DNA of 64,000 nucleotides, taken from NCBI GenBank assembly GCA_002011115.2, contig MTME02000038.1, positions 10,475-74,474 on the forward strand, in the 5' to 3' direction. Origin of the DNA: Candidatus Pyrohabitans sp. JdFR-17. Its GTDB lineage: Archaea; Hydrothermarchaeota; Hydrothermarchaeia; Hydrothermarchaeales; BMS3B. Below, piece after piece: positions 1 to 64,000 of the stretch. The notes beneath the pieces were generated by a model. That model did not search any database and was not told the DNA's origin. It saw only the letters and a program-made list of their open reading frames with translations. The position numbers were made by a program, and so were the translations under genes. How positions within the stretch are numbered: position 1 is the first letter of the stretch; each line of letters begins with the position of its first letter.

Positions 1-336
1 CCGATAAAAGTTGGCGGGAGCTATTACTGGCTCTGGCTGGCGGTTGAGCCAGAGCGCAGGAAGATTTTGCTCATGGCTTTGACTCAGGTGAGGAATGCGC
101 TGATAGCGCGCTCCATTCTCAGGGAGCTTAAGCGAAGGTATGGAAGGGTTAGGATTGTAAGCGACTCAGCAAAGTGGTACCCCTGGGCTGCTAAAACCTT
201 AGCGCTGGAGCACGAGGTTATTAGCGGCGGGATCAGAAGCTACGTGGAGCGAATAATAGAGACAATCAAAGATAGAATTAGAGTGTTCGATAAGTACTTC
301 CCGTGCAGGTGCGGTAAGCCAAATGAAGTTTGCTGA
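1..336 (+). CDS. IS6-family-like DDE transposase, C-terminal part (5' end outside window)
   Basis: The frame is open from nt 1 (PIKVGGSYYWLWLAVEPERRKIL...). KWYPWAAKTLALEHE...RSYVERIIETIKDRIRVFDKYFP matches the WY..A...LGL.H...N.IER...lK.R...F..FP pattern of archaeal IS6 transposases as I remember it. Confidence 0.6.
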   Translation, partial: PIKVGGSYYWLWLAVEPERRKILLMALTQVRNALIARSILRELKRRYGRVRIVSDSAKWYPWAAKTLALEHEVISGGIRSYVERIIETIKDRIRVFDKYFPCRCGKPNEVC

Positions 337-393
337 AATATAATACAAAACCTTTTTATCTGCAAAGAGCTACCTCATATGCGAGGGAGGTAG

Positions 394-1683
394 ATGAGAA
401 AGACTCTTCTTCTGGCCTTCATGCTCATTTTGCTCACCCCAGAGATAAGCGCAGGTGAAGCCAGCGCCGTGGTTGTGGTCAGCGACAACCCCTTCGACCT
501 TGCTGTGGCGGAGGTTTTCGGAGAGAAGGTGGGTGCGAAGGTGGTGGTTCTTGCTGATGGAGAGCTCAATGAAACCACGCTTGAGGAGTTAATCCTGCTT
601 AACCCCCAGCGGGTATACATAGTGGGTGGCGCTGAAGCTGTTTCGTGGCGCGTGGAGGTGCTATTTGGAGCAAATGCTGGGGGAGCTGTTGACACCGTGT
701 GGCATCACACCTCTCCTGAAGGCATAGAGGTGCTGAGATTCTTCGGTTCTGACAGGTATAAGACCTCTCAGCTTGTAGCTAAAGAGGGGTGGAGGCACGC
801 GAGTAGGGTCTACCTTGTACACGGCTACGACCTGCTCGGGCTTCAGAAGGTAAAGGCGCTGGCAAAGGAAGAGAAGGCGCCGATTATCTACTACAACCCG
901 TACCATGCCCCGCCCCTGGTAAGGAACTTAGAGGAGGTGATAGAAAGTCTGGGTGCTGATAATGTCACCCTGGTTACAAGCCCACACATCACCAGGGTGA
1001 AGATGGTCTCCGATAGAAACTTGATGAGGTCGGACATTGAAGCGAGCTTTGTGATAAACATCAGCTCAAAATCTCAGGCTGAGGCGGCGATGGAGAGGGC
1101 GGAGAAGGTTCTTAAAAAGACGGAGGCTCTGAGGGAGGAGCTCAGGTGGCTGTACGAAAGCAGGATAACGCCAAAGGGGAGGGAGGTGTATACGGACAAT
1201 CTCACCCTTCAGGAGGTGAGACTGAGGATGATTGAAAGGGAGCCCAGCATACAAGCTTCAAGGGCGGCTCTCAAAAAGGCAGGGGAGGCACTTAACAGCT
1301 CCCTCTACGGCGAGGCCTTTGTGCTCGCCTGCAAAGCCATAACCCATGCCAGAAAACCCGTGGCGTGGATGAAGAGTTTGCGGGAGGAGGACGAGAGGAG
1401 GGGATTTCTTTACGCCGAGGAGGACCTCACAGCTCCGCAGGCGATTCTCAGGCTGATAAAAAGAGCAGGGGCATGGCTTGTGCTTCAGCGGCTGGCGCCG
1501 CCACCGCCGACGGCAGCGCCTGAGTTTAAGGAGGAGTGGGTGCAGAGGATGAGGGAGAAGGAGGAGATGATGAAAGAGCTTCAGAGCTATTTCAGAGAAG
1601 CAAAGACAGCTTTGAGAGAGGGAAATGAAACTTTAGCTAAGGAGCTGGCTGTGAAAGCGCTGAGCAGAGTTTCGCAGGATTAA
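394..1683 (+). CDS. secreted protein with two CWB2-like (cell-wall-binding repeat 2-like) modules and a helical C-terminus
   Basis: Signal-like N-terminus MRKTLLLAFMLILLTPEISAGEA. VVVVSDNPFDLAVAE...RVYIVGGAEAVS resembles the CWB2 ...iiGG..avs pattern. GGAGG lies just upstream of the ATG. Confidence 0.6.
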   Translation: MRKTLLLAFMLILLTPEISAGEASAVVVVSDNPFDLAVAEVFGEKVGAKVVVLADGELNETTLEELILLNPQRVYIVGGAEAVSWRVEVLFGANAGGAVDTVWHHTSPEGIEVLRFFGSDRYKTSQLVAKEGWRHASRVYLVHGYDLLGLQKVKALAKEEKAPIIYYNPYHAPPLVRNLEEVIESLGADNVTLVTSPHITRVKMVSDRNLMRSDIEASFVINISSKSQAEAAMERAEKVLKKTEALREELRWLYESRITPKGREVYTDNLTLQEVRLRMIEREPSIQASRAALKKAGEALNSSLYGEAFVLACKAITHARKPVAWMKSLREEDERRGFLYAEEDLTAPQAILRLIKRAGAWLVLQRLAPPPPTAAPEFKEEWVQRMREKEEMMKELQSYFREAKTALREGNETLAKELAVKALSRVSQD

Positions 1684-1709
1684 AGAGAGATAAATGAGCG
1701 GATGTTAAG

Positions 1710-2621
1710 ATGATTGTGCAGGACATCCGGAACGTAAGGACGATAAAGGCGATAGCAATAACCTTTGGACTTTACGGGTTTTCCAAGGTGACCTACGGCC
1801 TCTCCAACATTGTGGGTCTGCTCACTCATGGGAGCCAGATTCCCAGAGGCATTGGAGGGTTTATAGTCTTTTTCACCCTGTTATTCTTCTTAATCGGATT
1901 CCTCTTCGTGCGAGCAGGAATTGTACTCTGGAAGTCCGGGTCCATCGATATCATTGCCAATCCCGCAGGAGTCGCGCTGGGAGTTCTGGGGGGTTATTTC
2001 ATTTTGGGATCGCTTTTTGAAGCAATATATCTGTCTACATCAGGATACGTTGATTCGATTATTGCAGGTGGGAAAGTGCCTAAATTAATGGCCCTCTCCA
2101 CCTTTCTGAATAACGCGATAAAAGTGGGGATGGGTATAGTTCTCATCCAGATAGCCCGCCATTTTCGGAGAAATAAGCTGGAAGTCGGGTACTTGGCGCT
2201 CCTCGTCATCCTTATGGGATTAACGATTTTGAACCCATTATGGCTATTCACTACGTTAATATCTATGACTGAGATAAATCTCCCCAGCATCTCTTTCAAA
2301 ACGTTGACCGGCTTAGTATTGATTGTTTTAGGGATAAAGCTGTGGCGTTCTGGGACCACCGCTGAAGGGGGAATTCACCTGCCTATAATCGTTGCGGCAG
2401 CGGGCATTTGGACAATTAAAAATGCCTCTTTCATCTTCTGGCTGAACCTTGTGCATCAGCCGTCTGCGATGCTCAAACTCGCAGAAGCTACCAGTATAGA
2501 CTCTTGGGCGGATATTGCCATGGTAACACTTATTTCAGTCCTCAAGGTTCTCTTCGGCTTTGCGCTTTTGTTCCTAGCTTACAGATTTTACCGGTATGAG
2601 GTCCGTCCTGGAAGCTTATAA
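1710..2621 (+). CDS. polytopic membrane protein, unknown function
   Basis: 303-aa ORF with multiple long hydrophobic segments. Co-directional with and closely spaced to its neighbours. Confidence 0.55.
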   Translation: MIVQDIRNVRTIKAIAITFGLYGFSKVTYGLSNIVGLLTHGSQIPRGIGGFIVFFTLLFFLIGFLFVRAGIVLWKSGSIDIIANPAGVALGVLGGYFILGSLFEAIYLSTSGYVDSIIAGGKVPKLMALSTFLNNAIKVGMGIVLIQIARHFRRNKLEVGYLALLVILMGLTILNPLWLFTTLISMTEINLPSISFKTLTGLVLIVLGIKLWRSGTTAEGGIHLPIIVAAAGIWTIKNASFIFWLNLVHQPSAMLKLAEATSIDSWADIAMVTLISVLKVLFGFALLFLAYRFYRYEVRPGSL

Positions 2622-2707
2622 CATTTTCGTCAGGTTTAAATGCATTGCAGTGTAAGAAGTAAAAAGAGGCTATTGCACAGACAGGCACCTCTGCCGGAGG
2701 GAGCAAA

Positions 2708-3781
2708 GTGAGAGTTTACTGGAGATGCGTATTTCTCTTCATTTTCTTCACCAGCGCCTTTTTGCTGGTTGTAGGTCAATCTTCAGCCTGCTTTAATCCC
2801 ACCGACAGCTTCGCCTTTGAGGTTCTGCTCAATAAGCCTGGTATAAAATTTGACCTATCCCCCTTCAAAAACGCAGAAAATGTCAGAGCTGGCGGAGATT
2901 TGGGCAGGGCCGGAGCAACTCAGGTAGTGCAATACAGGTCCCACTATAATCCACACGTTGCAGTCGTGCTCTTCGCCGACTCAACCCCCGAAAAAGACAG
3001 GCAGTTTCTGAGCGTAAAAATTCAGGTGCCCACAAAAATCGTTAATATAACCTACCCTGAAACAACAATAAGAATAGAAACCACCAGGAGCCTGAGCTTT
3101 AACCGCAGCTTTATCCGCTCTCTGGGTTACGAGTACATTGGGGTGCTGGAAGAGGGCAGGCTGAAGGTGGAGGCAAAAAGGGACAGCATTTCCATTGCCA
3201 TATGGAGCATTAAGGTGGATGAAAATAAAACACGGAGCGGAGTTCACATCAGGGTTTTAAATGAGACACTAACGCCGGAGCGGGAGCAGGAGTTCAGATT
3301 GATTCTGCATTCCTTGGGAATAGCGGAGCTCTGGGAAAGCGCCACCATAGCAACACGAAACAGAACAGACGCTGACCTGGAGCCAGTGGTGGAATTTACC
3401 GACAGAGATTTCGGGGCGGCGATGAAGGCAGAGCTGAAATGGCTGAAAGAGAATGGGATAGTTTCCGGGATAACGGACTCGGATATACAGGAAATCTCAG
3501 AGCAGGGAAGAGCCGGCCTCGCGGGACGCAACTCTAGGATAGTCTTTTATGATGGAAAGTGGGTGCCTTACCATAAAACCGGAGGAACGCTGATAAAGGG
3601 AGCTCCTGACTGCTCAGGATTTCCCGAAGAGGCGCTGCCTGAAGGACAGGTGAATTTGGGTAACAAAGCAGGAACAGCAGGCGCTGTAAATTATGTGAAT
3701 CTTTTTTTAATTTTTCTAATATTCGGAGCAATTTTGCTGATAATCAAACTGAGGGTCAGAGGAAATAAGCGGGAGCGGTAG
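2708..3781 (+). CDS. secreted protein with C-terminal membrane anchor, unknown function
   Basis: GTG start. N-terminal hydrophobic signal (VFLFIFFTSAFLLVVGQSSA). C-terminal TM plus basic tail (LFLIFLIFGAILLIIKLRVRGNKRER). Confidence 0.55.
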   Translation: MRVYWRCVFLFIFFTSAFLLVVGQSSACFNPTDSFAFEVLLNKPGIKFDLSPFKNAENVRAGGDLGRAGATQVVQYRSHYNPHVAVVLFADSTPEKDRQFLSVKIQVPTKIVNITYPETTIRIETTRSLSFNRSFIRSLGYEYIGVLEEGRLKVEAKRDSISIAIWSIKVDENKTRSGVHIRVLNETLTPEREQEFRLILHSLGIAELWESATIATRNRTDADLEPVVEFTDRDFGAAMKAELKWLKENGIVSGITDSDIQEISEQGRAGLAGRNSRIVFYDGKWVPYHKTGGTLIKGAPDCSGFPEEALPEGQVNLGNKAGTAGAVNYVNLFLIFLIFGAILLIIKLRVRGNKRER

Positions 3782-3783
3782 AG

Positions 3784-4005
3784 ATGATGAGATATCTGAA
3801 CATCGCTGCGGTTATGTTTTTTCTGCTTTTAGAATTTGTAGCACCAGCTTCAGGCACCCAGTCCCCAATTCCGGCTCTTACCGAGGGTGATAAAATCAAG
3901 GCAAAGGAAATCGCGCTCAATGACCCAACGGTTCAGGAAATTACCTCCCATTCAGCACCACAAATAGCCCAACCAGCGCAGTGCTCAGCTCCACGATGCC
4001 GGTGA
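3784..4005 (+). CDS. small putative secreted protein
   Basis: Starts 2 nt after the previous stop. Signal-like AAVMFFLLLEFVAPASG. Short, with no recognisable domain. Confidence 0.3.
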   Translation: MMRYLNIAAVMFFLLLEFVAPASGTQSPIPALTEGDKIKAKEIALNDPTVQEITSHSAPQIAQPAQCSAPRCR

Positions 4006-4074
4006 AGTTCGCCGAAAATACCCCCTGACGTTAAATAGCTATATGCATATATCGATATAAAAATATGTTGCGGG

Positions 4075-4284
4075 GTGGTGTACCTGCCGGAATCAACTAC
4101 AATAATGGTAAAGGAGGACGTGCTGCAGGCGCTCAGGAGGCTGAGGAAAGAGCTCGGCGCTGAGTCCTACGATGAAGTGCTCAGGATTATAATCAGACGC
4201 TTTAAGAGCCTTGATAGGTCGCACTTCGGCACTCTGCCGGAGCTCAAGCCCTTCAAGAGGGAGGAAATTGACCGTTTTGATTGA
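4075..4284 (+). CDS. vapB: VapB-like antitoxin
   Basis: About 60-70 aa ORF whose stop overlaps the start of a PIN-domain gene. TATA-like atataaaaatat lies upstream. The start is ambiguous (GTG 4075 or ATG 4105). Confidence 0.6.
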   Translation: MVYLPESTTIMVKEDVLQALRRLRKELGAESYDEVLRIIIRRFKSLDRSHFGTLPELKPFKREEIDRFD

Positions 4285-4651
4285 CTCCTGGGCGTGGGTT
4301 GAGTACTTCAGGGGCTCTGAGGCCGGGGAAAGAGCAAGGGAGTTCATAGAGGGGGAAGAGGAAGCGGTGGTGAGCACAATTAACCTGGCAGAGGTGTACA
4401 GATGGATTCTGAGGTTTTATCCGGATGAGGTGGCGGAGGAGAAGGTTAGAGCCATGAAGCAGAGGTGCATGGTACTTGAGGTCACCGAGGGGATTGCTAT
4501 AGAGAGCGCAAAGCTGAAGCACAGGCTGAGGCTCAGGCTGGGAGACGCGATAATCCTGGCAACCGCAAGAGCGACAAAGGCGAGGATAGTTACGGGCGAC
4601 CCGGATTTCGGGGATATAGAGGATGTGGTGTTCATAGGCGTGGAGGACTAG
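4268..4651 (+). CDS. vapC: PIN-domain ribonuclease toxin VapC
   Basis: (M)TVLIDSWAWVEY...TINLAEV...LGDAIILATA...IVTGDPDF fits the PIN acidic-residue pattern. I chose the TTG at 4268, which overlaps the end of vapB, rather than the track ATG at 4211. Confidence 0.8.
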   Translation: MTVLIDSWAWVEYFRGSEAGERAREFIEGEEEAVVSTINLAEVYRWILRFYPDEVAEEKVRAMKQRCMVLEVTEGIAIESAKLKHRLRLRLGDAIILATARATKARIVTGDPDFGDIEDVVFIGVED

Positions 4652-4667
4652 CTCATTTCAGAAGATT

Positions 4668-4766
4668 TTAAAATATAACCCTGGCATAATTCATCGCCTC
4701 TGCAAGCGAGTAAACCTCGCCGTCGCTCAAGCCATCGTTGTCGGTATCTGCGTAGTTCAAACCTGC
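4668..4766 (-). pseudogene. orphan relic of a TSP3-repeat coding segment (no start codon)
   Basis: Reads AGLNYADTDNDGLSDGEVYSLAEAMNYARVIF-stop and is preceded by an in-frame TAA. Nt 4715-4737 are identical to 6440-6462 inside the toxin gene, which there encodes DGLSDGE. Confidence 0.45.
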
Positions 4767-4818
4767 TTACTCGATAGAGAGTTCCCACCCACAAGGGTGC
4801 AACATCTCTATCCATTTT

Positions 4819-5511
4819 CTACTTAATACCAAGGTGTGTTTCAACTTCTTTTTTCTTTTTATCTACTTCATTGATATTCATTGGATTAGGTGCGAGAACC
4901 AGCAATATTCCACCATCACCGAGCTCCTCTATTTTCCAGGCTGGAGCAGAGAGGAGCTTTTCTCTGCCAATTTTTTGAACAAACACACGAGAGAAAAAGT
5001 TTGCCCAACAGAGATGTCTAATATTTCCTGAGAGGATTTCATCTTCGGATGGGATCTCTCTCCAACCAATCCCATATTCCCCAAATCCATAAATTGGACT
5101 AAGATACTCGTACAATTTTCTACCCAATTTGAGTATAATTTCAATGTTTGTTTCCGCTTTTTGATTCCAGTCTGGGATATCTCTAAGATAAACTCTATTG
5201 AAAGTTAGACTAATAATACCCAATTTTTCATCATTTGTTGGTTTTGGACGTATTCCGAGGGTAAAACACATTTTCCCATGCCATAAATTGATGGCTCCCC
5301 CACCATCTATAGAAATTGTATGGATCGCTTCAGATAATGGACGCTCCCAAAACCAATCACCCTTTTTATCTGACCAATATCCACTCTTAAAATAATCCCC
5401 TGGCTCGTAAACACATCCTGCTTTCAATAATACATCTAATACTCCTTTAATAAACCTTTGATTGCAATCTATCGACTTAATATAAAAAAATATATCACAG
5501 TTATCCGACAT
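4819..5511 (-). CDS. candidate immunity protein for the upstream toxin tip
   Basis: The ATG overlaps the toxin stop (TAATG). AT-rich like the toxin tip. The C-terminal WANFFSRVFVQKIGREKLLSAPAWKIEELGDGGILLVLAPNP is reminiscent of some bacterial immunity-protein families (from memory, not searched). Confidence 0.65.
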   Translation of the reverse strand: MSDNCDIFFYIKSIDCNQRFIKGVLDVLLKAGCVYEPGDYFKSGYWSDKKGDWFWERPLSEAIHTISIDGGGAINLWHGKMCFTLGIRPKPTNDEKLGIISLTFNRVYLRDIPDWNQKAETNIEIILKLGRKLYEYLSPIYGFGEYGIGWREIPSEDEILSGNIRHLCWANFFSRVFVQKIGREKLLSAPAWKIEELGDGGILLVLAPNPMNINEVDKKKKEVETHLGIK

Positions 5512-8500
5512 TACTGGATCACCTCTACAATAACACCTTTTTCATATTCTAACCATGTCTTAATATCAGGGTCTACTTTTCCTTTAAATATAATAATTTT
5601 TTTAGCAGTTGGGTCATAAGCGTTAAATCTCTTAATTTTGTTGCCTAAATCACTCTTTAACATATTATAAGCATCAGAACCTGGTGTGACTCTAGTCCAA
5701 TCTATATTCTTTGCTTCAATTATTGTTCCATCCTTGAGTAGAACATCAATATCTGTTGATCCTTCAGGTGTAATTATATATTTCCCAAGCCATTCAATAT
5801 TATTAGCATCTTTTGTAACAGCCACTTCAGCCTCGAATATCGCCCCTTTATCCCCTGTTTCAATTCTGTGCACCAATTCTTCATAACCTTTAATTCCTTT
5901 CAGTTCACTTAAAATCTCATCTAAGTATCTTGTGGATTTTGTCGGAAATCTCTTAAGGACAAATTCAATAACACTGGATATCTTATTTTTAAATGCTTTA
6001 GCAAACTTTCCGACTTTAACCACTGTCGATTCGGCATCTCCTATCAAAGGTACTAAACCAACCGCAGTCAGAGCAAAATCCAACTCATCTCCTCTTATAA
6101 CAGTGCTGGGTAAGTCTCTCAAATCTCCAATAACGAGGTAGCCGCTTAATATCCAGCCACTCAAGTATGCAAGATTTCCATGAGTTGGGTCGTCGAGTCC
6201 AAAATCACCTAGTACAAATCCCCAGAATGCTTCCTCAATCCATCCAGGTTCAGGTTTGAATGGATTAGTACCCTGTTCTAACTCCAATTTGTCATTAAAT
6301 CCATCGCCATCGGTATCCGCCTTTCTGGGGTCGGAGTTGTACTCGTAGTGGTAGCCGTCGTAGGGTGGCCAGCCGTACTTCCAGCGCAAGCTGTTGTACA
6401 GAAGCTTGTTCCAGTAGTCGTAGACCACGCTGCCCATCTCCTCGCCGTCGCTCAAGCCATCGCCGTCTGTGTCGGCGTTGAACGGGTCTGTGGTGACGTA
6501 GGCGTGCGGAAACGCTAAGCGCATGCCGTGGATCTCCTCATAGTCCGTTAGGCCATCGCCGTCGCTGTCCAGGTACCTAGAGAAGTCCCTGCAGGCGTTG
6601 TTGTTGCCCTCATCCAGCTCCGCTATTAAATTAGCCGGGTCCACCTTCACGTATATCCTCTCAACTCCTGCCTCAACCACCCACTCTATCGATGCGACCG
6701 CAGAGCTCCCTGCGGCGATGCTGGCTATGCTGGTGCTGCCTATTAGCTCTGAATCAGCGTAGAAGCTAACCTCAACGTTGGAAGCGGCGCCCTTGCCGAG
6801 GTTGTGGACCCTCGCCTTAATCCTCATCTTCTCCCCTGGCTTAAGCACCAGCTCCGGCTTCTCCCAGTCCACGTACCACTGGCTGAACCACTTGCTGGGC
6901 GATGCGACGCTGAAGGTGGAGAGGTGGGTTACATTGCCCCAGACGTAGTGCTCCTGCTCGTTCACCCCCTGAACCTCCACTAAGCGAAGGCTGTTGTCGC
7001 TCTCGTTGTAGTAGAACATCCGGAGCTCAGAGACGTTTTCCACCTGAGCGGGGTCGTAGTATATCTTTATGTACGCCGACTCAACCCTGGAGGCGGTGGA
7101 TACCTCAACCACCTTTACCACGCCGCTGAGCTGGGAAAGCAAAACACTGGCGTTTTCGGCTTCTGCTATAACAATGCTCTTGCTGGCGTCACCCACCGCA
7201 GTTATTGTTGCCTCAACTCCAGCGGAAGCGTTGACGAAGCTTTGGGTGAAAGTCTCGTTGCCGTCGGCTAAGCCATCGCCATCGCTGTCGCTGACAAGCG
7301 GGTTGGTGCCCAGCCTGAGCTCGCTGTCATCGCTAAGGCCGTCGCCGTCGGTGTCATCGCTGAGCGGATTCGTGCCGATGCTCACCTCGTAGCCATCGCT
7401 AAGCGTATCGCCGTCGGTGTCATTGCCTAGCGGGTCAGTGCCCAGAGACTGCTCCTGCAGGTTGCTCAGGGCGTCTTCGTCCAAATCTTCCTCCGCATCA
7501 CTCAAGCCATCGCCGTCGGTGTCGGCAGAGGTGGGGCTTGTACTTGTGCTGAACACCTCAAAGGAGTCGGTTAAGCCATCGGCATCGGTATCGCCCGAGA
7601 AGGGATTCGTGCCGAGCCTGAACTCCTGCAGGTTGTTCAGAGCGTCGCCATCAAAGTCTTCCTCGTCGTCGGGTATGCCGTTTCCTGCCTCGCTTTCTGG
7701 CGTTAGAGAGGAGTCGGAGTCGGCGTTTAACGGGTCAGTGGCAGTCACGTTTACCTCGTACCAGTCAGGCAGATTATCGCTGTCCACCAGCAAAGTTTTC
7801 TCCCACTCCGCAGAGTTGCCTGCCAGGTCAGTGGCTATGACAACAAAGCGGTTAACACCAAGGGAGATGCTGGCCGTGTATACTGCGGAGCCGTTTTCAA
7901 GTGCAACGGGCTCGCCATTCACCGTTACGCTGGCATTTTCGTTGACAGAAATTAAAAGCGGATACTCGGGGTTGTCTATCGTGGGATAGAGGTTCAACTC
8001 GGTTATGTGCAGCTCGGGTGGTGTGTTGTCGATGGTTACGCTTGCTGAAGCGTTTGCCACATTCCCGGCCTTGTCCACAGCCACGAGTTCGATGACATAT
8101 GCGCCGTCCTCGTATGCGGAGGTGTTCCAGGTGAAGCTGGTCTCATTCTCGGCAACAACTGTGCCGTTGATCAGGAGAATGAATCTGTCGAGGAAGAGGT
8201 CTTCTGCCTTTGCTGTGATGTTTACAATTCCCCTCAGAATGGCGCCGTCGAGTGGGAAAATTATCTCCGCGCTGGGCGGGGTGTTGTCCACGGTAACCGT
8301 AATCTCCGTGGATGCGGCGTTTCCTGCTTTATCCAGAGCGGTGAGGCGCAGGGTGTGGTTCCCATCCCTGTAGGCGGAGGTATTCCAGAGGTATGGCAGG
8401 GCGGTGCTCACGTTAACGCCGTCTATGGTGAGGGTGATTGAGTGCAGGTTGGCGTCCCTAACGAAGCCGTCAACCTCCACAAGGCGCCGCACAAAGGCTC

Positions 8501-9800
8501 CTCCTGTGGGAGACGTGAAGCCCACCTCGGGCAGGGTGTTGTCGACAACCACCTCCACTGCATCGCTGCCAGCGTTGCCAGCTCTATCGTAGGCGTACAC
8601 CTCAATGGTGTGGTTGCCATCCCTATAGAGGGTGGTGTCCAGCACGTATGGCAGAGAGGTGGCAAGCTCGACGCCGTCAAGCATAACAGAAACACCCAAA
8701 AGGTTGGCTTCCTCCACCTCCGCGTCAACGGTTACATTGCCTCTGAGGTATTTTTGCAGAGGTGAGGTGATTCTCACCCGCGGGTGTGTGTTGTCAACGG
8801 TTACCTCCACCCTCGTGGAAGCGCAGTTTCCTGCTTTGTCCCATGCCTCTAGGGTTAAGGTGTGGTTGCCGTCAGCATACATGCTTGTGTTCCAAGCGTA
8901 CTGCGGAGAGCGAGCCACCTCTGCCGAGTCGATTTTCAGGGAAAACCCCTCTAGGTTGGCATCTCTCGCTGAGCCGTTTATCTCCACAACGCCCCTTACA
9001 AAGCTTCCCGCGAGCGGGTAGTGTATCGCCACCTCTGGGGGCGTGGTATCTATGGTGAAGAGCACCGCCTCGTAGGCAGAATTTCCTGCCAAGTCGGTGG
9101 CGAACACCTCGAGCACATACGCACCCTCTGCGGAGATCTCCTCGCCCGGGGTGTAGGCTTCACCGTTCAGCAGAATGAGCACCTCCGCCAGGTGCAGGTC
9201 GAAAACCTCAACGCTGGCGACGACGCTGTGGTTGTAGTAGGCACCTGCTTCAACACCACTTATGTTTATCTCCGGCGGGAGGGTGTCTAGGGTAATGTTT
9301 ACTTCCGCATAGCCGGCGTTGCCGAAGTAGTCAACGACGCTCACACCTATTACGTTCTCACCCTCCGCCAGCTCAACCTCGGCGCTGAAGCTGCCATTCA
9401 CCAGCCGGGCGGAGAAGGCTTCGCCGTTTACAGTAATGGTGACGTTTTCAATCAGAGACACCAGGTAGTCCAACACGCTTCCGGAGATCTCCTGGAGGGA
9501 GGAGTTGGTGTAGGAGTTGTTGGCAGGCGACTCTATGATCACCACCGGCGGGGTGTACCTGTCCATCTCCAGCAGGTAGGGGAAGATGCTCCGCCAGGCG
9601 TTGATGAAGAACTGCACCGCCACCACATACCTCCTGGCGTCGATGTGCTCTTGGGTTTTGGAGAGGTGTGCCTCCGCCCTTAAGAGGCGCTCTTCCAGCT
9701 CCTCCCCCTGTTCGCCGGAGAGCCATGCAAGTAGCCCCCGCGCCTCCTCTACTGCGATGTGGGCGAGCATCATATCCGCCTGCACCAGCTTCGCCAGCAC
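5511..9800 (-). CDS. giant polymorphic-toxin-like protein: Ig-like repeats, TSP3-like Ca-binding repeats, CARDB-like domain, PD-(D/E)xK-like C-terminal tip
   Basis: Tandem repeats each ending in VDNTxP. DTDGDGLSD-type repeats in two blocks. CARDB-like HNLGKGAASNVEVSFY...DEGNN. Tip motif IFEAEVA...TDIDVLLKDGTIIEAKN. The GTG start at 9800 is uncertain because the frame is open to 9881. Confidence 0.85.
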   Translation of the reverse strand: MLAKLVQADMMLAHIAVEEARGLLAWLSGEQGEELEERLLRAEAHLSKTQEHIDARRYVVAVQFFINAWRSIFPYLLEMDRYTPPVVIIESPANNSYTNSSLQEISGSVLDYLVSLIENVTITVNGEAFSARLVNGSFSAEVELAEGENVIGVSVVDYFGNAGYAEVNITLDTLPPEINISGVEAGAYYNHSVVASVEVFDLHLAEVLILLNGEAYTPGEEISAEGAYVLEVFATDLAGNSAYEAVLFTIDTTPPEVAIHYPLAGSFVRGVVEINGSARDANLEGFSLKIDSAEVARSPQYAWNTSMYADGNHTLTLEAWDKAGNCASTRVEVTVDNTHPRVRITSPLQKYLRGNVTVDAEVEEANLLGVSVMLDGVELATSLPYVLDTTLYRDGNHTIEVYAYDRAGNAGSDAVEVVVDNTLPEVGFTSPTGGAFVRRLVEVDGFVRDANLHSITLTIDGVNVSTALPYLWNTSAYRDGNHTLRLTALDKAGNAASTEITVTVDNTPPSAEIIFPLDGAILRGIVNITAKAEDLFLDRFILLINGTVVAENETSFTWNTSAYEDGAYVIELVAVDKAGNVANASASVTIDNTPPELHITELNLYPTIDNPEYPLLISVNENASVTVNGEPVALENGSAVYTASISLGVNRFVVIATDLAGNSAEWEKTLLVDSDNLPDWYEVNVTATDPLNADSDSSLTPESEAGNGIPDDEEDFDGDALNNLQEFRLGTNPFSGDTDADGLTDSFEVFSTSTSPTSADTDGDGLSDAEEDLDEDALSNLQEQSLGTDPLGNDTDGDTLSDGYEVSIGTNPLSDDTDGDGLSDDSELRLGTNPLVSDSDGDGLADGNETFTQSFVNASAGVEATITAVGDASKSIVIAEAENASVLLSQLSGVVKVVEVSTASRVESAYIKIYYDPAQVENVSELRMFYYNESDNSLRLVEVQGVNEQEHYVWGNVTHLSTFSVASPSKWFSQWYVDWEKPELVLKPGEKMRIKARVHNLGKGAASNVEVSFYADSELIGSTSIASIAAGSSAVASIEWVVEAGVERIYVKVDPANLIAELDEGNNNACRDFSRYLDSDGDGLTDYEEIHGMRLAFPHAYVTTDPFNADTDGDGLSDGEEMGSVVYDYWNKLLYNSLRWKYGWPPYDGYHYEYNSDPRKADTDGDGFNDKLELEQGTNPFKPEPGWIEEAFWGFVLGDFGLDDPTHGNLAYLSGWILSGYLVIGDLRDLPSTVIRGDELDFALTAVGLVPLIGDAESTVVKVGKFAKAFKNKISSVIEFVLKRFPTKSTRYLDEILSELKGIKGYEELVHRIETGDKGAIFEAEVAVTKDANNIEWLGKYIITPEGSTDIDVLLKDGTIIEAKNIDWTRVTPGSDAYNMLKSDLGNKIKRFNAYDPTAKKIIIFKGKVDPDIKTWLEYEKGVIVEVIQ

Positions 9801-9820
9801 AAGGCTGAGGTTCTCCGCAT

Positions 9821-10432
9821 TCAGCGAAGACCTCTTCTCGCGGTTGAAATCAGTACCCTGAGGTGCTGCGCCGCCTGCATCTCAAGCTTCATCACCCTCT
9901 CCGAGAGGATGTGCCGCTCATCCAGCCAGAGGCTCGAAGTGAGGCTCCTGTTGATGAGCTGCGAGGTTTTTCGCAGCCTGTGGTTGTCCTCACCCCAGCC
10001 CTCAAGCGAATTCACCTCCTCCAGAGCCTGGAGTTTGAGTGTGTAGGGTGGCACCTCCGTAAAGGAAATGTTGAGGGTGATGTTCCTGAGGTTGTCGTGG
10101 GATTTGTTCACCCTAGTTTTGTTGTGCCCGCCCTTCAGGTGCTTTTTGTGCTCCCTTTTCTGATGGCGATCTGCACTAACCGGACCTCCTCCCTTCCCCC
10201 TATCGCTTCCCTTCGCCTTACCGTGGGCTCCTCCATCGCCGGCGCTCCCCTTACCCGGGCCGCCGCTTCCTCCACCTTCCCCGTGGCTCCCTCCACTCTT
10301 GTCCTTCCCAGCCTTGGTGTCCTTAGCTGCCTCCGCCAAGCTTACCGGTGAAATGATGAATATGAGGATTGAAAAGAAAACAACCAGCCTCCTCGCCCAG
10401 AGGTCCAACTCAGCCACCTCCCACCCTTTCAA
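9821..10432 (-). CDS. signal/TM-anchored Gly/Lys-rich protein, possibly the detached N-terminus of the toxin
   Basis: Hydrophobic LVVFFSILIFIISPVSLAEA, then a low-complexity GG/K-rich spacer, then a helical tail. Its 3' end overlaps the open toxin frame out of phase. Confidence 0.45.
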   Translation of the reverse strand: MKGWEVAELDLWARRLVVFFSILIFIISPVSLAEAAKDTKAGKDKSGGSHGEGGGSGGPGKGSAGDGGAHGKAKGSDRGKGGGPVSADRHQKREHKKHLKGGHNKTRVNKSHDNLRNITLNISFTEVPPYTLKLQALEEVNSLEGWGEDNHRLRKTSQLINRSLTSSLWLDERHILSERVMKLEMQAAQHLRVLISTARRGLR

Positions 10433-12800
10433 ATACTATGTCCTCTTCAGAAATCGCCAGGTCGGGAAGGCCCGCCACACTTATCGAGACTGATGCCGAG
10501 TCGCTCCCACCCTTGCCGTCGCTGACAGTTGCCGTAACAGTGTAGGTTCCAGCCACGCCGGGGGCCGTCCAGGTGACCTGCGCACCTGAGCCGGAGATGC
10601 TCCCGCCGCTGGCGCTCCAGGAGTAGCTCAGCGGGTCTCCGTCAGGATCAGAGGCCACGACAGTTATTGTTGAGCTGCCACCCGGCGGCACACTCTGCGG
10701 CTCTGCTGTGATGGAGGATATCACCGGAGGTTGATTTAAGCTGATGCTGAAGCTTCTGGAAGTGGTAATCCCGTAGTTCCCTGCCCTATCCCTCGCCCTA
10801 ACGTACACGGTGCACATGTCGCTTCCCTCGTGCCTGCAGTCGCCGCTGGAGCCCACGCTTATGGTGACAGAAGAGGAGCAGGAGCGGAGGGTCCAGTCCC
10901 TTGTGGTAACTCCCCCGCTCTTGACCATATAGTAGCATGCATATACGCCGGAGACAGCATCTGAGTCGGTTACTGAGACGGTGAAGTCCTCGCTGTGCCA
11001 GGAGCCAGCAGAGGGGGAGGTGATGGCTGAACTTGGAGGCGTCCAGTCTATGCTGAAGGAGCGGTAGTCTGTGGCCCAGTTACCAGCCCCATCCACGGCT
11101 TTGCTGTACACTGTGCATACATCCCTGCCCTCGTCCTGACAGTACTTCCAGGAGTAGGGTCCAACGGATATCCACACGTCTCCGTTGCAGTCCCTGTCTG
11201 TCCAGTCCTTGGTTACCGTGCCATCACTGACCACCCTGTACTGGCAGTAGCTGAGGCCGGAGCCACCGGTATCAGAGTCTGAGAAGTGCACATAGAAGCC
11301 TTGGTTTTGCCACGAACCCGTGGAGGGTGAGGTTATCTCTGTTGTCGGGTCTTCAGTGTCTGGCTCGGTGTAGTAGATGTACAGGATGGGTCTGCGGTAT
11401 GTGGTTGAGTACTCACTGGAGAAAAAGTACTGCGTGTACTTGGTAGGCGAATCCTCGGAGCTGTCCTTCACGTAGAGGCTTAGGACCCCATCGCCGGCGA
11501 GGTTGTTCTTCACAGCATTTATGAAGTTTTCTACATCCCTTCCAAAGTACTTGTAGCCGCTGTCGCCTATCCTGATGACATCCAGAACCGTTGACCTATA
11601 TCCTGGCTGGTTGTTCCAGGTTATGGTGTCCTCATCCCAGCTGTCGTGCAAGGCCTCGCGAATCTCGATGTACCTGTCTCCAGAGCCGGTGCTCCCGAAG
11701 TCCTTGTAGAGCTGTAGCATGGCGTTTGTTACACTGTCTGCATCAATATATGAGGGGAGGGAGAATTTCAGTATCGCCCTTACGTCGGCGCCACTTTTGC
11801 TCTGCACCGCCAGATAAATGCTTGAGCCGTAGTTCCAGTCCGGGCTGTATTCAACCAGCTCGGCGTCGTTGGAGGGGTAGATGGACACTGCCGGGTCTAT
11901 GTAAACCGGATATTTTCTGTTGCTGTCGTTTAGCCAAGCTTCGGGAACCTTTAAGGATATTCTCAGGTGGTTTCCTTCCCTTACAATTAGATAGCTACCA
12001 TAGGTGAAGTTTAGGTTGGAATCGTATATAAAGGGATGGTTTATTTTAAATATTATTTTATCGCCGTATATGAAGGAAATGCTTCTGTTTGTTTCTATTT
12101 CTCCTTCCACCTCTTTTCCGTCCACCACAACCGCCAACTCAGGGGAGTGGTGCAGGATTCCGCTAAATTTTATTTTCTTGGATTTCGCTGGTGGTTTCTT
12201 CAGGATGTAGGTCTCCTTTAAAATTGTGGGCAGGTACTCGTACTCAACGTCAACATCCGGATATGCAAGTTTGAAGGCAATTTTGTGGCCCTTAATCTTC
12301 TCAGACCTTTTGATAAACGGCTTTTTAACATTTCCTACGTGCATATATTTGTTTTGGAATTTTATATAAAAGTCGTCCTTTTCTATCAATACAGAGGAGT
12401 CCCTGCCCCAGCGGGCTTTGTAGATTCCTTCGTCCACAAAGTGTCCATTTCTGTCAGACTTTATGGTTCCGTTGATGGGAACATATCTCCCGCCCTTTAG
12501 ATAGTTGATCGGGAAGGTCGCTACCTCAACCACATGGATACCGTCCGGCAGGATATAGTCGTTGTAATTTAGACCTCGCTTGAATATCTTTCGCTCAGTG
12601 GTAATTTCAGGAGCAGTACCAACGATAGAGACGTTGGAGATGACATTCTTAGATGTCGCATGGTTTCCAGATACAGCAGTTTCAGCCGCCACTGGACCAA
12701 AAAGGCTGAAAATCAGAGCCAATATTAATATCGCATTAATAAGATGTGAATATCTGTTTTTGAGGAGCTTCCTTGTGCCGGCAGGAGAAGAAAGCATCAA
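10410..12800 (-). CDS. large secreted protein with DNRLRE-like, twin Cys-containing Ig-like and PKD-like modules
   Basis: Signal/anchor ILILALIFSLFGPVAAETA. RAILKFSLPSY...WDEDTITWNNQPGY is DNRLRE-like. Two ITSPS.GSW...CTVY..A.D.AGN repeats. SDPDGDPLSYSWSASGG...TATVSDGKGG is PKD-like. Confidence 0.8.
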   Translation of the reverse strand: MMLSSPAGTRKLLKNRYSHLINAILILALIFSLFGPVAAETAVSGNHATSKNVISNVSIVGTAPEITTERKIFKRGLNYNDYILPDGIHVVEVATFPINYLKGGRYVPINGTIKSDRNGHFVDEGIYKARWGRDSSVLIEKDDFYIKFQNKYMHVGNVKKPFIKRSEKIKGHKIAFKLAYPDVDVEYEYLPTILKETYILKKPPAKSKKIKFSGILHHSPELAVVVDGKEVEGEIETNRSISFIYGDKIIFKINHPFIYDSNLNFTYGSYLIVREGNHLRISLKVPEAWLNDSNRKYPVYIDPAVSIYPSNDAELVEYSPDWNYGSSIYLAVQSKSGADVRAILKFSLPSYIDADSVTNAMLQLYKDFGSTGSGDRYIEIREALHDSWDEDTITWNNQPGYRSTVLDVIRIGDSGYKYFGRDVENFINAVKNNLAGDGVLSLYVKDSSEDSPTKYTQYFFSSEYSTTYRRPILYIYYTEPDTEDPTTEITSPSTGSWQNQGFYVHFSDSDTGGSGLSYCQYRVVSDGTVTKDWTDRDCNGDVWISVGPYSWKYCQDEGRDVCTVYSKAVDGAGNWATDYRSFSIDWTPPSSAITSPSAGSWHSEDFTVSVTDSDAVSGVYACYYMVKSGGVTTRDWTLRSCSSSVTISVGSSGDCRHEGSDMCTVYVRARDRAGNYGITTSRSFSISLNQPPVISSITAEPQSVPPGGSSTITVVASDPDGDPLSYSWSASGGSISGSGAQVTWTAPGVAGTYTVTATVSDGKGGSDSASVSISVAGLPDLAISEEDIVFERVGGG

Positions 12801-12907
12801 TCTATCAAAAAAGTTGGTCTGATATATAAAATTTATTAGAAATTCTCTTCAAATAAAAAGCTAAAATGGTTTTAGTTACGTTTTGTTATTGAGATGAGCT
12901 TCAAATG

Positions 12908-13501
12908 TTAAGTCCAATACCAGCTCTCTCGCAGCTCATCTATATCCTGCCAATTTGTATCATTTTCAAAAACCGTTCTTTTTAAGTTTTCATCGTCTGG
13001 AAGTTTTTTAATATTTATTCCTGATGAGATTCTCTCTCCAGGTGGGGGAAATTCGCTTGGAGGTGCTTTCTCTTCCCCACCTTCCCTCTCACCGATGATG
13101 ATAATCCGCTCTACACCTCTTTCCATCAGAAAAGGAACGGGATCGGCCAAAAATTTATAATACCAGCCGGGCATGTTTACCGTTCTCAGCGCAATCAACA
13201 ATCGTTCAATAGGGGTAAAATATGGCAAGACGACTTCTTCAACTTTGAAATAATGAAATAAATCGTTTAATCCGCTGGTGTGGTCCGCGTGCAGATGAGA
13301 TAGAATTAGCAAGTTTATCACTCTGTTATTTTTGTCTATCTCATTCTTAAAGTGTTTAATTGCCGAATATACCAACCCTCTTTGAAATGAACCGCAGTCG
13401 TAGATGAAACGGAAAATATTTTGAGAGGAACTGATTTCTCCGGAATAAAAAAGCCCCTGCCCTACATTGTGAAACGTGAAGTTTGTATTGACCCTTGTCA
13501 T
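12908..13501 (-). CDS. metallo-beta-lactamase-fold protein, N-terminal part only (probably truncated)
   Basis: HNVGQGLF and LILSHLHADHTSG (the HxHxDH motif) are present. The downstream His/Asp motifs of the fold are not seen in the remaining about 120 aa. TATA-like ttatataaaaaat lies upstream. Confidence 0.6.
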   Translation of the reverse strand: MTRVNTNFTFHNVGQGLFYSGEISSSQNIFRFIYDCGSFQRGLVYSAIKHFKNEIDKNNRVINLLILSHLHADHTSGLNDLFHYFKVEEVVLPYFTPIERLLIALRTVNMPGWYYKFLADPVPFLMERGVERIIIIGEREGGEEKAPPSEFPPPGERISSGINIKKLPDDENLKRTVFENDTNWQDIDELRESWYWT

Positions 13502-13797
13502 CGTAACAACCCCCAGAATATTTTACGAATTTTCTGATTTTATTTTTTATATAACTTACTCCGGAAGCTTTACTCAGCGGTATCATTGGTGGAGCGCATG
13601 AGAGAACCCAAAACTTTCTGGGGCTGGTGAAGTTTCTGCTCTACAATCGCTTTGAAGAGTTGTATATCTCTGCTCTGCATTCCAGAGGTTTATCCTGAGG
13701 AGGTTTTCGTACCTTCCTGAGGTGGAATGGCGAAGTCTATAAGGGAACATAAGTGGTGGAGAGAAGGTCAAGTAGTGAAGGTTAGGTTAAATTCCTG

Positions 13798-14136
13798 TTA
13801 CCAGTTCTTGAACCTCTCCTCCGCGCTCCTCAATATCTCTATCAACTTCTCTTCTGGCAGCATGTGGAGCATGTCTTCTATCGCTTCGGCAGCAATATGT
13901 AGGGGAACCAGCATCTCCACCGGGTAGAGCTGCATCCTGTAGATGTCGCCCTCACCTGTGCTTACCTTGCTCAGCCCTATCTTCTTCAGCCACATCTGGG
14001 CGTTTATCTCGGTGGCGAAGCGGCACCCGTCGGTAAAGGTGAAGGAGTTGTTGGTAGAGCGCCGGAAAAATGATATATGATTTAGGGGCACACTTGACCG
14101 GGAGGAGAACTTTTCAGTTTTACGGCGCTCCTGCAC
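13798..14136 (-). CDS. hypothetical protein
   Basis: 112-aa ORF divergent from the OB-fold gene. No motif recognised. The start is uncertain. Confidence 0.3.
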   Translation of the reverse strand: MQERRKTEKFSSRSSVPLNHISFFRRSTNNSFTFTDGCRFATEINAQMWLKKIGLSKVSTGEGDIYRMQLYPVEMLVPLHIAAEAIEDMLHMLPEEKLIEILRSAEERFKNW

Positions 14137-14170
14137 AAACGCCTTGTAGCTAAAGGGGAGCTATATAAAT

Positions 14171-14644
14171 ATGGGCGAGTTTAAGGTAGGCGATATAGTA
14201 GACATTGAAGGCACCATAGAGCTCGTCAGCAGAACCAAGGACTTCGGGAACAACAAACGCGTAAACATCAAGCTGAAGGATAGTCAGGTGGAATGGATAT
14301 CATTTGTATCTACGCAAGAGAGAGTTGAGAAGTTCAAAAAGGAGTACACCTCGGGAAACAGAATCCACGCTAAGTGCAAGGTTCACGAGGGGAGGGACCC
14401 GTGGGGGAATCCAAGGAAGGAGCTCTGGATACAGGAGGTTTCTAAAGTAAAGAGAGTGGGGGCTGTGAAAAAGGAAAATATCCTGGAGGTGGACCAGTAC
14501 TTTATAGACCAGCTAAAGAGAGTAGAGAAGATAGCCAAAAGGGCTGGAATGCTCACAAAGGATGGCGAGAAGTACGCTGGCATTGTGTCTTCAATATTCG
14601 CTAAGATTTCTAGGCACGAGTTCTACATTGAAGAGGAAATATAA
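14171..14644 (+). CDS. OB-fold-like small protein, unknown function
   Basis: FKVGDIVDIEGTIELVSR...RVNIKLKD...IHAKCKVHEG looks like an OB barrel. TATA tatataaat sits immediately upstream of the ATG, which looks leaderless. Confidence 0.55.
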   Translation: MGEFKVGDIVDIEGTIELVSRTKDFGNNKRVNIKLKDSQVEWISFVSTQERVEKFKKEYTSGNRIHAKCKVHEGRDPWGNPRKELWIQEVSKVKRVGAVKKENILEVDQYFIDQLKRVEKIAKRAGMLTKDGEKYAGIVSSIFAKISRHEFYIEEEI

Positions 14645-14700
14645 GCTGCTAAAATTTCCCTTTTTAAGCTTCAACCATCTGCCAATATTGGTGTAACTTA

Positions 14701-15408
14701 ATGGAAAGCACGGCAATTCTTGTGAAGCAGGACTTCAGCACAGCATTCTTATCCCTTTACGAGGAAATGAAAAGGCGCTTCAGGGAGAAGGGAATGCATG
14801 CTACCATCCAGACTTTAGAAAAGTGTCAGGCAATGCTGCTGGTGTTTCTGGAGAAGGGAAGACCAATAAGACCATACGAGCTGGTAGATGCCTTGCTCTT
14901 CAACCCTGCCTTCAGCAAGTGCAAAGACGCAAGGAGAATGGTCTTCTATATTATGGAGAAGCTGTTGAAGATAGGACTCATAGAGAAAGTGGATGTCAAG
15001 GGAAAAGATGGATACTACAGGATAGTGAAGAACTGTTTCGAGATAAAGATGTCGAGATCTGATGAAATCCCGCAGATCACAGAACCGCGGGTAATTCCAC
15101 TCATCACCGGATGGAAAAAGGTATTCGAGCTGAGGAACATCCTAAAGCTCTGGGGGCTACCATCCCTGTCCCACGCCATTGTTTACGAGATTTCCTCCCT
15201 CCTCAATTATATCGATTTTCTAAAAGGTCAGAGCAACGATGAAGTCGATGCAAGACTGGAGTCTGTGGAAGATAATCTGAGGATGCTGATGGAGGAATAC
15301 ATAGCCTTCGGCAAAACCGGAGAGCTTTCGGAGAAAGAGGTGGGACTCTTCCATGACTGTGAGAAGGAGATACGCAAGTTCGCCGAGAATGTGATAAGAT
15401 TAGGATAG
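14701..15408 (+). CDS. winged-helix-like DNA-binding protein, unknown function
   Basis: RPIRPYELVDALLF...ARRMVFYIMEKLLKIGLIEKV.VKGKDGYYRI resembles a wHTH. Co-directional with the OB-fold gene. Confidence 0.5.
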   Translation: MESTAILVKQDFSTAFLSLYEEMKRRFREKGMHATIQTLEKCQAMLLVFLEKGRPIRPYELVDALLFNPAFSKCKDARRMVFYIMEKLLKIGLIEKVDVKGKDGYYRIVKNCFEIKMSRSDEIPQITEPRVIPLITGWKKVFELRNILKLWGLPSLSHAIVYEISSLLNYIDFLKGQSNDEVDARLESVEDNLRMLMEEYIAFGKTGELSEKEVGLFHDCEKEIRKFAENVIRLG

Positions 15409-15440
15409 AACGCTCAGAAAAAATGGCAAGATGATGCCTC

Positions 15441-15716
15441 CTAAAGTCTATTTATTTCCTCTATCAGTGAAAGCGCCTTCCTGCCTTTTTTGGTAATAGA
15501 GTAAATACTTCTAGGCGGTCTTCCCTTGACTATATCCCTTTTGATCAAGCCCGCCTCCTCAAGGTCAACAAGCCTATCGGAAAGCGTTCTCGAGCTTATC
15601 CTTGGCCTCTCACCAGCAAGGGTGCGTAGGAGTTCCTGGAAACCCATAGGGCAGGAGCTTAATTTCATCAGTATCTCTTTTGACCACTTTTTAGAGAGCT
15701 TCTCGAAGGTTGTCAT
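15441..15716 (-). CDS. HxlR-family winged-helix transcriptional regulator
   Basis: KKWSKEILMKLSSCPMGFQELLRTL...ISSRTLSDRLVDLEEAGLIKRD...SIYSITKKGRKAL follows the HxlR pattern. Confidence 0.8.
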   Translation of the reverse strand: MTTFEKLSKKWSKEILMKLSSCPMGFQELLRTLAGERPRISSRTLSDRLVDLEEAGLIKRDIVKGRPPRSIYSITKKGRKALSLIEEINRL

Positions 15717-16101
15717 TTTAGGTCACTTATATCTTTAAATAATTAAAGTTAATGTAGATAGAAAAATATTTATACTTTACCGTATAAAAAAGGACCGTAG
15801 GAAGCAAAAGCCGTCGTGGGGTTTAAACCTTCGGGCCAATGTCCAATGAGCAACAATGAAGGAGCAGCAGTGAAAGCCCCTCACTGGGCTTTTCAGAAAA
15901 CAAGTGAAACAGAAAAACTTTAGTTTAAAAATCTGAATCAGTGAAAGGTTTCTAGAGCTCTGGAAAAGGCAAAGAACTGCCAGAAAAACTAAAAGAAGCG
16001 AAGCACGGCTGGTGCTGGAAAGAGCCCCGAGGGAACACGCCTGAGCCACCACAAAAGCCTGTTATGATTTTATAACTTCACTTTATAAAATTTTTTTATG
16101 A

Positions 16102-17433
16102 TTAATAATTTGTAATGGGTTCTACTACATGTTTTAAATCTTTAATTATTTCTTTTTCGCTCTTTTTAAGATTTTCTTTCATTAAATCGACTACCTTAAC
16201 ATGAATTTTCAGCTCTCGTGGCATGTCACAATTTACATGACACTCATCACTGTGGAGAGGTATAGTTATTTGCTTTTCGCTGGTTTCTGAATAATTATAA
16301 GGCTTTGGATAGAGGAGCACGATCTCTGGACATTTTCCTGCTATACCATAGGCTATCATCTGATATATATCCTGATTTGATGGCTTAATCTTTTCTTTAT
16401 GGTCAATTTTATATTTAGTGTCTATTATCATGTGAATTTTACTATTTTTTAATATAGCAATATCTGCTTTTGGTATTATATCCTCATGCTTATCCAAATT
16501 ACCAATATTATACTGTAATTCAATCTGATAATCCACCAATCCAAGATCTTTTTTATGCTTCTTTATTATTCTGCCTATAAACTCTTCAAAGAGCTTGTTC
16601 ATATCAAAAACTATCCCGCCATATTCAAATCTGCCAGAAGTTAAATCTACAGAGAAGTTCCCTATGAACATAAAGCACTTATCTATCACTGGCTTAAACT
16701 GAATATTCAGCCTATTGAAGTGGATTTTGTTTTGGTGATATGGCTGAATTACCACATCGCTTATATCATCAAATATGAATAGAATATTGTCAATTTTTCT
16801 GTGATTCTCATAGCTTTGAGATATCACTCTCAGAAGTTTCAGAGTATATTTTATTGTCTGGTTGATTAGATTGTCCCAGGTTAGCTCATCAAACTGACAG
16901 TAGGCAAGAGGAAGATTTCTGGCAGCGTTGCTCTTTATGTGCTTGGCTAAAAGCAACTTGCCTCTCACTGTTGATAGGTTCTCTTCAACGGTGATGTACT
17001 CCTTAAATATTGATGATTGCAGTACTTTTTCAAGCTCTGCCAAGAACATATTTATGTATATTTCAAGAATGTCGCCTTTTTTGAATAGAGATACTGGAGT
17101 TTCTCCAGTTCTCAAATCCATTGTGTACTTAAGCATGAAGTGCAGATTTCTCAGAGCTTCAGTTACTTTGCTTTCATCTTCCCCTGTACTTCTGTATAAT
17201 TTTGGAAGTATCTGAATTCTCCTTTTGCCAACCTGAAGCACACCCACATAATGGTAAGTTCTCAGTCTATCTCCATGAAGCACTGTTATGATGTCAGTAT
17301 CAGCCTTCAGCAGAGTTTTCAGCCTGTCGTTTATTTCTATTAATCTGTTTTTCTCTGTATCTGAGAGTGCTTGTGACCCCTTCAGCTTTCTGCACGGCTC
17401 ATATTCGAATATGTTTATTGTGTTATTTGCCAT
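16102..17433 (-). CDS. mcrC: McrC-like PD-(D/E)xK endonuclease subunit
   Basis: PKADIAILKNSKIHMIIDTKYK...QDIYQMIAYG is the McrC-type D...D/ExK plus QM.aY motif. The gene lies directly downstream of the McrB-like AAA+ gene. Confidence 0.8.
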   Translation of the reverse strand: MANNTINIFEYEPCRKLKGSQALSDTEKNRLIEINDRLKTLLKADTDIITVLHGDRLRTYHYVGVLQVGKRRIQILPKLYRSTGEDESKVTEALRNLHFMLKYTMDLRTGETPVSLFKKGDILEIYINMFLAELEKVLQSSIFKEYITVEENLSTVRGKLLLAKHIKSNAARNLPLAYCQFDELTWDNLINQTIKYTLKLLRVISQSYENHRKIDNILFIFDDISDVVIQPYHQNKIHFNRLNIQFKPVIDKCFMFIGNFSVDLTSGRFEYGGIVFDMNKLFEEFIGRIIKKHKKDLGLVDYQIELQYNIGNLDKHEDIIPKADIAILKNSKIHMIIDTKYKIDHKEKIKPSNQDIYQMIAYGIAGKCPEIVLLYPKPYNYSETSEKQITIPLHSDECHVNCDMPRELKIHVKVVDLMKENLKKSEKEIIKDLKHVVEPITNY

Positions 17434-17450
17434 GCCAGTTCTCCGATTTA

Positions 17451-18557
17451 TTATACTTTCTTCAATGCTTCAATTAATTTTTCAGCACTTTCCAAATCTT
17501 TTATTTTATAACGCATTATATCTTCAAGGTCTTCATCTTTTTTGAGTATATCGTCCTCGTCTTTTTTTATTTCTTCAATAAATACATTACCAGCTTCACC
17601 AAGAACTTTTTTGATTTTCTCATAGTCGTTGTAGAAGTACTCCTGAAGCAGTGGAATTATCTCGTAGTACCAGATTCTGTGGAGGTTCTGCTTCCAGAGC
17701 TCTGGCTTATCCTTATATTCACCATTCTCATTCCTGAAGATGTTCAGGAAATAGGCATGGCCTATCTGTTTCTCTCTGTCAACATAGAAGGTTATTCTTC
17801 TGTTCATGGCTTTGAGAAGCTCTGAGATATCAAGACCATTTAATCCGCTTTTTGCGGCATCTTCAGTTATCTTTCCGTCTGATGCTTCTTCTAAAATTTC
17901 ATAGAATTCTCCATCTTCAGGCGGAATTTCAACAAACCCAAACCTTCTTCTGAGGGCTATATCCACAAGGGCTATTGACCTGTCGGCGGTGTTCATGGTG
18001 CCTATGATGTAAAGGTTGGACGGGACTCCAAACTTCTCCTTGGAGTAGGGGAGAGTTACAATGGTCTGATGTTTACCGCCTATCCTCTTGTCGGGCTCCA
18101 GAAGGGTTATGAGCTCGCCGAAGATCTTTGATATGTTGCCCCTGTTTATCTCGTCAATTATCAGAACGTATTTTTTGAGGCTATTGTTTTTCATAGCGTC
18201 GCGTATTTTATCTCTGTTCTCGTATAGAATTTCAAATATGTTTTTGCCATTATTTTTATTGTCAGATTCACAATCTATACTCACAGCTTCACATAGGGCA
18301 CGTGCTGCTTTAATGCAGATTTGCTTGAAGATCCCATCTTCCTTCCTAAATCCTCCATCATCTGGTCGATAACCCTCAACAAACTCCTCATAGCTGTAGG
18401 TTGGGTGAAAGGTTACAAATTTTATCCTCTCATTCTCTTCCAGCTTTTTATAATCTTCTTCAAAATCCTTCATATAAGCACTACCTTTGATGAAATTTGT
18501 GGTTATTTGTCTTGCTTTGAATGTTTTACCTGTACCAGGTGGTCCATAAAGGATCAT
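17451..18557 (-). CDS. mcrB: McrB-like AAA+ GTPase motor (begins right at the P-loop)
   Basis: MILYGPPGTGKT. VLIIDEINRGNISKIFGELITLLE. IIGTMNTADRS. ALRRRFGF. Confidence 0.85.
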   Translation of the reverse strand: MILYGPPGTGKTFKARQITTNFIKGSAYMKDFEEDYKKLEENERIKFVTFHPTYSYEEFVEGYRPDDGGFRKEDGIFKQICIKAARALCEAVSIDCESDNKNNGKNIFEILYENRDKIRDAMKNNSLKKYVLIIDEINRGNISKIFGELITLLEPDKRIGGKHQTIVTLPYSKEKFGVPSNLYIIGTMNTADRSIALVDIALRRRFGFVEIPPEDGEFYEILEEASDGKITEDAAKSGLNGLDISELLKAMNRRITFYVDREKQIGHAYFLNIFRNENGEYKDKPELWKQNLHRIWYYEIIPLLQEYFYNDYEKIKKVLGEAGNVFIEEIKKDEDDILKKDEDLEDIMRYKIKDLESAEKLIEALKKV

Positions 18558-19963
18558 TTGTTTTTTATTAGAATTAAATTGTTAAAATTCAAACTTGATT
18601 TAATATATCTGTGTACATTTTCTATCTTTTTATTTAATCCAAGTTTTTCGATTAAATTTTTAATAACTTCAATTGATTCGTCTTTTTTTAACTTAAATAC
18701 TGGATCTCGGGATGTTATCTGCGGAATTTCATATCCTGCTTTATCAGTGAATACCCACTTTACATCGCGTAAGTGGCAGATATAGGTTCCCGGTACTTTT
18801 GTAGGATCAAAGTAATAATCACTGGTAATTACCCCAATCCCGACAATCTTCTTTAAGCCAGATCTTACAGCAACAATATCTCCTATTTTCATCCCTCTAT
18901 AGAAGTTCCAAATATAATTAAATGTACGGCTTGCAGATTTTTCTGGATCCTTGTTATATTTTTCTAAATCGTCTTTATATACATCCTTATAGATCTCTTT
19001 GAATTCCTTTTCAAATTCGGCTTTGTTTTTGTAGCGTCTGAAGTCACCATATTCCTCATCACCAATACCAATTACTCCATGTTCTCTGCATTCTTCCCAA
19101 TATTCACCTTTATAACCTGGTGCTACTACCCAATATTGCAGATTTTCATCCATCAAAACACCCCCAATTTTGGAAATTGGTATTTTTATTTGTTCATAAT
19201 CATTTATGGGTTTATTTTTGTTATCTGTCAGCTTTAATAATAGACGATAGAATTCTTTAATGATAGCATCATTTTTGTATTGTTCTTTATTTTCCAGCGT
19301 ATCTATTAGATCCATTCTTCTTTTTTCGTGTGAATAGTTCAACTTGTCAATAACATTAAATAGCTGATCAATTTCAAGATTAATTGGTACTTCATGAGCA
19401 GTACCTTTTGTTGCATGCCCAACAATTTTTTTGTAACATTTTTCCTTAAATTCATCGAAATTACTTTCAAATTCCTGGTAATCGCCTTTTAGTTTAAAAC
19501 CGAAGAATTCTAATCCAGTTATAGAGGCATTATTCCTTATTGGGTGTTTGTCAATGTGTATTGTGCCGTAAAGTTCCCCAAAATAGCTTCTTAAATGTCT
19601 TTTTCTTCCTTTTTTACCTTTTAATGTGAATGTATATACCCAGCTCTCATTAAATTTATCAGATTTGTATATATCTAAAAATAAACTTTTTATCTCAGAC
19701 GAATTATATTTATCTAATAAAAGCGTAGTTTCTGTTTTGCCTCTTGCATAAATTTCTTCTACAATTTTTCCGATGATTTTTCTAATTTCCTCATTATCGC
19801 CTGTATATTGTAATTTTTTGAAATAACTGTTCATACGTTTAATTTTCCCTTCGAACCCTGCAAAGTTAAAATGAAGGTTATTTTCTCCAGTATACTTTTT
19901 TGCCACCTCTCTCCACAATTCCAAAAGCTTCACCTTCTCCCCGCTCAGGTTGCATTCATTCAT
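18554..19963 (-). CDS. McrB N-terminal module: unassigned ~270-aa domain plus PUA/EVE-like putative modified-base reader
   Basis: YWVVAPGYKGEYWEECREHGVIGIG...MKIGDIVAV...IVGIGVITSDYYF is PUA-like. Its stop overlaps the McrB ATG (ATGA) next to an A6 tract. GGAGG and a TATA-like box lie upstream of the ATG at 19963. Confidence 0.7.
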   Translation of the reverse strand: MNECNLSGEKVKLLELWREVAKKYTGENNLHFNFAGFEGKIKRMNSYFKKLQYTGDNEEIRKIIGKIVEEIYARGKTETTLLLDKYNSSEIKSLFLDIYKSDKFNESWVYTFTLKGKKGRKRHLRSYFGELYGTIHIDKHPIRNNASITGLEFFGFKLKGDYQEFESNFDEFKEKCYKKIVGHATKGTAHEVPINLEIDQLFNVIDKLNYSHEKRRMDLIDTLENKEQYKNDAIIKEFYRLLLKLTDNKNKPINDYEQIKIPISKIGGVLMDENLQYWVVAPGYKGEYWEECREHGVIGIGDEEYGDFRRYKNKAEFEKEFKEIYKDVYKDDLEKYNKDPEKSASRTFNYIWNFYRGMKIGDIVAVRSGLKKIVGIGVITSDYYFDPTKVPGTYICHLRDVKWVFTDKAGYEIPQITSRDPVFKLKKDESIEVIKNLIEKLGLNKKIENVHRYIKSSLNFNNLILIKNK

Positions 19964-20246
19964 CCACTCGCCCTCCTAAACACATCTTTCACACTAAAAA
20001 TTTAAATACCTTTTGCAACTTCAACATCGAATGTATCTTTTGCTTTAAGCTGAATAAGATTCGATTAAGAGCCACTATGTTGAAGATGCCCCATCCAATT
20101 TAAAATAAGCGATTAAGCCTTGTATTAGAGATTCTTGAGTAAATAAGTTCTGAATTTTTTGATTTTATCCAATCTATAGAATGAAAAATTAGATTACGAT
20201 AGAAATGCTTATATACTTAATTTTTATATATTTAAGTGGTATTACT

Positions 20247-20576
20247 ATGAGTGACTCTAAAAAACCTGTAGTGGATACTAAGAGGGGATTGGGAAAATTT
20301 GAGAGGATTCTTCTACCCCCAATAGTTACTATACCTAAATACTTATGGGAAAACGCCTTAAAACCTTTTTTCGAAAAATAAGCAATATCAACAGAAGATT
20401 ATAATAATATTGAAAGGTTAATAGATAAAGCCAAGAAAAATGGAGCAAAATAAATTAAGTTTAAGTTGAGTAGAAAAGATGCTATAGGTTTACAAAAAAA
20501 ATTATCAGGAAGATTTGAAGTCCTTTTAGGAGCTGAAAAAGAAGGTAAAATTGAAGTAACAATAAAATTTCAATGA
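20247..20576 (+). pseudogene. 109-codon reading frame interrupted by two in-frame TAA codons
   Basis: MSDSKKPVVDTKRGLGKFERILLPPIVTIPKYLWENALKPFFEK-TAA-AISTEDYNNIERLIDKAKKNGAK-TAA-IKFKLSRKDAIGLQKKLSGRFEVLLGAEKEGKIEVTIKFQ-TGA, all in one frame. Confidence 0.25.
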
Positions 20577-21146
20577 AAAATTAAGCATCACTTTCCGAAA
20601 ATATATTGTGTAATATTTGTTTTTTTATAAATTCATGCTAAGATGTTTTACCGCTTACTTTACAATTTTCCTCAACTTTCTCTGAAACTTTTCTTTCGGC
20701 CTTTTCCATCCACCAGCTCCTCAACAACTCATAAACCCGCTGCATAAAGCAATCTCTCACTTGAAGCATAAAAGCGTAAAAATCAGGTAAAATTTTGTAC
20801 CACTAGATTTGCAGAATGAACCTTAGGTGAAAAATTCGCTGCAACATAGGTTCATCACTTTGCTAACACGGTTTGGAATGCAAAATATTTAGGTGTAACG
20901 CGAAAAACGAAGGGTTTACTTTCAACTTTGAAAGGTCGCAAAACGTTAGAAATAAAGCTACAAAACCGCTGATTCTAAGAATGTTGACTTTGCACCCCAG
21001 GTTTAAACCTATGTGTATATATATCTTGTCTTTACTTTTTTCTATCCTTTTCCTATATATCGCTTTTACTAACTTTAATTTCTCAAAAAACAAAATTTTT
21101 GGATTTTATATATCTTTTTAACGAATTTATTGACCTCCTATCTCCC

Positions 21147-22337
21147 TCATATAAACACCTCCTCCGCTCCCTTTCTTCTAACCACTTCCCTGAACTTCTC
21201 CTTGACTTCAGGGAATGTTTCTGCGATCACCTTCAGGAACTCGAAGAGCACATCCTCGAGCTTGTCGACGTTGTAGAACTTGCCGAGGGGCAGGCCGCAC
21301 CTGCGGCAGAACCTGCTTGCAGGATCGTTAGGTTCTTTGCATCTCGGGCACTGCTCAGCTTTCAGCTTGGGTTCAGCGGCTTTGCTTGTATCCTTAATGC
21401 CGTAGATGCTCAGCACAGAGCTGTCTACATCTCTACCGCTGAGGTGGACGTAGATAGAAGGCATCTCTGAATCTTTGCCCCAGCCGAAGAACTCGCGCAT
21501 CTCAGGCTCTTTTAAATGCCTCGCCAAAAAGGTAGCCCTAGCATGCCTGAAGGCGTGAGGATTAACCTTCTTCTTTACCCCTGCCTTGGCTGCCAGCTCC
21601 TTTAGCAGGCGACTGACAAAGCCGTAGCTCAGGTGGCGGTTCTTCCACTTCGGGTTGTTGGGCGTTGGAATCTTGCACCACAGGAAGGCGTCGGGGTTAT
21701 TCTTTGCGGGGTGCTCCTCTATCCAGCGCTGCAACGCTAGGGTAGAGGCTACCAGGCGTATTCTTCTATCGCCTGTCTTGCCGGTAACCCTGAGCACAGC
21801 GCCGTAGTGGTCAAAACTCAGGTGCTTCAGCCTCAGCGGCAGAAACTCGCCTATTCTGGCGCCGCTCTCGTAGAGGGCGAGGACGAAAGCCTTGTCTCTC
21901 GTGGTGTAGGCTGCCTCGGCAATGGCTTTAATCTCCTCCTCGGTCAGCACCTCTTCAGGCAGCGTGCCGCTCTTGGGATGCTTTATCTCCATCCAGGCTA
22001 CCGCTTCGCCTTTACCGAGCCAGCGCATGTAGCGGCGAAGAATAACCTTCAGGTCGCGCCTGGTCCACTCCTTGTAGTCGCTCCTCTGAAGCCAGGCGGT
22101 GAAGCGCTTTATGTCGTCTATTTCTGCTTCCTTGAAGGGTTTGCCGAGTCTCCTGCTTATGCTCACAAGGCTGGCGAGGTACTTGTTTATCCTGGCGGCG
22201 CTGTAGCCTCTCAGCAACAGCTCATCCACGAAGCGCCTAACGTCAGCTTTGTCTTCAGGAAAAAGCTTAGAGATGTAGCGCTCCGCATTCTTTTCAAAAA
22301 TCTCCTCAAGCCCGTAAATGTCTACCTTAGCCACCAT
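21147..22337 (-). CDS. int: tyrosine recombinase/integrase with C-terminal zinc-ribbon extension
   Basis: ARIGEFLPLR (Arg box), HAFRHARATFLA (H-x-x-R) and SIYVHLSGRD (catalytic Tyr). An extra CPRCKEPNDPASRFCRRCG ribbon follows the catalytic domain. Adjacent to the 3' end of the tRNA. Confidence 0.9.
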   Translation of the reverse strand: MVAKVDIYGLEEIFEKNAERYISKLFPEDKADVRRFVDELLLRGYSAARINKYLASLVSISRRLGKPFKEAEIDDIKRFTAWLQRSDYKEWTRRDLKVILRRYMRWLGKGEAVAWMEIKHPKSGTLPEEVLTEEEIKAIAEAAYTTRDKAFVLALYESGARIGEFLPLRLKHLSFDHYGAVLRVTGKTGDRRIRLVASTLALQRWIEEHPAKNNPDAFLWCKIPTPNNPKWKNRHLSYGFVSRLLKELAAKAGVKKKVNPHAFRHARATFLARHLKEPEMREFFGWGKDSEMPSIYVHLSGRDVDSSVLSIYGIKDTSKAAEPKLKAEQCPRCKEPNDPASRFCRRCGLPLGKFYNVDKLEDVLFEFLKVIAETFPEVKEKFREVVRRKGAEEVFI

Positions 22338-22349
22338 ATCCTTAGCCCG

Positions 22350-22376
22350 CCTTTGGAGTTTTTAAAGCTCCAAAGG
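22350..22376. repeat. perfect 9-bp-stem inverted repeat between the tRNA 3' end and the integrase start
   Basis: cctttggag-tttttaaag-ctccaaagg. It lies 12 nt upstream of the integrase ATG and about 20 nt downstream of the tRNA. Function unknown (operator, att core or terminator). Confidence 0.5.
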
Positions 22377-22396
22377 CTTTTGCGATGGCCAAGGCA

Positions 22397-22469
22397 AGCC
22401 CCGAGGGGGATTTGAACCCCCGACCTGCTGATTACGAGTCAGCCGCTCTTCCAGCTGAGCTACCGGGGC
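22397..22469 (-). tRNA. tRNA-Thr: tRNA-Thr (anticodon CGU), no encoded CCA
   Basis: Folded manually from GCCCCGG-TA-GCTC-AGCTGGAA-GAGC-G-GCTGA-CTCGTAA-TCAGC-AGGTC-GGGGG-TTCAAAT-CCCCC-TCGGGGC-T. All four stems pair, with one G-U in the acceptor stem. Confidence 0.9.
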
Positions 22470-22578
22470 ACTCCGTCACCCTATCGTGCTTTGCACGAAA
22501 CGGGTAACTCCGTCACCCTGAGCGCTGCTCAGGGCAACTCCGTCACGCCGGAAGCAAGCTTCCGGGTAACTACTGCAC
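22470..22578 (-). repeat. three (plus one degenerate) tandem units of a 10-nt conserved motif plus a variable hairpin, abutting the tRNA 5' end
   Basis: On the plus strand, ACTCCGTCAC occurs at 22470, 22507 and 22537, with a degenerate ACTACTGCAC at 22569. The hairpins between them are tcgtgc/gcacga, ccctgagc/gctcaggg and ccggaagc/gcttccgg. Confidence 0.8.
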
Positions 22579-22591
22579 AAATAGCATTTTC

Positions 22592-22613
22592 ACGTAATAT
22601 AAATTATTTATAC
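22592..22613. promoter_or_regulatory. AT-rich TATA-like block, probable divergent promoters for rnhB (+) and the tRNA-Thr precursor (-)
   Basis: acgtaatataaattatttata ends about 22 nt before the rnhB ATG. It is the only TATA-like sequence upstream of the tRNA on the minus strand. Confidence 0.45.
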
Positions 22614-22633
22614 CACGAGCCCAACCTAGAAGT

Positions 22634-23266
22634 ATGAAAATTCTGGGCATCGACGAGGCTGGGCGGGGTCCTGTTTTGGGCAGCCTAATCATCGCTGGAG
22701 TAGCCTGCGAGGAAGAGGAGCAGGCCACCCTCATGAAGATAGGGGTTAAAGACTCAAAAAAATTATCACCAGAAAAAAGGGAGGAAATCTTCGAGGAACT
22801 TGTCTCATCCTTTACATACCGTGTGGTAGAATTTACGCCCCGGGAGATAGACTCAAGACACCGCCGCAGGGAGTCGCTAAACCAGATGGAAGCCAGAGCA
22901 ATGATTGAGCTGATAAACCACTTTTCTCCAGATGTAGCGTACATAGACTGCATAGGTCCCAGCACCAGAAAATTCGCCAGCTTGCTTGCCAACGCAGGTA
23001 TTGCCTGCTCGCTGGTAGTGGAACATCGCGCTGACGAGCGCTACCCGATAGTTTCGGCTGCCTCGATAATAGCCAAGGTAATACGCGACCGCAAGCTTGA
23101 GATGCTGAAGCAGGAGTACGGTGACTTCGGAAGCGGCTATCCCAGTGACCCGCGCACAGTAGCCTTTCTGGAGGAGCACATCGGCAAAGGCCTTCCTCCA
23201 TTTGTGAGAAACTCCTGGCGCACTCTCTCCAGATTTAAAAACCGCAGCTTAGATAGCTTCGAGTAG
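22634..23266 (+). CDS. rnhB: ribonuclease HII
   Basis: MKILGIDEAGRGPVLGSLIIAGV... and ...DSKKLSP... are typical RNase HII motifs. Confidence 0.9.
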   Translation: MKILGIDEAGRGPVLGSLIIAGVACEEEEQATLMKIGVKDSKKLSPEKREEIFEELVSSFTYRVVEFTPREIDSRHRRRESLNQMEARAMIELINHFSPDVAYIDCIGPSTRKFASLLANAGIACSLVVEHRADERYPIVSAASIIAKVIRDRKLEMLKQEYGDFGSGYPSDPRTVAFLEEHIGKGLPPFVRNSWRTLSRFKNRSLDSFE

Positions 23267-24688
23267 CTACTTCTCTTCAAGACCCACAGCCCTGAAGAAT
23301 CTATCTGTAATTGCCTCCTCAGCCAGCTTGAGCAGGGAATCCTTGTCCTTGACCCCACCGAATAAACCAAGTGGTATTTTCGCCGCCGCTGCAGTGGCAT
23401 GCCCACCTGCGCTGCCGATGTTTCCAAAAGCCTTCTGCATGACCTCACCCAAGTTTATTCTTATATCCTTATTCCTACCCGAGATATGAATCACATCCTC
23501 GCCTATGCCATAGACGAGCACTGTGGAGATGCCCTCAAGACGGAGAAGATAATCGGCAGCCTGCGGCAGCGTATCGCGATCTCTAATGAAACCCACGTTT
23601 GTAAGGAGAAAGCTGCCCCTTATCTTCCTGTTACGTATCGCCTCGCTCAGCACATCTAAGGTTTCGGCGGACATCAGCGGAGTCTCAATCTTCAGCAGGA
23701 GGTCATGGTCTGCCTTGGAGTAGAGCAGCGCCACAGCTTGGAGGTCATCGCTGGTAGTGCCCCGGGTAAAGTCGTTGGTATCTGTCTTTATCCCATAGAG
23801 CAGTGCCGTAGCAAGCTCTGGAGTTATCTCTATGTTCAGATGGGTAAGGTACTCCGTGAGAATGGTGGAGGTGGCGCCCACTTCGGGGCGAATATCCTTG
23901 TACAGCGCCGTAACTCTGCTCTCATCCACCGGGTGGTGGTCAATAACTATGTCGGGGGTTACGTTCTTGGGCAGAGAGTTGTTCTCACCTGGTATCGAAG
24001 CCTCAATAAGAGCTATCTTGGAGTAGTCGCGAAGGTCACGCACCTTGGCTATGGGTATTAGCGTTATCCCGAGAAGGTTCACGAGGGCGCGGTTTTCCTC
24101 ATGGCCTATTTCGCCACCGTATATTATATCAGCCTTGTTGCCGAGATGCTCCACAATCTGCTTCAATGAGAGGGCGCTGGCAATCGCATCTGGGTCTGGG
24201 TTATCCTGGGTTACTATCGCCACACCTTTTGGAGCATCCTCTATTATTTTCTTAAGCAGCTTAAGCTTCTTTTTCAGGTCAAGCTCCTTGAGTGACTCTA
24301 TCGCCTCGTCAGCAACTACGATGGTGGGGTATATAACAACGTCAATGTCGAGTGCCTTGAACTCCTCAGCGCTGCTATCCTTGCCTGCACGGAGTATTAT
24401 AGGAACTTCCTTGCTTAGCTGCCTCACCGCCTCAGCGGCGCGTTTGTTCAGTTCCACATCGGTGGTTAGTATTAGCACCGCCTCTGCCTTGTCCACATTC
24501 ACGGCCTTTAGTGTTGAAACATCAGTAATGTCGCCCTTTATAACATTCTCAAAATTCCTTTCCTTCAGCGTTTCTATCCTCTTTTCGTCTTTATCGATAA
24601 TCACCAGGTTCTTCTTCAGCTCCTGAAGCTTGCTTGCCGCAAGGTAGCCAGCGGTGCCACAGCCCAGTATTACGTACATGAAAACCAC
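23267..24688 (-). CDS. DHH/DHHA1-family phosphoesterase with N-terminal TrkA-N (RCK-like) NAD-binding domain
   Basis: Rossmann ILGCGTAGY. DHH motif VIDHHP. DHHA1 GGH motif SAGGHATAAA. Confidence 0.85.
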   Translation of the reverse strand: MVFMYVILGCGTAGYLAASKLQELKKNLVIIDKDEKRIETLKERNFENVIKGDITDVSTLKAVNVDKAEAVLILTTDVELNKRAAEAVRQLSKEVPIILRAGKDSSAEEFKALDIDVVIYPTIVVADEAIESLKELDLKKKLKLLKKIIEDAPKGVAIVTQDNPDPDAIASALSLKQIVEHLGNKADIIYGGEIGHEENRALVNLLGITLIPIAKVRDLRDYSKIALIEASIPGENNSLPKNVTPDIVIDHHPVDESRVTALYKDIRPEVGATSTILTEYLTHLNIEITPELATALLYGIKTDTNDFTRGTTSDDLQAVALLYSKADHDLLLKIETPLMSAETLDVLSEAIRNRKIRGSFLLTNVGFIRDRDTLPQAADYLLRLEGISTVLVYGIGEDVIHISGRNKDIRINLGEVMQKAFGNIGSAGGHATAAAAKIPLGLFGGVKDKDSLLKLAEEAITDRFFRAVGLEEK

Positions 24689-24856
24689 CTGAAAAAGGCT
24701 GGGTGTTAACTTTCATAAACCTTTCGCAGACAAGGTATATAAAAGGTAGCGAGGAGTTCACCAAAACATGACTGAATACTGGCGCATAGAAACCTTTATT
24801 AGACTCCCGGGAGTTACCTTTTACCCACACGTTCATTTCTGGAGGCGTTGAGAAGA

Positions 24857-25993
24857 ATGAAGCTTCTGATTCCTGGTCCCGTGGAGCTGGACAGCGAGGT
24901 TCTCCTCGCCATGGCAAAGCCGCTGATGGGGCACCGCACCCCTGACTTCGAGGAGATACTCGTGGAGTGCTGTCGCATCCTGAAGGAGGTATATCAGACA
25001 CGCAACGACGTGGCTATAATTACAGGCTCCGGCACCAGCGCCATGGAGGCGGCAGTGGCTAGCGTTATTAAGGAAGGCGATGAGGTAATCTCAATCACCG
25101 GCGGAAAGTTCGGCGAGCGAATGGGGGAAATCGCCCAAGCCTTTGGCGCAAGGGTTAAGCGAGTAGATGTTGAGTGGGGAGATACCTTCTCCCTAGAAGA
25201 GGTGGAGAACGCAATCGCCGAGAGCGACGCCGTCGCTATAACCTTAACCCACAATGAGACCAGCACAGGCGTGGTGCACGATGCAAAGGCGCTGGGTAAG
25301 CTAGCCAAGGAGTATGACCTTCTTTTCATAGTCGATGGGATTACCAGCGTGGGTGGCGATGAAGTTAAAACTGATGAGTGGGGCATCGACCTGTGCATCA
25401 CGGGTTCGCAGAAGTGCCTAGCAGCGCCACCTGGCCTGGGTTTCGTGGCAGTGAGTGAGCGCGCGTGGGAAGTAATAGAGAACAACCCGCGGAAGCGGGC
25501 GTATTACCTAGACCTGGCGAAGTACAGGAAGTCGCTGGCCAAGAACACCACACCCTTTACCCCATCGGTCACCCTCATATACGGACTCTACGCGGCGCTA
25601 AAGAAGATAGAGGGGGAGACGCTTGAGGCCAGGATAAAGCGCCACCGCACGCTAGCAAAAGCCACCCGCGAAGCTGCGAAGGCCATGAATCTGGAGCTTT
25701 TCGCAGCACAGCGCTGCGCCAGCAACACAGTTACGGCGATTAAGATCCCATCCGGGCTAACCGACGATGACGTGCGCGGTGCCCTCAAGCGGGAGCATGG
25801 CATCCTTGTGGCAGGTGGGCAAGCGCAGCTTAAAGGTAAAATCTTCCGCTTAGGGCACATGGGCAACGTTCGCTTCGCTGACCTTGTGCAGGTGCTCGCT
25901 GCGCTGGAGCTCGTGCTTAAGAAGGCTGGGCATGAGCTGAAGCTGGGCGAGGGCGTTGCCGCCGCTGAGGAAGTCTTCGCCTCCCAGGGATGA
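24857..25993 (+). CDS. class-V aminotransferase (serine-glyoxylate/aspartate aminotransferase-like)
   Basis: MKLLIPGPV... and ITGSQKCLAAPPGLG (PLP lysine context). I chose ATG 24857, which is 11 nt after a GGAGG, over the track start at 24848. Confidence 0.9.
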   Translation: MKLLIPGPVELDSEVLLAMAKPLMGHRTPDFEEILVECCRILKEVYQTRNDVAIITGSGTSAMEAAVASVIKEGDEVISITGGKFGERMGEIAQAFGARVKRVDVEWGDTFSLEEVENAIAESDAVAITLTHNETSTGVVHDAKALGKLAKEYDLLFIVDGITSVGGDEVKTDEWGIDLCITGSQKCLAAPPGLGFVAVSERAWEVIENNPRKRAYYLDLAKYRKSLAKNTTPFTPSVTLIYGLYAALKKIEGETLEARIKRHRTLAKATREAAKAMNLELFAAQRCASNTVTAIKIPSGLTDDDVRGALKREHGILVAGGQAQLKGKIFRLGHMGNVRFADLVQVLAALELVLKKAGHELKLGEGVAAAEEVFASQG

Positions 25994-26469
25994 GTAGCAC
26001 TTCGTCACACCGCAGGCGAAGCTTGCGGGTAACTCTCGACGGCTACATCTCAGGTAGTATCTTCTTCCTGTGGGTAGCGCTCGCTGGTTACGCCCTTCTC
26101 AGCGCAGATCTTGGCGAAGCGGCATACCTCTGTGCTGTGATGCTCTGCAGCTTTGCGGTGAACACCCTGCTAAAGCTGGCGTTTAAAAAGGAGAGACCCA
26201 ATGAGATAGACGCCAAGAGCAGAAAATTCTACCTGGGTGTGCAGCGCTACTCCTTTCCCAGCGCCCACGTCCAGCTCGCTTTCACAGCTCTAGCACTAAT
26301 TCAGGGTTTCTTCCCCTCCCTCTTTGAAAAAGCGCTGCTCTTAGCCATTGCTACATTTCTCTCCCGCCTCTACCTGGGGAGACACTGGCTGAGCGACGTC
26401 ATTGCGGGGGTTGCGCTTGGCTATGTGATTGGCTATGCCGGGGTCATGTTGTGGGGAGGCATGTCATAA
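25990..26469 (+). CDS. PAP2-family membrane phosphatase
   Basis: The three PAP2 motifs are present: KKERPN, PSAH and SRLYLGRHWLSDV. ATGA overlap with the upstream gene. Confidence 0.8.
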   Translation: MSSTSSHRRRSLRVTLDGYISGSIFFLWVALAGYALLSADLGEAAYLCAVMLCSFAVNTLLKLAFKKERPNEIDAKSRKFYLGVQRYSFPSAHVQLAFTALALIQGFFPSLFEKALLLAIATFLSRLYLGRHWLSDVIAGVALGYVIGYAGVMLWGGMS

Positions 26470-26472
26470 ATT

Positions 26473-28134
26473 TTACCTGACAACCTTGTATATCTTCACC
26501 TCCCCAAGACCGCTTTTATTGCTGTCGTACACCTTTGTGAAGTACCTCTCATCCTCGAATTTCTCTAAGTATACCTCAACGCCATACTCTGTGGCAGGCT
26601 TGAAGTAGCTCAACAGATTGCCGTACTTTTCCATGTTTTTGGAGTAGAAGATGTGCGTAGCGTTGTAGCGCTTTGCAATTTCCCAGGCTTCCCTAGATGA
26701 AGAGGTGTTGTAAAGTATGTAGAGATCGTTCTGCACCTGCCCCGGGGCTTTTATGTAGGGGTAGTCCACATTGCGAAGTGGGAACATTCCTCCAAGTAAA
26801 GCCCTGCCTGCGGTTACACCTGCGAACATCTGAGCGCGGTAGTAGTCGGCAATTATCTTCGCCTCTTCGCCTGTGTTATCCCTGAACCAGAGCGCTGCCC
26901 GGTACTCCTCCGGCACAAGCCCTGAGGCGAGGAAGCGGGAGTCCAAGCCATACTCGTAGCAGCCCATAAGAAGTAGCCCCGCTAAAGCAAGGAGTACAAA
27001 TTTGCGGGCGCCTCTCCAGTATTTCGCTCTGTCACCATGAGCCGCGCTCTGGGTAACCCATCTCATCGCATCGCTTGCTAAAACTCCCACAGCAATCGCA
27101 ACGGGCTGAGCGAGGAAGGGATAAAAGCGGAAGCCTTCGAGGGGCTTCGCCAGAGTATGCCAGGTAAGGTCCACCCTTCCCAGCGCATTCAGAATAACTT
27201 CGTTCTGGGTTTCAAGGAAAATCGGCAGCGCCCAGAGGAGAAGGGGCGCATGCTTGCGTGGGTAGCGGAGGAGCAGATAGAGCATACCAGCGAAGCCTAG
27301 CAAAGCGGCGATTATGCCGTACTCTTCCAGCTGGCGTTCCACAGGGTACATCCCGCTGCTTGTAACGAGCGCATTAATCCACCACCAGTACAGGTTGCGC
27401 GGAAACCACCACGGGGCAGCGAATACCTGCGAGATGGTGATAACAGCTAGTAGGTCCAAGAGCAGGCTAGCTTTTGCCTCTTTTTTGATAATGAGCCCAA
27501 TGCTCACCATCAGCAGAGAGAGGAGCACCAGGAAGTAAGAGAGATGGAGCAGGAAGTTTATACCAAGTACGATACCTAGGAGAACAAGCTTGGGTATACT
27601 CCTTCCCTGCGAGGAGTACCACATCCAGTAGAGGATGTAGATAGGGAGGGCAAACAGGGTGAAGCTCTGGGGGTCGGCGATGCCACTCCAGAACACAAAG
27701 TTTGGAGTTAAAGCGATGGTGATGGTTGCGACTGCTGCGGCGAACCTTCCGGCGAGATGCCTGGCAAGGAAGTAGATGGAAAGGGGGGTGGCAGCTTCCA
27801 GAAAGGGGAGCACCCGGGAGCACAGCGTAGGCAGATCAACCCCAAAAGCCAGGCTTCCCAGCGCAAGAAGCAAAGGGGAGAGCGGAGGATACCACATGGG
27901 AACATAGCCATAGGTGCGATACCTGAGGTCTGGCTCAGGCAGGGCATGGTAGTCTAAAATGTACTGAGCCATAGCTAGGCGGTACCAAATGTCACCCTGA
28001 AAGGTGAGCAGATGCGGATCCACGCTCAGCCTTGGGATAAGCCTCAGCCCAAGACCGAGAAGATACACGGCGAAGAGAAAAGCTGCTTCTCTCCTTTCGA
28101 GGTACAGCAGTGCTCTGAAGCTTTTAACGAGCAT
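26473..28134 (-). CDS. polytopic membrane protein, GT-C-type glycosyltransferase-like (ArnT/PMT-like)
   Basis: 553 aa with more than 10 hydrophobic segments followed by a soluble C-terminal domain. The family assignment is tentative, and no WWDYG motif is present. Confidence 0.55.
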   Translation of the reverse strand: MLVKSFRALLYLERREAAFLFAVYLLGLGLRLIPRLSVDPHLLTFQGDIWYRLAMAQYILDYHALPEPDLRYRTYGYVPMWYPPLSPLLLALGSLAFGVDLPTLCSRVLPFLEAATPLSIYFLARHLAGRFAAAVATITIALTPNFVFWSGIADPQSFTLFALPIYILYWMWYSSQGRSIPKLVLLGIVLGINFLLHLSYFLVLLSLLMVSIGLIIKKEAKASLLLDLLAVITISQVFAAPWWFPRNLYWWWINALVTSSGMYPVERQLEEYGIIAALLGFAGMLYLLLRYPRKHAPLLLWALPIFLETQNEVILNALGRVDLTWHTLAKPLEGFRFYPFLAQPVAIAVGVLASDAMRWVTQSAAHGDRAKYWRGARKFVLLALAGLLLMGCYEYGLDSRFLASGLVPEEYRAALWFRDNTGEEAKIIADYYRAQMFAGVTAGRALLGGMFPLRNVDYPYIKAPGQVQNDLYILYNTSSSREAWEIAKRYNATHIFYSKNMEKYGNLLSYFKPATEYGVEVYLEKFEDERYFTKVYDSNKSGLGEVKIYKVVR

Positions 28135-28182
28135 CCTTCGTCCCCCTATCGCTACGCGAGACGGGTAAAGCCAAAAAGGTTT

Positions 28183-28878
28183 ATGCTCTCAAGGGTTAAA
28201 AGCATAACCGTGGCAAAGCTGAATTTGATAGCGGACATACATGCGAATCTCCCTGCGTTAGAGGCGGTGCTGGATGAGCTTCCCAGGGCAAAGACCATTC
28301 ACCTTGGCGATGTGGTTGGCTACAATCCTTACCCCAGAGAAGTGATTGAGCTTTTAAGAGAGAAGCGCATCGCCTCAGTGCTCGGAAACCACGACCATGC
28401 TGTGGTAACAGGCGACACATCGTGGTTCAATCCGGTGGCTGCAAGAGCTATAGAGTGGACCCGCGAACAGCTTGGTGACGAGGAGCTTGCATACCTAGCA
28501 TCGCTGCCGCTGGAGATTAAAAATGAAGTTTACGCAGTGCACGGCAGCCCGCGCCGCAAGCTGGAGGAGTATGTTTACCCAGATTACCCGGAGGAAGTGC
28601 TCAGCGCATTCCTGAAGCTTGCTTCTCGCGCTGTGTTAGCGATGGGGCACACGCACATTCCCTTCTCACGAAAGCTTAGGGGCACGCTTATTGTTAACCC
28701 TGGCAGCGTGGGGCAACCTCGCGATGGCGATGCGAGGGCGAGCTTCGCATGTATAGACCTCGCAACGCTGGAGGTGGAGATAGTCAGGGTGGAGTACGAC
28801 ATTTCGAGGGTGGCAAAGGACATACTGCGCGCGGGTTTGCCAGCGATCCTCGCACAGCGCCTATACGAGGGGTATTAG
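28183..28878 (+). CDS. metallophosphoesterase (YfcE/MJ0936-like)
   Basis: LIADIHAN, HLGDVVGY, GNHDH and MGHTHIPF. I chose ATG 28183 because the track start at 28012 overlaps the convergent membrane-protein gene. Confidence 0.85.
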   Translation: MLSRVKSITVAKLNLIADIHANLPALEAVLDELPRAKTIHLGDVVGYNPYPREVIELLREKRIASVLGNHDHAVVTGDTSWFNPVAARAIEWTREQLGDEELAYLASLPLEIKNEVYAVHGSPRRKLEEYVYPDYPEEVLSAFLKLASRAVLAMGHTHIPFSRKLRGTLIVNPGSVGQPRDGDARASFACIDLATLEVEIVRVEYDISRVAKDILRAGLPAILAQRLYEGY

Positions 28879-28890
28879 CCTTATAGAACC

Positions 28891-30876
28891 TCACCTAACC
28901 CTTCTTATCCTCCCCTCCTTTATCTCCGCAACATTCATGAAAAGCTCTCTGAAGCTTGAGATCTCCTTGGCGCTGTGCATCTCCTTATTGATAAAGCAGA
29001 TGAAGAAGAGCCCCTCGTTGCTCAGGTGCTCAGCGGTGCGGGAAATAAAGCGGTACGCATGCTCTGCACCAAGGGTGAGAACCACACTTGACAGCGGCTC
29101 AAAGATGAAAAGCGCACCAGCGGGCATCTCCTCAAACACGGCATTGAAATACTCCAGGTTAGCGATGGGCACCTCTTCTATCCCCGAGTCGCTCTTTGGT
29201 GGCGAGCCCTTGGTAGCCAGGTTTATCACCCTCACCCTGCCCTCGCCTATCAGCTTGGCAAACTCCCGGCGATACGCCTCAGTGCGGGGCTGCATGCTCA
29301 CAAGAAACACATCACGCTCATTTGCGATGTGCTCCCTCACTATGCTCGCCACTACCTCGCTTAGCCTGGCGTCAGAGGTGTACTCAATTAGCGCAGACTC
29401 GCCAAAAATAACCTCCTCTTCCTCGGGGGTTATCTCCATCTCTTCAGCGGTAGGCTCCTTTTCCTTGGGAGCCTTCTTTTCAGCAGGAGGCTTAGTCCTC
29501 TTGGGCTTAGCCTCTGGTTCAGCTTCCACCACTTCTGCTTGTGATTCTGCCTCAGCCTCTTTCTGATGCTCCTCTGCCTTTGTCTCCTGTTTTGGTTCAA
29601 GCGCTACAGCGACGACATTCTCCGCGAAGAGGCTTATGGGCCTGGAGTATCTCTCATAGCCTGCGGCCTCAACTTCCAGAAGATACTCCTTTACCTCAAG
29701 GGAGTCGAAGTAGGCTACGCCTAGGTTATTGGTTCTTGCCTCCTTCCGAAAACCATCGCTTATGAGCACCACTCGCGCGTCCCTCACAGGCGTGCCCAAT
29801 CCACGGCGGCTCACCACCACGCTCAGGTCGCTGGCTTTTAATTTTACTGCGAAAACCTCGCCGTGGTCCATGCTTATGTAGCGCTCGTGCTCTTCTGGCG
29901 CTATTCCCTCACCATCTATGATAATGCGATACAGTCCCGGAGCAATCCCTTCAAAGGTGCACCTGCCACTGGAGTCGCTTACTCGAACCTCCTCCAGTCC
30001 TGTATCTCTATTCTGAATTACCACCCTCGCACCAGAGATGGGATTCTCCATCTCGTCGGTTATCATCACTGTAAACCTGTGCCCTCTATACGGCTCCTCA
30101 AACTCTTCCTCCTCTGGCTCCTCCTGCTCCACGTGGGCTCGCTTTCTGCTAAAAATCCCACCTATTGCAGAGAAGAGCGTGCGCAGGGCTCCGGCTGAGG
30201 CAGAGAGCAACCTGAAAGAAATTTTGAGAGAAAACTTCAGCATGCCTTTCAGCGGGCTCAGCCTGAGCCTGGGGAGACTCACATTTACCCTCGCGAGCTG
30301 CCTCAAAACAACGCTTAGGTATAATGCACCCACAAGGAATCCAATCCCGAGAAGCATGCTAGCCTCAAATGCTGAGTAGTAGAAACCCGCAATAAGAAAC
30401 AGGGTGAAAATCAGGAGCCTCTCCGCTCTGAGGCTCAGCCAGCGGGTTACCTCAGCACCGTATTCTGTATGCAACGCTGCCCCCACCACGAGAAGGAGGA
30501 AGAGAAGCATGTACTCCCGGAGGCCCACCCATGGCAGGAGGAGAGGCGGATTTATTGCCATGGAGAAGGAGTAAAGCGCAGAGGCATAAACCACAAAGTC
30601 AAGGCTGGTGTCGAGGGCACGCTTTATTTCCGAGGCAGAGGTAAGGTGGCGCAGTACCTCTCCGGAGAGTGCGCTCAGCAGCAGGGTTACAATCAGCCCA
30701 ATTTTCAACCCCGCTGAGTAAGGATCCTGAGTGAGGGAAAGGTAGAGGAAAAGAGACGCCAAGAGCACTGTGGCTATAGAGAATAGAATAATATATGTGC
30801 TTCTATCCTCTTTATCTTTCTCTATCAGGTACACTAAACCTCTTGCAATGGGAGCAAAAATCACTCGTGCTATCAT
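28891..30876 (-). CDS. membrane protein with carboxypeptidase-regulatory-like beta-sandwich repeats and an inactivated KaiC/RecA-like C-terminal domain
   Basis: N-terminal TM region. ISGARVVIQNRDTGLEEVRVSDSSGRCTFEGIAPGLYRI is CarboxypepD_reg-like, with a second copy present. Acidic/Lys-rich linker. The C-terminal domain is RecA-like but has no P-loop. Confidence 0.6.
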   Translation of the reverse strand: MIARVIFAPIARGLVYLIEKDKEDRSTYIILFSIATVLLASLFLYLSLTQDPYSAGLKIGLIVTLLLSALSGEVLRHLTSASEIKRALDTSLDFVVYASALYSFSMAINPPLLLPWVGLREYMLLFLLLVVGAALHTEYGAEVTRWLSLRAERLLIFTLFLIAGFYYSAFEASMLLGIGFLVGALYLSVVLRQLARVNVSLPRLRLSPLKGMLKFSLKISFRLLSASAGALRTLFSAIGGIFSRKRAHVEQEEPEEEEFEEPYRGHRFTVMITDEMENPISGARVVIQNRDTGLEEVRVSDSSGRCTFEGIAPGLYRIIIDGEGIAPEEHERYISMDHGEVFAVKLKASDLSVVVSRRGLGTPVRDARVVLISDGFRKEARTNNLGVAYFDSLEVKEYLLEVEAAGYERYSRPISLFAENVVAVALEPKQETKAEEHQKEAEAESQAEVVEAEPEAKPKRTKPPAEKKAPKEKEPTAEEMEITPEEEEVIFGESALIEYTSDARLSEVVASIVREHIANERDVFLVSMQPRTEAYRREFAKLIGEGRVRVINLATKGSPPKSDSGIEEVPIANLEYFNAVFEEMPAGALFIFEPLSSVVLTLGAEHAYRFISRTAEHLSNEGLFFICFINKEMHSAKEISSFRELFMNVAEIKEGRIRRVR

Positions 30877-30922
30877 ATGGCATCTCAGTAATGTTTACTA
30901 TGGGAATCTGCAATATTAAACT

Positions 30923-31999
30923 ATGCTGCCTTCTACACTTAATACCCTTTCTGAGCCTTCAGTTCGAATCTTTGCCATAGACATAGGCATGGGAACGCAG
31001 GATGTGCTGGTCTTCGACTCCTCGCGCAACCTGGAGAATAACCCGAAGCTTGTGCTTCCCTCGCCAACGCGTATACTTGCCGCAAAGGTGGCAAGCACCG
31101 CCAGCGATCTGCTGATAACCGGCGAAACCATGGGCGGTGGTCCTTTCGCATTTGCTCTGGGAGAGCACCTGCGCAGGGGCTACCGCGTGGTTATGACACC
31201 CCGCGCTGCGATGAGTGTACGCGACGATTTAGAGCAAGTCAAGGAGATGGGGATTGAGGTAATCCCAGAGGAGGAGGTGGAAAAGCTCAACGGCTTCGCC
31301 AAGCTGGAGACCGGTGATATTGACTTTGAGCTATTCCGGAGCATACTTACACAGGTGGGTGAGCCCTTCAGCTTTGATTATTTCGCTGTAGCCGTGCAGG
31401 ACCACGGCAGAGCGCCTCGCGGTAAGTCGGATCGCGTTTTCCGATTTGAGAAGATTGCAGAGTTTGTGAAGCAACGCAAGCACATGCTCGATTTGGGTTA
31501 TGAGTCGCCACCGGAGTACTACACCCGAATGTGCGCCGTAAGGCGATTGATAGAGAGGAAAACTCAGGCTAAGCCTTTCATCGCAGATTCGAAGATAGCT
31601 GCAATAGTAGGCGCGCTCCATGGCATAGAGGAGCGCCCGGCGATATCTATAGATGTGGGCAACGGCCACACCCTCGTTGCGCTTGTGGATGAGGATAACC
31701 GCGTCGCAGGCTTCATGGAGCACCACACATCGCTGCTAAATAAGGAAAAGCTGGAGCAGCTTGTGGTCCGCTTCGCCGAGGGTGAGCTTACCAACGAGGA
31801 GGTATACAACGACTCCGGGCACGGGTGCGTGATTCGCGAGGGCGTTGGTATAGATAGGGTGAAGAGGATAATGGTCACCGGCCCAAACCGCGGTATGCTT
31901 AGTAACTCCTCGCTTAAGGTGGAGTTCGCTTCTCCAGCTGGAGACGTGATGATGACCGGCGCGGTTGGGCTTGTGGATATGGTGCTGCACAGGCGCTAG
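30923..31999 (+). CDS. ASKHA-fold-like protein (DUF1786-like), unknown function
   Basis: FAIDIGMGTQDVLVF and ISIDVGNGHTLVALV resemble the phosphate-1/2 motifs of actin-fold ATPases. The family name is from memory. Confidence 0.55.
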   Translation: MLPSTLNTLSEPSVRIFAIDIGMGTQDVLVFDSSRNLENNPKLVLPSPTRILAAKVASTASDLLITGETMGGGPFAFALGEHLRRGYRVVMTPRAAMSVRDDLEQVKEMGIEVIPEEEVEKLNGFAKLETGDIDFELFRSILTQVGEPFSFDYFAVAVQDHGRAPRGKSDRVFRFEKIAEFVKQRKHMLDLGYESPPEYYTRMCAVRRLIERKTQAKPFIADSKIAAIVGALHGIEERPAISIDVGNGHTLVALVDEDNRVAGFMEHHTSLLNKEKLEQLVVRFAEGELTNEEVYNDSGHGCVIREGVGIDRVKRIMVTGPNRGMLSNSSLKVEFASPAGDVMMTGAVGLVDMVLHRR

Positions 32000-34353
32000 A
32001 TAGCCTCAATCACCCGCGAAACACCCGCCTTCTTCTCCACCACCAGAAGCTTGTCCGCCGCCTGCTCGAACTCCTTGTCGTGGGTTACCACTATCGTCTG
32101 CGGTATTGAGGAGAGCTTCTTGATTATCTCCACTAGCTCTTGCCTGCGCTGGGCATCGAGGTGAATCGTGGGTTCGTCGAGCATTATCATCTCCATGGCG
32201 CTGCCAGACAAAGCTTTTGCTATACCCAGTCGTAGTGCTAATGCAAGGGCAATTCGCTCGCCGCCGCTTAGCATTTCAGCGCTCTCCTCACCCAGAGGCC
32301 CAAAAACGGTTATGTCGAAGTCCTCGCTCAGGGTAAGCTCGCTGTAGGGAAGGTTGAACTCCTCAAACACCTCGCGGGTGTACTGCTCTATCAGCGGCAG
32401 CGCTCGTCTGCGAAGCTCCCTCTGCAGGTTATCACGGTGGAAGAGACTGCGTATCTTTTTGAGAAGTGCCACAAACTTCTCAAGCCTCTCCTTTTCCAGT
32501 AGCTTTTCTTTTAGCGTGTTTATCTCAGCTTCAAGCTCCTGAATCTCACCTTTAACCCTCCTAACGGCCTCCTCACCAGCACTTATACGCTTCTCAAGCT
32601 CCGTAAGTTTCGCCTGCGCATCCTCACGCTTCCTGCGCACTTTTGCGAGATGCTCTTCAGAAACCTCATACCCGAGCTTCTCCTCAAGCTTCTTCAGCGA
32701 CTCCTCGATGCTCTTAAGCTCCCTCACCGCCTCTTCCATTTTACTCTCAAGTGTATCCCTCTCGTGGGCGTGCTTCCTCAGGTAGCCCCGTGCCTCTATG
32801 TACTCCTCATACGCCTTTGCAAGGGAAGCCTTCTCCCTCTCAACCTCCTCAACCTTCTTAGCAACAGGCTCAAGGAGGCGATGCTCTTCCTCGAGTGCCT
32901 TAAGCTCTTCCCGAAGCTCCTCGGTTCTGTGAATCAGCCTCTCCCTCTCCTTTGCCCTGCTCCCTATAAATGAAAGCTCAGCCTTTAGACGGGTCGCCTC
33001 CTCCAGCTTCTTCTCAACGTAGCCCAGCTCCACCTTCTTATCCTCAACCTCACCCTCCAGCTTTTCTGCACTGCGAAGCGACTCAGCAATTCTGCGCCTG
33101 TATTCCTTACTCAGGCTCTCCTTGCGCTCCTCACTCAGGTAGCTGTCGCAAACAGGACAGCGACTCTCAGCCATCAGCAGCTCTTTCAAAGCCTTCTCAA
33201 CCTCCCTGGCGCGGCCACGAAGCTTTGCCGCCTCCCTAGCAAGAGCATCTACCTCCTGCTTTATACTTGCCCGCGTCTCCTTCATCTCAAGCAACCTGCG
33301 CTCAAGCGTTGCCTCTAGCTCCTCCAGGCTAATAGACGGCGCACCCAGTGTCTTGCAGGCATTCTTTATGGCGCTTTGAATATAGTCTTCCAGCTCCGCC
33401 AGCTTTTTCTCTGCCTCCTCCTTCTCCCTCTCCCTCGCCTTAAGCTCAGCTTCCAGCGCTGAGAGTCTCTCCAGCCTCTTCCTGAGCTCAGCTAACTTAG
33501 CCTCAAGGGAAAGGTATCTTTCTCCCTCCTCTCTCACCGCCTCTAGCTTAGCCGAGTATCGCTTCAGCAACTCCAGTTTCTCCTGGATATGGGTGAGCTC
33601 ATTTGCCAGCACCCTCCTCCGCTGCACAAGGTGAAGGCCCTCCTCAAGCTCTGCCAATTCACCTTCAACCTCTGCCACAGCACGCTCAGCATCGCTGCGA
33701 GCATCTCGCCACTCCTCTAGCTCACCCTCAAGCTTCTTTATCTCAGTGCGCTTCTCTTCGAGCCTCGCCCTTGCCTGCTTAAGCTCAGAATCCACCATCT
33801 CCAGCGCTGCCAGGCGCCTCTCAAACTCCTGCACCACCTCAAGCATCGAGGTGTAGGCTTTCTCCATATCCTCAGCGCCCAGAAGCTTGCCAATAAGCCT
33901 CTTCTTCGCAGAGGGCTGGGCTGATAGAAGGGCATCGATATCCCCCTGACGGATGTAAATAGCACTGGTGAAAAGCTCTGCATTTATTCCCAGGATGCGC
34001 TCAATCTCGCGAGTTACCTCCACCTCACCTTTTGCTCGCAAAACCTCCTCCTCGTCCTTGAGCTCGTAAAGTGAACTTCCTGCGGCTCTGCCCTGGCGGC
34101 GCTTCCTGACAACCTTATACCTTCGACCACCCTCGTGGAATACAAGGCTTACCTGCGTCTCAGTGGCACCCCGCCTTATTAAATCATCCACGCCAACACT
34201 GGAAGTTTTAAAAAGGGCAAAGTTAATCGCCTCGAGTAAAGTTGTCTTTCCAGAGCCGTTCTCCCCAACTATGACTATAATGCCATCGTTGAAGCTTACC
34301 CGTGTTGTGCTGTGGGACCTGAAATCCCTGAGGTACACCTCCTCCACAATCAT
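31996..34353 (-). CDS. rad50: DNA double-strand break repair ATPase Rad50
   Basis: Walker A GENGSGKTT, a long coiled coil with a CPVC zinc hook, signature LSGGE and Walker B MIMLDEP. ATGA-type overlap with mre11. Confidence 0.95.
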   Translation of the reverse strand: MIVEEVYLRDFRSHSTTRVSFNDGIIVIVGENGSGKTTLLEAINFALFKTSSVGVDDLIRRGATETQVSLVFHEGGRRYKVVRKRRQGRAAGSSLYELKDEEEVLRAKGEVEVTREIERILGINAELFTSAIYIRQGDIDALLSAQPSAKKRLIGKLLGAEDMEKAYTSMLEVVQEFERRLAALEMVDSELKQARARLEEKRTEIKKLEGELEEWRDARSDAERAVAEVEGELAELEEGLHLVQRRRVLANELTHIQEKLELLKRYSAKLEAVREEGERYLSLEAKLAELRKRLERLSALEAELKAREREKEEAEKKLAELEDYIQSAIKNACKTLGAPSISLEELEATLERRLLEMKETRASIKQEVDALAREAAKLRGRAREVEKALKELLMAESRCPVCDSYLSEERKESLSKEYRRRIAESLRSAEKLEGEVEDKKVELGYVEKKLEEATRLKAELSFIGSRAKERERLIHRTEELREELKALEEEHRLLEPVAKKVEEVEREKASLAKAYEEYIEARGYLRKHAHERDTLESKMEEAVRELKSIEESLKKLEEKLGYEVSEEHLAKVRRKREDAQAKLTELEKRISAGEEAVRRVKGEIQELEAEINTLKEKLLEKERLEKFVALLKKIRSLFHRDNLQRELRRRALPLIEQYTREVFEEFNLPYSELTLSEDFDITVFGPLGEESAEMLSGGERIALALALRLGIAKALSGSAMEMIMLDEPTIHLDAQRRQELVEIIKKLSSIPQTIVVTHDKEFEQAADKLLVVEKKAGVSRVIEAI

Positions 34354-35585
34354 CTGAAGCCCTCCAGGCTAAGCTGCCCTCTTGAGGCAGTTGCCCGGGA
34401 GCTCTGCTCCCGGCGTGACGGAGTTAACCGGAGCCCAGACCCAGGTGACGGAGGCTGAGGAGCCGCGTTGCTCGTGTCACTCTCATACTGCTCAAAAAAT
34501 TCCCTCGCCGCTTGCAACGCTGCCTCCACCTCGCCCTTTACAAGCAGCCTGAATAGCTCAATCGCCAGCTCCTGCTCATCGCTAGAGTGCTCCTTCAAGC
34601 TCTCCCGGATAAGCTGCTCCACGCTTATTCTTCCAACCTCTCGGGTCTTAGTCTCTTCGCGGGAGTTATGCTTCTTAACGTCTATGTAAAGCACCTTCTC
34701 TGCGAGGTGTGCCAAGATTCGCTGATAGATCCTCTGAAACTCGTGGGAAGGGCAACGCACCTCTATTCGCAGTACAGGTTTGCGCTGATCCAGCGTATCA
34801 GCCAGAGCGTAGATGTCCTCCTCCCTCTCAACCTCCACCCTCTTAAAGGGACGCACCTTCTCAAGAGCAACCCACTCCACGCTCGCGGGCGAGATATCCT
34901 CGGTATCAACTATGAAAAACCCCTTCCCGTTCTTCTCGTACTCCCTTATTTCATCGCTTCTCCACACCTCTGTTGAGCCAGGGTAGGCGAGCAACCCCAT
35001 GCCGAATTTGTCCACTATTCTTTTATGGAGGTGTCCAAGCGCATAGTAGTGAAAGCTCTTCGGCAGATCGGCTAAGTCAACCTCATACTCAAGCTCAAAG
35101 TACTTTCTTATGCCCTGATGCAGGAGAAGTATGCGAGTTTCATGCTTCTCCGCCTCCCGCTCCAGCTGTGAAAGCTTCTCAACCAGAACCCTACGGTGAA
35201 TTTTGGAAAAGTAGGGCAAGCCAGCGATGAAAACATCTCCGTACACGCGGCTCGGCTTCGCAGGCGTAAGAAACTCAATCTCCCGGTAGAGCCTCTGAGG
35301 AGGCACAGCTCCACGCCTCATAAGCATGTCGTGGTTGCCAGCAATGCAGTAAAACTTTATTCCGGCGTCGGTGAGCCTCTCTATGGCTTCGCGCACTCGC
35401 ACAAGGGCTTTAACATGCGGTCTGGGCTCGTCGAAGAGGTCGCCGCTGTGCACAACAAAGTCACACCCTTTGCTTATTATCTTATCCACTGCCTCATCAA
35501 AGACGGCGTAGAAATCCTCCTCCCTTTCATCCAGATTATACTGTCTGTAGCCCAGGTGGGTATCTGCAAGGTGAGCAAAGAGCAT
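34350..35585 (-). CDS. mre11: DNA double-strand break repair nuclease Mre11
   Basis: LADTHLG, HSGDLFD, AGNHD and GHLH phosphoesterase motifs. Confidence 0.95.
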   Translation of the reverse strand: MLFAHLADTHLGYRQYNLDEREEDFYAVFDEAVDKIISKGCDFVVHSGDLFDEPRPHVKALVRVREAIERLTDAGIKFYCIAGNHDMLMRRGAVPPQRLYREIEFLTPAKPSRVYGDVFIAGLPYFSKIHRRVLVEKLSQLEREAEKHETRILLLHQGIRKYFELEYEVDLADLPKSFHYYALGHLHKRIVDKFGMGLLAYPGSTEVWRSDEIREYEKNGKGFFIVDTEDISPASVEWVALEKVRPFKRVEVEREEDIYALADTLDQRKPVLRIEVRCPSHEFQRIYQRILAHLAEKVLYIDVKKHNSREETKTREVGRISVEQLIRESLKEHSSDEQELAIELFRLLVKGEVEAALQAAREFFEQYESDTSNAAPQPPSPGSGLRLTPSRREQSSRATASRGQLSLEGFR

Positions 35586-35691
35586 ATCCTAACCTCACCT
35601 TTACCGCTTTAAAGTTTGCTTATTGGGCTACACCATCTTCCTGTGGAACATATGCACCTTTCCTGAGAGCGGCGGAAAAGTAAAAAAAGAG

Positions 35692-36483
35692 TTAGGAGCC
35701 CTCTTTCTCTATCTTAGCACCGTCAATCAGAACCTTGAAAAAGTAGCCGGAGCCTATATCAACGTTGGTCTTAAGCACGCCACTCACAATCACAACGTCG
35801 CCCACTTTAAACTCCTCGCTTCCAGTATAGGTTACTGTGAGCTCGTTCTCGCCTGTGGCATTCGCTACTGTACCGTCCTGCAGGTGTATCCAGGTCTTGT
35901 CAAGAATGTTGGGAAGTACCTTCGTTACTACTGCTCTGAATTTAACTTCCTTGCCAGCTAGTTCCTCGCTTCTCGAGAGAATCTCAGCTATTGTATAGCC
36001 ATCCTCCAGTTTCTCAACTGAGATGTTCACTGGTGGCGCTGCGCTGGTTGTGCCATGGAAGGAGTAGGGCTCACCCGAGGCGAAGCTCTGCACCATGAGG
36101 ATGACATCCAGGGTCTTATTCAGCGACGGGGACTCAAAACCAAGAAGCACAAGGGCACCGTAAATCTCCACTTCTTCACCCGTTTTGAGGTCAGTTCTTG
36201 GTCCGGCGACCCATACCTCGCCTGTGTCGTCTTTTATTCTGGCGTATGTGTAGCTTTGTGTAGATACCGTCTCCTCAACTGTACCCCTGGTAGAAACATA
36301 CTGGTTGTCCAGCTTTTGGGCATTTGCAAGGATTTCCCCAATCTTTAGCTCAAATACCTCAGGCTCAGCCCCAAAGTCCTGAACCTCTCCCGCAGGGGTG
36401 CTCACATACTCCCTCTTCTCAGAGGTACAACCTGAAAGGAGCAACAGCACCGCAAGACCTATTAAAATTATTCTGCTGTCCAT
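35692..36483 (-). CDS. lipoprotein with duplicated OB-fold-like domain
   Basis: Lipobox LLLSGC. Two similar halves (YVSTRGTVEE...VWVAG and EVKFRAVVTK...TWIHLQDG). Confidence 0.6.
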   Translation of the reverse strand: MDSRIILIGLAVLLLLSGCTSEKREYVSTPAGEVQDFGAEPEVFELKIGEILANAQKLDNQYVSTRGTVEETVSTQSYTYARIKDDTGEVWVAGPRTDLKTGEEVEIYGALVLLGFESPSLNKTLDVILMVQSFASGEPYSFHGTTSAAPPVNISVEKLEDGYTIAEILSRSEELAGKEVKFRAVVTKVLPNILDKTWIHLQDGTVANATGENELTVTYTGSEEFKVGDVVIVSGVLKTNVDIGSGYFFKVLIDGAKIEKEGS

Positions 36484-36558
36484 ACAAATCCTCTTTAATA
36501 TTTTTCAGGTGAGCAGTTAATAACGAGGAAAAAATTACTTGACAGCGCGCATATAAAT

Positions 36559-38103
36559 ATGGAGAAGGCGGATAACATGCCCACACCTTACGCCAGGCTC
36601 GCCGAGATTGCAGAGAAGCTTTCACAGCACCGCTCAAGGCTGGAGAAGCTCCGCATCCTCAGCGCCTTTCTCGCTATGCTGGAAAGCGAAGAGGTTGCGC
36701 CAGCAGTGAGGCTGCTGCTTGGGGGGAGGATTGCAGAGGCTCCGCTTGTTGTGGGGTGGGCTACACTTAAAAACCTGGCTTCAAAACCTCAGGCAACTCT
36801 CACAGAGGAGCCCCTCACCCTGCTCCAGGTCTGGGAGACACTGCAGAAGGTAGCAGCGCTCCGCGGCAGTGGCTCCCGGAGGAAGAAGGAGTCCCTGCTC
36901 CTAGGGCTATTCTCCAGGGCGGGCGAGAGGGAGGTAAAGTACATTGCAAGGAGCATTCTTGGCGAGATGCGCACCGGGGTGAGCGAAGGTTTAATGGTTG
37001 AGGCCATTGCGAAGGCTTTCAATGTTAATTCTGAGAAGGTTAAGCTGGCGCATGCACTGCTGGGAGACCTCAGCGAAGTGGCGCGTCTGCTCGCTACGCA
37101 GGGAAGGCTGCCTGAGCTAAAAATCAGTCTGTTCACTCCCATTAAGCCCATGCTGGCACAGCCGGCAGAGAGCCTTGAAGAGGCGGTCCGTGGCGAAGTG
37201 GCGCTAGAGTACAAGTACGACGGCGCGAGGGTGCAGATACACCGCCGTGGGGATCAGGTGAAGGTGTTTTCGCGACGCCTGAGAGAGCTCCATATAGAGG
37301 AGGTGACACTTGCGGCGGCGCAGCTCAAAGCAGAGCAGTTCGTCGCTGAAGGCGAGGTAATTGCGCTCGACAGGAGAGGCAGACCTCTGCCATTCCAGGA
37401 CATAATGCGCACTCTGGCAAGTGAAGGTGCAAGGCTCAGACTTTACCTCTTCGACCTCCTCCACCTCAACGGGAGAGACCTTTTGAGCGTAGCCTACGCG
37501 GAGAGGTGGGAAATGCTGCGTCGCATAGCTGGCGAAGAACTGCTCGCCACTCGTATAGTGACAAGCGACCTGTGCGAAGCCTCGAAGTTCTACCAGCAGG
37601 CGATGCGCGAGGGTCATGAGGGTGTGGTGGTGAAGAGGCTCAACGCCTGCTATGAACCCGGGAAGCGCAGCAGTTCGTGGTTAAAGGTGAAGCCCTTCGT
37701 AACCCTCGACGTAGTGGTGATTGCCGCGGAGTGGGGGCACGGCAGGCGCCGCGGCTGGCTGAGCAACCTTCATTTAGCGGTACGCGACCCCGGTGAAGAG
37801 CGCTTTGTGATGGTGGGGAAGACCTTCAAGGGATTGAGCGATGCCATGCTGGATGAGATAACCCGGGAGCTTCTCAGGCACAAGGTTGAAGAGCGAGGCA
37901 ATGTGGTGAAAGTTGCCCCAACCCTTGTAGTGGAGGTTGCCTTCGACGAGGTGCAGCGTTCCCCTCGCTATGAAAGCGGCTTCGCCCTGAGGTTTGCCCG
38001 CGTTAAGCGTATTCGCCGTGACAAGAGCGTTGAGGAAGCTGATACTCTGGACACGCTTAGAGAGATATACGAAGCCCAGCTCAAGAGAAAGGGCAAGTTA
38101 TAG
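36559..38103 (+). CDS. lig: ATP-dependent DNA ligase
   Basis: Adenylation motif EYKYDGARVQIH, then EGVVVK and WLKVK. Confidence 0.9.
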   Translation: MEKADNMPTPYARLAEIAEKLSQHRSRLEKLRILSAFLAMLESEEVAPAVRLLLGGRIAEAPLVVGWATLKNLASKPQATLTEEPLTLLQVWETLQKVAALRGSGSRRKKESLLLGLFSRAGEREVKYIARSILGEMRTGVSEGLMVEAIAKAFNVNSEKVKLAHALLGDLSEVARLLATQGRLPELKISLFTPIKPMLAQPAESLEEAVRGEVALEYKYDGARVQIHRRGDQVKVFSRRLRELHIEEVTLAAAQLKAEQFVAEGEVIALDRRGRPLPFQDIMRTLASEGARLRLYLFDLLHLNGRDLLSVAYAERWEMLRRIAGEELLATRIVTSDLCEASKFYQQAMREGHEGVVVKRLNACYEPGKRSSSWLKVKPFVTLDVVVIAAEWGHGRRRGWLSNLHLAVRDPGEERFVMVGKTFKGLSDAMLDEITRELLRHKVEERGNVVKVAPTLVVEVAFDEVQRSPRYESGFALRFARVKRIRRDKSVEEADTLDTLREIYEAQLKRKGKL

Positions 38104-38118
38104 TTGTTAGTGTTTAAA

Positions 38119-38853
38119 ATGAGGGTGATGATTCACTTTGAGCGCGTAACAAAGAAGTTTCATGATATAACGGCGCTTCAGGAGCTTACGCTGAGCGTCA
38201 GAAAAGGAGAGATTTTTGGGTTTGTAGGACCCAACGGCGCCGGCAAGACCACGGCGATACGCATCCTGTGCGGTGCCCTTAAACCCACATCAGGCAAGGT
38301 AACGGTAGCAGGTATGGACGTAACCGAGAGGAGCACAGAGGTGAAGCGCCTCATAGGCTACCTGCCGGAGGAGCCCAACCTCTATGAGCGAATGACTCCA
38401 AGGCAGCTTCTTCGTTTCTTTGCGTCGCTCTACGGCGTAGCTGACGCTGACACGAGAATAGATGAACTCCTTGCGCTTGTGGGAATGCAGGAGAAAGCGG
38501 ACGTGAGAATAGCAACATTCTCCAAGGGTATGAGGCAGCGCATCTCAATCGCCCGAGCCCTGCTGCACGACCCGGAGATACTCATTCTGGACGAACCCAC
38601 CATGGGGCTTGACCCCCTTACAGCAAGGGAGATACGCGAGTTCATCGCCTCTTTCAATGGAAAAAAGACGGTGCTGCTGTGCACCCATTACATGCCAGAG
38701 GCGGATCTGCTCTGTGACAGGGTTGGGATACTTCTCAGCGGGAAGCTCGTCGCTCTGGGTGAACCTGAGCAGCTTAAGGCAGAATTGGTAAAAGAAGGCT
38801 ACGAGTCGCCCACCCTTGAGGATGTGTTTCTGAGGTATACAAGAGGGGGCTGA
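38119..38853 (+). CDS. ABC transporter ATP-binding protein (ABC-2 type)
   Basis: GPNGAGKTT, FSKGMRQR and ILILDEPTMGLD. I preferred ATG 38119 over the TTG at 38104. Confidence 0.9.
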   Translation: MRVMIHFERVTKKFHDITALQELTLSVRKGEIFGFVGPNGAGKTTAIRILCGALKPTSGKVTVAGMDVTERSTEVKRLIGYLPEEPNLYERMTPRQLLRFFASLYGVADADTRIDELLALVGMQEKADVRIATFSKGMRQRISIARALLHDPEILILDEPTMGLDPLTAREIREFIASFNGKKTVLLCTHYMPEADLLCDRVGILLSGKLVALGEPEQLKAELVKEGYESPTLEDVFLRYTRGG

Positions 38854-38854
38854 G

Positions 38855-40552
38855 TTGAGGGCTCTGATTATAGCAAAGCGTGAGCTGTGGGAGATACTCA
38901 GCAACAAAAAGTTTATGCTCGCCTTTATTGTGCAGACGCTGCTCCTCCTCGCGCTGTTGCCTGCGTTTGGAAACCTGTTCGCCGAAGGTAACCTCGCCCT
39001 GCCCACGCCCTCGCTGCGGGGCTTCATCCCCATGGGCGTGGTGGTGGAGAGCGACGACTGCGAGGTGCTGCTTTCAGCCCTCGAGGGAAATGAACGGCTC
39101 AAGCTTTATCACTTCTCCTATCCGCCAGAGGAGGAGCTGCGGCGAGGGCTGATTGCAGGTTACCTCTTAATCCCCTCCGAGTACAGTGAGAGCTCTCTCA
39201 AAGCACTGGAGGTGCAGCTATTTCTCTCACAAAGCATCAAAAGCCCCTCCGCACTGGATGCGGTGAAAGAGAGCGTGGATGAGGCGAGCAGAAGGCTCTC
39301 CCTGGAGAGGCAGAGGCAGCTCAACTTACACCTGGGCAACGCAATCTCGCTGAAGAGGGAATTTCTCAAGCCAATGGTGGTGCAGAAGGGAGATGACAGG
39401 CGGTTTTCAAGCTTCTTCCTCGCCTACCTCGTACCCCTCGTACTCTTCTTCCCTATATTCATGTCCGGCGGGCTGGTTATAGATATGATAGTTGGAGAAA
39501 AGGACCGCAAAACAATAGAGTCGCTCCTCACAGCACCCATTTCCAGGCATGAGATAATCACCGGTAAATTCCTCGCGCTTTGGGGCTTCGTTACCGCAGA
39601 GTGTGGAGTGTGGATTGCTGGCGTCGCGGCAGTAGGTATCCCCGTTGCAAGACCTCTTGAAGCATTTTTACTGCTGGCAGCGATTAATGCTCTTGTTATT
39701 GCCATCGCTATGGCTCTGGCCCTGTACTCACGAAACCTCAAGGAGGCGAACATAGCTCTAATGCTCTTCTATGTGCCCCTGTTTGTGGCGCTAATCTACG
39801 CACTCACCATAGAGTTCTTCTCTCCCAGGGAGTTCTTTTCCTACATTCCCTTCAACCTCATTTCCCGTGCGGTAAGCGGCGAAGCCTTCGCTGACTATGC
39901 CTTTTCGCTTATCATAGCTCTTCTTAGCCTCTCTGCTCTAGGTACGCTCGGCGCTGCCGCTGCGCTGAGCTACAGAGATGACATAATCTTCGGACCCAGG
40001 CCCAGTGTGGCCAAGCTGCTGGAAGATGCAGTTGAGGCGGTGCTATCCTTAAAACACCCCCACCTTGCCAGCGTGGCGTTGGCACTTCTCCTATCTCCGG
40101 TTGTGTTTCTTGCAGCCACCGCCATAGAGGTTACACTCGCTGTTGGCGCTGCATGGCTGCTGGGATATTCCACCTCGTCCCTTTACCTTATAATCCTCTT
40201 TTCAGCTGCTGTGGAAGAGGCTCTGAAGCTTTTGCCCGTATTTTTAATCCTCAGAAAGAGACGGAGGTGGGTTAACACCAGAAGCGTTGCGCTTGTTGCA
40301 GCCACCGCTGGGGCAGGATTCTTCCTAGTGGAGACCGCCCTAGCAGGCGCGATAGCGAGCCTGCTCTTCAGAATACCCCTGACAGCACTGCTCTACTCCA
40401 GAGTTTCAACAACATTGGTGATGCACCTCGTGGCGAGCGCCATCGCGGGAATAGCAATTTACCGACGTGGCAGACTTGGCTTAGCATTGCTTGCCCTCGC
40501 TGTGGCTGTGCACACGCTCTTTAACCTCCTCTTAGTGGAGGTGGCACTGTGA
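38855..40552 (+). CDS. ABC-2 (NatB-like) permease fused to a PrsW-like intramembrane protease-like C-terminal domain
   Basis: The N-terminal half parallels the next ORF (GEKDRKTIESLLTAPISRHEII vs GEKERKTYELLVVAPLSYREII). The C-terminal about 170 aa carry AAVEEALKLLP, GAGFFLVETAL and MHLVASAIAG, resembling PrsW motifs. Confidence 0.75.
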   Translation: MRALIIAKRELWEILSNKKFMLAFIVQTLLLLALLPAFGNLFAEGNLALPTPSLRGFIPMGVVVESDDCEVLLSALEGNERLKLYHFSYPPEEELRRGLIAGYLLIPSEYSESSLKALEVQLFLSQSIKSPSALDAVKESVDEASRRLSLERQRQLNLHLGNAISLKREFLKPMVVQKGDDRRFSSFFLAYLVPLVLFFPIFMSGGLVIDMIVGEKDRKTIESLLTAPISRHEIITGKFLALWGFVTAECGVWIAGVAAVGIPVARPLEAFLLLAAINALVIAIAMALALYSRNLKEANIALMLFYVPLFVALIYALTIEFFSPREFFSYIPFNLISRAVSGEAFADYAFSLIIALLSLSALGTLGAAAALSYRDDIIFGPRPSVAKLLEDAVEAVLSLKHPHLASVALALLLSPVVFLAATAIEVTLAVGAAWLLGYSTSSLYLIILFSAAVEEALKLLPVFLILRKRRRWVNTRSVALVAATAGAGFFLVETALAGAIASLLFRIPLTALLYSRVSTTLVMHLVASAIAGIAIYRRGRLGLALLALAVAVHTLFNLLLVEVAL

Positions 40553-41664
40553 AGCTTTTAACCCTGGCAAAAAAGGAGCTTGAGGATATCCTGAGCGAGA
40601 GGCTTTATCTCCTAGCCTTCGTGGTGCAGCTTTTTATCGTGGTGAGCATAACCTTCGTGGCTCTGCTGTACTCCTCCCTAGCAAACCCGGAGGTGATACA
40701 GGGGTATATTCCGCCCCAGCAGGTGCGCCTCGGTGTTGTGGGCGACGCCTCGCTGCTTGAGATTGAGAACCTCATGGTGGTGAGGCTCAGCGAGGATACT
40801 GAGCCGTGGCGGGCGATAAAGGATAATCGCTTAGTGGCGGTGCTTGTGGCACCTGCGAATATGAGCGAGGCTCTCGCAAGAGGCGAGGCTAAACTGACGC
40901 TTTACATCGACAACACCAATGTGCTCTCAGGCTATGCCGACGCTATGGTGACAAAGGCGATTATAAAGCTTGAAGAAAAGGTGAAGCGAGAAGTTGCCGC
41001 GAAGCTCGTGGGCTCCCCTGAGGCACTGCTTGACCCTATAAAGCTGGAGGTCAATGGTAAAGGCGATGCCATGCACGCGGAGTTTGTTGAGCTGATGTAC
41101 GGCTTACTATTGCCCTTCATCCTTCTGCTCCCCACCTTCCTCGCAGCCAACATGACCACTGACGCAATCGTCGGTGAGAAAGAGCGAAAAACCTATGAGC
41201 TTCTGGTGGTGGCACCACTCAGCTACAGGGAGATAATCCTAGGGAAAGCTCTCCCTATAGCAGGAATCGCCCTTGCTCAGGCAATACTCTGGGCGCTTCT
41301 GGTTATGCTCAGAGGGATTCCGGTGCATAACCTCTGGTTGCTCCTTATTCTGCTTGCGCTTCTTGATATTCTCTTCATCGCCCTGGGCGTGGCTCTGTCT
41401 GCGCTCTCGGACAGCATAAAAGATGCCAACGTTGGGGTTACTGTGGTTCTTATATTATCTTCTCTCGCCTTTTTTGTTCCGGTGTCTTTTAAAAATGCGC
41501 TGTATGAAATCTCACCAGTAACCCTAATCGCAAAACTCGCCTCTAACCCGGCTGTGCATATAGAAGAAGTGCTACCTGGTTTTGCGCTCCTCGCCCTTGC
41601 TGCAATTGTAACGCTGATATTTGGGGAGAAGCTGCTGGAGTATAAGGAGAATTTGAGGGTGTAA
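40549..41664 (+). CDS. ABC-2 (NatB-like) permease
   Basis: The GTG start overlaps the previous stop. One N-terminal TM segment, a large loop, and C-terminal TM segments with GEKERKTYELL. Confidence 0.8.
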   Translation: MKLLTLAKKELEDILSERLYLLAFVVQLFIVVSITFVALLYSSLANPEVIQGYIPPQQVRLGVVGDASLLEIENLMVVRLSEDTEPWRAIKDNRLVAVLVAPANMSEALARGEAKLTLYIDNTNVLSGYADAMVTKAIIKLEEKVKREVAAKLVGSPEALLDPIKLEVNGKGDAMHAEFVELMYGLLLPFILLLPTFLAANMTTDAIVGEKERKTYELLVVAPLSYREIILGKALPIAGIALAQAILWALLVMLRGIPVHNLWLLLILLALLDILFIALGVALSALSDSIKDANVGVTVVLILSSLAFFVPVSFKNALYEISPVTLIAKLASNPAVHIEEVLPGFALLALAAIVTLIFGEKLLEYKENLRV

Positions 41665-41810
41665 ATTTTGTCATACGAAGGTGACAACCATCCCTGTGAG
41701 GATCCCAAAGGATATGCTGGAAAATTTAAGCTGGAGCTGCTAAAGCTGTAGAAAAAACATCTCTTTAATAAATTAAAATAAAACCAAAAAATAAGAAAAG
41801 GAAAAAAGCT

Positions 41811-42350
41811 TCACTGCATTATAGCAGGAAGCTCGTGGCACTTCGTACAGGTCGTCTGGATATCGTGGCACTCACTGCAGAAGTTCTTGTGCCCATCGAA
41901 CTTCTCAAACGCCACCCTGTGCAAGCCGCTGCGCATGTCAGCCAGGGTAGGAGCGTCGTGGCACATGTCGCACTTGCCCTCGCCGTGAAGCGCCGCCTCC
42001 TTTGTTTCACCTGCCCCTTCCTTTGATTCAGCCGCTTTCTCCTCAGCCTTCTTCTCCTCCTGCGCAGGTGCTTCAGCGGCAGGAGCGCCGCCCTCAATCA
42101 GCCTAACCCCCACGTAGGCATGGCACTTATTGCAGAACTTATCTGGCTGATGGCAGTTCTTGCATGTATCCTCGCTCACCTTGCCGCTGGCGACCTCGTT
42201 TCCATGGTTCGCCTTCCAGTATACCATGTCCACCTTTGGTGAGGGATGTTCCTTGAGCGACGAATCCTTAACAGGCTTCTCCGGTGGTGCTACACAACCG
42301 CTGAGCAGAAGGATGCCCAGCATCGCAATGAATATCAACACCTTTTTCAT
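41811..42350 (-). CDS. lipoprotein pentahaem c-type cytochrome
   Basis: Lipobox LLLSGC. Five CxxCH motifs (CKNCH, CNKCH, CDMCH, CSECH, CTKCH). Confidence 0.85.
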   Translation of the reverse strand: MKKVLIFIAMLGILLLSGCVAPPEKPVKDSSLKEHPSPKVDMVYWKANHGNEVASGKVSEDTCKNCHQPDKFCNKCHAYVGVRLIEGGAPAAEAPAQEEKKAEEKAAESKEGAGETKEAALHGEGKCDMCHDAPTLADMRSGLHRVAFEKFDGHKNFCSECHDIQTTCTKCHELPAIMQ

Positions 42351-42352
42351 AT

Positions 42353-42715
42353 TTACCTCCTCCTGTTTGCCATCATATTTTTCAGCCTTCTCTCGTAAAG
42401 CCTAATAGCGCGAAGGATCCTGTTCTCGTACACCCACTTCGGCTGCGGTCCGGGTACGCCGTTCACAGGTATGCCCTTGTAGTAAATTATAAGGGTGGGC
42501 GGTGCTATTATCCTGTTAGCAATACGCACCGCCTCATTGGCGTCGATGTCTATCTTCACGAACTTGAGCTTGCCTGCGAAGCGCTGCTCATACTGCTCGA
42601 GCAGACATTCTATGTCCCTGCACGCTGGCGACCACTCCGCATAGAAGTGCACCGCAACGGGCGTACTTGAACAGGTAACCTCTGTGAACCAGGTTGCTTC
42701 GCTAATCTCCTTCAT
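42353..42715 (-). CDS. thioredoxin-fold protein with SxxC instead of CxxC
   Basis: PVAVHFYAEWSPACRDIE...KFVKIDIDAN...PPTLIIYYKG follows the thioredoxin pattern, with WSPAC in place of WCGPC. Confidence 0.7.
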   Translation of the reverse strand: MKEISEATWFTEVTCSSTPVAVHFYAEWSPACRDIECLLEQYEQRFAGKLKFVKIDIDANEAVRIANRIIAPPTLIIYYKGIPVNGVPGPQPKWVYENRILRAIRLYERRLKNMMANRRR

Positions 42716-44481
42716 TTTTTCGGCTCGCAGGCGAGATCACACTGGTCCTTGGAAATCTTATGCTCCTTCTCCGCATGCTCGCAGCACTCGTCCATAGTGG
42801 CAAACTCCGCATCACAGAGACCACATACGCTGGGAGCGGCTTCCGCTGAAGCAGCACCCTCCTTAGGCTCGCAGGCGAGATCACACTGGTCCTTGGAAAT
42901 CTTATGCTCCTTCTCCGCATGCTCGCAGCACTCATCCATAGTGGCGAACTCCGCATCACAGAGACCACATACGCTGGGAACGGCAGCAGCAGCCGCCTTT
43001 GCAGCCTCCTCCTCTGCCTTCTTCTTCGCCTCGAACTCCTCCTGGCCTTCGAGGATGAGCGCTTTGCCCACTAAGTCGTGAATTCCGCCGACCTGCACAG
43101 GTATTTCGTAGTGCTCCATCACAAGGGGTAGCTGAGCCTTGTCGATAGCACAAGGCGCTGCAAGGTAGTTGACATTGTGAGACTCAACAACCTCCTTCAC
43201 CGCCGTTGCTCGCGGCAGCCCGCCCTTCATTCTCAGCTCCATTATCTCTTCTGTGAGCAGGCCGCCACCTCCGCCGCAGCAGAAGGTCTTTTCCTTAATC
43301 ACACTGCGGTCCATGTCCACGAAGTTGTTGCACACAGATTTTATTATGAATCTGCCCTCCTCCACAAGGTCCCCTGCTCTCGCCATGTTGCATGGGTCAT
43401 GCATTGTGACGATAACGTCGTCGTTGCGCGATTTATCTAACTTGAGCTTGCCCTTGCGTATCAGCTCAGCGGTGTACTCCAGGATATTCATAAACTTGAA
43501 GGGCAGAGGACCGTTCATTGCCTCCATGTACTGCCTCGCAGCGCGCCATGCGTGGCCACACTCACCGAAGATCACCAGCTTAGCGCCTATCTTCTTCGCA
43601 ACCTCAACAACGCGCAGGTTTATCGTCTTGATATCGTCATAGCTGAAGAACAAACCGAAATTGGCTGCCTCGCTGGCATAGGTGCTCATGGTCCAGTCGG
43701 CACCGACGGCGTGGAATACCTTTGCCACACCTATCATTGTGTCTGTATTTGTAAACAGGTCTGCGCTTGGGGGAAGGTACAGGATTTCCGCCTTTTCCTT
43801 ATCCACCGGTATCTTAACGTCTACGCCCGTGCTCTCCTTAATCTCCTCCTCAAGGAACTGGCAGTTGTACTTAAACGCCGCCTCTGGTATGCCCAGGTTG
43901 TTGCCGTGCTTGTAAACCTGCGAGATAACTTGGGTGATGTATTTCGTGGCTAGGCCAACACTGTTCAGCACCTCTCTGCCCGCCATTGTAATTTCCGCCT
44001 GGTCTATACCGTAAGGGCAGAAAACTGAACAGCGCCTGCACTCTGAGCACTGATAGAAGAATTTATACCACTCGTTCTTCAGAATCTCAGGGGTAAGCTT
44101 TTGCGCTCCCACCAGCGAGCCAAACAGCTTGCCGCTTATGGTGAAGTGCGCCCTGTAAACCTTGCGCAGCAGCTCTGCCCTACCCACAGGTGTATTTTTC
44201 GGGTCGCCAGTACCCAGGAAGTAGTGGCACTGCTTCACGCAGGCACCGCAGCGCACGCATATATCAAGGTAAAGCTGCAGACTCTTCCTCTCCTTGCGGA
44301 GCTGGTCAAGGCGCTTTAGCGCTACTTCCACCATCTGGTCATCTGGCAGGGGCTCGGTGGGCATCTTGTTGGCCATCTTCTCAGCGAATTCTGGCTTAGT
44401 AAGGTTGCAAACATAATTCTCACCCGCCCCGGGCTTGAGCTCCACATCGAATATCTTTTCAAGCTGCTCTCCCATTCTCAC
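42712..44481 (-). CDS. DsrK/HdrD-like iron-sulfur CCG-domain oxidoreductase with a duplicated Cys/His-rich C-terminal tail
   Basis: CVRCGACVKQC and CSECRRCSVFCP ferredoxin-type motifs. CCGGGGG CCG domain. The tail carries two copies of VCGLCDAEFATMDECCEHAEKEH. Confidence 0.9.
   Translation of the reverse strand: MRMGEQLEKIFDVELKPGAGENYVCNLTKPEFAEKMANKMPTEPLPDDQMVEVALKRLDQLRKERKSLQLYLDICVRCGACVKQCHYFLGTGDPKNTPVGRAELLRKVYRAHFTISGKLFGSLVGAQKLTPEILKNEWYKFFYQCSECRRCSVFCPYGIDQAEITMAGREVLNSVGLATKYITQVISQVYKHGNNLGIPEAAFKYNCQFLEEEIKESTGVDVKIPVDKEKAEILYLPPSADLFTNTDTMIGVAKVFHAVGADWTMSTYASEAANFGLFFSYDDIKTINLRVVEVAKKIGAKLVIFGECGHAWRAARQYMEAMNGPLPFKFMNILEYTAELIRKGKLKLDKSRNDDVIVTMHDPCNMARAGDLVEEGRFIIKSVCNNFVDMDRSVIKEKTFCCGGGGGLLTEEIMELRMKGGLPRATAVKEVVESHNVNYLAAPCAIDKAQLPLVMEHYEIPVQVGGIHDLVGKALILEGQEEFEAKKKAEEEAAKAAAAAVPSVCGLCDAEFATMDECCEHAEKEHKISKDQCDLACEPKEGAASAEAAPSVCGLCDAEFATMDECCEHAEKEHKISKDQCDLACEPKK
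42722..42984 (-). repeat. two 119-nt near-identical direct copies (3 mismatches), 144-nt period, inside the 3' end of the DsrK-like gene
   Basis: Nt 42722-42840 versus 42866-42984, read directly. Each copy encodes PSVCGLCDAEFATMDECCEHAEKEHKISKDQCDLACEPK. Confidence 0.9.
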
Positions 44482-45215
44482 GCCTCCTCAAGCTGCTTTG
44501 TATGCGCCTCACCACCAAAGTGGTGGGTTCGCGTGGGCGAGAAGAATATCCCGCCGAGGTGCATCACCTTGCTGAAGGGTATGTACATCGCCAGCACCTG
44601 CACCAGGAAGAAGTGCACCAGGAATGCTGTGTTCAGGGTCACGGTGTTCAAATCCACAGGTTTAAGTGCCATCAAGCTTCGCATCACGTACTTCACGTCG
44701 ATCACGAACGGGTGGGCGAAGTACTTGGCGTATAGCCCTGAGAACACCACGCTGAGTATCAGCAGAAGCACGAAGTAGTCTGCGGGCGTTGAAATCCACT
44801 TAATGTCCGCGTGTACTATCCTGCGCAGCAGCAGATAGAGCAGGGGTATGCTTATCACAAGCGCAGCAGCTATGCCTATTCCCTGAACCGCTGCCACCCA
44901 GCCGGGCACTGCCTCAGCACCCAGGAAGTAGCGCAAATGGCGCAGCAGAATGAGGCCGAAGCTTATGTGGAAGATCCACGCGCCAAGCCACAATATGCGA
45001 TTTCCCTTGAACTGCAACAGGGAGCGGAAGAAAATCACATCGCTTAGCACCCTCACTATTGCGCTGCCAACGCTTCGCTGCCCGGGAAAGACGGCGATAG
45101 GTATCGGCGATGGTCTGCTCCACCACACCGCAATGCGGTATATAACCCCCACAACAAAAACTATGAAGGTTATATACGGTAGCACATTTACAACAAAGTT
45201 TGCCAGGACTCCCAT
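44478..45215 (-). CDS. DsrM/HdrE/NarI-like membrane cytochrome b subunit
   Basis: 245 aa with about 5-6 TM segments and conserved His in the TM segments. Its stop overlaps the start of the DsrK-like gene. Confidence 0.8.
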   Translation of the reverse strand: MGVLANFVVNVLPYITFIVFVVGVIYRIAVWWSRPSPIPIAVFPGQRSVGSAIVRVLSDVIFFRSLLQFKGNRILWLGAWIFHISFGLILLRHLRYFLGAEAVPGWVAAVQGIGIAAALVISIPLLYLLLRRIVHADIKWISTPADYFVLLLILSVVFSGLYAKYFAHPFVIDVKYVMRSLMALKPVDLNTVTLNTAFLVHFFLVQVLAMYIPFSKVMHLGGIFFSPTRTHHFGGEAHTKQLEEA

Positions 45216-45321
45216 GGTACCACCTCACTCAGATTTATTTAAAATTAATATAAATACTTTACCATTTTTTTTATAGTATCATTTTCTGCTGTATCTCTAC
45301 AACAAATAAAAAACATATGAC

Positions 45322-45714
45322 CTAAAAAACCATCACCATGTCTGAGCTTTCCATGCTCTTCTTGATTTCTTCAAAGCTCACTGGCTGAATGGTCTCCTCT
45401 ATGTCAAACTCCTTAGCATCGGTGAACATGTCTTCGGTAATGCCATAGCGCTCCATGTCTTCCTTGCACGCGAGCACCTTCACTTCGCTCATAAGGAGCA
45501 TCTTTATGCGGTCTTCAGGGGTCTCAATGCCATAGGTGCCCATGCCATCCTGCCCGCGAAGGCAGTTGAGCACACCAGCCTCGACAAAAGCTACGATAGG
45601 CTCAACTTCGAACTCCATTACTGTGAGGCAGCCGAGGGCGTGGTCAATGGCAGTGTTGGGAACCTCCTCCTTAAAAGTCTTCCTTACCAGAAAGAATACC
45701 CTCTTATCTGCCAT
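45322..45714 (-). CDS. DsrE/DsrF-family sulfur-relay-like protein
   Basis: KRVFFLV... and ...VKVLACKEDMERYGI follow the DsrE/F fold pattern with a candidate active Cys. Confidence 0.7.
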   Translation of the reverse strand: MADKRVFFLVRKTFKEEVPNTAIDHALGCLTVMEFEVEPIVAFVEAGVLNCLRGQDGMGTYGIETPEDRIKMLLMSEVKVLACKEDMERYGITEDMFTDAKEFDIEETIQPVSFEEIKKSMESSDMVMVF

Positions 45715-45715
45715 T

Positions 45716-46081
45716 TCACTCCTCTCCTATCATAAGCGCAACATCACTTGAGAGCGCATTCTCCATGAACCAGGTCATGGTTTTTACCTGAACCCCGTCA
45801 ATCATCTCTTCATCGTTTATTCCACGGATGTAAACGCAGCTCTCGCAGTTAACCACCTCCAGGCCCTTCTCTATAAGCTCCTTGAGTTCTGCCTCAAAGT
45901 TAAAGCTCTTCTGGTACTTGTGCTGCCCCTTCTTTGCAACCGTCGTAGCATCGCCGCTTAGCCAGAGCTTGACACTGTGCCCCTTCTCCAGGGCAGCCTT
46001 CGCCAACCTGAGAGCAAAAGCTATGTTCTTTGAGCCGTACGGTCTGGTAAGAAGTCCTATTGTCAGGGCTCCCATTATCAT
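45716..46081 (-). CDS. DsrE/TusD-family sulfur-relay-like protein
   Basis: LTIGLLTRPYG... and ...LEVVNCESCVYIRGI are typical of DsrE/TusD (..vC.....RGi). Confidence 0.75.
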   Translation of the reverse strand: MIMGALTIGLLTRPYGSKNIAFALRLAKAALEKGHSVKLWLSGDATTVAKKGQHKYQKSFNFEAELKELIEKGLEVVNCESCVYIRGINDEEMIDGVQVKTMTWFMENALSSDVALMIGEE

Positions 46082-46090
46082 ACCTCCTCC

Positions 46091-46387
46091 TTAAAGCCAT
46101 ATTACTTTCCTATACTCCTCCATGAGCTTGTCCACAATGTCGCCGTAGTCCACAACCTCCACATTACTTGGCACGGCATCTTCAGCGAAGCCTCGAAGCT
46201 TGAGGTCGTCCTTCAGCACAAATACCTTGGACACCTTCTCGAGAAGCGGTGAAGGCTTGCCATTCTCTTTAACAACGGCGTTGTAAACCCCATCGTGCAC
46301 CAGAAATACGCCTGTCTCATCGCTTGCTATGCGGTCTAAAAGCTCTGCGTCGTATTTAAAGTCGCTGATAAAGACACCAAGCTTCAT
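46091..46387 (-). CDS. DsrH/TusB-like protein
   Basis: VFLVHDGVYNAV... and ...VFVLKDDLKLRGF, with no Cys at the DsrE position, are typical of DsrH/TusB. Confidence 0.7.
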   Translation of the reverse strand: MKLGVFISDFKYDAELLDRIASDETGVFLVHDGVYNAVVKENGKPSPLLEKVSKVFVLKDDLKLRGFAEDAVPSNVEVVDYGDIVDKLMEEYRKVIWL

Positions 46388-46578
46388 GGTACCACCTCGC
46401 GCTAATCCTCGAGATTGTGATATTTAAATTTTACTTCAGGACGAATTTTAGACCAGAGCATGCGAAGCTCCACTTTAGAAGCAGCATAAAATAAGCGAAA
46501 GCAGAACCTGAGCAGAGTTCGATTTTTGTGAAAATAAAGTTTAAATAAAAGCAAGCATAGTTGTAATCGGTGGTTGAC

Positions 46579-46881
46579 ATGGGAAAGCTTGGCATATTTG
46601 TATGCACCGACAAGCACGGCGAGGATGTTGAAGGACTGGTCAAAGCGGCTATTGAAAAGGGGCATGAGGTGAAGGTGTTCTTCACGGGTCCTGGAGTTAA
46701 GCTGGTGCCGACAGAGCATGCGACGGAGATAGTCAAAGCGGGCGCAGACGTTGCAATGTGCCTCCACAGCTTTGAGGAACTTGGTTTCAATGAGGACGAG
46801 GTTCCAGAAGGGATAAAAAAGAGTACTCAGGACTACAACGCCAACATGCTCAAAGAAGTGGATAGGTATGTAGTGCTATAG
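46579..46881 (+). CDS. DsrE-family sulfur-relay-like protein
   Basis: MGKLGIFVCTDKHG... and ...ADVAMCLHSFEELGF. I preferred ATG 46579 over the GTG at 46570. Confidence 0.7.
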   Translation: MGKLGIFVCTDKHGEDVEGLVKAAIEKGHEVKVFFTGPGVKLVPTEHATEIVKAGADVAMCLHSFEELGFNEDEVPEGIKKSTQDYNANMLKEVDRYVVL

Positions 46882-46893
46882 GAGGTGAAGAGG

Positions 46894-47190
46894 ATGGTTT
46901 CTGTGGTGTTTATAACCAACAGCGAGGATGGATATGTCCAGGAAGAGGCAAGCCGCTCAGCCCTTGGAACAATGCTCGGCGGTAATGACCCAAGCTTAAT
47001 GATTATAGATGTGGACTACGATGTTGATCGCGGAGATACTGCAGAGAACCTGGAGTGGATAAAGGACAACGACGGGCTGGTTGTTTCCAACAATCCAAAG
47101 AATGTCGAGAAGAGCGACTACATCGATGAGATGAGCGTTGAGGAGATGGCAAAGAAGATGCTGGAGTTCGATGTGATTATACCCTACTGA
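46894..47190 (+). CDS. DsrF-like (Cys-less DsrE-fold) protein
   Basis: MVSVVFITNSEDGY... is the second gene of the plus-strand triplet. GGAGG lies 8 nt upstream of ATG 46894. Confidence 0.55.
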   Translation: MVSVVFITNSEDGYVQEEASRSALGTMLGGNDPSLMIIDVDYDVDRGDTAENLEWIKDNDGLVVSNNPKNVEKSDYIDEMSVEEMAKKMLEFDVIIPY

Positions 47191-47200
47191 GGTGATGGAG

Positions 47201-47371
47201 ATGAAGGTTCTTGAGATTCTGCGCTCGGAGCCCAGCGAGAGGGTTAAGGAAATCATTGAGGTGCACAAGAAGGAGGCGGACGTGGAGATTTTTGAGCTCT
47301 ACAAGAACAAGGACTACGCCCAGCTGGTGGACAAGATTTTCGAGGCAGATAAGGTAATAAGCTGGTGGTAA
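47201..47371 (+). CDS. short DsrH-like protein (56 aa; below the ORF-track cutoff)
   Basis: Translated by hand: MKVLEILRSEPSERVKEIIEVHKKEADVEIFELYKNKDYAQLVDKIFEADKVISWW. GAGGTGA lies upstream. The tail resembles the ...KVIWL end of the 98-aa DsrH-like protein. Confidence 0.4.
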   Translation: MKVLEILRSEPSERVKEIIEVHKKEADVEIFELYKNKDYAQLVDKIFEADKVISWW

Positions 47372-47395
47372 GCCCTTTTTTATTTTATTTTTATT

Positions 47396-47779
47396 CTATT
47401 CCATTTCTATCTCAAACACTGGCGGCTCAAATTTTTTTGAGTGCACCCTGTTTTTTGAATTTATGGGTATAATTTTGAAGAATGACTCTTGTCTGCCATC
47501 TGCACGTACCTCTATGGATTCCTGCAGTATCCTCAGGCTTATATCCCTCTCAGAAGCCACGCCCGGCAGGTAGATGCGCATGACCACCCTCTCGCCCTTT
47601 TTGAAGCTCTCCATCCTCGGCTCAACAACTTTCTTTCCCTTCTTCGCTCTTCTTGGCAGTCTTTCCTTCAGAGTATCGTAGTACTCGCGCAAAATCCTCC
47701 AGAGAAGGAATAGAGCGAGAGCAAAAATTGCGATGCGTAGCAGGAATAGCATGCAGCTACCTCCCTTCAAGCTCTTCAA
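47396..47779 (-). CDS. membrane-anchored protein with a short Hsp20/alpha-crystallin-like domain
   Basis: TM segment LFLLRIAIFALALFLLW. VVMRIYLPGVASERDISLRILQESIEVRADG resembles the ACD core. The start may instead be ATG 47752. Confidence 0.5.
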   Translation of the reverse strand: MKSLKGGSCMLFLLRIAIFALALFLLWRILREYYDTLKERLPRRAKKGKKVVEPRMESFKKGERVVMRIYLPGVASERDISLRILQESIEVRADGRQESFFKIIPINSKNRVHSKKFEPPVFEIEME

Positions 47780-50384
47780 GCAGCCTGCCTATAGCTTCAA
47801 ACTCCCTTCCAAAACCAACTAAATCTTCATTACGGAGCGCCTCTCTGGCGGCGGAGTAGTGGTGGAGCAGCTGCCTTATTATTTCCTCCCTGTCTCCGGT
47901 AGTGGGTGGTAAAACCATCTCCTCAGCCTCCTCCGGAGCCCTGCCGAACACCTTCTCTATCGCAGCGTCCAGAGTCTCTTCCATGGCGATACTTTCTCCA
48001 AAAGCTACAATTACCCTCTTGAGCTCCGGCAGAGAATCGTGCTGCTCTGCCCGCAGGAACACTGGCTCAACATAGAGGAGCGACTCGCGAATTGGTATGA
48101 TAAGCAGGTTGCCCCTTATAACCCGGGTGCCTGCCTGATCCCAGAGAGTGAAGTACTGGGAAATCTCCGGATTCTGGTCTATCCTCGCCTCAATCTGCAT
48201 CGGTCCATAGATGAGCTTATCCTTAGGGAAGATGTACACTATGCGCTCACCGTAGTGCTCGCCATCGCTTCTGGCAGCGAGCCAGGCAACGAGGTTGTTT
48301 TTATTCCTGGGTGTAAATGGCAGCATTAGAATAAACTCCGCCTTCTCCTCGCCAGGTAGCTTGGTTATCAGATAATACGGCTCCATTTTTACCCTGTCGC
48401 CCTCGTAAAGCTCATCAGGGATGTTCCACACATCCTCGCGGTTGTAGAACACTCGGGGGTCGAGCATGTGGTAGGTGGCGTACTTATTCGCCTGAATTAA
48501 AAAGTAGTCCACAGGGTAGCGGATGTGCATTCTAAGCTCGGGGGGCATCTCTTCAAGGGGTTTAAAAAGCTCCGGGAAGGCTTTTGCATAGGTTTTGATT
48601 ATCGCATCGCTCTCATCGGCGATGTAGAAGTTCACCTTACCTGAATAAGCGTCCACCACAGCCTTTACCGCATTGCGCACATAGTTTATCCCCCTCGTGG
48701 GCTCTGAGTAGGGGAAGTTGCTGCTAACCGTATACGCGTCTATTATCCAGTACAGCCTGCCCTCTGCAACAACGAGGTATGGGTCGCTGTCGTAGACCAG
48801 GAATGGAGCTAGCTTGCTCACCCTCTCCCTTATGTTCCTGTAGTACATTATCCTGCTATCCTGGGTTATTGAGTTGCTTAGGAATATCTTGGCACTACCA
48901 AAGTACATGGCGTAGGCGAGCCTCTTTAAGCCTGAGTCAAGCACCACCCCACCATCGCCTTCGTATGTGGTATAGACGTTCTCATCCCCGCGGGGATAGT
49001 CGAACTCTTCCGTCTTAGTCTTAACTATCACGTAGGTATCAGTAAGCTCCCCGTAGTATATCTCCGGGCGGGTGATATTAATGTAAGGCGACCTTGGCGG
49101 GATATCTTTCACCACAAATACGGGTAAACCTTCGCTTGAAACCTCATTAACAAGGCTCATCGTTATGCCATACCCGTGGGTGTAGACAAGGTGCTCATTT
49201 ATCCAGGTGAGGGACTGCTCAGCCAGAAGCTCTGTGTTGAGTTCCCTCGCAGCCAGCATAACCTGCTTATATTCCCCGTTCAAAACATAGCGGTCGACAT
49301 CGACGTCTTGGAAGGCATAGTAGGTGCGGATTAGCTGAAGCTGCTCCAGGGTGCGCTTCAGCGGGCGATAGTCCCACAGGCGGATATTCCTTATGGTCTC
49401 CTCGTTATTTTTAATGTCCTCAATGGTTAAATTCTGCGTTGCAGGAAACTCCACCTCTTTTATTCTATCCAGGTTGTACGCAAGGCGGGTGAACTTTATG
49501 CTATGCTCTATATACGGGCGCTCATAGTTGAATTCGTCCGGTGCCACCTGGTAGTGCTGCACAGTGCCTGTTAAAAAGCTGCCTCCTATCGCTACTATCA
49601 CAGCAAGCGCAGTCATTGCAACAGGTATCTTAAAGCCCACCCACCTCACTGCGAAAAAGAGCACCGCCGTAACCACGGCTATTACAGCTAAGAGAGAAAG
49701 TACAGGGAGGTACACATTAATTTCGGCATAACCAGCGCCAAAGAATGTGTCTTTAGCTGTGAAGAGCACGCGGTAGCGGGAGAGGTAAAATTTGGTGGCG
49801 AAGAGCAGGGCAAACAAACCAGCGATTGCACCTGCGTGAAACTTCGCTTGGATGGGAAGCAGCGCCACGATTTCACCGAATATTCTCTCGCGTAAAACTG
49901 CACCTGCGCCGTAGAGGTATATGAGTGCCGTAAGCGCTGCTATGAAAACGAGGGAGAGAAAGGCAAGGTTCCAGAGAAATTCATAGAAGGGCAGGTTAAA
50001 CACGTAGAAGGAGATGTCCTTCTGAAAAATGGGGTCTGCTATGTTAAAAGGAGTCGCTTGTAAGTACCACAGGAAAAGCTCCCACCCTCGCGATGCGCCC
50101 ATGGCAAGGAAAAGACTGAGAAGGAGGGAAACAGCCATGTAGAGCGCTCGCGGTGGCGTCGCTGCGCCGAACTTCCTCGAGGCGATGAGGTTTATGTAGG
50201 CTGCGGCAAAAAAGAGCATCGCCACCAGAAATGCGAGCAGAAGCCTCGTCTTCCAGATTTTAATAAAAACCTGCGCATAGCCAAGGCTGCTGAACCACAG
50301 GTAGTCGGTGGCGATGCCTACGAAGCTCGTCGAGAAAAGCGCTGCAAGCACCGCAAGGTAAAGAATCAGCTCTCCTCTTCTCAT
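47757..50384 (-). CDS. UPF0182-family large membrane protein
   Basis: 875 aa with about 7 N-terminal TM segments followed by a large soluble region. The architecture and length are typical of UPF0182 (COG1615), from memory. Confidence 0.8.
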   Translation of the reverse strand: MRRGELILYLAVLAALFSTSFVGIATDYLWFSSLGYAQVFIKIWKTRLLLAFLVAMLFFAAAYINLIASRKFGAATPPRALYMAVSLLLSLFLAMGASRGWELFLWYLQATPFNIADPIFQKDISFYVFNLPFYEFLWNLAFLSLVFIAALTALIYLYGAGAVLRERIFGEIVALLPIQAKFHAGAIAGLFALLFATKFYLSRYRVLFTAKDTFFGAGYAEINVYLPVLSLLAVIAVVTAVLFFAVRWVGFKIPVAMTALAVIVAIGGSFLTGTVQHYQVAPDEFNYERPYIEHSIKFTRLAYNLDRIKEVEFPATQNLTIEDIKNNEETIRNIRLWDYRPLKRTLEQLQLIRTYYAFQDVDVDRYVLNGEYKQVMLAARELNTELLAEQSLTWINEHLVYTHGYGITMSLVNEVSSEGLPVFVVKDIPPRSPYINITRPEIYYGELTDTYVIVKTKTEEFDYPRGDENVYTTYEGDGGVVLDSGLKRLAYAMYFGSAKIFLSNSITQDSRIMYYRNIRERVSKLAPFLVYDSDPYLVVAEGRLYWIIDAYTVSSNFPYSEPTRGINYVRNAVKAVVDAYSGKVNFYIADESDAIIKTYAKAFPELFKPLEEMPPELRMHIRYPVDYFLIQANKYATYHMLDPRVFYNREDVWNIPDELYEGDRVKMEPYYLITKLPGEEKAEFILMLPFTPRNKNNLVAWLAARSDGEHYGERIVYIFPKDKLIYGPMQIEARIDQNPEISQYFTLWDQAGTRVIRGNLLIIPIRESLLYVEPVFLRAEQHDSLPELKRVIVAFGESIAMEETLDAAIEKVFGRAPEEAEEMVLPPTTGDREEIIRQLLHHYSAAREALRNEDLVGFGREFEAIGRLLEELEGR

Positions 50385-50399
50385 GACCTTCCTCCAGCT

Positions 50400-51071
50400 T
50401 TAAAACCTCTTCCCCTTCACCTTTTCCAGGTTGAAACGCGCTGTGCTTGCTATTGCCATGACCGCCATCACACCTGCCTGCACCGGGTCGGTGACCACGA
50501 GATCAGCCACCTCAGGCACTGAACCTGCCATATTCAGGGAAATAACGGGTATGCCGTAATCTGCCTTGAGCTCCTGCACCGCCTCTGTAACCTCTCCACC
50601 CATAAGTGAGCCCGCCAGCACAAGTATGGCCGCGCGGTGAAGGCGACCGACGGCACGCACCGCCTCGGCGATCTTCTCCTCACCCACCAGGGGGATGGTA
50701 TCAACACTTATCCTTTCGCCTCGAAGGTTATGGCGGTCTGCCTCGCTCACAGCGCCGAGCACCACCTGCGCCACCTGAGCGCCGCCTCCTATAACTATGA
50801 CACGCTTGCCGTAAATCTCCTCGAAGGGCTTGTGCACCTCAACCTCAATTACATCGCTAACCCTGAGCAGGTCTGCCTTCAGCTTCTCAAGGTTGCGCAC
50901 ACCATCAAGCTCAAAGTATATCTGCACCACATCGTCCTGCATGAACTGCTGGATGTAGGTTATGTTTACGTCATGCTCCGCTATGACAGTGCTCACATCG
51001 CGAAGCAAACCCTTGCGGTCGCTTGCGAACACACTTATACCAACAATCTCACTACCTTCCATAATACACAC
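50400..51071 (-). CDS. ACT-domain protein with C-terminal Rossmann-like domain
   Basis: VGISVFASDRKGLLRDVSTVIAEHDVNITYIQQ looks like an ACT domain. Followed by KRVIVIGGGAQVAQ. The start abuts the stop of the KaiC-like gene. Confidence 0.7.
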   Translation of the reverse strand: MCIMEGSEIVGISVFASDRKGLLRDVSTVIAEHDVNITYIQQFMQDDVVQIYFELDGVRNLEKLKADLLRVSDVIEVEVHKPFEEIYGKRVIVIGGGAQVAQVVLGAVSEADRHNLRGERISVDTIPLVGEEKIAEAVRAVGRLHRAAILVLAGSLMGGEVTEAVQELKADYGIPVISLNMAGSVPEVADLVVTDPVQAGVMAVMAIASTARFNLEKVKGKRF

Positions 51072-51779
51072 CTATGGGGTGAGCTCTATTCCGTAGTCGG
51101 TTATTGAAAACTTGAAGGACCCAATTACATGCTTGGTGCCGCGCATCTTGCGTATTGAAATCTTCCTCTCCTGGGTTTCTGTGTCCAGGCGAAGGCTAAT
51201 CACACCGTCGAACATGAAAGTTTCTATAGGAAACTCCTTTATGCCTATATCCGCACTCCTCGCCTCTGTGATCACCAGGCTGGTGACTTTTCGCATGCTC
51301 AGCAGATTCGACAAACGAAGCAGTTTTGTACGCTTTTCAAACTCATCATAGGCGTAGAGCCCCATCACAGAAAGCGAGTCTATAACCACACGCTCAGCGC
51401 TTATAGCGGAGATAGCGTCGTCAAGGTTGGCGATGAGGTTATCCACATCTAAACCCGAGCGCAGCGTCTCCTCATCCACATCGCCCGAAATCCTGTATGT
51501 TACAGCATCCATAATTATGAGCTTTTCTTTCTTTTCCAGCGCATCCAGGTTCCACCCAAAAGAAAGCATGTTCCTCCTTATCTTCTCCGGGGTCTCTTCA
51601 AAGGTTATAAATATCCCGGGCTCGTCGTATTCTGTTATTCCAGAATACAGGTACTGCATCCCAAATATGGACTTCCCACTTCCGGGACCACCTATTAGCA
51701 GGATGGAGTTCCCCTTCGGGAACCCTCCAACCGCAAACAGATTATCCAACCCCGGAATCCCAGTCCTGACCACCTCCAT
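51072..51779 (-). CDS. KaiC-like / RecA-superfamily ATPase
   Basis: GIPGLDNLF.GGFPKGNSILLIGGPGSGKS (Walker A) and VVIDSLS (Walker B-like). Confidence 0.85.
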   Translation of the reverse strand: MEVVRTGIPGLDNLFAVGGFPKGNSILLIGGPGSGKSIFGMQYLYSGITEYDEPGIFITFEETPEKIRRNMLSFGWNLDALEKKEKLIIMDAVTYRISGDVDEETLRSGLDVDNLIANLDDAISAISAERVVIDSLSVMGLYAYDEFEKRTKLLRLSNLLSMRKVTSLVITEARSADIGIKEFPIETFMFDGVISLRLDTETQERKISIRKMRGTKHVIGSFKFSITDYGIELTP

Positions 51780-51790
51780 AAGAGCACCTC

Positions 51791-52729
51791 TTAAACCACG
51801 CTTCCACTGCCAGCAAGCCTCAGTCCACGAACCTCAGGGCGGGCAATCACAACAGTATCGCCTGGTGTTAACACAATAGGCTTCTCAGTTTCCACCACTA
51901 ACCTAAGTTTATTGTCACCCGCTTCATATATATCTTTTATTACTGCAGCCCTGTAGCTCAGCCCAGCGCTGAGCATGCATTTTATGCCAGCTTTCAGCTC
52001 GCCCTTAAAGTAGGAGCACCTGACAAAGTCCAGCTCCACTTCCCTTGTCACGCTGAAGCTTTCAGGCTCAGATGTTAGCACGCTTCCCCTCTCAATCTCA
52101 TCACTGCTCACCCCTTTAAGCGCAAGCCCTACACGGTCGCCTGCCTCCGCGTAGGCTACATTCTCATCCTGAATCTGAATTGACTTGACGAGAACCTCCT
52201 TGCCCTGAGGCAGAAGGGTGAGCTTCGCATGTTTTTCTATTCTCCCGCCCTTTACACAGCCCAGAACCACAGTACCAACGCTCTTCACTGTAAAGGCATG
52301 GTCCACCTCCACGTGGACAGGAGGCTTGCTTTCATGGGAAAAGCCTCTGAGCTTAGAGATTATCGTGTTGAAGTCTCTCTCGACCGCTGCGTAGCCCTCA
52401 GCCACTGTGCCCTTGAGCACAGGAAGCACCTGCTCCCTCACCAAGCCCTCAAAGATAATTAAGCCTTGCCTCTTTTCGAGCATGTCCAAGGCAAGGAGCA
52501 TCTCACCAATCTCTGGGGTGAGAGCATCTATTCGCACTATTGCCGCGTCCGCCATTGCTATAGCCTGAAGCATTGCTCCGAGCTTCTCTTGATTGGGCTC
52601 CACGAAAATGAAAATCTCCTCGCCCATCTTGCGGTTGTACAGGGTTATGTCGCTGGCGGTGCCCCGCTTACCCAGAAGTCTGCCCAGCTCAGGGTCGTTG
52701 AGTATAACCGTGGTCAGGGTCATGCTCAC
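51791..52729 (-). CDS. EF-Tu-like protein with a degenerate G domain and an intact domain-2 beta-barrel
   Basis: KSVGTVVLGCVKGGRIEKHAKLTLLP...QDENVAYAEAGDRVGLALKGV is EF-Tu domain 2-like. The N-terminal LGRLLGKRGT does not fit GxxxxGK[ST]. Confidence 0.7.
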   Translation of the reverse strand: MSMTLTTVILNDPELGRLLGKRGTASDITLYNRKMGEEIFIFVEPNQEKLGAMLQAIAMADAAIVRIDALTPEIGEMLLALDMLEKRQGLIIFEGLVREQVLPVLKGTVAEGYAAVERDFNTIISKLRGFSHESKPPVHVEVDHAFTVKSVGTVVLGCVKGGRIEKHAKLTLLPQGKEVLVKSIQIQDENVAYAEAGDRVGLALKGVSSDEIERGSVLTSEPESFSVTREVELDFVRCSYFKGELKAGIKCMLSAGLSYRAAVIKDIYEAGDNKLRLVVETEKPIVLTPGDTVVIARPEVRGLRLAGSGSVV

Positions 52730-52914
52730 GCTTTAGCACTGCTGAAAATATAACCTTTTTGCAGATGGGAACCTCCACCGGGTTCCCATTCCCTCCAGGA
52801 ACCTTATGATTCTCAGCTATATAGGGGCGCCGCACCTGCTCACTGGGGAAGAAATGGGAAGCAATCAAAAATTATTATGTTACCGCTTGGATATAGGTGA
52901 CAGGAGGCGCTGAC

Positions 52915-53769
52915 ATGAAGGCAGGATTTATCGGTCTTGGTAACCTCGGCAAGGCGATGGCAAAGAGGCTGATTTCTCAGGGTGTGGAGCTGGTTGTCTG
53001 GAACAGAACCAGGGAGAAAGCTCAGGAGCTTGGGGTTGATATAGCAGAAAGCCCAGCTTCGCTTTTATCTGAGGTTGACTTTGTCTTTCTGTGCCTCTTT
53101 GACAGTGATGCAGTTAAATCAGTCGCTACAGGCAAGGGAGGGCTTCTGGAGGGCGAGTGTGAAGGAAAGGTTATAATTGATACCACAACAAATCACTTTG
53201 AGGCGGTGACGTACTTCCATGAGGTGTTTAAAGAGCATGGCGCCTATTATCTCGAATCCCCTGTGCTCGGGAGTGTTATACCTGCATCCCTAGGGAAGCT
53301 TACAGTTCTGGTTAGCGGTGAGAAACAAGCGTACGAAAGAGCCCTGCCATATATTGAAAAGATAGGCGAGAACATCTTCTACCTGGGCGAGCCAACCCTG
53401 GCAACGAAGATGAAGCTTATTAATAACCTTGCCCTTGGCTCATTCATGGCAACCATTGCAGAAGCTCTCGCCTTCGGTGAGGCCATTGGGCTAAGCAAGG
53501 AGAAGGTGCTTGAGATTCTTTCCGCTGGCGCAGGAAATTCCATGGTTTTAAACGCCAAGAAAGAAAAGCTGCTCAAGGAGGATTTTACGACGCATTTCTC
53601 ATCTGCGCTAATTTACAAAGATCTTCACTACCTGCAGGATTTGGCAAGAACCTTAAAAAGACCCTTATTTATGGGAAGCATTGCCAAAGAGCTTTTTGCC
53701 ATGACGTTCCCAAAAAATATGGACAACCTTGACTTCTCCGCAATTTACAGGATACTGAAGGAGTATTAG
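52915..53769 (+). CDS. NAD(P)-dependent dehydrogenase, 3-hydroxyisobutyrate/6-phosphogluconate dehydrogenase family
   Basis: MKAGFIGLGNLGKAMAKRL Rossmann motif. ATG 52915 lies 7 nt after a GGAGG. Confidence 0.85.
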   Translation: MKAGFIGLGNLGKAMAKRLISQGVELVVWNRTREKAQELGVDIAESPASLLSEVDFVFLCLFDSDAVKSVATGKGGLLEGECEGKVIIDTTTNHFEAVTYFHEVFKEHGAYYLESPVLGSVIPASLGKLTVLVSGEKQAYERALPYIEKIGENIFYLGEPTLATKMKLINNLALGSFMATIAEALAFGEAIGLSKEKVLEILSAGAGNSMVLNAKKEKLLKEDFTTHFSSALIYKDLHYLQDLARTLKRPLFMGSIAKELFAMTFPKNMDNLDFSAIYRILKEY

Positions 53770-53774
53770 CTATG

Positions 53775-55232
53775 TCTCACAACCCTTTGTGAACTACTCA
53801 CCGTCAAAAGCGGTGAGCTTCTGCCTTCGGTGGCTTCTCCAGCCACCTCATCGGCAGTTCGGGCAGGTTCACGGCTGCCCCCGCTCCTTTGCGGAGCACC
53901 TGGTTCAAGCCTCGCCACATTATGTTTCTGGCTGCGTTGATGTCTCTATCTTCGGTGTGCCCGCAGTCCTGGCATGCAAAGTTTATGCCATCAACTTTCA
54001 CCTTGCGCGAGCCGCAGGCGGAGCACAGCGCCGTAGTACCATTCTCGCTGATTATTACTGCAATGTTTCCGGCCTCAAGAAGCTTCAGCCTTAACATCTC
54101 CGCCAGCTCCCTGAAAGCCCATTGATGCACCCTCTTTCTTAGTCTTCTTCTTTGATTGCCTCTGAAGTGCTCCTCTCTAATATGCTCTGGCAGGCCGATG
54201 AATACCAGAGCACCGGAGTAGCTATTTGCCACAAGATTTACCAGCTTCCGCCTGAAGTCCCTGGCAAGGTTCTTTCGCTTCCTTCTGAGCTTCCTGAGCA
54301 CCTCGAGCTTGCCCAGCCTCTGGAGCCTTGCGATGCGGTTGTTCAGCTCGCGCATCCTCGCAAAGAAGCAGGCGAACTCTTCTCTGTGCAGGAGGAGAGC
54401 ACGGCTCCCCTCCTCGCCAACCTCGTGCACCGCAATGAGCATCCTCATGTCAAGGTCAATCCCCGCGACGGAGCGGGGCTTTATGCTGACTTCCTTCTCC
54501 ACAACGACATGAACCTCATACCTTTTGAGTTCCAAGTTCCACACTATCTGAAAGCTCTTCACCTCCCACTCTCTCAGGTGCTTCTCAGCATAGGGATAGG
54601 AGTGAAGAGGAATGTCAACCCTCTGCCCCCTCTTTAGTGTGGAGATAGTAAGCCATAACTTGAACTCCTTAGCACTGCGTGAGAACTCAACTTTGATTTC
54701 ACCCATTCGCCTGTCGATCATCACAGGTATTTTGTCTTTCACCCCGGGCGGCTGAGGCTCTCTTGCGAGCAACTTTTCAAGCTTTTTCTTCAGCTTCTTG
54801 CTGTCTTTTACCTCAAGCTTCTTCCTGAGCCTTTCCACCCGCCTCTCCCACTCCACGTGTAACCTCAGGTAGCTCCTGTACATCCAGAGCGCTGTATCGC
54901 GGCACGCCTGCGCAAAGGCGGAACTCAAACCAGTCTTTGCCTGTATCTCCTTCCTGAAACTCTCCGCTCTGGCTCGGCTCACAACATTCTCCTCTACAAT
55001 CTTCTCCAGGTAGAGCTGAACGCCGTAGGTGAGCCTCGCCATGAGCCTGTCCAGAATGCAGAGCTTCCCCCTGGTTATTTCCTCAGCCACAGGAATCTTG
55101 AGTGTTTTCCTGACCTTCATGGACGTATAGAATCCAGTGTAGTTCCACTTAAGTCACTTTGCTTGGAGCAGAAGAAAAGTGAAAGGTGGCAACGGCATTC
55201 ATCACACCGTCAAATACGGCGTGTCTTCAGCC
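53775..55232 (-). mobile_element. IS200/IS605-type element carrying only tnpB (no tnpA); ends approximate
   Basis: Similar subterminal hairpins on the same strand: ctcaccg-tcaaaag-cggtgag (53797-53817) and cacaccg-tcaaata-cggcgtg (55203-55223). They flank the TnpB ORF. Confidence 0.65.
53804..55120 (-). CDS. tnpB: TnpB (IS605 OrfB-family RNA-guided endonuclease)
   Basis: GIDLD (RuvC-I). Zinc ribbon CSACGS...CQDCGH. TEDRDINAARNI (RuvC-III). Confidence 0.9.
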   Translation of the reverse strand: MKVRKTLKIPVAEEITRGKLCILDRLMARLTYGVQLYLEKIVEENVVSRARAESFRKEIQAKTGLSSAFAQACRDTALWMYRSYLRLHVEWERRVERLRKKLEVKDSKKLKKKLEKLLAREPQPPGVKDKIPVMIDRRMGEIKVEFSRSAKEFKLWLTISTLKRGQRVDIPLHSYPYAEKHLREWEVKSFQIVWNLELKRYEVHVVVEKEVSIKPRSVAGIDLDMRMLIAVHEVGEEGSRALLLHREEFACFFARMRELNNRIARLQRLGKLEVLRKLRRKRKNLARDFRRKLVNLVANSYSGALVFIGLPEHIREEHFRGNQRRRLRKRVHQWAFRELAEMLRLKLLEAGNIAVIISENGTTALCSACGSRKVKVDGINFACQDCGHTEDRDINAARNIMWRGLNQVLRKGAGAAVNLPELPMRWLEKPPKAEAHRF

Positions 55233-55270
55233 GCAAATTATTATAAATGTTATAATTGGAGTAGGAACAC

Positions 55271-56545
55271 ATGACTTTAATGCTTGAGGCAAGGCGAGGC
55301 GTTGTCAGCGAGGAAATACGCCAGGTGAGCAGAGCAGAGGGAATAGACGAGAAGGTTCTCCTCCGAAGGTTGGCAAAGGGAAGGGTGGTTATACCCAAGA
55401 ACAGCTCAGGGAGAGAATTTGCGCCAGTTGGAATAGGCGAAGGGCTTAAGGTGAAGGTGAATGCCAACATCGGTACATCGCCGGAGCATGTCAGCATTGA
55501 AGAAGAGCTGGAAAAGGCTAGAGTAGCGGTGAAATATGGCGCAGATACGCTTATGGACCTGAGCACCGGCGGGGATTTGAAGAAGATAAGGAGGGAGATT
55601 CTCAAGATTCCTGTACCTCTGGGCACTGTGCCTATTTATGAGGCTGGCGTGCTCGCGGCGAAGCGAGGTAGCGTAGTAGACATGAGCGAGGATGAGCTCT
55701 TCTCAGTTATAGAGGCTCAGGCGAGAGAAGGCGTGGACTTCATGACGGTGCACGCCGGAATTACGCGAGAAGCTCTCGAGGCGCTTGAGAAGAGCCCCCG
55801 CGTTACCGGCATAGTGAGCAGGGGTGGAAGTTTTCTGGCAGCGTGGATGAAGCACAACGAAAGGGAGAACCCCCTGTATGAAAACTTCGACTACCTGCTG
55901 GAGATAGCCAAAGAGCACGACGTTACCCTAAGCCTTGGCGATGCTCTGCGCCCGGGTAGCACAGCCGACGCTACCGACGAGGCGCAGCTCCGCGAGCTAA
56001 TGATTCTGGGCAGGCTGGTTAAGCGCTGCCGAGAAGCTGGAGTGCAGTGCATGGTTGAAGGGCCAGGGCATGTGCCTCTGAACCAGATTGAGGCAAATGT
56101 CTTGCTGGAAAAGCGCCTCTGCGACGGCGCGCCCTTCTATGTGCTCGGTCCCCTGGTTACCGACATCGCCGCCGGCTATGATCATATAGCAGCGGCGATA
56201 GGCGGGGCAATCGCCGCCTACGCGGGCGCAGACTTCCTGTGCTACGTCACGCCCGCGGAGCACCTCGCCTTGCCCAGCGTCGAGGATGTGCGCGTTGGCG
56301 TTGTGGCGAGCAAAATCGCTGCCCATGCCGCAGACCTGGCGAGGGGAAAATACAGAGAGATAGACGAAGAGATGTCAAAGGCGAGGGTTGAGCTCAACTG
56401 GGAGAAGCAGTTCAAGCTTTGCCTGGACCCTGAGCGGGCGATGGAGTACCGCAGGCGAAGACTGCCCAAAAAGAGCGACGCGTGCACAATGTGCGGCAGC
56501 TTCTGCGCCATGAAGCTAACGCAGGAGTTTTTGGGTGGGGGTTAG
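55271..56545 (+). CDS. thiC: phosphomethylpyrimidine synthase ThiC
   Basis: TVHAGIT, VSRGGS and the C-terminal cluster motif CTMCGSFCAM. The overall layout matches ThiC. Confidence 0.95.
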   Translation: MTLMLEARRGVVSEEIRQVSRAEGIDEKVLLRRLAKGRVVIPKNSSGREFAPVGIGEGLKVKVNANIGTSPEHVSIEEELEKARVAVKYGADTLMDLSTGGDLKKIRREILKIPVPLGTVPIYEAGVLAAKRGSVVDMSEDELFSVIEAQAREGVDFMTVHAGITREALEALEKSPRVTGIVSRGGSFLAAWMKHNERENPLYENFDYLLEIAKEHDVTLSLGDALRPGSTADATDEAQLRELMILGRLVKRCREAGVQCMVEGPGHVPLNQIEANVLLEKRLCDGAPFYVLGPLVTDIAAGYDHIAAAIGGAIAAYAGADFLCYVTPAEHLALPSVEDVRVGVVASKIAAHAADLARGKYREIDEEMSKARVELNWEKQFKLCLDPERAMEYRRRRLPKKSDACTMCGSFCAMKLTQEFLGGG

Positions 56546-56589
56546 ATAGCCAAATATCTTAAAATAAAGTAATTGTTTTCAATTTTTTA

Positions 56590-56964
56590 TTATTTTATTC
56601 TATTAAATGGTGGGAGTTCCAAATGCTTCTTTTCGAATTCATCTAAAAGATCTCCCTCATATTCTTCATATTTGTCAGTTATAATAAACCTAAATTCCAC
56701 TTTTGCATCGGGAAAATTTTTTATATAATTCCTAAGTCTCGGTCTTACATCATGAAGCCAGATATCGTCTTTTTTAACGTCCTCGAGCTCCTCAAAACAT
56801 GATAATCTATCATAAAAATCCCCACAGCCAATGTACAAAATATCTGTTTCACCTTTTAATCTTTTAATTGGCAAATTTGTTCTAAGTTGATAAACCCCTT
56901 TTTTCTTCGGCACTTTCTCTAAATTTTCATCAGTAATTTCTGTCCATTCCGACCATCTCTGCAT
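56590..56964 (-). CDS. small GIY-YIG-like nuclease-domain protein
   Basis: KKGVYQLR...TDILYIGCG fits the GIY-(x10-11)-YIG spacing. Strong SD GGTGGAGG lies upstream of the ATG. AT-rich. Confidence 0.6.
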   Translation of the reverse strand: MQRWSEWTEITDENLEKVPKKKGVYQLRTNLPIKRLKGETDILYIGCGDFYDRLSCFEELEDVKKDDIWLHDVRPRLRNYIKNFPDAKVEFRFIITDKYEEYEGDLLDEFEKKHLELPPFNRIK

Positions 56965-57131
56965 TTAACCTCCACCTTTTTAATAAATACTCTCTACAAC
57001 TCTCCATTATCTCAAGAAACTCTTTATCTTTTTCCAATAATTCTTCTATCTCTTTAAGAGCCACTTCCTTTAGCACCTCTATTTTTCAAGCTTTCCATTT
57101 TTTAACACATATCTAATGAAGGTCTCCATTT

Positions 57132-57305
57132 TCAAGCCTCTTGTAAATATTTTCTAATCATGCGCATAGTTTCTTTTGCCCATATACTCCCTATGTCACT
57201 GATATTTTCTGGTTTTTCACGTATTTTGCCTGCCGACTTCGGTAAATATATTCTCTCAAATTCTCTAAGAGATCTAATCACACGCCTCTTTTTATTAAAT
57301 CTCAT
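57132..57305 (-). CDS. 57-aa basic protein (below the ORF-track cutoff), translationally coupled to the upstream gene
   Basis: Hand translation: MRFNKKRRVIRSLREFERIYLPKSAGKIREKPENISDIGSIWAKETMRMIRKYLQEA. Its ATG overlaps the stop of the 434-aa ORF (ATGA). Confidence 0.3.
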   Translation of the reverse strand: MRFNKKRRVIRSLREFERIYLPKSAGKIREKPENISDIGSIWAKETMRMIRKYLQEA

Positions 57306-58606
57306 TTCTGGCCCTCCTTATAATAATTTGCAAAAAATTGTGGATTTAGCTCCGCCTTAAAATAATATTTTCTTTTAATCCATATAAAACCATCGCCCTT
57401 AGAGATTACTGCTACATCAATAGGTCCACCCACAGTTTCACTTTCCATCGAAAATTTTCGTTTCAGAGATGTAAGATTAACAAGCGACTCTGCCATTGCT
57501 GCAAGTTCATCTTTTGGAAGCATCGAAACCACACTCGTAATTGGACTAATATACGTTTCATGTCTAAATTCTTCTAATCGTTCTTTAAGATCTTTGAGTA
57601 TTTTATTTCCAATGTCCAATAATTTATTTTTCAACCTAATTTTTTCTTCTTCAGTGTATTTATCTAAATCTTCGATAACTATTTCTGCATACTCTTTGAA
57701 AATCTGTGACAAATAATCTTCTTCTACTACTATATACAAGGGATCAACTCCCTGCATAAATGTATCAACCATTTCCCTTTGAGCAAATGGAACGATTAAA
57801 GCATCGGTCTCGTAATCAATTTTTGCGGATATATGTTTTTTATGCTTTAATCTGTTTTCAATTATTCCATCAATATGAAAAGAAATAAGTGATGGAAAAA
57901 TATCCTCTTCTCCAAAACCAGCAACTACTATGCCAGATGTATTTTCATTTCCGATACCTTCTGGAAATTTTGAAAATAAATTTCCTGATATTTTCCTCAA
58001 TTGGTTGTAATGAATTTCTGATATTGGCAGCTCCTCAAAAATATCTTCTATAGCTTTATCAATTATTTTAATATATTTTTTAATAATATTTTCGCTAAAA
58101 TCCTCTGGAATAGTCGGAATACTATCAGCTTTTTCCCATTTTTCATAATGTTCTTCTATTGTTTCTGATACTATCTTTTCAACGACCTCATCTAGGATTT
58201 CTCCTTCCTCATCAATTATAGAGTGGACTTTTTCTACAATTTTACTTCTAATAAATTCAAAATATCCGTATATATAATTTCTCAGATATTCCTCCTGTAC
58301 AAAATCGGGAAACATAGGATTGCCATTATCTAAAAATGATATAAAGTCCATAGCATATTCTTCTAAAGTGTTAAAACTCTTTTTCCCCAATTTATTTCTG
58401 TAAACTTTAATGATTGTTTCCCAAGGGACACCCATAAATGTAGCATTTCCATAAATCATTATTCCAACAGGATGATATTTGGACAATGCAAAAAGTTTGT
58501 TAACTGAGGTAAATATTTTCTCGCCAGATTCACTCACTGCAGTAACTGCACTATCAGATGCAAGAGCTATTGCCTCTTTGTTCATTATTGCAATTTCAGA
58601 AGTCAT
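57302..58606 (-). CDS. proteasome-beta/HslV-like (Ntn-hydrolase-like) protein with large helical insertions
   Basis: After the Met, TSEIAIMNKEAIALASDSAVT...NKLFAL...GIMIYG lines up by eye with T1...D17...K33 of HslV/proteasome beta. Also GIVVAGFGEEDIFPSLISFHIDG and a C-terminal GGPIDVAVISKGDGFIWI. Confidence 0.65.
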   Translation of the reverse strand: MTSEIAIMNKEAIALASDSAVTAVSESGEKIFTSVNKLFALSKYHPVGIMIYGNATFMGVPWETIIKVYRNKLGKKSFNTLEEYAMDFISFLDNGNPMFPDFVQEEYLRNYIYGYFEFIRSKIVEKVHSIIDEEGEILDEVVEKIVSETIEEHYEKWEKADSIPTIPEDFSENIIKKYIKIIDKAIEDIFEELPISEIHYNQLRKISGNLFSKFPEGIGNENTSGIVVAGFGEEDIFPSLISFHIDGIIENRLKHKKHISAKIDYETDALIVPFAQREMVDTFMQGVDPLYIVVEEDYLSQIFKEYAEIVIEDLDKYTEEEKIRLKNKLLDIGNKILKDLKERLEEFRHETYISPITSVVSMLPKDELAAMAESLVNLTSLKRKFSMESETVGGPIDVAVISKGDGFIWIKRKYYFKAELNPQFFANYYKEGQK

Positions 58607-58676
58607 CTAATATCCCTCTCAATATTATCCTGCTCAAATTTAAAAGTATTAATTGCAGACGTTTCACAAAAATACA

Positions 58677-58840
58677 TCACCGCCCCTCCACCACCTTTAT
58701 CTCCACCTCCGTCAAGCCATACAACCTGTAGACTATCTGGTCAATCAGCCTATCCTCTCTTCAATCCTCTCAAGCAACGGTTTCAACTGCCTGTGGAATC
58801 GAGGAATGCTCAGCTTTTCCTCAGCTCTTTGCTCGCCAGG
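58677..58840 (-). pseudogene. frameshifted C-terminal relic of an RM-type (type IIG/BREX-like) DNA methyltransferase
   Basis: The minus strand reads ...EKLSIPRFHRQLKPLLERIEERIG-stop/shift-DRLIDQIVYRLYGLTEVEIKVVEGR-stop. The D.lVY.LYGLTeeEI.iVE tail is the hallmark C-terminus of such enzymes. Confidence 0.5.
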
Positions 58841-58923
58841 TCATGCGCTCAGCCAGAAAGATTGCCAGAAAAGACTAAATTGAGGATTACGATTGAAAAA
58901 TCAAAGTTTCGGAAGTTTTTTGC

Positions 58924-60423
58924 TCATCCCTGCCTCTTCGCCACGTACTCCTTCTGCATCGCATCACGGTAGTACTCTGGCAAGACGTTGAAGGCGCAGA
59001 ATGGCACAACGCGCAGGTCTGGCGTAACATAGTGGATGGTACATCTCTTTACGCGGGCGATGTCGTAGTTGTACAGGTCCATGAAGTGCATCATCCCTAT
59101 AAACAGGGCGTTGTGGTGGAACTTCGCAAGGGCGCGGTAGTCGTGGCGTACCAGCGCAGCGAAGAGGAGCGAGTACACATTCAGACCCTTTGGCGCTTTG
59201 CCCGCGTCGATAAAGCGCCTTATTCCTGAGATAAGCTTTATCCTCTCCACCAGCTTGTTGCTTCCGCCATTGATTCGCTCTGCGCTCTCGTTGAGGTACT
59301 CCAGCAGCCCCTCAACATCTATAAACCGCGTTATCGGCACAACGCGATTGCCGTCTCTGAAGACGTACGTCGCCATACCGCACGCGAAATGCGTTGTAAG
59401 CTCGTACTGCTTTATCCCCGTGAGTGCCTCGACTATGTGGGAAATTGCAGTAACGCTCGGCACAGGGTAGAAGTCCTCCCGCGCTATTGCTCCAGCGGTC
59501 TGCTCCTCAAGAGCGCGAATAACATCAGGTATGGTTATGCGGTGCTTCTCCCGCTCCTCCTGAGGCATTCTACCAACAAGCGAAACAGGCTGGAAGTTGA
59601 CCCCGCGCACCACATCTATATTATTGAAGGCAAACTCCACTATATACCCGAGCTCATGGTCGTTGACGCCTCGTATCACAGTAGGCACCAGCACCAGCTT
59701 CATCCCTGCGCTTCTCGCATTCTCCAGTATCTTCGGTATGTAGCGGTGATTCTTGGGATTGGTTTTAGCAGTGACGCCATCGAAGCTTAAGTACACCACT
59801 CCTGCCCCTGCCTCAACTATCGCCTTCGCAAGCTCAGCGTCTTGAGCAAGCTTTATCCCGTTGGTGTTGAGCTGCACATGGTCAAAGCCCAGGCGTTTTG
59901 CGAGTTTAATAATCTCCACTATATCCTCGCGCAGCGTGGGCTCGCCGCCGGTGATCTGCAGAGCATTGCACGGCACAGGCTTCTGTGCCTTAAGGTAGCG
60001 CAACATCCGCTCTATGTCCTGGAGAGAGGGCTCGTAAACATAGCCCGCTCGCTCAGCGTAGTAGAAGCAGTACCAGCACGTTAAGTTGCAGCGGTTTGTC
60101 ACCACTAAATTGGCGAGAGCAGTGTGAGAGAGGTGGGCCTCACAGGGACCGCAGGACAGGGGACAGTGCTTCTCTAGCTTCGTCGTGGGGTTGTCAAAAC
60201 CCTCGCCATCGTGAGCAAATTTGCGTGCCTTCTTGTAAAGCTCATAATCACCCCAGTATAAATCTTCAAAGGTCCCGTGCTTCTCGCAGTGCTTGCGTAT
60301 GTAAACCCTGCCATTGCGTTCAAAAATCTCAGCTTTAAGCAGAGCATGACATTCGGGGCATAACGAAGCAGTGGTGGTGATGAGCCTTTCAGCATGCGCC
60401 TGCTTCTGAGCTACAAGCTGCAT
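58924..60423 (-). CDS. radical SAM enzyme, candidate tetraether-lipid synthase (Tes/GDGT-MAS-like)
   Basis: CNLTCWYC (CxxxCxxC). N-terminal CPEC...HCEKHG metal-binding module. About 500 aa. The Tes-like assignment is from memory of the family architecture. Confidence 0.75.
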   Translation of the reverse strand: MQLVAQKQAHAERLITTTASLCPECHALLKAEIFERNGRVYIRKHCEKHGTFEDLYWGDYELYKKARKFAHDGEGFDNPTTKLEKHCPLSCGPCEAHLSHTALANLVVTNRCNLTCWYCFYYAERAGYVYEPSLQDIERMLRYLKAQKPVPCNALQITGGEPTLREDIVEIIKLAKRLGFDHVQLNTNGIKLAQDAELAKAIVEAGAGVVYLSFDGVTAKTNPKNHRYIPKILENARSAGMKLVLVPTVIRGVNDHELGYIVEFAFNNIDVVRGVNFQPVSLVGRMPQEEREKHRITIPDVIRALEEQTAGAIAREDFYPVPSVTAISHIVEALTGIKQYELTTHFACGMATYVFRDGNRVVPITRFIDVEGLLEYLNESAERINGGSNKLVERIKLISGIRRFIDAGKAPKGLNVYSLLFAALVRHDYRALAKFHHNALFIGMMHFMDLYNYDIARVKRCTIHYVTPDLRVVPFCAFNVLPEYYRDAMQKEYVAKRQG

Positions 60424-60427
60424 GCTA

Positions 60428-61711
60428 TCACCTCCTTCTTATAATATTTTTTTCATGTCTTGCTGCGAGAAGCTTTGGAAACTGGATAAAGCGACTCAGC
60501 ACCACCAGGTTGCATAGCACCGCCAGCAGGAGAAGTACTGCGAAGAGCTGGTTCACCACGCCAGCGAGGAATATCAGGAAGAGCCTCATGTCACGTTTCA
60601 TGAGATTCTCTGTGAGGTTGACAAAGGTCACGCCATATAACTCCGCCCTTGAGCCGGTGTAGCTTATTGAGTAGCTGCCCAGCATAGCCAAGCCGCCCAC
60701 TAACCAGAACTTCTCTGGCTGCGAGGCGATGATGCCGAGCAGGATGAGCATGTCTGCATATCTGTCGAGGGTTGCATCGAGAAAGGCACCGTATGGCGAG
60801 GCGATGCCTTTTAAGCGTGCTATCTCCCCATCGCACCCGTCTATGATAGACGAAACCTGCGCCATTATGCCAGCTAATGCAGCGTGACCAAAGGCAAATA
60901 GAGCGCCTGACAATGCGCCAAGCAGAAAGCTGAAGATGGAGATGGCATTTGGTGTAACAGGCGTTGCCACCAGCATGCGGGAGATTCTCAGGGAAATCTT
61001 TCTGTTGATGTGCCTGGATATAATGCCGTCAACCGGTTTAATCAGGCTGCGAAGGAGCTCGTCCTCTGCACGCTTGAGCTCCTTCTGGGTGTCAACATCC
61101 CACCAGAAGTGACCGGTTACATCGAAGGCGTGCAGCTTTCTCTGAGCGACAAGCTTTTTCATCACGTCGCTAACTGTAAATTTGCCGGTGAAGCTCCTCG
61201 CCGCCTTGAGCACATCTTGGGTGCAGTAGAATATGCCCGTGTCCAGGGCATTGTACACCTTTATCTCTTTTCCAATGTCTAATATTTTCCCATCTTCTCC
61301 AACCAGTACTTTAGTCGCCTCCTCCAGGTCGCTACCCTCAAAACTTCTGTCAACACAGAGCGTTGTCGTAACAGGCTCTGCCTCGAGCAGCTTAGCCACG
61401 ATAGCAGGCTCAAAGAGATGATCGCTCATCACAAGCACAAAGGGCTCACCGCCAGCAGCTTCTGCGCCCTTGAGCAGGGAGTAACCGCCTTCTCTCTCCA
61501 CGTTGTCGTTGTAAACCAGCTCTACTCTGCCCTCAAGGTGAGCCTTAACACGCGGGTGGCTGTACACCACGATAATATCCTCTACCCCGGCTTTTTCCAG
61601 ACTATCAATAACCCTGTCGATGAGCGTTCTTCCCAGAACCTTAACAAGGGGTTTGGGGAGGCTTGATCCAAGCCTCTCCCCTTTGCCAGCGGCGAGAACT
61701 ACAGCCTTCAT
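60428..61711 (-). CDS. bifunctional IPCT/DIPPS (CTP:inositol-1-phosphate cytidylyltransferase / di-myo-inositol-phosphate-phosphate synthase)
   Basis: N-terminal VVLAAGKGERLG nucleotidyltransferase. C-terminal CDP-alcohol motif DGEIARLKGIASPYGAFLDATLD, which fits DGxxARx8Gx3Dx3D. Confidence 0.9.
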   Translation of the reverse strand: MKAVVLAAGKGERLGSSLPKPLVKVLGRTLIDRVIDSLEKAGVEDIIVVYSHPRVKAHLEGRVELVYNDNVEREGGYSLLKGAEAAGGEPFVLVMSDHLFEPAIVAKLLEAEPVTTTLCVDRSFEGSDLEEATKVLVGEDGKILDIGKEIKVYNALDTGIFYCTQDVLKAARSFTGKFTVSDVMKKLVAQRKLHAFDVTGHFWWDVDTQKELKRAEDELLRSLIKPVDGIISRHINRKISLRISRMLVATPVTPNAISIFSFLLGALSGALFAFGHAALAGIMAQVSSIIDGCDGEIARLKGIASPYGAFLDATLDRYADMLILLGIIASQPEKFWLVGGLAMLGSYSISYTGSRAELYGVTFVNLTENLMKRDMRLFLIFLAGVVNQLFAVLLLLAVLCNLVVLSRFIQFPKLLAARHEKNIIRRR

Positions 61712-61714
61712 CGC

Positions 61715-62818
61715 CTACTCCTTCAGCGCCAGCTCTGGCGCCACCTTGGTTCTGGCGTTCTCTCTGATGAAATCCTCCACCATCTGCTTTGCCACTGCAT
61801 CGGGATACTGTACCGGCGGGTGCTTGAAGAAGTAGGCACTCACCGCCTCAAGCGGGCCTGCGATGCCGTTGTCCAGCGCCAGCTTAGTGGCGCGTATCGC
61901 GTCGACGGCGACGCCAGCGCTGTTGGGCGAGTCTTCGACAGAGAGGTGCACCTGTATCGTCAGTGGGATATCGCCGAACTTTCTGCCCTTTACGAAAATG
62001 AACGCCTGCTTGTTGTCGTTGAGGAACGGCACGTAGTCGCTTGGCCCAATGCGTGTGGGTATATCGTAGCCCACAACGCTGGTTACAGCCTCTGTCTTGC
62101 TTATCCTCTTTGACTTCAGTCTGCTCTCCTGGAGCATGTTCAGGAAGTCAGTGTTCCCGCCTATGTTGAGCTGGTAGGTTTCCTCCACTTTGACCCCGCG
62201 GTCTTTGAGAAGCTGCACCAGGGTTCGGTGGAGTATGGTAGCGCCTACCTGGGATTTAATGTCGTCTCCTGCGACGGGCAAACCTGCACGGGTGAACTTC
62301 TCAGCCCACTCTTTGTCGCTGGCGATGAACTCTGGGATGCAGTTCACAAATCCGCAACCTGCGTCTATCGCTGCTTGGGCGAAGTAGCGCGTTGCCTTGG
62401 CGCTGCCCACTGGAAGGAAGTTCACCAGCACGTCGGCGTTCACCTCTTCCAGCACCTTGGCTACGTCCACTGGCTTCTGACGACTGCTCACAGGTACTGT
62501 GCCGCGCAGGTACTTGCCTATGCCGTCGAGCACAGGTGCTTTGAGTACTTCGACGCCAAGCTCTGGTACGTCGCAGAACTTGGCTGTGCAGTTGGGCTCT
62601 GTAAAAATAGCCTCGCTCAGGTCTTTGCCCACCTTGTTTGCGTTTACGTCGAAAGCTGCGACGAATTTGATGTCGCGAATGTGGTAGCCGCCGAAGTTCA
62701 CGTGCATTAAGCCCGGTACAAACTCATCGTCTTTTGCATTCTTGTAGTACTCAACACCCTGCACCAGCGAGGAAGCACAGTTTCCTACCCCAGCAATTGC
62801 CACTCTCACTTCACCCAT
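61715..62818 (-). CDS. myo-inositol-1-phosphate synthase
   Basis: [23 protein letters not shown]-binding N-terminus. The length and layout are typical of archaeal MIPS. Adjacent to IPCT/DIPPS. Confidence 0.9.
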
Positions 62819-62894
62819 TTCATCACCTCCTCTACCTTTTAAGTGACTAAATTAGCATGACTGCATCTCAAATGGACAAAGAGACACAATACAG

Positions 62895-63482
62895 CTATGT
62901 TTCAGTTATATTGCCAAGCTTGCTGTGTTTTCCCAACCCGACAACCTTGAGGAGTGAGCGTCTTTCAGACTTGTTTAGGTTAAGCTCTTCAACAGCCTCC
63001 CTACCTGCCTTCCTAACCTCGTCGAGCACGTCCTCTGCCTTCTGGAGGGCATCTTCATAATACATTATTTCCTTTTTTACATCCTCTGCAATTTTTGAAA
63101 GCGCCGCAAGCCTCTGAAGGGGATCGGAAATCGATTTAGCGCTCTCCAAGCGAAGGGTATGCACATTGCTCATCTTTTCTCTCTCGCTCTGAGAACGCGT
63201 CCTGAGCTTCAATGAGAACTCTTCTGGCGAAATGTCCACCTTGAGCTGGATATGTTCAGCTATCTCGTAGTACTTCCTGGGCCTTCCCCGCTTTATCTTT
63301 TCCTCCTCTACAGTGAGTATGTTCGCCCTTGTCATGGAGTCGAGATGCCTCGCAAGCGCCATCTTCTCAACGCCCGTCTCTCTGCTCAGTTCGGAGAGGC
63401 ACTTGGGCTCTTCGCTGACCAGCTTAATTATCTCCCTCCTTGTGCGATTCCCCAGAATGTCCAGAAGTTCATCTGGGCGCAT
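62895..63482 (-). CDS. ArsR-family winged-helix regulator with helical C-terminal extension
   Basis: LDILGNRTRREIIKLVSEEPKCLSELSRETGVEKMALARHLDSM... Confidence 0.8.
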   Translation of the reverse strand: MRPDELLDILGNRTRREIIKLVSEEPKCLSELSRETGVEKMALARHLDSMTRANILTVEEEKIKRGRPRKYYEIAEHIQLKVDISPEEFSLKLRTRSQSEREKMSNVHTLRLESAKSISDPLQRLAALSKIAEDVKKEIMYYEDALQKAEDVLDEVRKAGREAVEELNLNKSERRSLLKVVGLGKHSKLGNITET

Positions 63483-63531
63483 TTTTCCACATTATGTTAC
63501 TTTAATATCAAAGGAAAGGTTTATTGTACAG

Positions 63532-63780
63532 CTAACCCTCTGCCTCTCGGCTCTCCCTGTAATCGTCATAGCCTATCCAGGCCATGACAAGGCCAGCGAG
63601 CAACAGGGCTATGCCGAAGCAGGCGGCGAAGGCGGCCAGCAAAGCGCGCCAGAAAGGCACCAACGTTCCGGTACTGAGTACATCGCTAAGCACTGGTATG
63701 CGAACAAAGTACCACACTATTCCCAGGATGATCAGCACCACACCTGAGAGTATCTTTACCATCTCCCCGCTCATTTCCAC
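63532..63780 (-). CDS. small two-TM membrane protein
   Basis: 82 aa with two hydrophobic segments. Lies upstream of and co-directional with the ArsR-like gene. Confidence 0.5.
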   Translation of the reverse strand: MEMSGEMVKILSGVVLIILGIVWYFVRIPVLSDVLSTGTLVPFWRALLAAFAACFGIALLLAGLVMAWIGYDDYRESREAEG

Positions 63781-63805
63781 CGCCTCCAGATAGTGAGAGA
63801 TTAGG

Positions 63806-63856
63806 TAACATGCTAAAATTTTTTACAACATAATGTTACTATAACATGTTGTTACT
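63806..63856. promoter_or_regulatory. cluster of GTAAC/GTTAC-based palindromes (candidate operator)
   Basis: ggtaacatgc, then aacat-a-atgttac, then taacatgttgttac. AACATGTT is a perfect palindrome. The cluster sits in the AT-rich region upstream of the membrane-protein/ArsR operon. Confidence 0.35.
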
Positions 63857-63916
63857 TTAATTTTTTATCAGAAGGGTTTGCAAGCCGAGTGGTTTGCCAG
63901 TTTTAGTATTCCAGAC

Positions 63917-64000
63917 CTACTTCCTAATCACCCTTACCTTCATAATTCTCCTCCCCCTCATCTTCTCCACCCTCAGCTTAACACCGTCTATCTCCACCTC
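63917..64000 (-). CDS. 3' end of an ORF running off the window
   Basis: Hand translation: ...EVEIDGVKLRVEKMRGRRIMKVRVIRK-stop. Too short to assign. Confidence 0.3.
   Translation of the reverse strand, partial: EVEIDGVKLRVEKMRGRRIMKVRVIRK

Follow-up and report, generated by a model that had tools for sequence, protein, structure and literature searches.

The question raised by this locus is whether a giant repeat protein of an archaeon and the small gene that starts on its stop codon form a polymorphic toxin with its immunity protein, or a plain surface protein with an unrelated neighbour. The polymorphic toxins of bacteria are well studied. Those of archaea are mostly predictions from comparative genomics and were still called experimentally uncharacterised in 2021 (PMC8416519); the RHS toxins of Methanosarcina acetivorans are an archaeal precedent (Zhang et al. 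2012, PMC3482391). In the window, the whole stretch of 64,000 nucleotides that was analysed, the locus very probably encodes an archaeal polymorphic toxin-immunity system with a stalk of Ig-like, TSP3 and CARDB domains, as judged from sequence.

Organization of the locus

The features of the locus are given below in the direction of transcription.

9821..10432, minus strand: 203-aa ORF, N-terminal piece with a signal peptide/membrane anchor, LVVFFSILIFIISPVSLAEA (continuity in L001, hydropathy)
9847..9849, minus strand: frameshift, TT insertion in a T run (pairwise DNA alignment and three-frame translation)
5511..9800, minus strand: main ORF of 1429 aa (ORF call)
8016..9548, minus strand: six tandem Ig-like repeats (Pfam Big_13, Big_7, Glucodextran_B and Big_3_3, and regular expression)
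7251..7658, minus strand: first TSP3 block, bacterial-type calcium-binding repeats, DxDxDG (motif, residues 715-849)
6594..6845, minus strand: CARDB domain (Pfam PF07705, 63.7 bits, residues 986-1069)
6282..6569, minus strand: second TSP3 block (motif, residues 1078-1173)
5943..6254, minus strand: pre-toxin module, ~100 aa (profile matches, 128-sequence consensus)
5514..5927, minus strand: predicted C-terminal toxin domain (tip), 138 aa (17-sequence alignment)
5509..5513, minus strand: TAATG stop/start overlap (sequence)
4819..5511, minus strand: candidate immunity gene, 230 aa (homologues, linkage to the tip)
4671..4815, minus strand: degenerate, out-of-frame TSP3 stub 3′ of the candidate immunity gene, ADTDNDGLSDGE (three-frame translation)

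The 1429-aa and 230-aa ORFs of the preliminary description were both recovered, and the tandem Ig-like repeats and the two TSP3 blocks on either side of the CARDB domain were found to be present as it had described, with the Ig-like units now counted as six. The units were found to end in LDTLPP (residue 171), IDTTPP (250), VDNTHP (335), VDNTLP (419), VDNTPP (504) and IDNTPP (590), which corresponds to a period of 79-86 aa and a terminal pattern [LIV]D[NT][TL]xP in the regular-expression search. The Pfam matches of the 1429-aa protein above the curated cut-offs were Big_13 (6 stretches), Big_7 (5 stretches), TSP3_bac (7 stretches and 106.7 bits, both blocks together) and CARDB. No domains beyond the Ig-like, TSP3 and CARDB domains were found in the full protein by the Pfam and NCBIfam scans, and RHS/YD repeats, TPS, FHA repeats, VENN and the MafB N-terminal domain were absent from it in the same scans. 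The gene upstream of the locus was found to encode another surface protein, in which CBM96 and PKD domains were recognised. A dedicated gene for secretion or processing was not found near the locus.

N-terminal region and frameshift

The 203-aa ORF was found to contain the signal/anchor segment, with a Kyte-Doolittle mean of 2.35 over 19 aa, followed by a Gly/Lys-rich region and then by a helical region; it had no Pfam match. In the related locus L001 the N-terminal piece, 66% identical to that of the window, and the body were found to be contiguous in a single ORF of 1666 aa. In the window the signal segment is split off from the body by the TT insertion (CTGATTTCAACC in the window versus CTGATCAACC in L001; ATTTC versus ATC), and in the frame that follows, the GTG at 9800 is the first start codon and gives an N-terminus that is not hydrophobic. 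The 1429-aa ORF is, on the evidence of this alignment, the downstream part of a larger gene and not the whole gene. Since the signal-bearing 203-aa ORF is the true N-terminus, the "helical N-terminus" of the preliminary description turned out to be internal sequence, and since the gene is frameshifted, the 1429-aa product, if made, would be devoid of a signal peptide. The same TT insertion was found in three further assemblies from other datasets, which were 99.99-100% identical to the window over 10-13 kb and thus represent one sampled population, not independent lineages.

The pre-toxin module

The ~100-aa module between the second TSP3 block and the tip was found to contain the signature G..GD ... 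YLxGW.xSG...GDxRD ... GD ... L.P..GDA ... KF in the consensus of 128 sequences, with two moderately hydrophobic Gly-rich helices. The highest Kyte-Doolittle mean of these helices was 1.39, which lies under the usual threshold for a transmembrane helix. The module had no Pfam or NCBIfam match. A profile of it matched 337 representative protein clusters (50%-identity clusters) at E<=1e-3, and most of these matches spanned profile positions ~15-130 and were located 120-325 aa before the C-terminus. The module usually came after TSP3 repeats, and at least 21 tail clusters were found behind it (115 proteins). The tails above the Pfam cut-offs included AHH (54.6 bits), Tox-PL-2 (79.4), PT-HINT (105.5), CDI_toxin_EC869_like (32.7) and NERD (26.0). 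The Gly/hydrophobic linker had been described earlier as pre-toxin-like, and the occurrence of the module before accepted polymorphic-toxin domains elsewhere bears this out. The module was also found to be the homology arm common to the main genes and the orphan cassettes.

The C-terminal tip

The tip contained the segments IFEAEVA and TDIDVLLKDGTIIEAKN, with the key residues G1319-x3-E1323, D1352 and E1362-x-K1364. The codons of E1323, D1352, E1362 and K1364 are located at 5832-5834, 5745-5747, 5715-5717 and 5709-5711, respectively, so that the E...D-x12-ExK signature reported before was found in place. In alignment A8 of 17 tip homologues (21-78% identical), G28, D61 and K73 were invariant and E32 and E71 were conserved in >=90%, which argues against a chance origin of the short D...ExK pattern. 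Other large proteins were also found to end in the tip domain; a third, word-indexed protein search with the tip profile added only one sequence, a fragment of 92 aa.

The predicted secondary structure of the tip was helix, strand, strand, helix, strand, helix, strand, and the first core strand of the PD-(D/E)xK fold was left uncalled within a segment of pLDDT <50. The AlphaFold2 model of the tip (4-sequence alignment) had a pLDDT of 55 overall and of <50 over residues 154-185, the catalytic strands, and a Foldseek search of this poor model against PDB returned noise only and no fold match. The window tip had no Pfam match at E<=1 and no NCBIfam match, and PDB profile searches with the 7- and 17-member tip alignments returned chance matches only, mainly to ribosomal protein eS1. 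The tip of L011, which is followed by a gene homologous to that of the 230-aa protein, scored 24.7 bits against Tox-REase-3 over the D...ExK region (E 3e-5), just under the cut-off of 25, and the family member P0111 reached E=0.12. Kinship of the tip to NERD by transitivity was dropped, because the BLAST similarity between the tip and the NERD-like tip was located in the shared linker and not in the catalytic core, and hhalign between the two tip families was negative. The motif, the order of the secondary structure elements and the near-threshold match of a relative point to a tip that probably has the restriction-endonuclease (PD-(D/E)xK) fold.

The candidate immunity gene

On the minus strand, CCAGTAATGTCG, the stop codon TAA (5513-5511) of the main ORF and the start codon ATG (5511-5509) of the 230-aa ORF share one base, and the 230-aa ORF was thus seen to begin on the toxin stop codon as previously noted. 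Such an overlap is predicted to couple the translation of the toxin gene and the candidate immunity gene. The 230-aa protein was found to have eight homologues (26-94% identity) with a highly conserved C-terminal motif IGREKLLSAPAWKxEELxDGGILLVL, and the members of the family were always located directly 3′ of a tip of the window's type. It contained no hydrophobic segment by hydropathy and had no match in Pfam (Imm*, SUKH, SuFu etc.), NCBIfam or PADLOC; PADLOC also gave no sign of an anti-phage defence system at the locus. The AlphaFold2 model had a pLDDT of 91 and a pTM of 0.90, and Foldseek found no relative with TM>0.35, the best query-normalised scores being 0.32 in PDB and 0.34 in BFVD. 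The 230-aa protein is listed as a candidate cytoplasmic immunity protein of a family new to Pfam, NCBIfam and PADLOC.

Composition and the cassette boundary

The GC content was 0.60 at 6306-6600, followed by 0.43 at 6136-6305, 0.35 at 5514-6135 and 0.37 in the 230-aa gene. The GC3 fell from 0.72 in the body to 0.33 in the pre-toxin region and 0.24 in the toxin domain, with the 230-aa gene at 0.30, against a mean of 0.58 for the twelve other ORFs of the window. A switch of composition had been noticed by eye near 6300, with AT-richness persisting through the 230-aa ORF; both were recovered, the break at ~6305 lying within the last TSP3 repeat (DTDGDGFND) and forming the 5′ edge of the AT-rich cassette. 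In a three-way DNA alignment the near-identity to the main gene of L001 was found to collapse at the same point.

An origin by simple crossover between a main and an orphan copy of the L001 kind was rejected, since a third sequence variant was present at 6135-6305 in the three-way alignment. The 5′ half of the pre-toxin region is thus the window cassette's own, and the orphan of L001 is a truncated copy. At the other end of the cassette, the degenerate TSP3 stub was found to have a homologue in a 46-aa TSP3 ORF of L001-L004, and it is best read as the remnant of a body-3′ homology arm, that is, of a further decayed cassette. The synteny with L001, L002 and L008 stops at 4715, the blastn end point.

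Comparison with related loci

The window from 12852 to 6088 was found to align to positions 1-6720 of L001 with 85% nucleotide identity, and the body alone was 85% identical in nucleotides and 88% in amino acids. The main gene of L001 contained the same body but ended in another tip, which is NERD-like, and a 155-aa gene came next; this tip and this gene were absent from the genome of the window. The window cassette was 92% identical to an orphan cassette located downstream in L001 (8138-9578), a standalone orphan with a window-type tip (89% aa identity) and the 230-aa gene (94%). A conserved body with a varying tip and downstream gene, which would be expected of a swapped cassette, was thus observed directly between the two loci.

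The identities of the tip and its partner to those of the window were 89 and 94% in L001, 70 and 67% in L009, 58 and 60% in L007, 40 and 35% in L016, 35 and 38% in L010 and 37 and 33% in L014. The tip and the 230-aa gene were adjacent in seven contexts, with overlapping stop and start codons and identities falling in parallel, so that the linkage of this gene to the same tip, looked for elsewhere, was found; the overlapping junctions were also present in L001, L007, L009, L010, L011 and L014. The pairs differed among loci: the 155-aa gene was the partner of the NERD-like tip, the 230-aa gene that of the window tip, and a 254-aa gene that of the P0013-type tip.

An array that runs from the main tip through one or more small genes to an orphan tip and its partner gene was found in L001-L006, L016 (Ca. 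Methanoperedens sp.) and L017 (Ca. M. nitroreducens). The orphan of L001-L006 was P0001 with the 230-aa gene, and the orphans of L016 and L017, each 443 aa long, included about 140-160 aa from the 3′ part of the body. The nearest species-representative loci belonged to Candidatus Methanoperedens (genome-collection query, 7-sequence core alignment).

Proposed mechanism and alternative explanations

An ancestral gene of about 1,640 aa would encode a Sec-exported surface protein, in which the conserved ~100-aa pre-toxin module would join the stalk to a replaceable toxin domain of ~140 aa. The translationally coupled 230-aa cytoplasmic protein would bind the toxin and neutralise it, both in the producer and in kin. 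The tip and the immunity gene would move together as an AT-rich cassette and would be exchanged by homologous recombination in the TSP3/pre-toxin region, drawing on the orphan cassettes stored downstream. In the window, the cassette that is an orphan in relatives occupies the expressed position; we infer the direction of this swap. The nuclease activity of the tip, its neutralisation by the 230-aa protein and the route of export and delivery are likewise predictions from sequence features. Among the polymorphic-toxin criteria of Zhang/Aravind 2012, a C-terminal domain variable behind a conserved junction, a co-varying gene directly downstream and orphan cassettes with a 5′ homology arm were found.

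A plain surface adhesin or S-layer-associated protein would also account for a body made wholly of adhesin-type domains (Ig-like, TSP3, CARDB), for the surface protein encoded upstream and for a tip devoid of Pfam and NCBIfam annotation; the moderately hydrophobic Gly-rich "pre-toxin" helices would then anchor the C-terminus in the membrane, the last 140 aa would form a non-toxic tail, either cytoplasmic or structural, and the 230-aa gene would be a neighbour with no relation to it. This is highly improbable, because the same module elsewhere precedes AHH, Tox-PL-2, CDI EC869-like and PT-HINT domains, the hydropathy of 1.39 is below that of a usual transmembrane helix, 85%-identical genomes carry different tips on a kept body, standalone cassettes of tip and partner exist, and the two are strictly adjacent with overlapping junctions and parallel divergence. 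The polymorphic-toxin reading of the preliminary description is upheld by the tip swap, the tip-partner linkage, the GC break and the known toxin domains found behind the pre-toxin module. It is unlikely, though less so than the adhesin, that the tip is a toxin other than a nuclease, with a coincidental E...D...ExK pattern or one serving another chemistry or binding, and with a target that is neither DNA nor RNA. No PD-(D/E)xK family matched the window tip significantly, the 3D model of the tip failed and the hhalign comparison with the NERD-like tip family was negative; against this, G-x3-E, D and E-x-K are the most conserved columns of the 17-member alignment and coincide with predicted helices and strands whose order fits the fold, the L011 tip reaches 24.7 bits to Tox-REase-3, and the signature resembles the Tox-REase signatures, e.g. 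REase-7 'GxxxE, IxD, ExK' (Zhang et al. 2012, PMC3482391).

For a toxin-immunity locus there is the further question of its present state. The TT insertion uncouples the body from the signal peptide, so that the offensive arm in the window's population is probably disabled by loss of the export signal, and the intact candidate immunity gene would still protect. The toxin gene may accordingly be a pseudogene here, with the immunity gene alone functional and selected as a guard against toxin-deploying neighbours, an explanation for and against which the balance is about even. The insertion shared by the window and the three other assemblies, the GTG start with a non-hydrophobic N-terminus, the disruption of the main gene also in L007 and the cassette decay seen in the TSP3 stub speak for it. 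The 4.3-kb downstream frame is nevertheless fully intact, which suggests that the lesion is recent or bypassed, and the other assemblies come from one population; moreover, decay would refine the main explanation for this genome and leave the identity of the locus unchanged.

Relation to known systems

The locus resembles the Rhs/WapA-type systems in a large secreted repeat protein (secretion being predicted here) with a replaceable C-terminal toxin behind a conserved junction, in an immunity gene (a candidate here) directly downstream, in standalone toxin/immunity cassettes that retain a 5′ homology arm and in AT-rich, horizontally mobile tips. It differs from them in having no RHS/YD repeats, PAAR or DPxGL junction, in its stalk of Ig-like, TSP3 and CARDB domains, in a junction formed by a pre-toxin module outside Pfam and NCBIfam, and in its hosts, which are archaea without an outer membrane. 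With CdiA-CT/CdiI it shares modular CT/immunity pairs and downstream orphan pairs able to replace the expressed tip via recombination at a conserved pre-toxin motif, whereas TPS, FHA repeats, the VENN motif and a CdiB partner are absent from the window locus. Some proteins with the window-type pre-toxin module end in CDI_toxin_EC869_like (PF21111, a restriction-endonuclease-like DNase), whereas the window tip had no PF21111 match.

The Tox-REase toxins share the G-x3-E ... D ... E-x-K residues at a polymorphic-toxin C-terminal tip, and one member of the present family approaches Tox-REase-3 as given above; the window sequence, however, had no match to them at E<=1, and its partner is not Imm7, SUKH, Imm23 or Imm54 but a member of an unannotated 230-aa family. 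In the VARTIG proteins of Thermococcales the variable part consists of an Ig domain, and neither toxin nor immunity domains were recognised (Makarova et al. 2021, PMC8416519). These are likewise large archaeal Ig-domain surface proteins, with a C-terminus that is hypervariable and reshuffled through recombination and with variable downstream genes, whereas the variable part of the window locus is a tip that resembles an enzyme, and the pre-toxin module in front of it carries known toxins elsewhere.

The 85%-identical genomes form a natural experiment, in which the same body carries different tips and the cassette that was displaced or stored can be seen. The pre-toxin module, with its 337 clusters missed by the domain libraries, could lead to many more toxins and immunity genes, archaeal as well as bacterial. 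It is conceivable, and proposed here tentatively, that the TSP3-linked module defines an undescribed Sec-dependent delivery class of polymorphic toxins common to bacteria and archaea, the latter being the Methanoperedens lineage and the window's organism; a Gly-rich helical hairpin with the invariant GDxRD...GD...PxxGD would release or translocate the tip into target cells. If so, the locus would be among the first tractable systems of contact-dependent antagonism in non-halophilic archaea, and would add a new immunity fold and natural before/after snapshots of cassette switching. The candidate pair is small and defined (138 aa and 230 aa), and the 230-aa protein has a confident predicted fold with no structural relative in PDB or BFVD.

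A 179-aa ORF in the window and one in L016 were considered as TBP, as in L001, and this was rejected; that of the window encodes a multi-haem cytochrome. Identical sequence was found in SRR3723048, a crustal-fluid metagenome of the Juan de Fuca Ridge from which the description of an Archaeoglobi genome has been published (PMC6474303). This occurrence, together with the homologues in Methanoperedens, is relevant to the ecology of archaea of the subseafloor and of the methane cycle.

Organisation of the locus

The locus is very likely a polymorphic toxin-immunity system of a known logical kind, with three parts that are absent from the domain libraries searched: a stalk of Ig-like, TSP3 and CARDB domains, a pre-toxin module that is both widespread and unannotated, and a new candidate immunity family. 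The genes of the locus in the window were as follows.

4819-5511, minus strand, 230-aa ORF (ORF scan), the partner gene and immunity candidate
5511-9800, minus strand, 1429-aa ORF (ORF scan), the giant stalk protein with its C-terminal tip
9821-10432, 203-aa ORF directly upstream of the 1429-aa ORF
10410-12800, minus strand, 796-aa gene with CBM96 and PKD/Ig domains and a sub-threshold disaggregatase-repeat match

The overlapping ORFs, the tandem Ig-like repeats and the two TSP3 blocks around a CARDB-like domain of the preliminary description were all recovered. The junction of the 1429-aa and 230-aa ORFs was found to be TAATG, so that stop and start have one base in common. The 1429-aa protein was found to contain the Ig-like domains Big_13, Big_7, Glucodextran_B and Big_3_3, seven TSP3_bac repeats and one CARDB domain (residues 986-1069), all above the curated Pfam cut-offs. 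Six Ig-like units were closed by [LIV]D[NT][TL]xP, at residues 171, 250, 335, 419, 504 and 590, and the DxDxDG motifs were found in two blocks flanking CARDB. The last 229 aa gave no credible match in Pfam or NCBIfam.

The 796-aa gene and the start of the toxin gene share 23 nt, and the 796-aa gene was found at the same position in L001, the closest relative (84% aa identity), and in the Candidatus Methanoperedens locus L016 (33% aa identity). The two genes may form an operon.

Tip replacement relative to the closest relative

Two blastn blocks were found between L001 (GCA_026999735.1) and the window: 12852 to 6088 of the window corresponded to L001 1-6720 with 85% identity, and 6160 to 4715 corresponded to L001 8138-9578 with 92% identity. 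Between the two blocks, L001 was found to contain a different main-gene tip (the NERD-like tip A), a 155-aa gene and the start of P0001, a standalone 260-aa ORF. The product of P0001 was 89% identical to the window tip (tip B), and the 230-aa gene after it had 94% identity to that of the window. The order in L001 was body, tip A, 155-aa gene, orphan tip B, 230-aa gene and TSP3 stub, and the order in the window was body, tip B, 230-aa gene and TSP3 stub. A conserved body with a varying tip, for which a comparison of related loci had been proposed, was thus observed, the window tip being matched by the L001 orphan.

In a three-way DNA alignment, the window was nearly identical to the L001 main gene down to about 6305, within the coding sequence of the last DTDGDG repeat, differed from both L001 copies from 6305 to about 6135, and was nearly identical to the L001 orphan below about 6135. 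The GC break, the last TSP3 repeat and the cassette boundary therefore fall together, where the cassette edge had been placed. The L001 orphan is a 5′-truncated copy of the cassette that stands in the expressed position in the window. The degenerate TSP3 fragment kept after the 230-aa gene in both looks like a decayed homology arm. The comparison gives direct evidence that cassettes are replaced in archaea.

The cassette (6088-4715) was 92% identical to its L001 counterpart at the nucleotide level and the flanking body (12852-6088) less so, at 85%, which suggests either a more recent exchange between the two lineages or a stronger constraint on the cassette. The orphan P0001 (N-terminus at L001 8001-8130) was found to start with MRQIYTFILLFLIFNSFITQAYA, which resembles a signal peptide of the Sec type; P0001 might be expressed independently as a small secreted toxin, or the signal-like start might be an AT-rich accident. 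The window has a gene pair at 4075-4651 (plus strand), a VapB-like antitoxin of 69 aa with a PIN/VapC toxin of 146 aa, right beyond the immunity gene, exactly where synteny with L001 and the related contigs L002 and L008 stops (4715); past that point these three contained TBP and an aIF2-beta-like gene and not the VapB/PIN pair.

Base composition

The composition change at the cassette edge is real and sharp. GC was 0.60 at 6306-6600 and 0.43 at 6136-6305, in agreement with the break read by eye near 6300, and was 0.35 over the remaining tip; the 230-aa gene had 0.37. GC3 was 0.72 in the body, 0.33 in the pre-toxin region, 0.24 in the toxin domain and 0.30 in the 230-aa gene, with a mean of 0.58 over twelve other ORFs of the window. 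The cassette GC of 0.33-0.37 was close to that of the low-GC contigs carrying cassette homologues (0.32 to 0.44), which would be consistent with horizontal arrival.

A second AT-rich island was found at 16102-19963 (minus strand; GC3 0.27-0.36 versus about 0.6 in neighbouring ORFs). It contained a McrBC-type restriction system with McrC (PF10117, E 9e-65) and an AAA_5 McrB-like ATPase, together with a 469-aa ORF without a Pfam match, and is probably another horizontally acquired defence island.

Linkage of tip and partner gene

Only eight relatives of the 230-aa protein were detectable among 5.8 billion clustered proteins. Wherever upstream DNA was available, a tip of the same family was found directly before the 230-aa homologue with an overlapping junction, as expected from the linkage that had been proposed. 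Tip and partner identities to the window fell together from 89% and 94% in L001 through 70% and 67% in L009, 58% and 60% in L007, 40% and 35% in L016, and 35% and 38% in L010, to 37% and 33% in L014. In L011-L013 the tip was a more distant member of the family and was followed by a partner with 40% identity. Other tips were followed by other partners: the NERD-like tip A by the 155-aa gene in L001 and, in two Methanoperedens loci, by a 159- or 162-aa gene and then a homologue of the 155-aa gene, and a P0013-type orphan tip by an unrelated 254-aa gene in L017.

The pre-toxin module

The linker before the tip, previously described as pre-toxin-like, was found to be a widespread module. When 1.84 billion representative proteins were searched exhaustively with HMMER, 337 clusters matched the tip profile at E<=1e-3, and about 125 of the best 150 matches covered profile positions of about 15-130 only. 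The match lay 120-325 aa from the C-terminus in nearly all complete proteins. The module was found to contain the consensus G..GD ... YLxGW.xSG...GDxRD ... GD ... L.P..GDA ... KF, with several positions above 95% in 128 sequences, and no Pfam or NCBIfam model matched it.

The tails after the module (n=115) formed 21 sequence clusters and included known toxin domains. Matches above the Pfam cut-offs were found for PT-HINT (105.5 bits), Tox-PL-2 (79.4 bits), AHH nuclease (54.6 bits), CDI_toxin_EC869_like (32.7 bits) and NERD, the type of the L001 main tip (26.0 bits), all accepted parts of polymorphic toxins; a GIY-YIG match was below threshold. TSP3 repeats were nearly always present upstream of the module, in many cases along with VWA, CARDB, Ig-like or RTX domains, and RHS, PAAR, LXG and FHA were absent upstream of it in the proteins examined. 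No paper linking TSP3 stalks to polymorphic toxins was found in the literature searched, which did not include the archaeal survey of Makarova et al. (2019).

Candidate toxin and immunity functions

The tip is probably a nuclease of the restriction-endonuclease fold. Seventeen homologues, 21-78% identical to the window tip, were alignable over about 140 aa; G28, D61 and K73 did not vary, and E32 and E71 were kept in 90% or more. The equivalents in the window were G1319-x3-E1323, D1352 and E1362-x-K1364, which form the restriction-endonuclease signature and resemble those of tabulated Tox-REase families such as REase-7 ('GxxxE, IxD, ExK'). The tip of L011, upstream of P0008, scored 24.7 bits (E 3e-5) to Tox-REase-3 over D...ExK, with a cut-off of 25, and P0111 gave E=0.12 to the same family. 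In the AlphaFold tip model, the conserved residues lay on a helix and on two successive strands, after which came helix, strand, helix and strand; this order fits the fold, though the model was unreliable (pLDDT 55 overall, <50 across the strands). Nothing was matched by Foldseek with this model, and PDB profile searches with the tip alignments and hhalign of the tip family against the NERD-like tip family were negative. The PD-(D/E)xK signature of the preliminary description was confirmed as a motif.

The 230-aa protein was modelled by AlphaFold2 with pLDDT 91 and pTM 0.90, and its best Foldseek query-normalised TM-scores were 0.32 against PDB and 0.34 against BFVD. No signal peptide or hydrophobic segment was found in it, and no match in Pfam, NCBIfam or PADLOC. 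The family was found to contain a nearly invariant C-terminal motif, IGREKLLSAPAWKxEELxDGGILLVL, and a variable N-terminal region of 170 aa. Its position, translational coupling and co-variation fit a candidate immunity protein of a new family.

Frameshift and export signal

The 1429-aa ORF was found to be an incomplete gene. The 203-aa ORF upstream of it starts with a strongly hydrophobic signal/anchor segment, LVVFFSILIFIISPVSLAEA (Kyte-Doolittle mean 2.35), and in L001 the counterparts of the two ORFs form a single 1666-aa ORF. Alignment of CTGATTTCAACC in the window with CTGATCAACC in L001 placed a frame-shifting TT insertion at 9847-9849. The insertion was also present in three further assemblies (JGI 3300037583, JGI 3300002481 and Logan SRR12613063) and is therefore not a one-off assembly error; over 10-13 kb they matched the window at 99.99-100% identity, and they represent one population, not lineages that are independent. 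In its present form the 1429-aa product lacks an export signal. With the toxin gene uncoupled from its signal peptide, immunity may be the one function that the locus still has in this genome; an inactive offensive arm is about as likely as not.

In L007 (3-2070; body 67% nt identity), the main gene was likewise found as two ORFs, with out-of-frame sequence after ...DPAQVSDPP, which is either another disrupted copy or an assembly error.

Relatives and distribution

Among 185,579 species-representative genomes, close relatives were limited to the two Methanoperedens loci L016 and L017, with bodies 57-61% identical to that of the window at the protein level and with the same gene order, orphan cassettes included. 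The module was also found in an Actinotalea protein (44% identity). The archaeal genes TBP, an aIF2-beta-like gene and TFX were found beside the locus in related contigs, and sequence identical to the window was present in SRR3723048, a metagenome of crustal fluid from the Juan de Fuca Ridge. An Archaeoglobi genome has been described from this metagenome, and the Archaeoglobales placement in the preliminary description is therefore plausible.

In each of L016 (2434-15156) and L017 (1984-14060), two genes for giant stalk proteins were found that differ in their tips, and with them fragments of orphan tips and several small genes (116 to 254 aa) that are immunity candidates; L017_116 is a fragment of the tip of the first giant gene. 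These loci are multi-cassette arsenals. In the window, 41811-42350 (minus strand) encodes a secreted protein of 179 aa in which several CxxCH haem-binding motifs mark a multi-haem cytochrome; this fits an iron-reducing or methane/alkane-cycling archaeal host.

Follow-up and report, generated by a model that had tools for sequence, protein, structure and literature searches.

The window, by which we mean the whole 64,000-nucleotide stretch of Candidatus Pyrohabitans DNA analysed here, contains a minus-strand block whose GC content (0.28-0.35 across positions 56600-58600) is far below that of the flanking thiC and radical-SAM genes (0.52-0.60). The original prediction described this block as an AT-rich islet encoding a candidate new three-gene conflict system, and the islet itself, with its open reading frames (ORFs) and GC contrast, is present as described. 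The boundaries of the insertion were mapped against two loci: L172, which is syntenic and lacks the cassette, and L012, the closest and donor-like relative, in which positions 541-2393 match 58842-56995 of the window at 88.6% identity. The features of the block, with the evidence for each in brackets, are as follows.

58677..58842, minus strand: decayed 3' end of an Eco57I/TaqI_C-type DNA methyltransferase gene (frame with stops, match to L012)
58607..58676, minus strand: leader of the cassette, with a putative promoter and ribosome-binding site of its own (sequence reading)
57302..58606, minus strand: gene for a 434-aa proteasome-beta-like (Ntn, Thr1) hydrolase, the catalytic component (ORF, homologues, model)
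57132..57305, minus strand: gene for a 57-aa basic mini-protein (ORF, coupling to the 434-aa gene, co-conservation)
56990..57131, minus strand: remnant of a 47-aa ORF, frameshifted (alignment of the window, L012 and L172)
56590..56964, minus strand: 124-aa ORF with weak DUF7508 similarity, outside the cassette (ORF, locus comparison)

Gene layout and the limits of the cassette

The ATG of the 57-aa ORF overlaps the TGA of the 434-aa gene (ATGA), and a Shine-Dalgarno sequence, AGGAGGG, precedes the small ORF. Before the ATG of the 434-aa gene stand a TATA-like element, TTTTAAAT (58638-58645), and a purine-rich stretch, GAGAGGGA (58613-58620), from which we infer that the leader may supply the cassette with its own promoter and ribosome-binding site. 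The leader was co-transferred with the genes, as it lies inside the 88.6% identical block common to the window and L012. Further upstream, the suspected remnant of a restriction-modification (RM) methyltransferase is borne out: its frame ends in LIDQIVYRLYGLTEVEIKVVEGR and a stop codon, with further stops upstream, and a 219-aa ORF of L012 combines the end of a TaqI_C domain (E = 1.8e-4) with the same tail. This tail is a non-functional relic of the donor's defence-island context, carried in with the cassette.

Downstream of the pair, the roughly 170 nt that had been read as broken short frames are present and turn out to be a single frameshifted ORF of 47 aa, which a three-way alignment shows to be intact in L012 (2251-2394) and truncated in L172. 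The window copy reads METFIRYVLKNGKLEK up to a stop, and then the frame shifts. The 47-aa ORF has no Pfam match, and its remnant lies outside the conserved pair.

The 124-aa ORF, which has GGTGGAGG as ribosome-binding site ahead of it, was to be the third component, a GIY-YIG nuclease acting with the Ntn protease and the mini-protein. What speaks for such a three-gene system is the presence of four co-oriented, closely spaced ORFs and a GVY...YIG...R...E...N spacing that is visible by eye only. Against it, the 124-aa gene has no homologue at any of the ~160 other cassette loci, including the 89%-identical L012, and the frameshifted, unrelated 47-aa ORF separates it from the pair. A search of 5.8 billion proteins gave just two homologues of the 124-aa protein, one of which sits in L172, a genome without the cassette. 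Pfam gave no GIY-YIG match at E < 1 and a weak match to DUF7508 (E = 0.0027 for the window protein and 1e-5 for P0273, at 25.9 bits against a cut-off of 26), a PDB profile search returned nothing relevant, the AF2 model is of low confidence, too poor to be informative (pLDDT 54.6), and Foldseek found no match to it. The conservation check on the proposed neighbourhood thus separates its members: the 57-aa ORF is co-conserved with the 434-aa gene, and the 124-aa ORF is not. The 124-aa gene is a resident of the lineage's variable hot-spot, outside the cassette; in L172 this hot-spot holds the toxin-antitoxin (TA) pairs DUF4258/DUF2283 and MNT/HEPN. We now give the three-gene system almost no credence.

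The proteasome-like enzyme and its small partner

Scans of the four ORFs against Pfam, NCBIfam and PADLOC assigned the 434-aa and 57-aa proteins to no significant family; direct matches of the 434-aa protein to Pfam Proteasome and PHROG HslV were weak. PDB searches with the 434-aa protein, by single sequence and by profile, gave cullin noise (E ~0.04) and a sub-threshold proteasome beta match (E ~1), and these uninformative results made a comparison at the level of the fold necessary. The best Foldseek matches of its AF2 model (pLDDT 84.9, pTM 0.80) were 20S beta subunits and Anbu, with probability 1.0 and an alignment covering the whole chain (TM ~0.5 normalised to the target). Viral proteasome/HslV-like proteins were also matched, with a TMt of 0.69 against the model of a viral 'proteasome beta'. 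Judged by its predicted structure, the protein is confidently a proteasome-beta/Anbu-type Ntn hydrolase with a four-layer alpha-beta-beta-alpha core, in agreement with the assignment first made by eye from its N-terminus. The AF2 model has the following elements.

Residues 4-53: strands S1-S5
Residues 62-73: helix H1
Residues 81-93: helix H2
Residues 101-209: helices of the first insertion
Residues 224-273: strands S6-S9
Residues 278-285: helix H3
Residues 289-362: second insertion
Residues 365-385: helix H4
Residues 396-411: strands S10-S11

The translation contains TSEIAI, ALASDSAVT, NKLFAL, GIVVAGFGEEDIFPSL, PFAQ and GGPIDVAVISKGDGFIWI, and the residues under these motifs are invariant or nearly so across 270 diverse homologues. 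The nucleophile, T2, is kept in 256 of 258 aligned homologues, and 242 of the N-termini of the 270 diverse representatives start with M1-T2. Among 271 aligned sequences, the equivalents of Asp17 (D18) and Lys33 (K37) are found in 269 and 270, respectively, and that of the oxyanion glycine Gly47 (G53) in 239. After the predicted removal of Met, Thr2 would become residue 1, without a propeptide. Other parts of the classical active site are not kept. The Gly128-Ser129-Gly130 loop is replaced by a conserved P273-F274-A275-Q276, the PFAQ already noted in the original prediction, and in place of the Asp166/Ser169 support the C-terminal segment reads E390-T391-V-G-G versus D-S-A-S-G-G. The protein is a divergent member of the family, and the loss of the GSG loop leaves the fold-level claim unaffected; with PFAQ in place of the Ser129 loop, the chemistry of the enzyme may differ from classical proteolysis.

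Two helical insertions interrupt the core, one after H1/H2 (~95-222) and one between H3/H4 (~287-363), with none at S3/S4. They had been put at about 150 and 100 aa, and are present and helical as expected, if somewhat smaller. Because these insertions fall at the positions of proteasome ring contacts, the modelled enzyme is probably active as a monomer or in a small complex and does not form a barrel.

The small ORF is as characteristic of the locus as the enzyme. A homologous ~57-aa ORF lies directly 3' of the big gene in essentially all cellular loci inspected, and divergent viral and E. coli loci have an ORF of 49-71 aa at the same downstream position. Gene junctions across the family are ATGA or short overlaps. 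The ~57-aa ORF, whose coupling through ATGA had been predicted for the window, is a near-universal, translationally coupled partner from archaea to E. coli, and is newly recognised here. It is unannotated in E. coli and mostly unannotated elsewhere. Four cellular loci were considered as cases of small-ORF loss and rejected, the apparent loss being due to a big gene interrupted by in-frame stops or to the edge of a contig.

The conserved core of the mini-protein is S-x-x-E-[FY]-x-[KR]-x-[FY]-[FYL]-P ... G-x-x-L-A ... L. Its Pro, which follows two aromatic positions, is 95% conserved, and divergent clades keep the aromatic-Pro segment as F-x-P, FFNLP or FFQLS. The mini-protein and the big protein co-evolve (r = 0.73, Mantel p <= 0.001), and both genes are under purifying selection, with a dN/dS of ~0.15 for the mini-protein; this value was computed on preselected pairs, in many of which dS is near saturation, so such ratios are rough. 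Between the window and L012, the mini-protein gene has a dN of 0.081 and a dS of 1.12.

Distribution and genomic settings of the gene pair

The big protein belongs to a family of more than 6,446 homologues of ~432 aa, in 5,903 clusters at 50% identity, for which cluster look-ups gave 'hypothetical protein' entries only. Homologues at 58-89% amino acid identity occur in Planctomycetota, Bacillota, Methanoperedens and Altiarchaeales. Exchange between domains is seen at 60-70% identity. We found at least 492 cassette loci, from many phyla, in 185,579 species representatives; the cassette is also present in 22 of 5,426 E. coli genomes, on 129 viral contigs and on only 10 plasmid records. WP_000123148.1 is an example of the E. 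coli big protein, and the E. coli representative lies in an ETEC lambdoid prophage; in the ETEC-2265 pair (L181:7957-9413) this protein is accompanied by an unannotated ORF of 49 aa. The distribution is rare, patchy and shaped by horizontal transfer. At 148 of 159 loci (74/80 cellular, 74/79 viral), the cassette has a higher AT content than the flanking DNA.

The settings are those of mobile and defence-related DNA, as the original prediction had proposed, and include defence, prophage, satellite and plasmid loci. Defence-type neighbours include SIR2-HerA, RhuM, HsdS, a PLD-SNF2 helicase with an MmeI methylase, Type ISP RM and ScoMcrA-HNH. DNA methylases are over-represented among the immediate neighbours; at L178, for example, the gene immediately upstream of the cassette encodes an intact MmeI/Eco57I methylase. 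One locus is in a provirus with integrase and terminase. On viral contigs, CI-like repressors, integrases and endolysins make up most of the neighbours, with ImmA-like metalloproteases as well. The cassette occupies cargo sites at the lysogeny or lysis end of prophages: the Q-to-holin moron site holds it in a Providencia phage and in the E. coli ETEC prophage, it follows the lysin in prophage Javan85, and in streptococcal satellites it forms the last genes. These are cargo slots in which prophages, satellites and defence islands hold immunity genes. Several other loci are alone among plain housekeeping genes.

When 4,311 neighbour ORFs were clustered all against all and the 150 nearest neighbours were surveyed with Pfam, neither a third conserved gene nor a recurrent AAA+ neighbour was found, and the neighbour census is very heterogeneous. 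At L010, the cassette seemed to split a UbiA gene; this case was set aside, because one of the flanking UbiA ORFs is full length (292 aa) and a split is not required. The two genes together form a self-contained cassette that moves horizontally.

Possible functions and relation to known systems

We consider the chances about even that the pair is a mobile conflict module of the toxin-antitoxin or abortive-infection (Abi) kind, in which the mini-protein is the cognate partner of the proteasome-like enzyme. The cassette (57132-58606) and its short leader entered the genome of a thermophilic archaeon on the downstream side of the radical-SAM (HMPTM) gene, together with a fragment of the restriction-methylase gene of the donor. 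The mini-protein is the obligate partner of the enzyme, and on this proposal its aromatic-aromatic-Pro segment would be a putative ligand of the constitutively mature Thr1 active site, making it either an inhibitor that silences the peptidase or a dedicated substrate. When a phage infects or the element is lost, the balance would be upset and proteolysis or connectase-like transpeptidation unleashed, and the unleashed enzyme could then halt the cell or the phage. The pair travels as cargo on plasmids, prophages and satellites and in defence islands. If it is such a defence or addiction module, it would bring a new enzyme superfamily into prokaryotic immunity. An orphan family of ~5,900 clusters at 50% identity gains a testable hypothesis. 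A bolder form of the proposal, which we regard as rather unlikely, is an unrecognised mobile immune or addiction class whose monomeric Thr1 enzyme cleaves or transpeptidates its own mini-protein at the aromatic-Pro bond, as a phage-exclusion switch. If true, this would be the first proteasome-homologue conflict system, common to bacteria, archaea, prophages and satellites.

Connectase (PMC7980362), a monomeric proteasome homologue that cleaves between Asp and Pro in KDPGA, forms an amide with Thr1 and acts as a ligase, is the precedent for an explanation centred on processing or ligation. The enzyme would cut the mini-protein at the aromatic-Pro position and either free an active peptide or ligate the N-terminal fragment onto a target. 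The 95% conserved Pro after two aromatic positions is what this explanation would expect, and the replaced Ser129 loop also speaks for it. The insertions at the ring contacts point to an enzyme that does not assemble into a barrel. However, the two-helix insertion at S3/S4 and the loss of H1/H2 that mark connectase are not seen here, no conserved acceptor or target gene was found nearby, and the relationship between motif and active site is conjectural. We think it improbable that this is what the pair does; if it is, new sequence-specific protein ligases could be among these proteins. Such a chemistry would be compatible with a conflict role.

The pair might also be purely selfish, a protease toxin and a labile mini-antitoxin that persist through post-segregational killing and by hitch-hiking on mobile elements and have no anti-phage role. 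A compact coupled operon, patchy horizontal distribution, an AT-rich signature, carriage on plasmids, the TA pairs that share the hot-spot in L172 and lone insertions amid housekeeping genes would all be in keeping with addiction. So would the occasional big genes that are nonsense-inactivated next to an intact small ORF, but this bias is not significant, since the big gene is ~7.5 times the mutational target. Plasmid records also number only 10, whereas the cassette is often found as prophage or satellite cargo and next to RM genes, and we rate addiction alone as rather unlikely. More doubtful still is a protease with a housekeeping or phage-regulatory role. It would be a peptidase for stress or quality control that works with a small adaptor or, in prophages, an enzyme that controls lysogeny by cleaving a repressor. 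Proteasome-family enzymes are usually housekeeping proteins, some loci lie within core metabolism genes, and the prophage cassette often adjoins CI-like repressors and ImmA-like metalloproteases. Yet the cassette is rare, patchy, compositionally foreign and exchanged between domains, and because the pair is also present at loci remote from phage genes, a role specific to lysogeny cannot be general.

The conflict module that we favour can be set beside several known systems. HslV, Anbu and BPH have the same fold and catalytic triad as the 434-aa enzyme, but they are compact, ring-forming, chromosomal housekeeping proteins of 175-240 aa, and HslV pairs with the AAA+ protein HslU; the present family is of ~430 aa, with insertions at the ring contacts and PFAQ for the GSG loop. 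Large-toxin/small-antitoxin Abi modules and protease-plus-substrate defence systems, such as RnlA-RnlB, Craspase-Csx30 and CalpL-CalpT, also join an enzyme to a small cognate protein, which either keeps the enzyme in check or serves as its cleavage target, and like the cassette they are carried in defence islands and prophages. The two-gene logic is alike, whereas the enzyme superfamily is another, and no sensor domain or signalling partner was identified in our pair. As in type II TA and Abi systems, the genes form a compact, coupled, co-inherited and mobile pair in variable regions; in type II TA pairs it is less usual for the large gene to come first, as it does here. None of the four window ORFs had a significant match in PADLOC-DB v2, and PADLOC contains no proteasome-family enzyme.

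Among proteasome homologues that are monomeric and bear insertions, connectase alone has been characterised (PMC7980362). It is likewise a proteasome-family Ntn enzyme with family-specific insertions and a Thr/Ser1 without propeptide, and it is a monomer whose target is an X-Pro bond in a specific partner sequence. Unlike the 434-aa enzyme, it lacks H1/H2, has the two-helix insertion at S3/S4 and often ends in a C-terminal beta-barrel. Unlike the cassette, it is restricted to methanogens and non-mobile, and its substrate is MtrA rather than a co-encoded mini-protein. Our family has H1/H2, lacks the S3/S4 insertion and spans a very broad taxonomic range, and its tie to connectase would be one of mechanistic analogy alone (X-Pro bond, monomer).

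The protein family itself is already represented by PHROG 5990 ('unknown function'; E = 1e-122 for the 434-aa protein), and it fits the PMI-4 or PMI-3 families, in which PMI stands for 'Proteasome homolog with Multiple Insertions' (Fuchs, Alva & Lupas, Bioinformatics 2021; PMC8665760). These authors catalogued the PMI families without informative or conserved gene context and without a function, and our literature search for a characterised proteasome/HslV/Ntn-like defence system, or for a function of PMI-4 or of the E. coli protein, returned nothing beyond Fuchs et al. 2021. The match was made by architecture and distribution to the paper's description of these families, whose published representatives are HDY66466.1 and OGZ26396.1. 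As in PMI-4 and PMI-3, the core has Thr1/Asp17/Lys33, propeptide and S3/S4 insertion are absent, a long insertion follows H1/H2, and a second lies between H3/H4. The family is likewise large and shaped by horizontal transfer, reaching many bacterial phyla, Euryarchaeota and phages, a distribution that suits PMI-4 better than PMI-3. To the picture drawn by Fuchs et al. 2021, our analysis adds the mini-protein partner, which flags thousands of overlooked ~57-aa genes for annotation, the self-contained mobile cassette and its location in cargo slots.

The AT-rich islet and its insertion site

The ORF listing and composition profile bear out the sequence features of the islet described in the original prediction. 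GC is 0.28-0.35 across a minus-strand block at ~56600-58600, laid out as follows:

55271-56545, plus strand: thiC, flanking the block, GC up to 0.60
56590-56964, minus strand: 124-aa ORF, preceded by GGTGGAGG
Between the 124-aa and 57-aa ORFs, 3' of the latter: 48-aa ORF with a GTG start
57132-57305, minus strand: mini-protein gene, 57 aa, its ATG overlapping the TGA of the large gene and preceded by AGGAGGG
57302-58606, minus strand: large gene, 434 aa
58924-60423, minus strand: HMPTM-type radical-SAM gene, the other flank

One frame 5' of the large gene reads ...LIDQIVYRLYGLTEVEIKVVEGR*, with stop codons ahead of this stretch, which is the C-terminal end characteristic of Eco57I/TaqI_C-type methyltransferases.

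Contig L172, which lacks the cassette (the large gene plus the mini-protein gene), is syntenic with the window at 81% nucleotide identity (inositol-1-P synthase, NTP-transferase/CDP-alcohol transferase, HMPTM radical SAM); homology ends at 58910 and starts again at 57153. With L012, the closest cassette relative, whose context is unrelated, window 58842-56995 shares 88.6% identity. These boundaries indicate that the cassette, with its scrap of methylase tail, was inserted into a variable hot-spot.

In L172, which comes from a related archaeon, the same gap between the HMPTM radical-SAM gene and thiC contains two toxin-antitoxin pairs in place of the cassette (DUF4258+DUF2283, 3988-4469; MNT (Polbeta)+HEPN, 5455-6152), so that small mobile modules land recurrently at this site. 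Just past thiC, the window encodes a 438-aa TnpB/Cas12f-like protein (53804-55120, minus strand; Cas12f1-like_TNB E = 1e-15, OrfB_IS605), a putative IS200/IS605-type element or OMEGA nuclease adjoining the variable region. In an Altiarchaeales locus (L010), the cassette is flanked by two opposite-strand UbiA-family ORFs (5340-5870 and 7569-8447; 152-176 aa and 292 aa), which could represent a prenyltransferase duplicated or fragmented around the insertion.

A proteasome-like large protein

The large protein matched no model in Pfam, NCBIfam or PADLOC, and PDB sequences gave noise-level matches only. The best of these, weak and repeated (E ~0.04-0.06), pairs cullin-3 repeat helices with residues 84-162 in the first helical insertion, and is probably noise from composition or helical repeats. 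Homologues of ~432 aa number more than 6,446, every one annotated 'hypothetical', with identities of 58-89% across Planctomycetota, Bacillota, Methanoperedens and Altiarchaeales; an exhaustive profile search returned 5,903 clusters at 50% identity, of which 3,373 reach E <= 1e-30.

A confident AlphaFold model computed with 40 homologues (pLDDT 84.9, pTM 0.80) matched 20S proteasome beta subunits and Anbu in Foldseek (E = 1e-5, prob 1.0), the insertions keeping the target TM at ~0.5; viral 'proteasome beta/HslV' models also match the fold. Its elements run S1-S5, H1, H2, insertion, S6-S9, H3, insertion, H4, S10-S11. Both helical insertions proposed for the Ntn-type core are seen, as five helices between H2 and S6 (residues ~95-222) and two long helices between H3 and H4 (~287-363). 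Met1-Thr2, Asp18, Lys37 and the glycines show little or no variation among 270 diverse representatives, and the P-F-A-Q reported in place of the proteasomal Gly-Ser-Gly loop is indeed there and conserved. Given this fold and these invariant catalytic residues, the by-eye alignment of the N-terminus with HslV/proteasome beta was correct. The large protein is thus predicted to be a proteasome-family Thr1 enzyme, catalytically equipped and made without a propeptide.

An obligate, co-evolving small partner

In all Pfam-annotated neighbourhoods inspected, a gene of 56-62 aa follows the large gene with a small overlap or gap. An HMM recognised mini-protein homologues in 88 of 171 loci, that is, in nearly all cellular loci; four seeming exceptions among these carry the mini-ORF on inspection, and divergent viral, prophage and E. 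coli clades have an ORF of 49-71 aa in the same position. The mini-protein (median length 62 aa, median net charge +5) has the conserved core S(80%)-x-x-E(73%)-[FY]-x-[KR]-x-[FY]-[FYL]-P(95%) ... G(84%)-x-x-L-A ... L. Pairwise identities among the large proteins track those among their small partners (r = 0.73, Mantel p <= 0.001, n = 82), and purifying selection acts on both genes (median dN/dS ~0.15-0.16; for the small ORF between window and L012, dN 0.081 and dS 1.12). The coupled 57-aa ORF is therefore real, and the mini-protein is an obligate, co-evolving partner of the large protein. A profile search with it found just 52 standalone unnamed proteins (46-96 aa) and no fusions; set against the abundance of its partner, this means that it is grossly under-annotated.

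In E. coli ETEC-2265, a 49-aa ORF without annotation (MSLKQAYERTQPKSINDFFQLSTSGKSRRTVTSQSNFFTKLNKTLPAQS; L181:9264-9413 = NZ_CP023346.1 ~1793133-1793282) lies 24 nt 3' of WP_000123148.1, and is likely a version of the mini-protein missed by PGAP. Three large genes each carry one in-frame stop upstream of an intact mini-ORF (L025:8001-9308, TAA at codon 43; L032:3657-4940, TGA at codon 59, replacing an invariant Trp; L073:8001-9296, TAA at codon 87). These are early pseudogenes of the enzyme alone, and such cases are statistically uninformative.

Clustering of 4,311 neighbour ORFs yielded no third conserved gene, and the 150 nearest neighbours of the cassette match 176 different Pfam families. 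The GIY-YIG partner originally proposed, the 124-aa ORF, does not hold up: it was found in no other cassette locus, L012 included (large protein 89% identical), a search of the whole database gave two homologues, one of them in cassette-free L172, and profile and structure searches did not support the GIY-YIG label. The ~170 nt of short frames described as broken are so, and are explained as a copy, frameshifted by 1 nt (56990-57131), of a 47-aa ORF (MKMETFIRYVLKDGKLGKIEVPKEVAFKEPGEVLEEYMEFLGIMEKL) that is intact in L012 (2251-2394) and truncated in L172 (4865-4981). This ORF, which has no Pfam match, lies 3' of the cassette in two loci and ahead of the 124-aa gene in two, and may be an antitoxin-like small gene or serve as a hinge for recombination.

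Mobility, possible function and known families

At least 492 cassette loci occur in species-representative genomes of many bacterial and archaeal phyla and 129 in IMG/VR contigs, and the cassette is carried by 13 phage records, 10 plasmid records and 22 of 5,426 complete E. coli genomes. In 74/80 cellular and 74/79 viral loci its AT content exceeds that of its flanks by more than 3 points (median GC offset in cellular loci -10.7 points), and in no locus is it GC-richer by more than 3 points. Several cassette homologues have a well-formed defence system directly upstream:

L001:2920-5831: SIR2-HerA system directly upstream; RhuM and HsdS also in the neighbourhood
L178:551-7740: PLD-SNF2 helicase and CopG; MmeI/Eco57I methylase directly upstream
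L182:1-4492: Type ISP R-M enzyme immediately upstream
L184:2869-4627: PAPS-reductase and ScoMcrA-SBD/HNH nuclease immediately upstream

The immediate neighbours show a clear excess of DNA methylases; one neighbourhood is an archaeal provirus with integrase and terminase, and another has transposases. CI-like repressors, integrases, ImmA-like proteases and endolysins predominate next to the cassette in 49 dereplicated viral loci. In streptococcal satellite phages the cassette makes up the final two genes; elsewhere it ends prophage Javan85 after the lysin, and sits between Q/Dam and holin in a lambdoid Providencia phage and the E. coli ETEC prophage, all classic sites for lysogeny-expressed cargo. 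The cassette is self-contained, moves between domains and occupies cargo sites.

Other loci are lone insertions amid housekeeping genes. The original interpretation holds in part: the Ntn fold and the coupled mini-ORF stand, the conflict context is plausible, and the GIY-YIG partnership falls. We infer with moderate confidence that the cassette serves in conflict, as an abortive-infection/phage-exclusion or an addiction module. On this model the enzyme, left to itself, would be constitutively mature, and the mini-protein would act as its cognate inhibitor or its dedicated substrate. Specific cleavage or ligation by the large enzyme, as in connectase, is a live alternative, suggested by the conserved aromatic-Pro motif of the mini-protein taken with connectase chemistry at an Asp/Pro bond (PMC7980362). 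The insertions lie at ring-contact positions, which argues against barrel assembly.

The protein family of the large gene is already catalogued. Its PHROGs entry is phrog_5990, 'unknown function' (E = 1e-122, full-length match). Fuchs, Alva & Lupas (2021) reported 22 new proteasome homologues, including a 'PMI' group with multiple insertions, which in PMI-3 and PMI-4 follow H1/H2 and separate H3 from H4. Members of PMI-4, a large family, occur in many bacterial phyla, in Euryarchaeota and in phages; by the authors' account, neither genomic context nor co-occurrence pointed to a function (PMC8665760). The literature searched contains no later paper that mentions PMI-4 or the E. coli accession, and none on a defence system of proteasome/HslV-like type. 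The large protein has exactly the same pair of insertion sites and fits PMI-3/PMI-4, as judged by architecture and distribution. New here, and open to direct testing through an E. coli representative, are the pairing of the two genes in a cassette, the universality of this cassette, its mobility and the cargo positions that it takes up.
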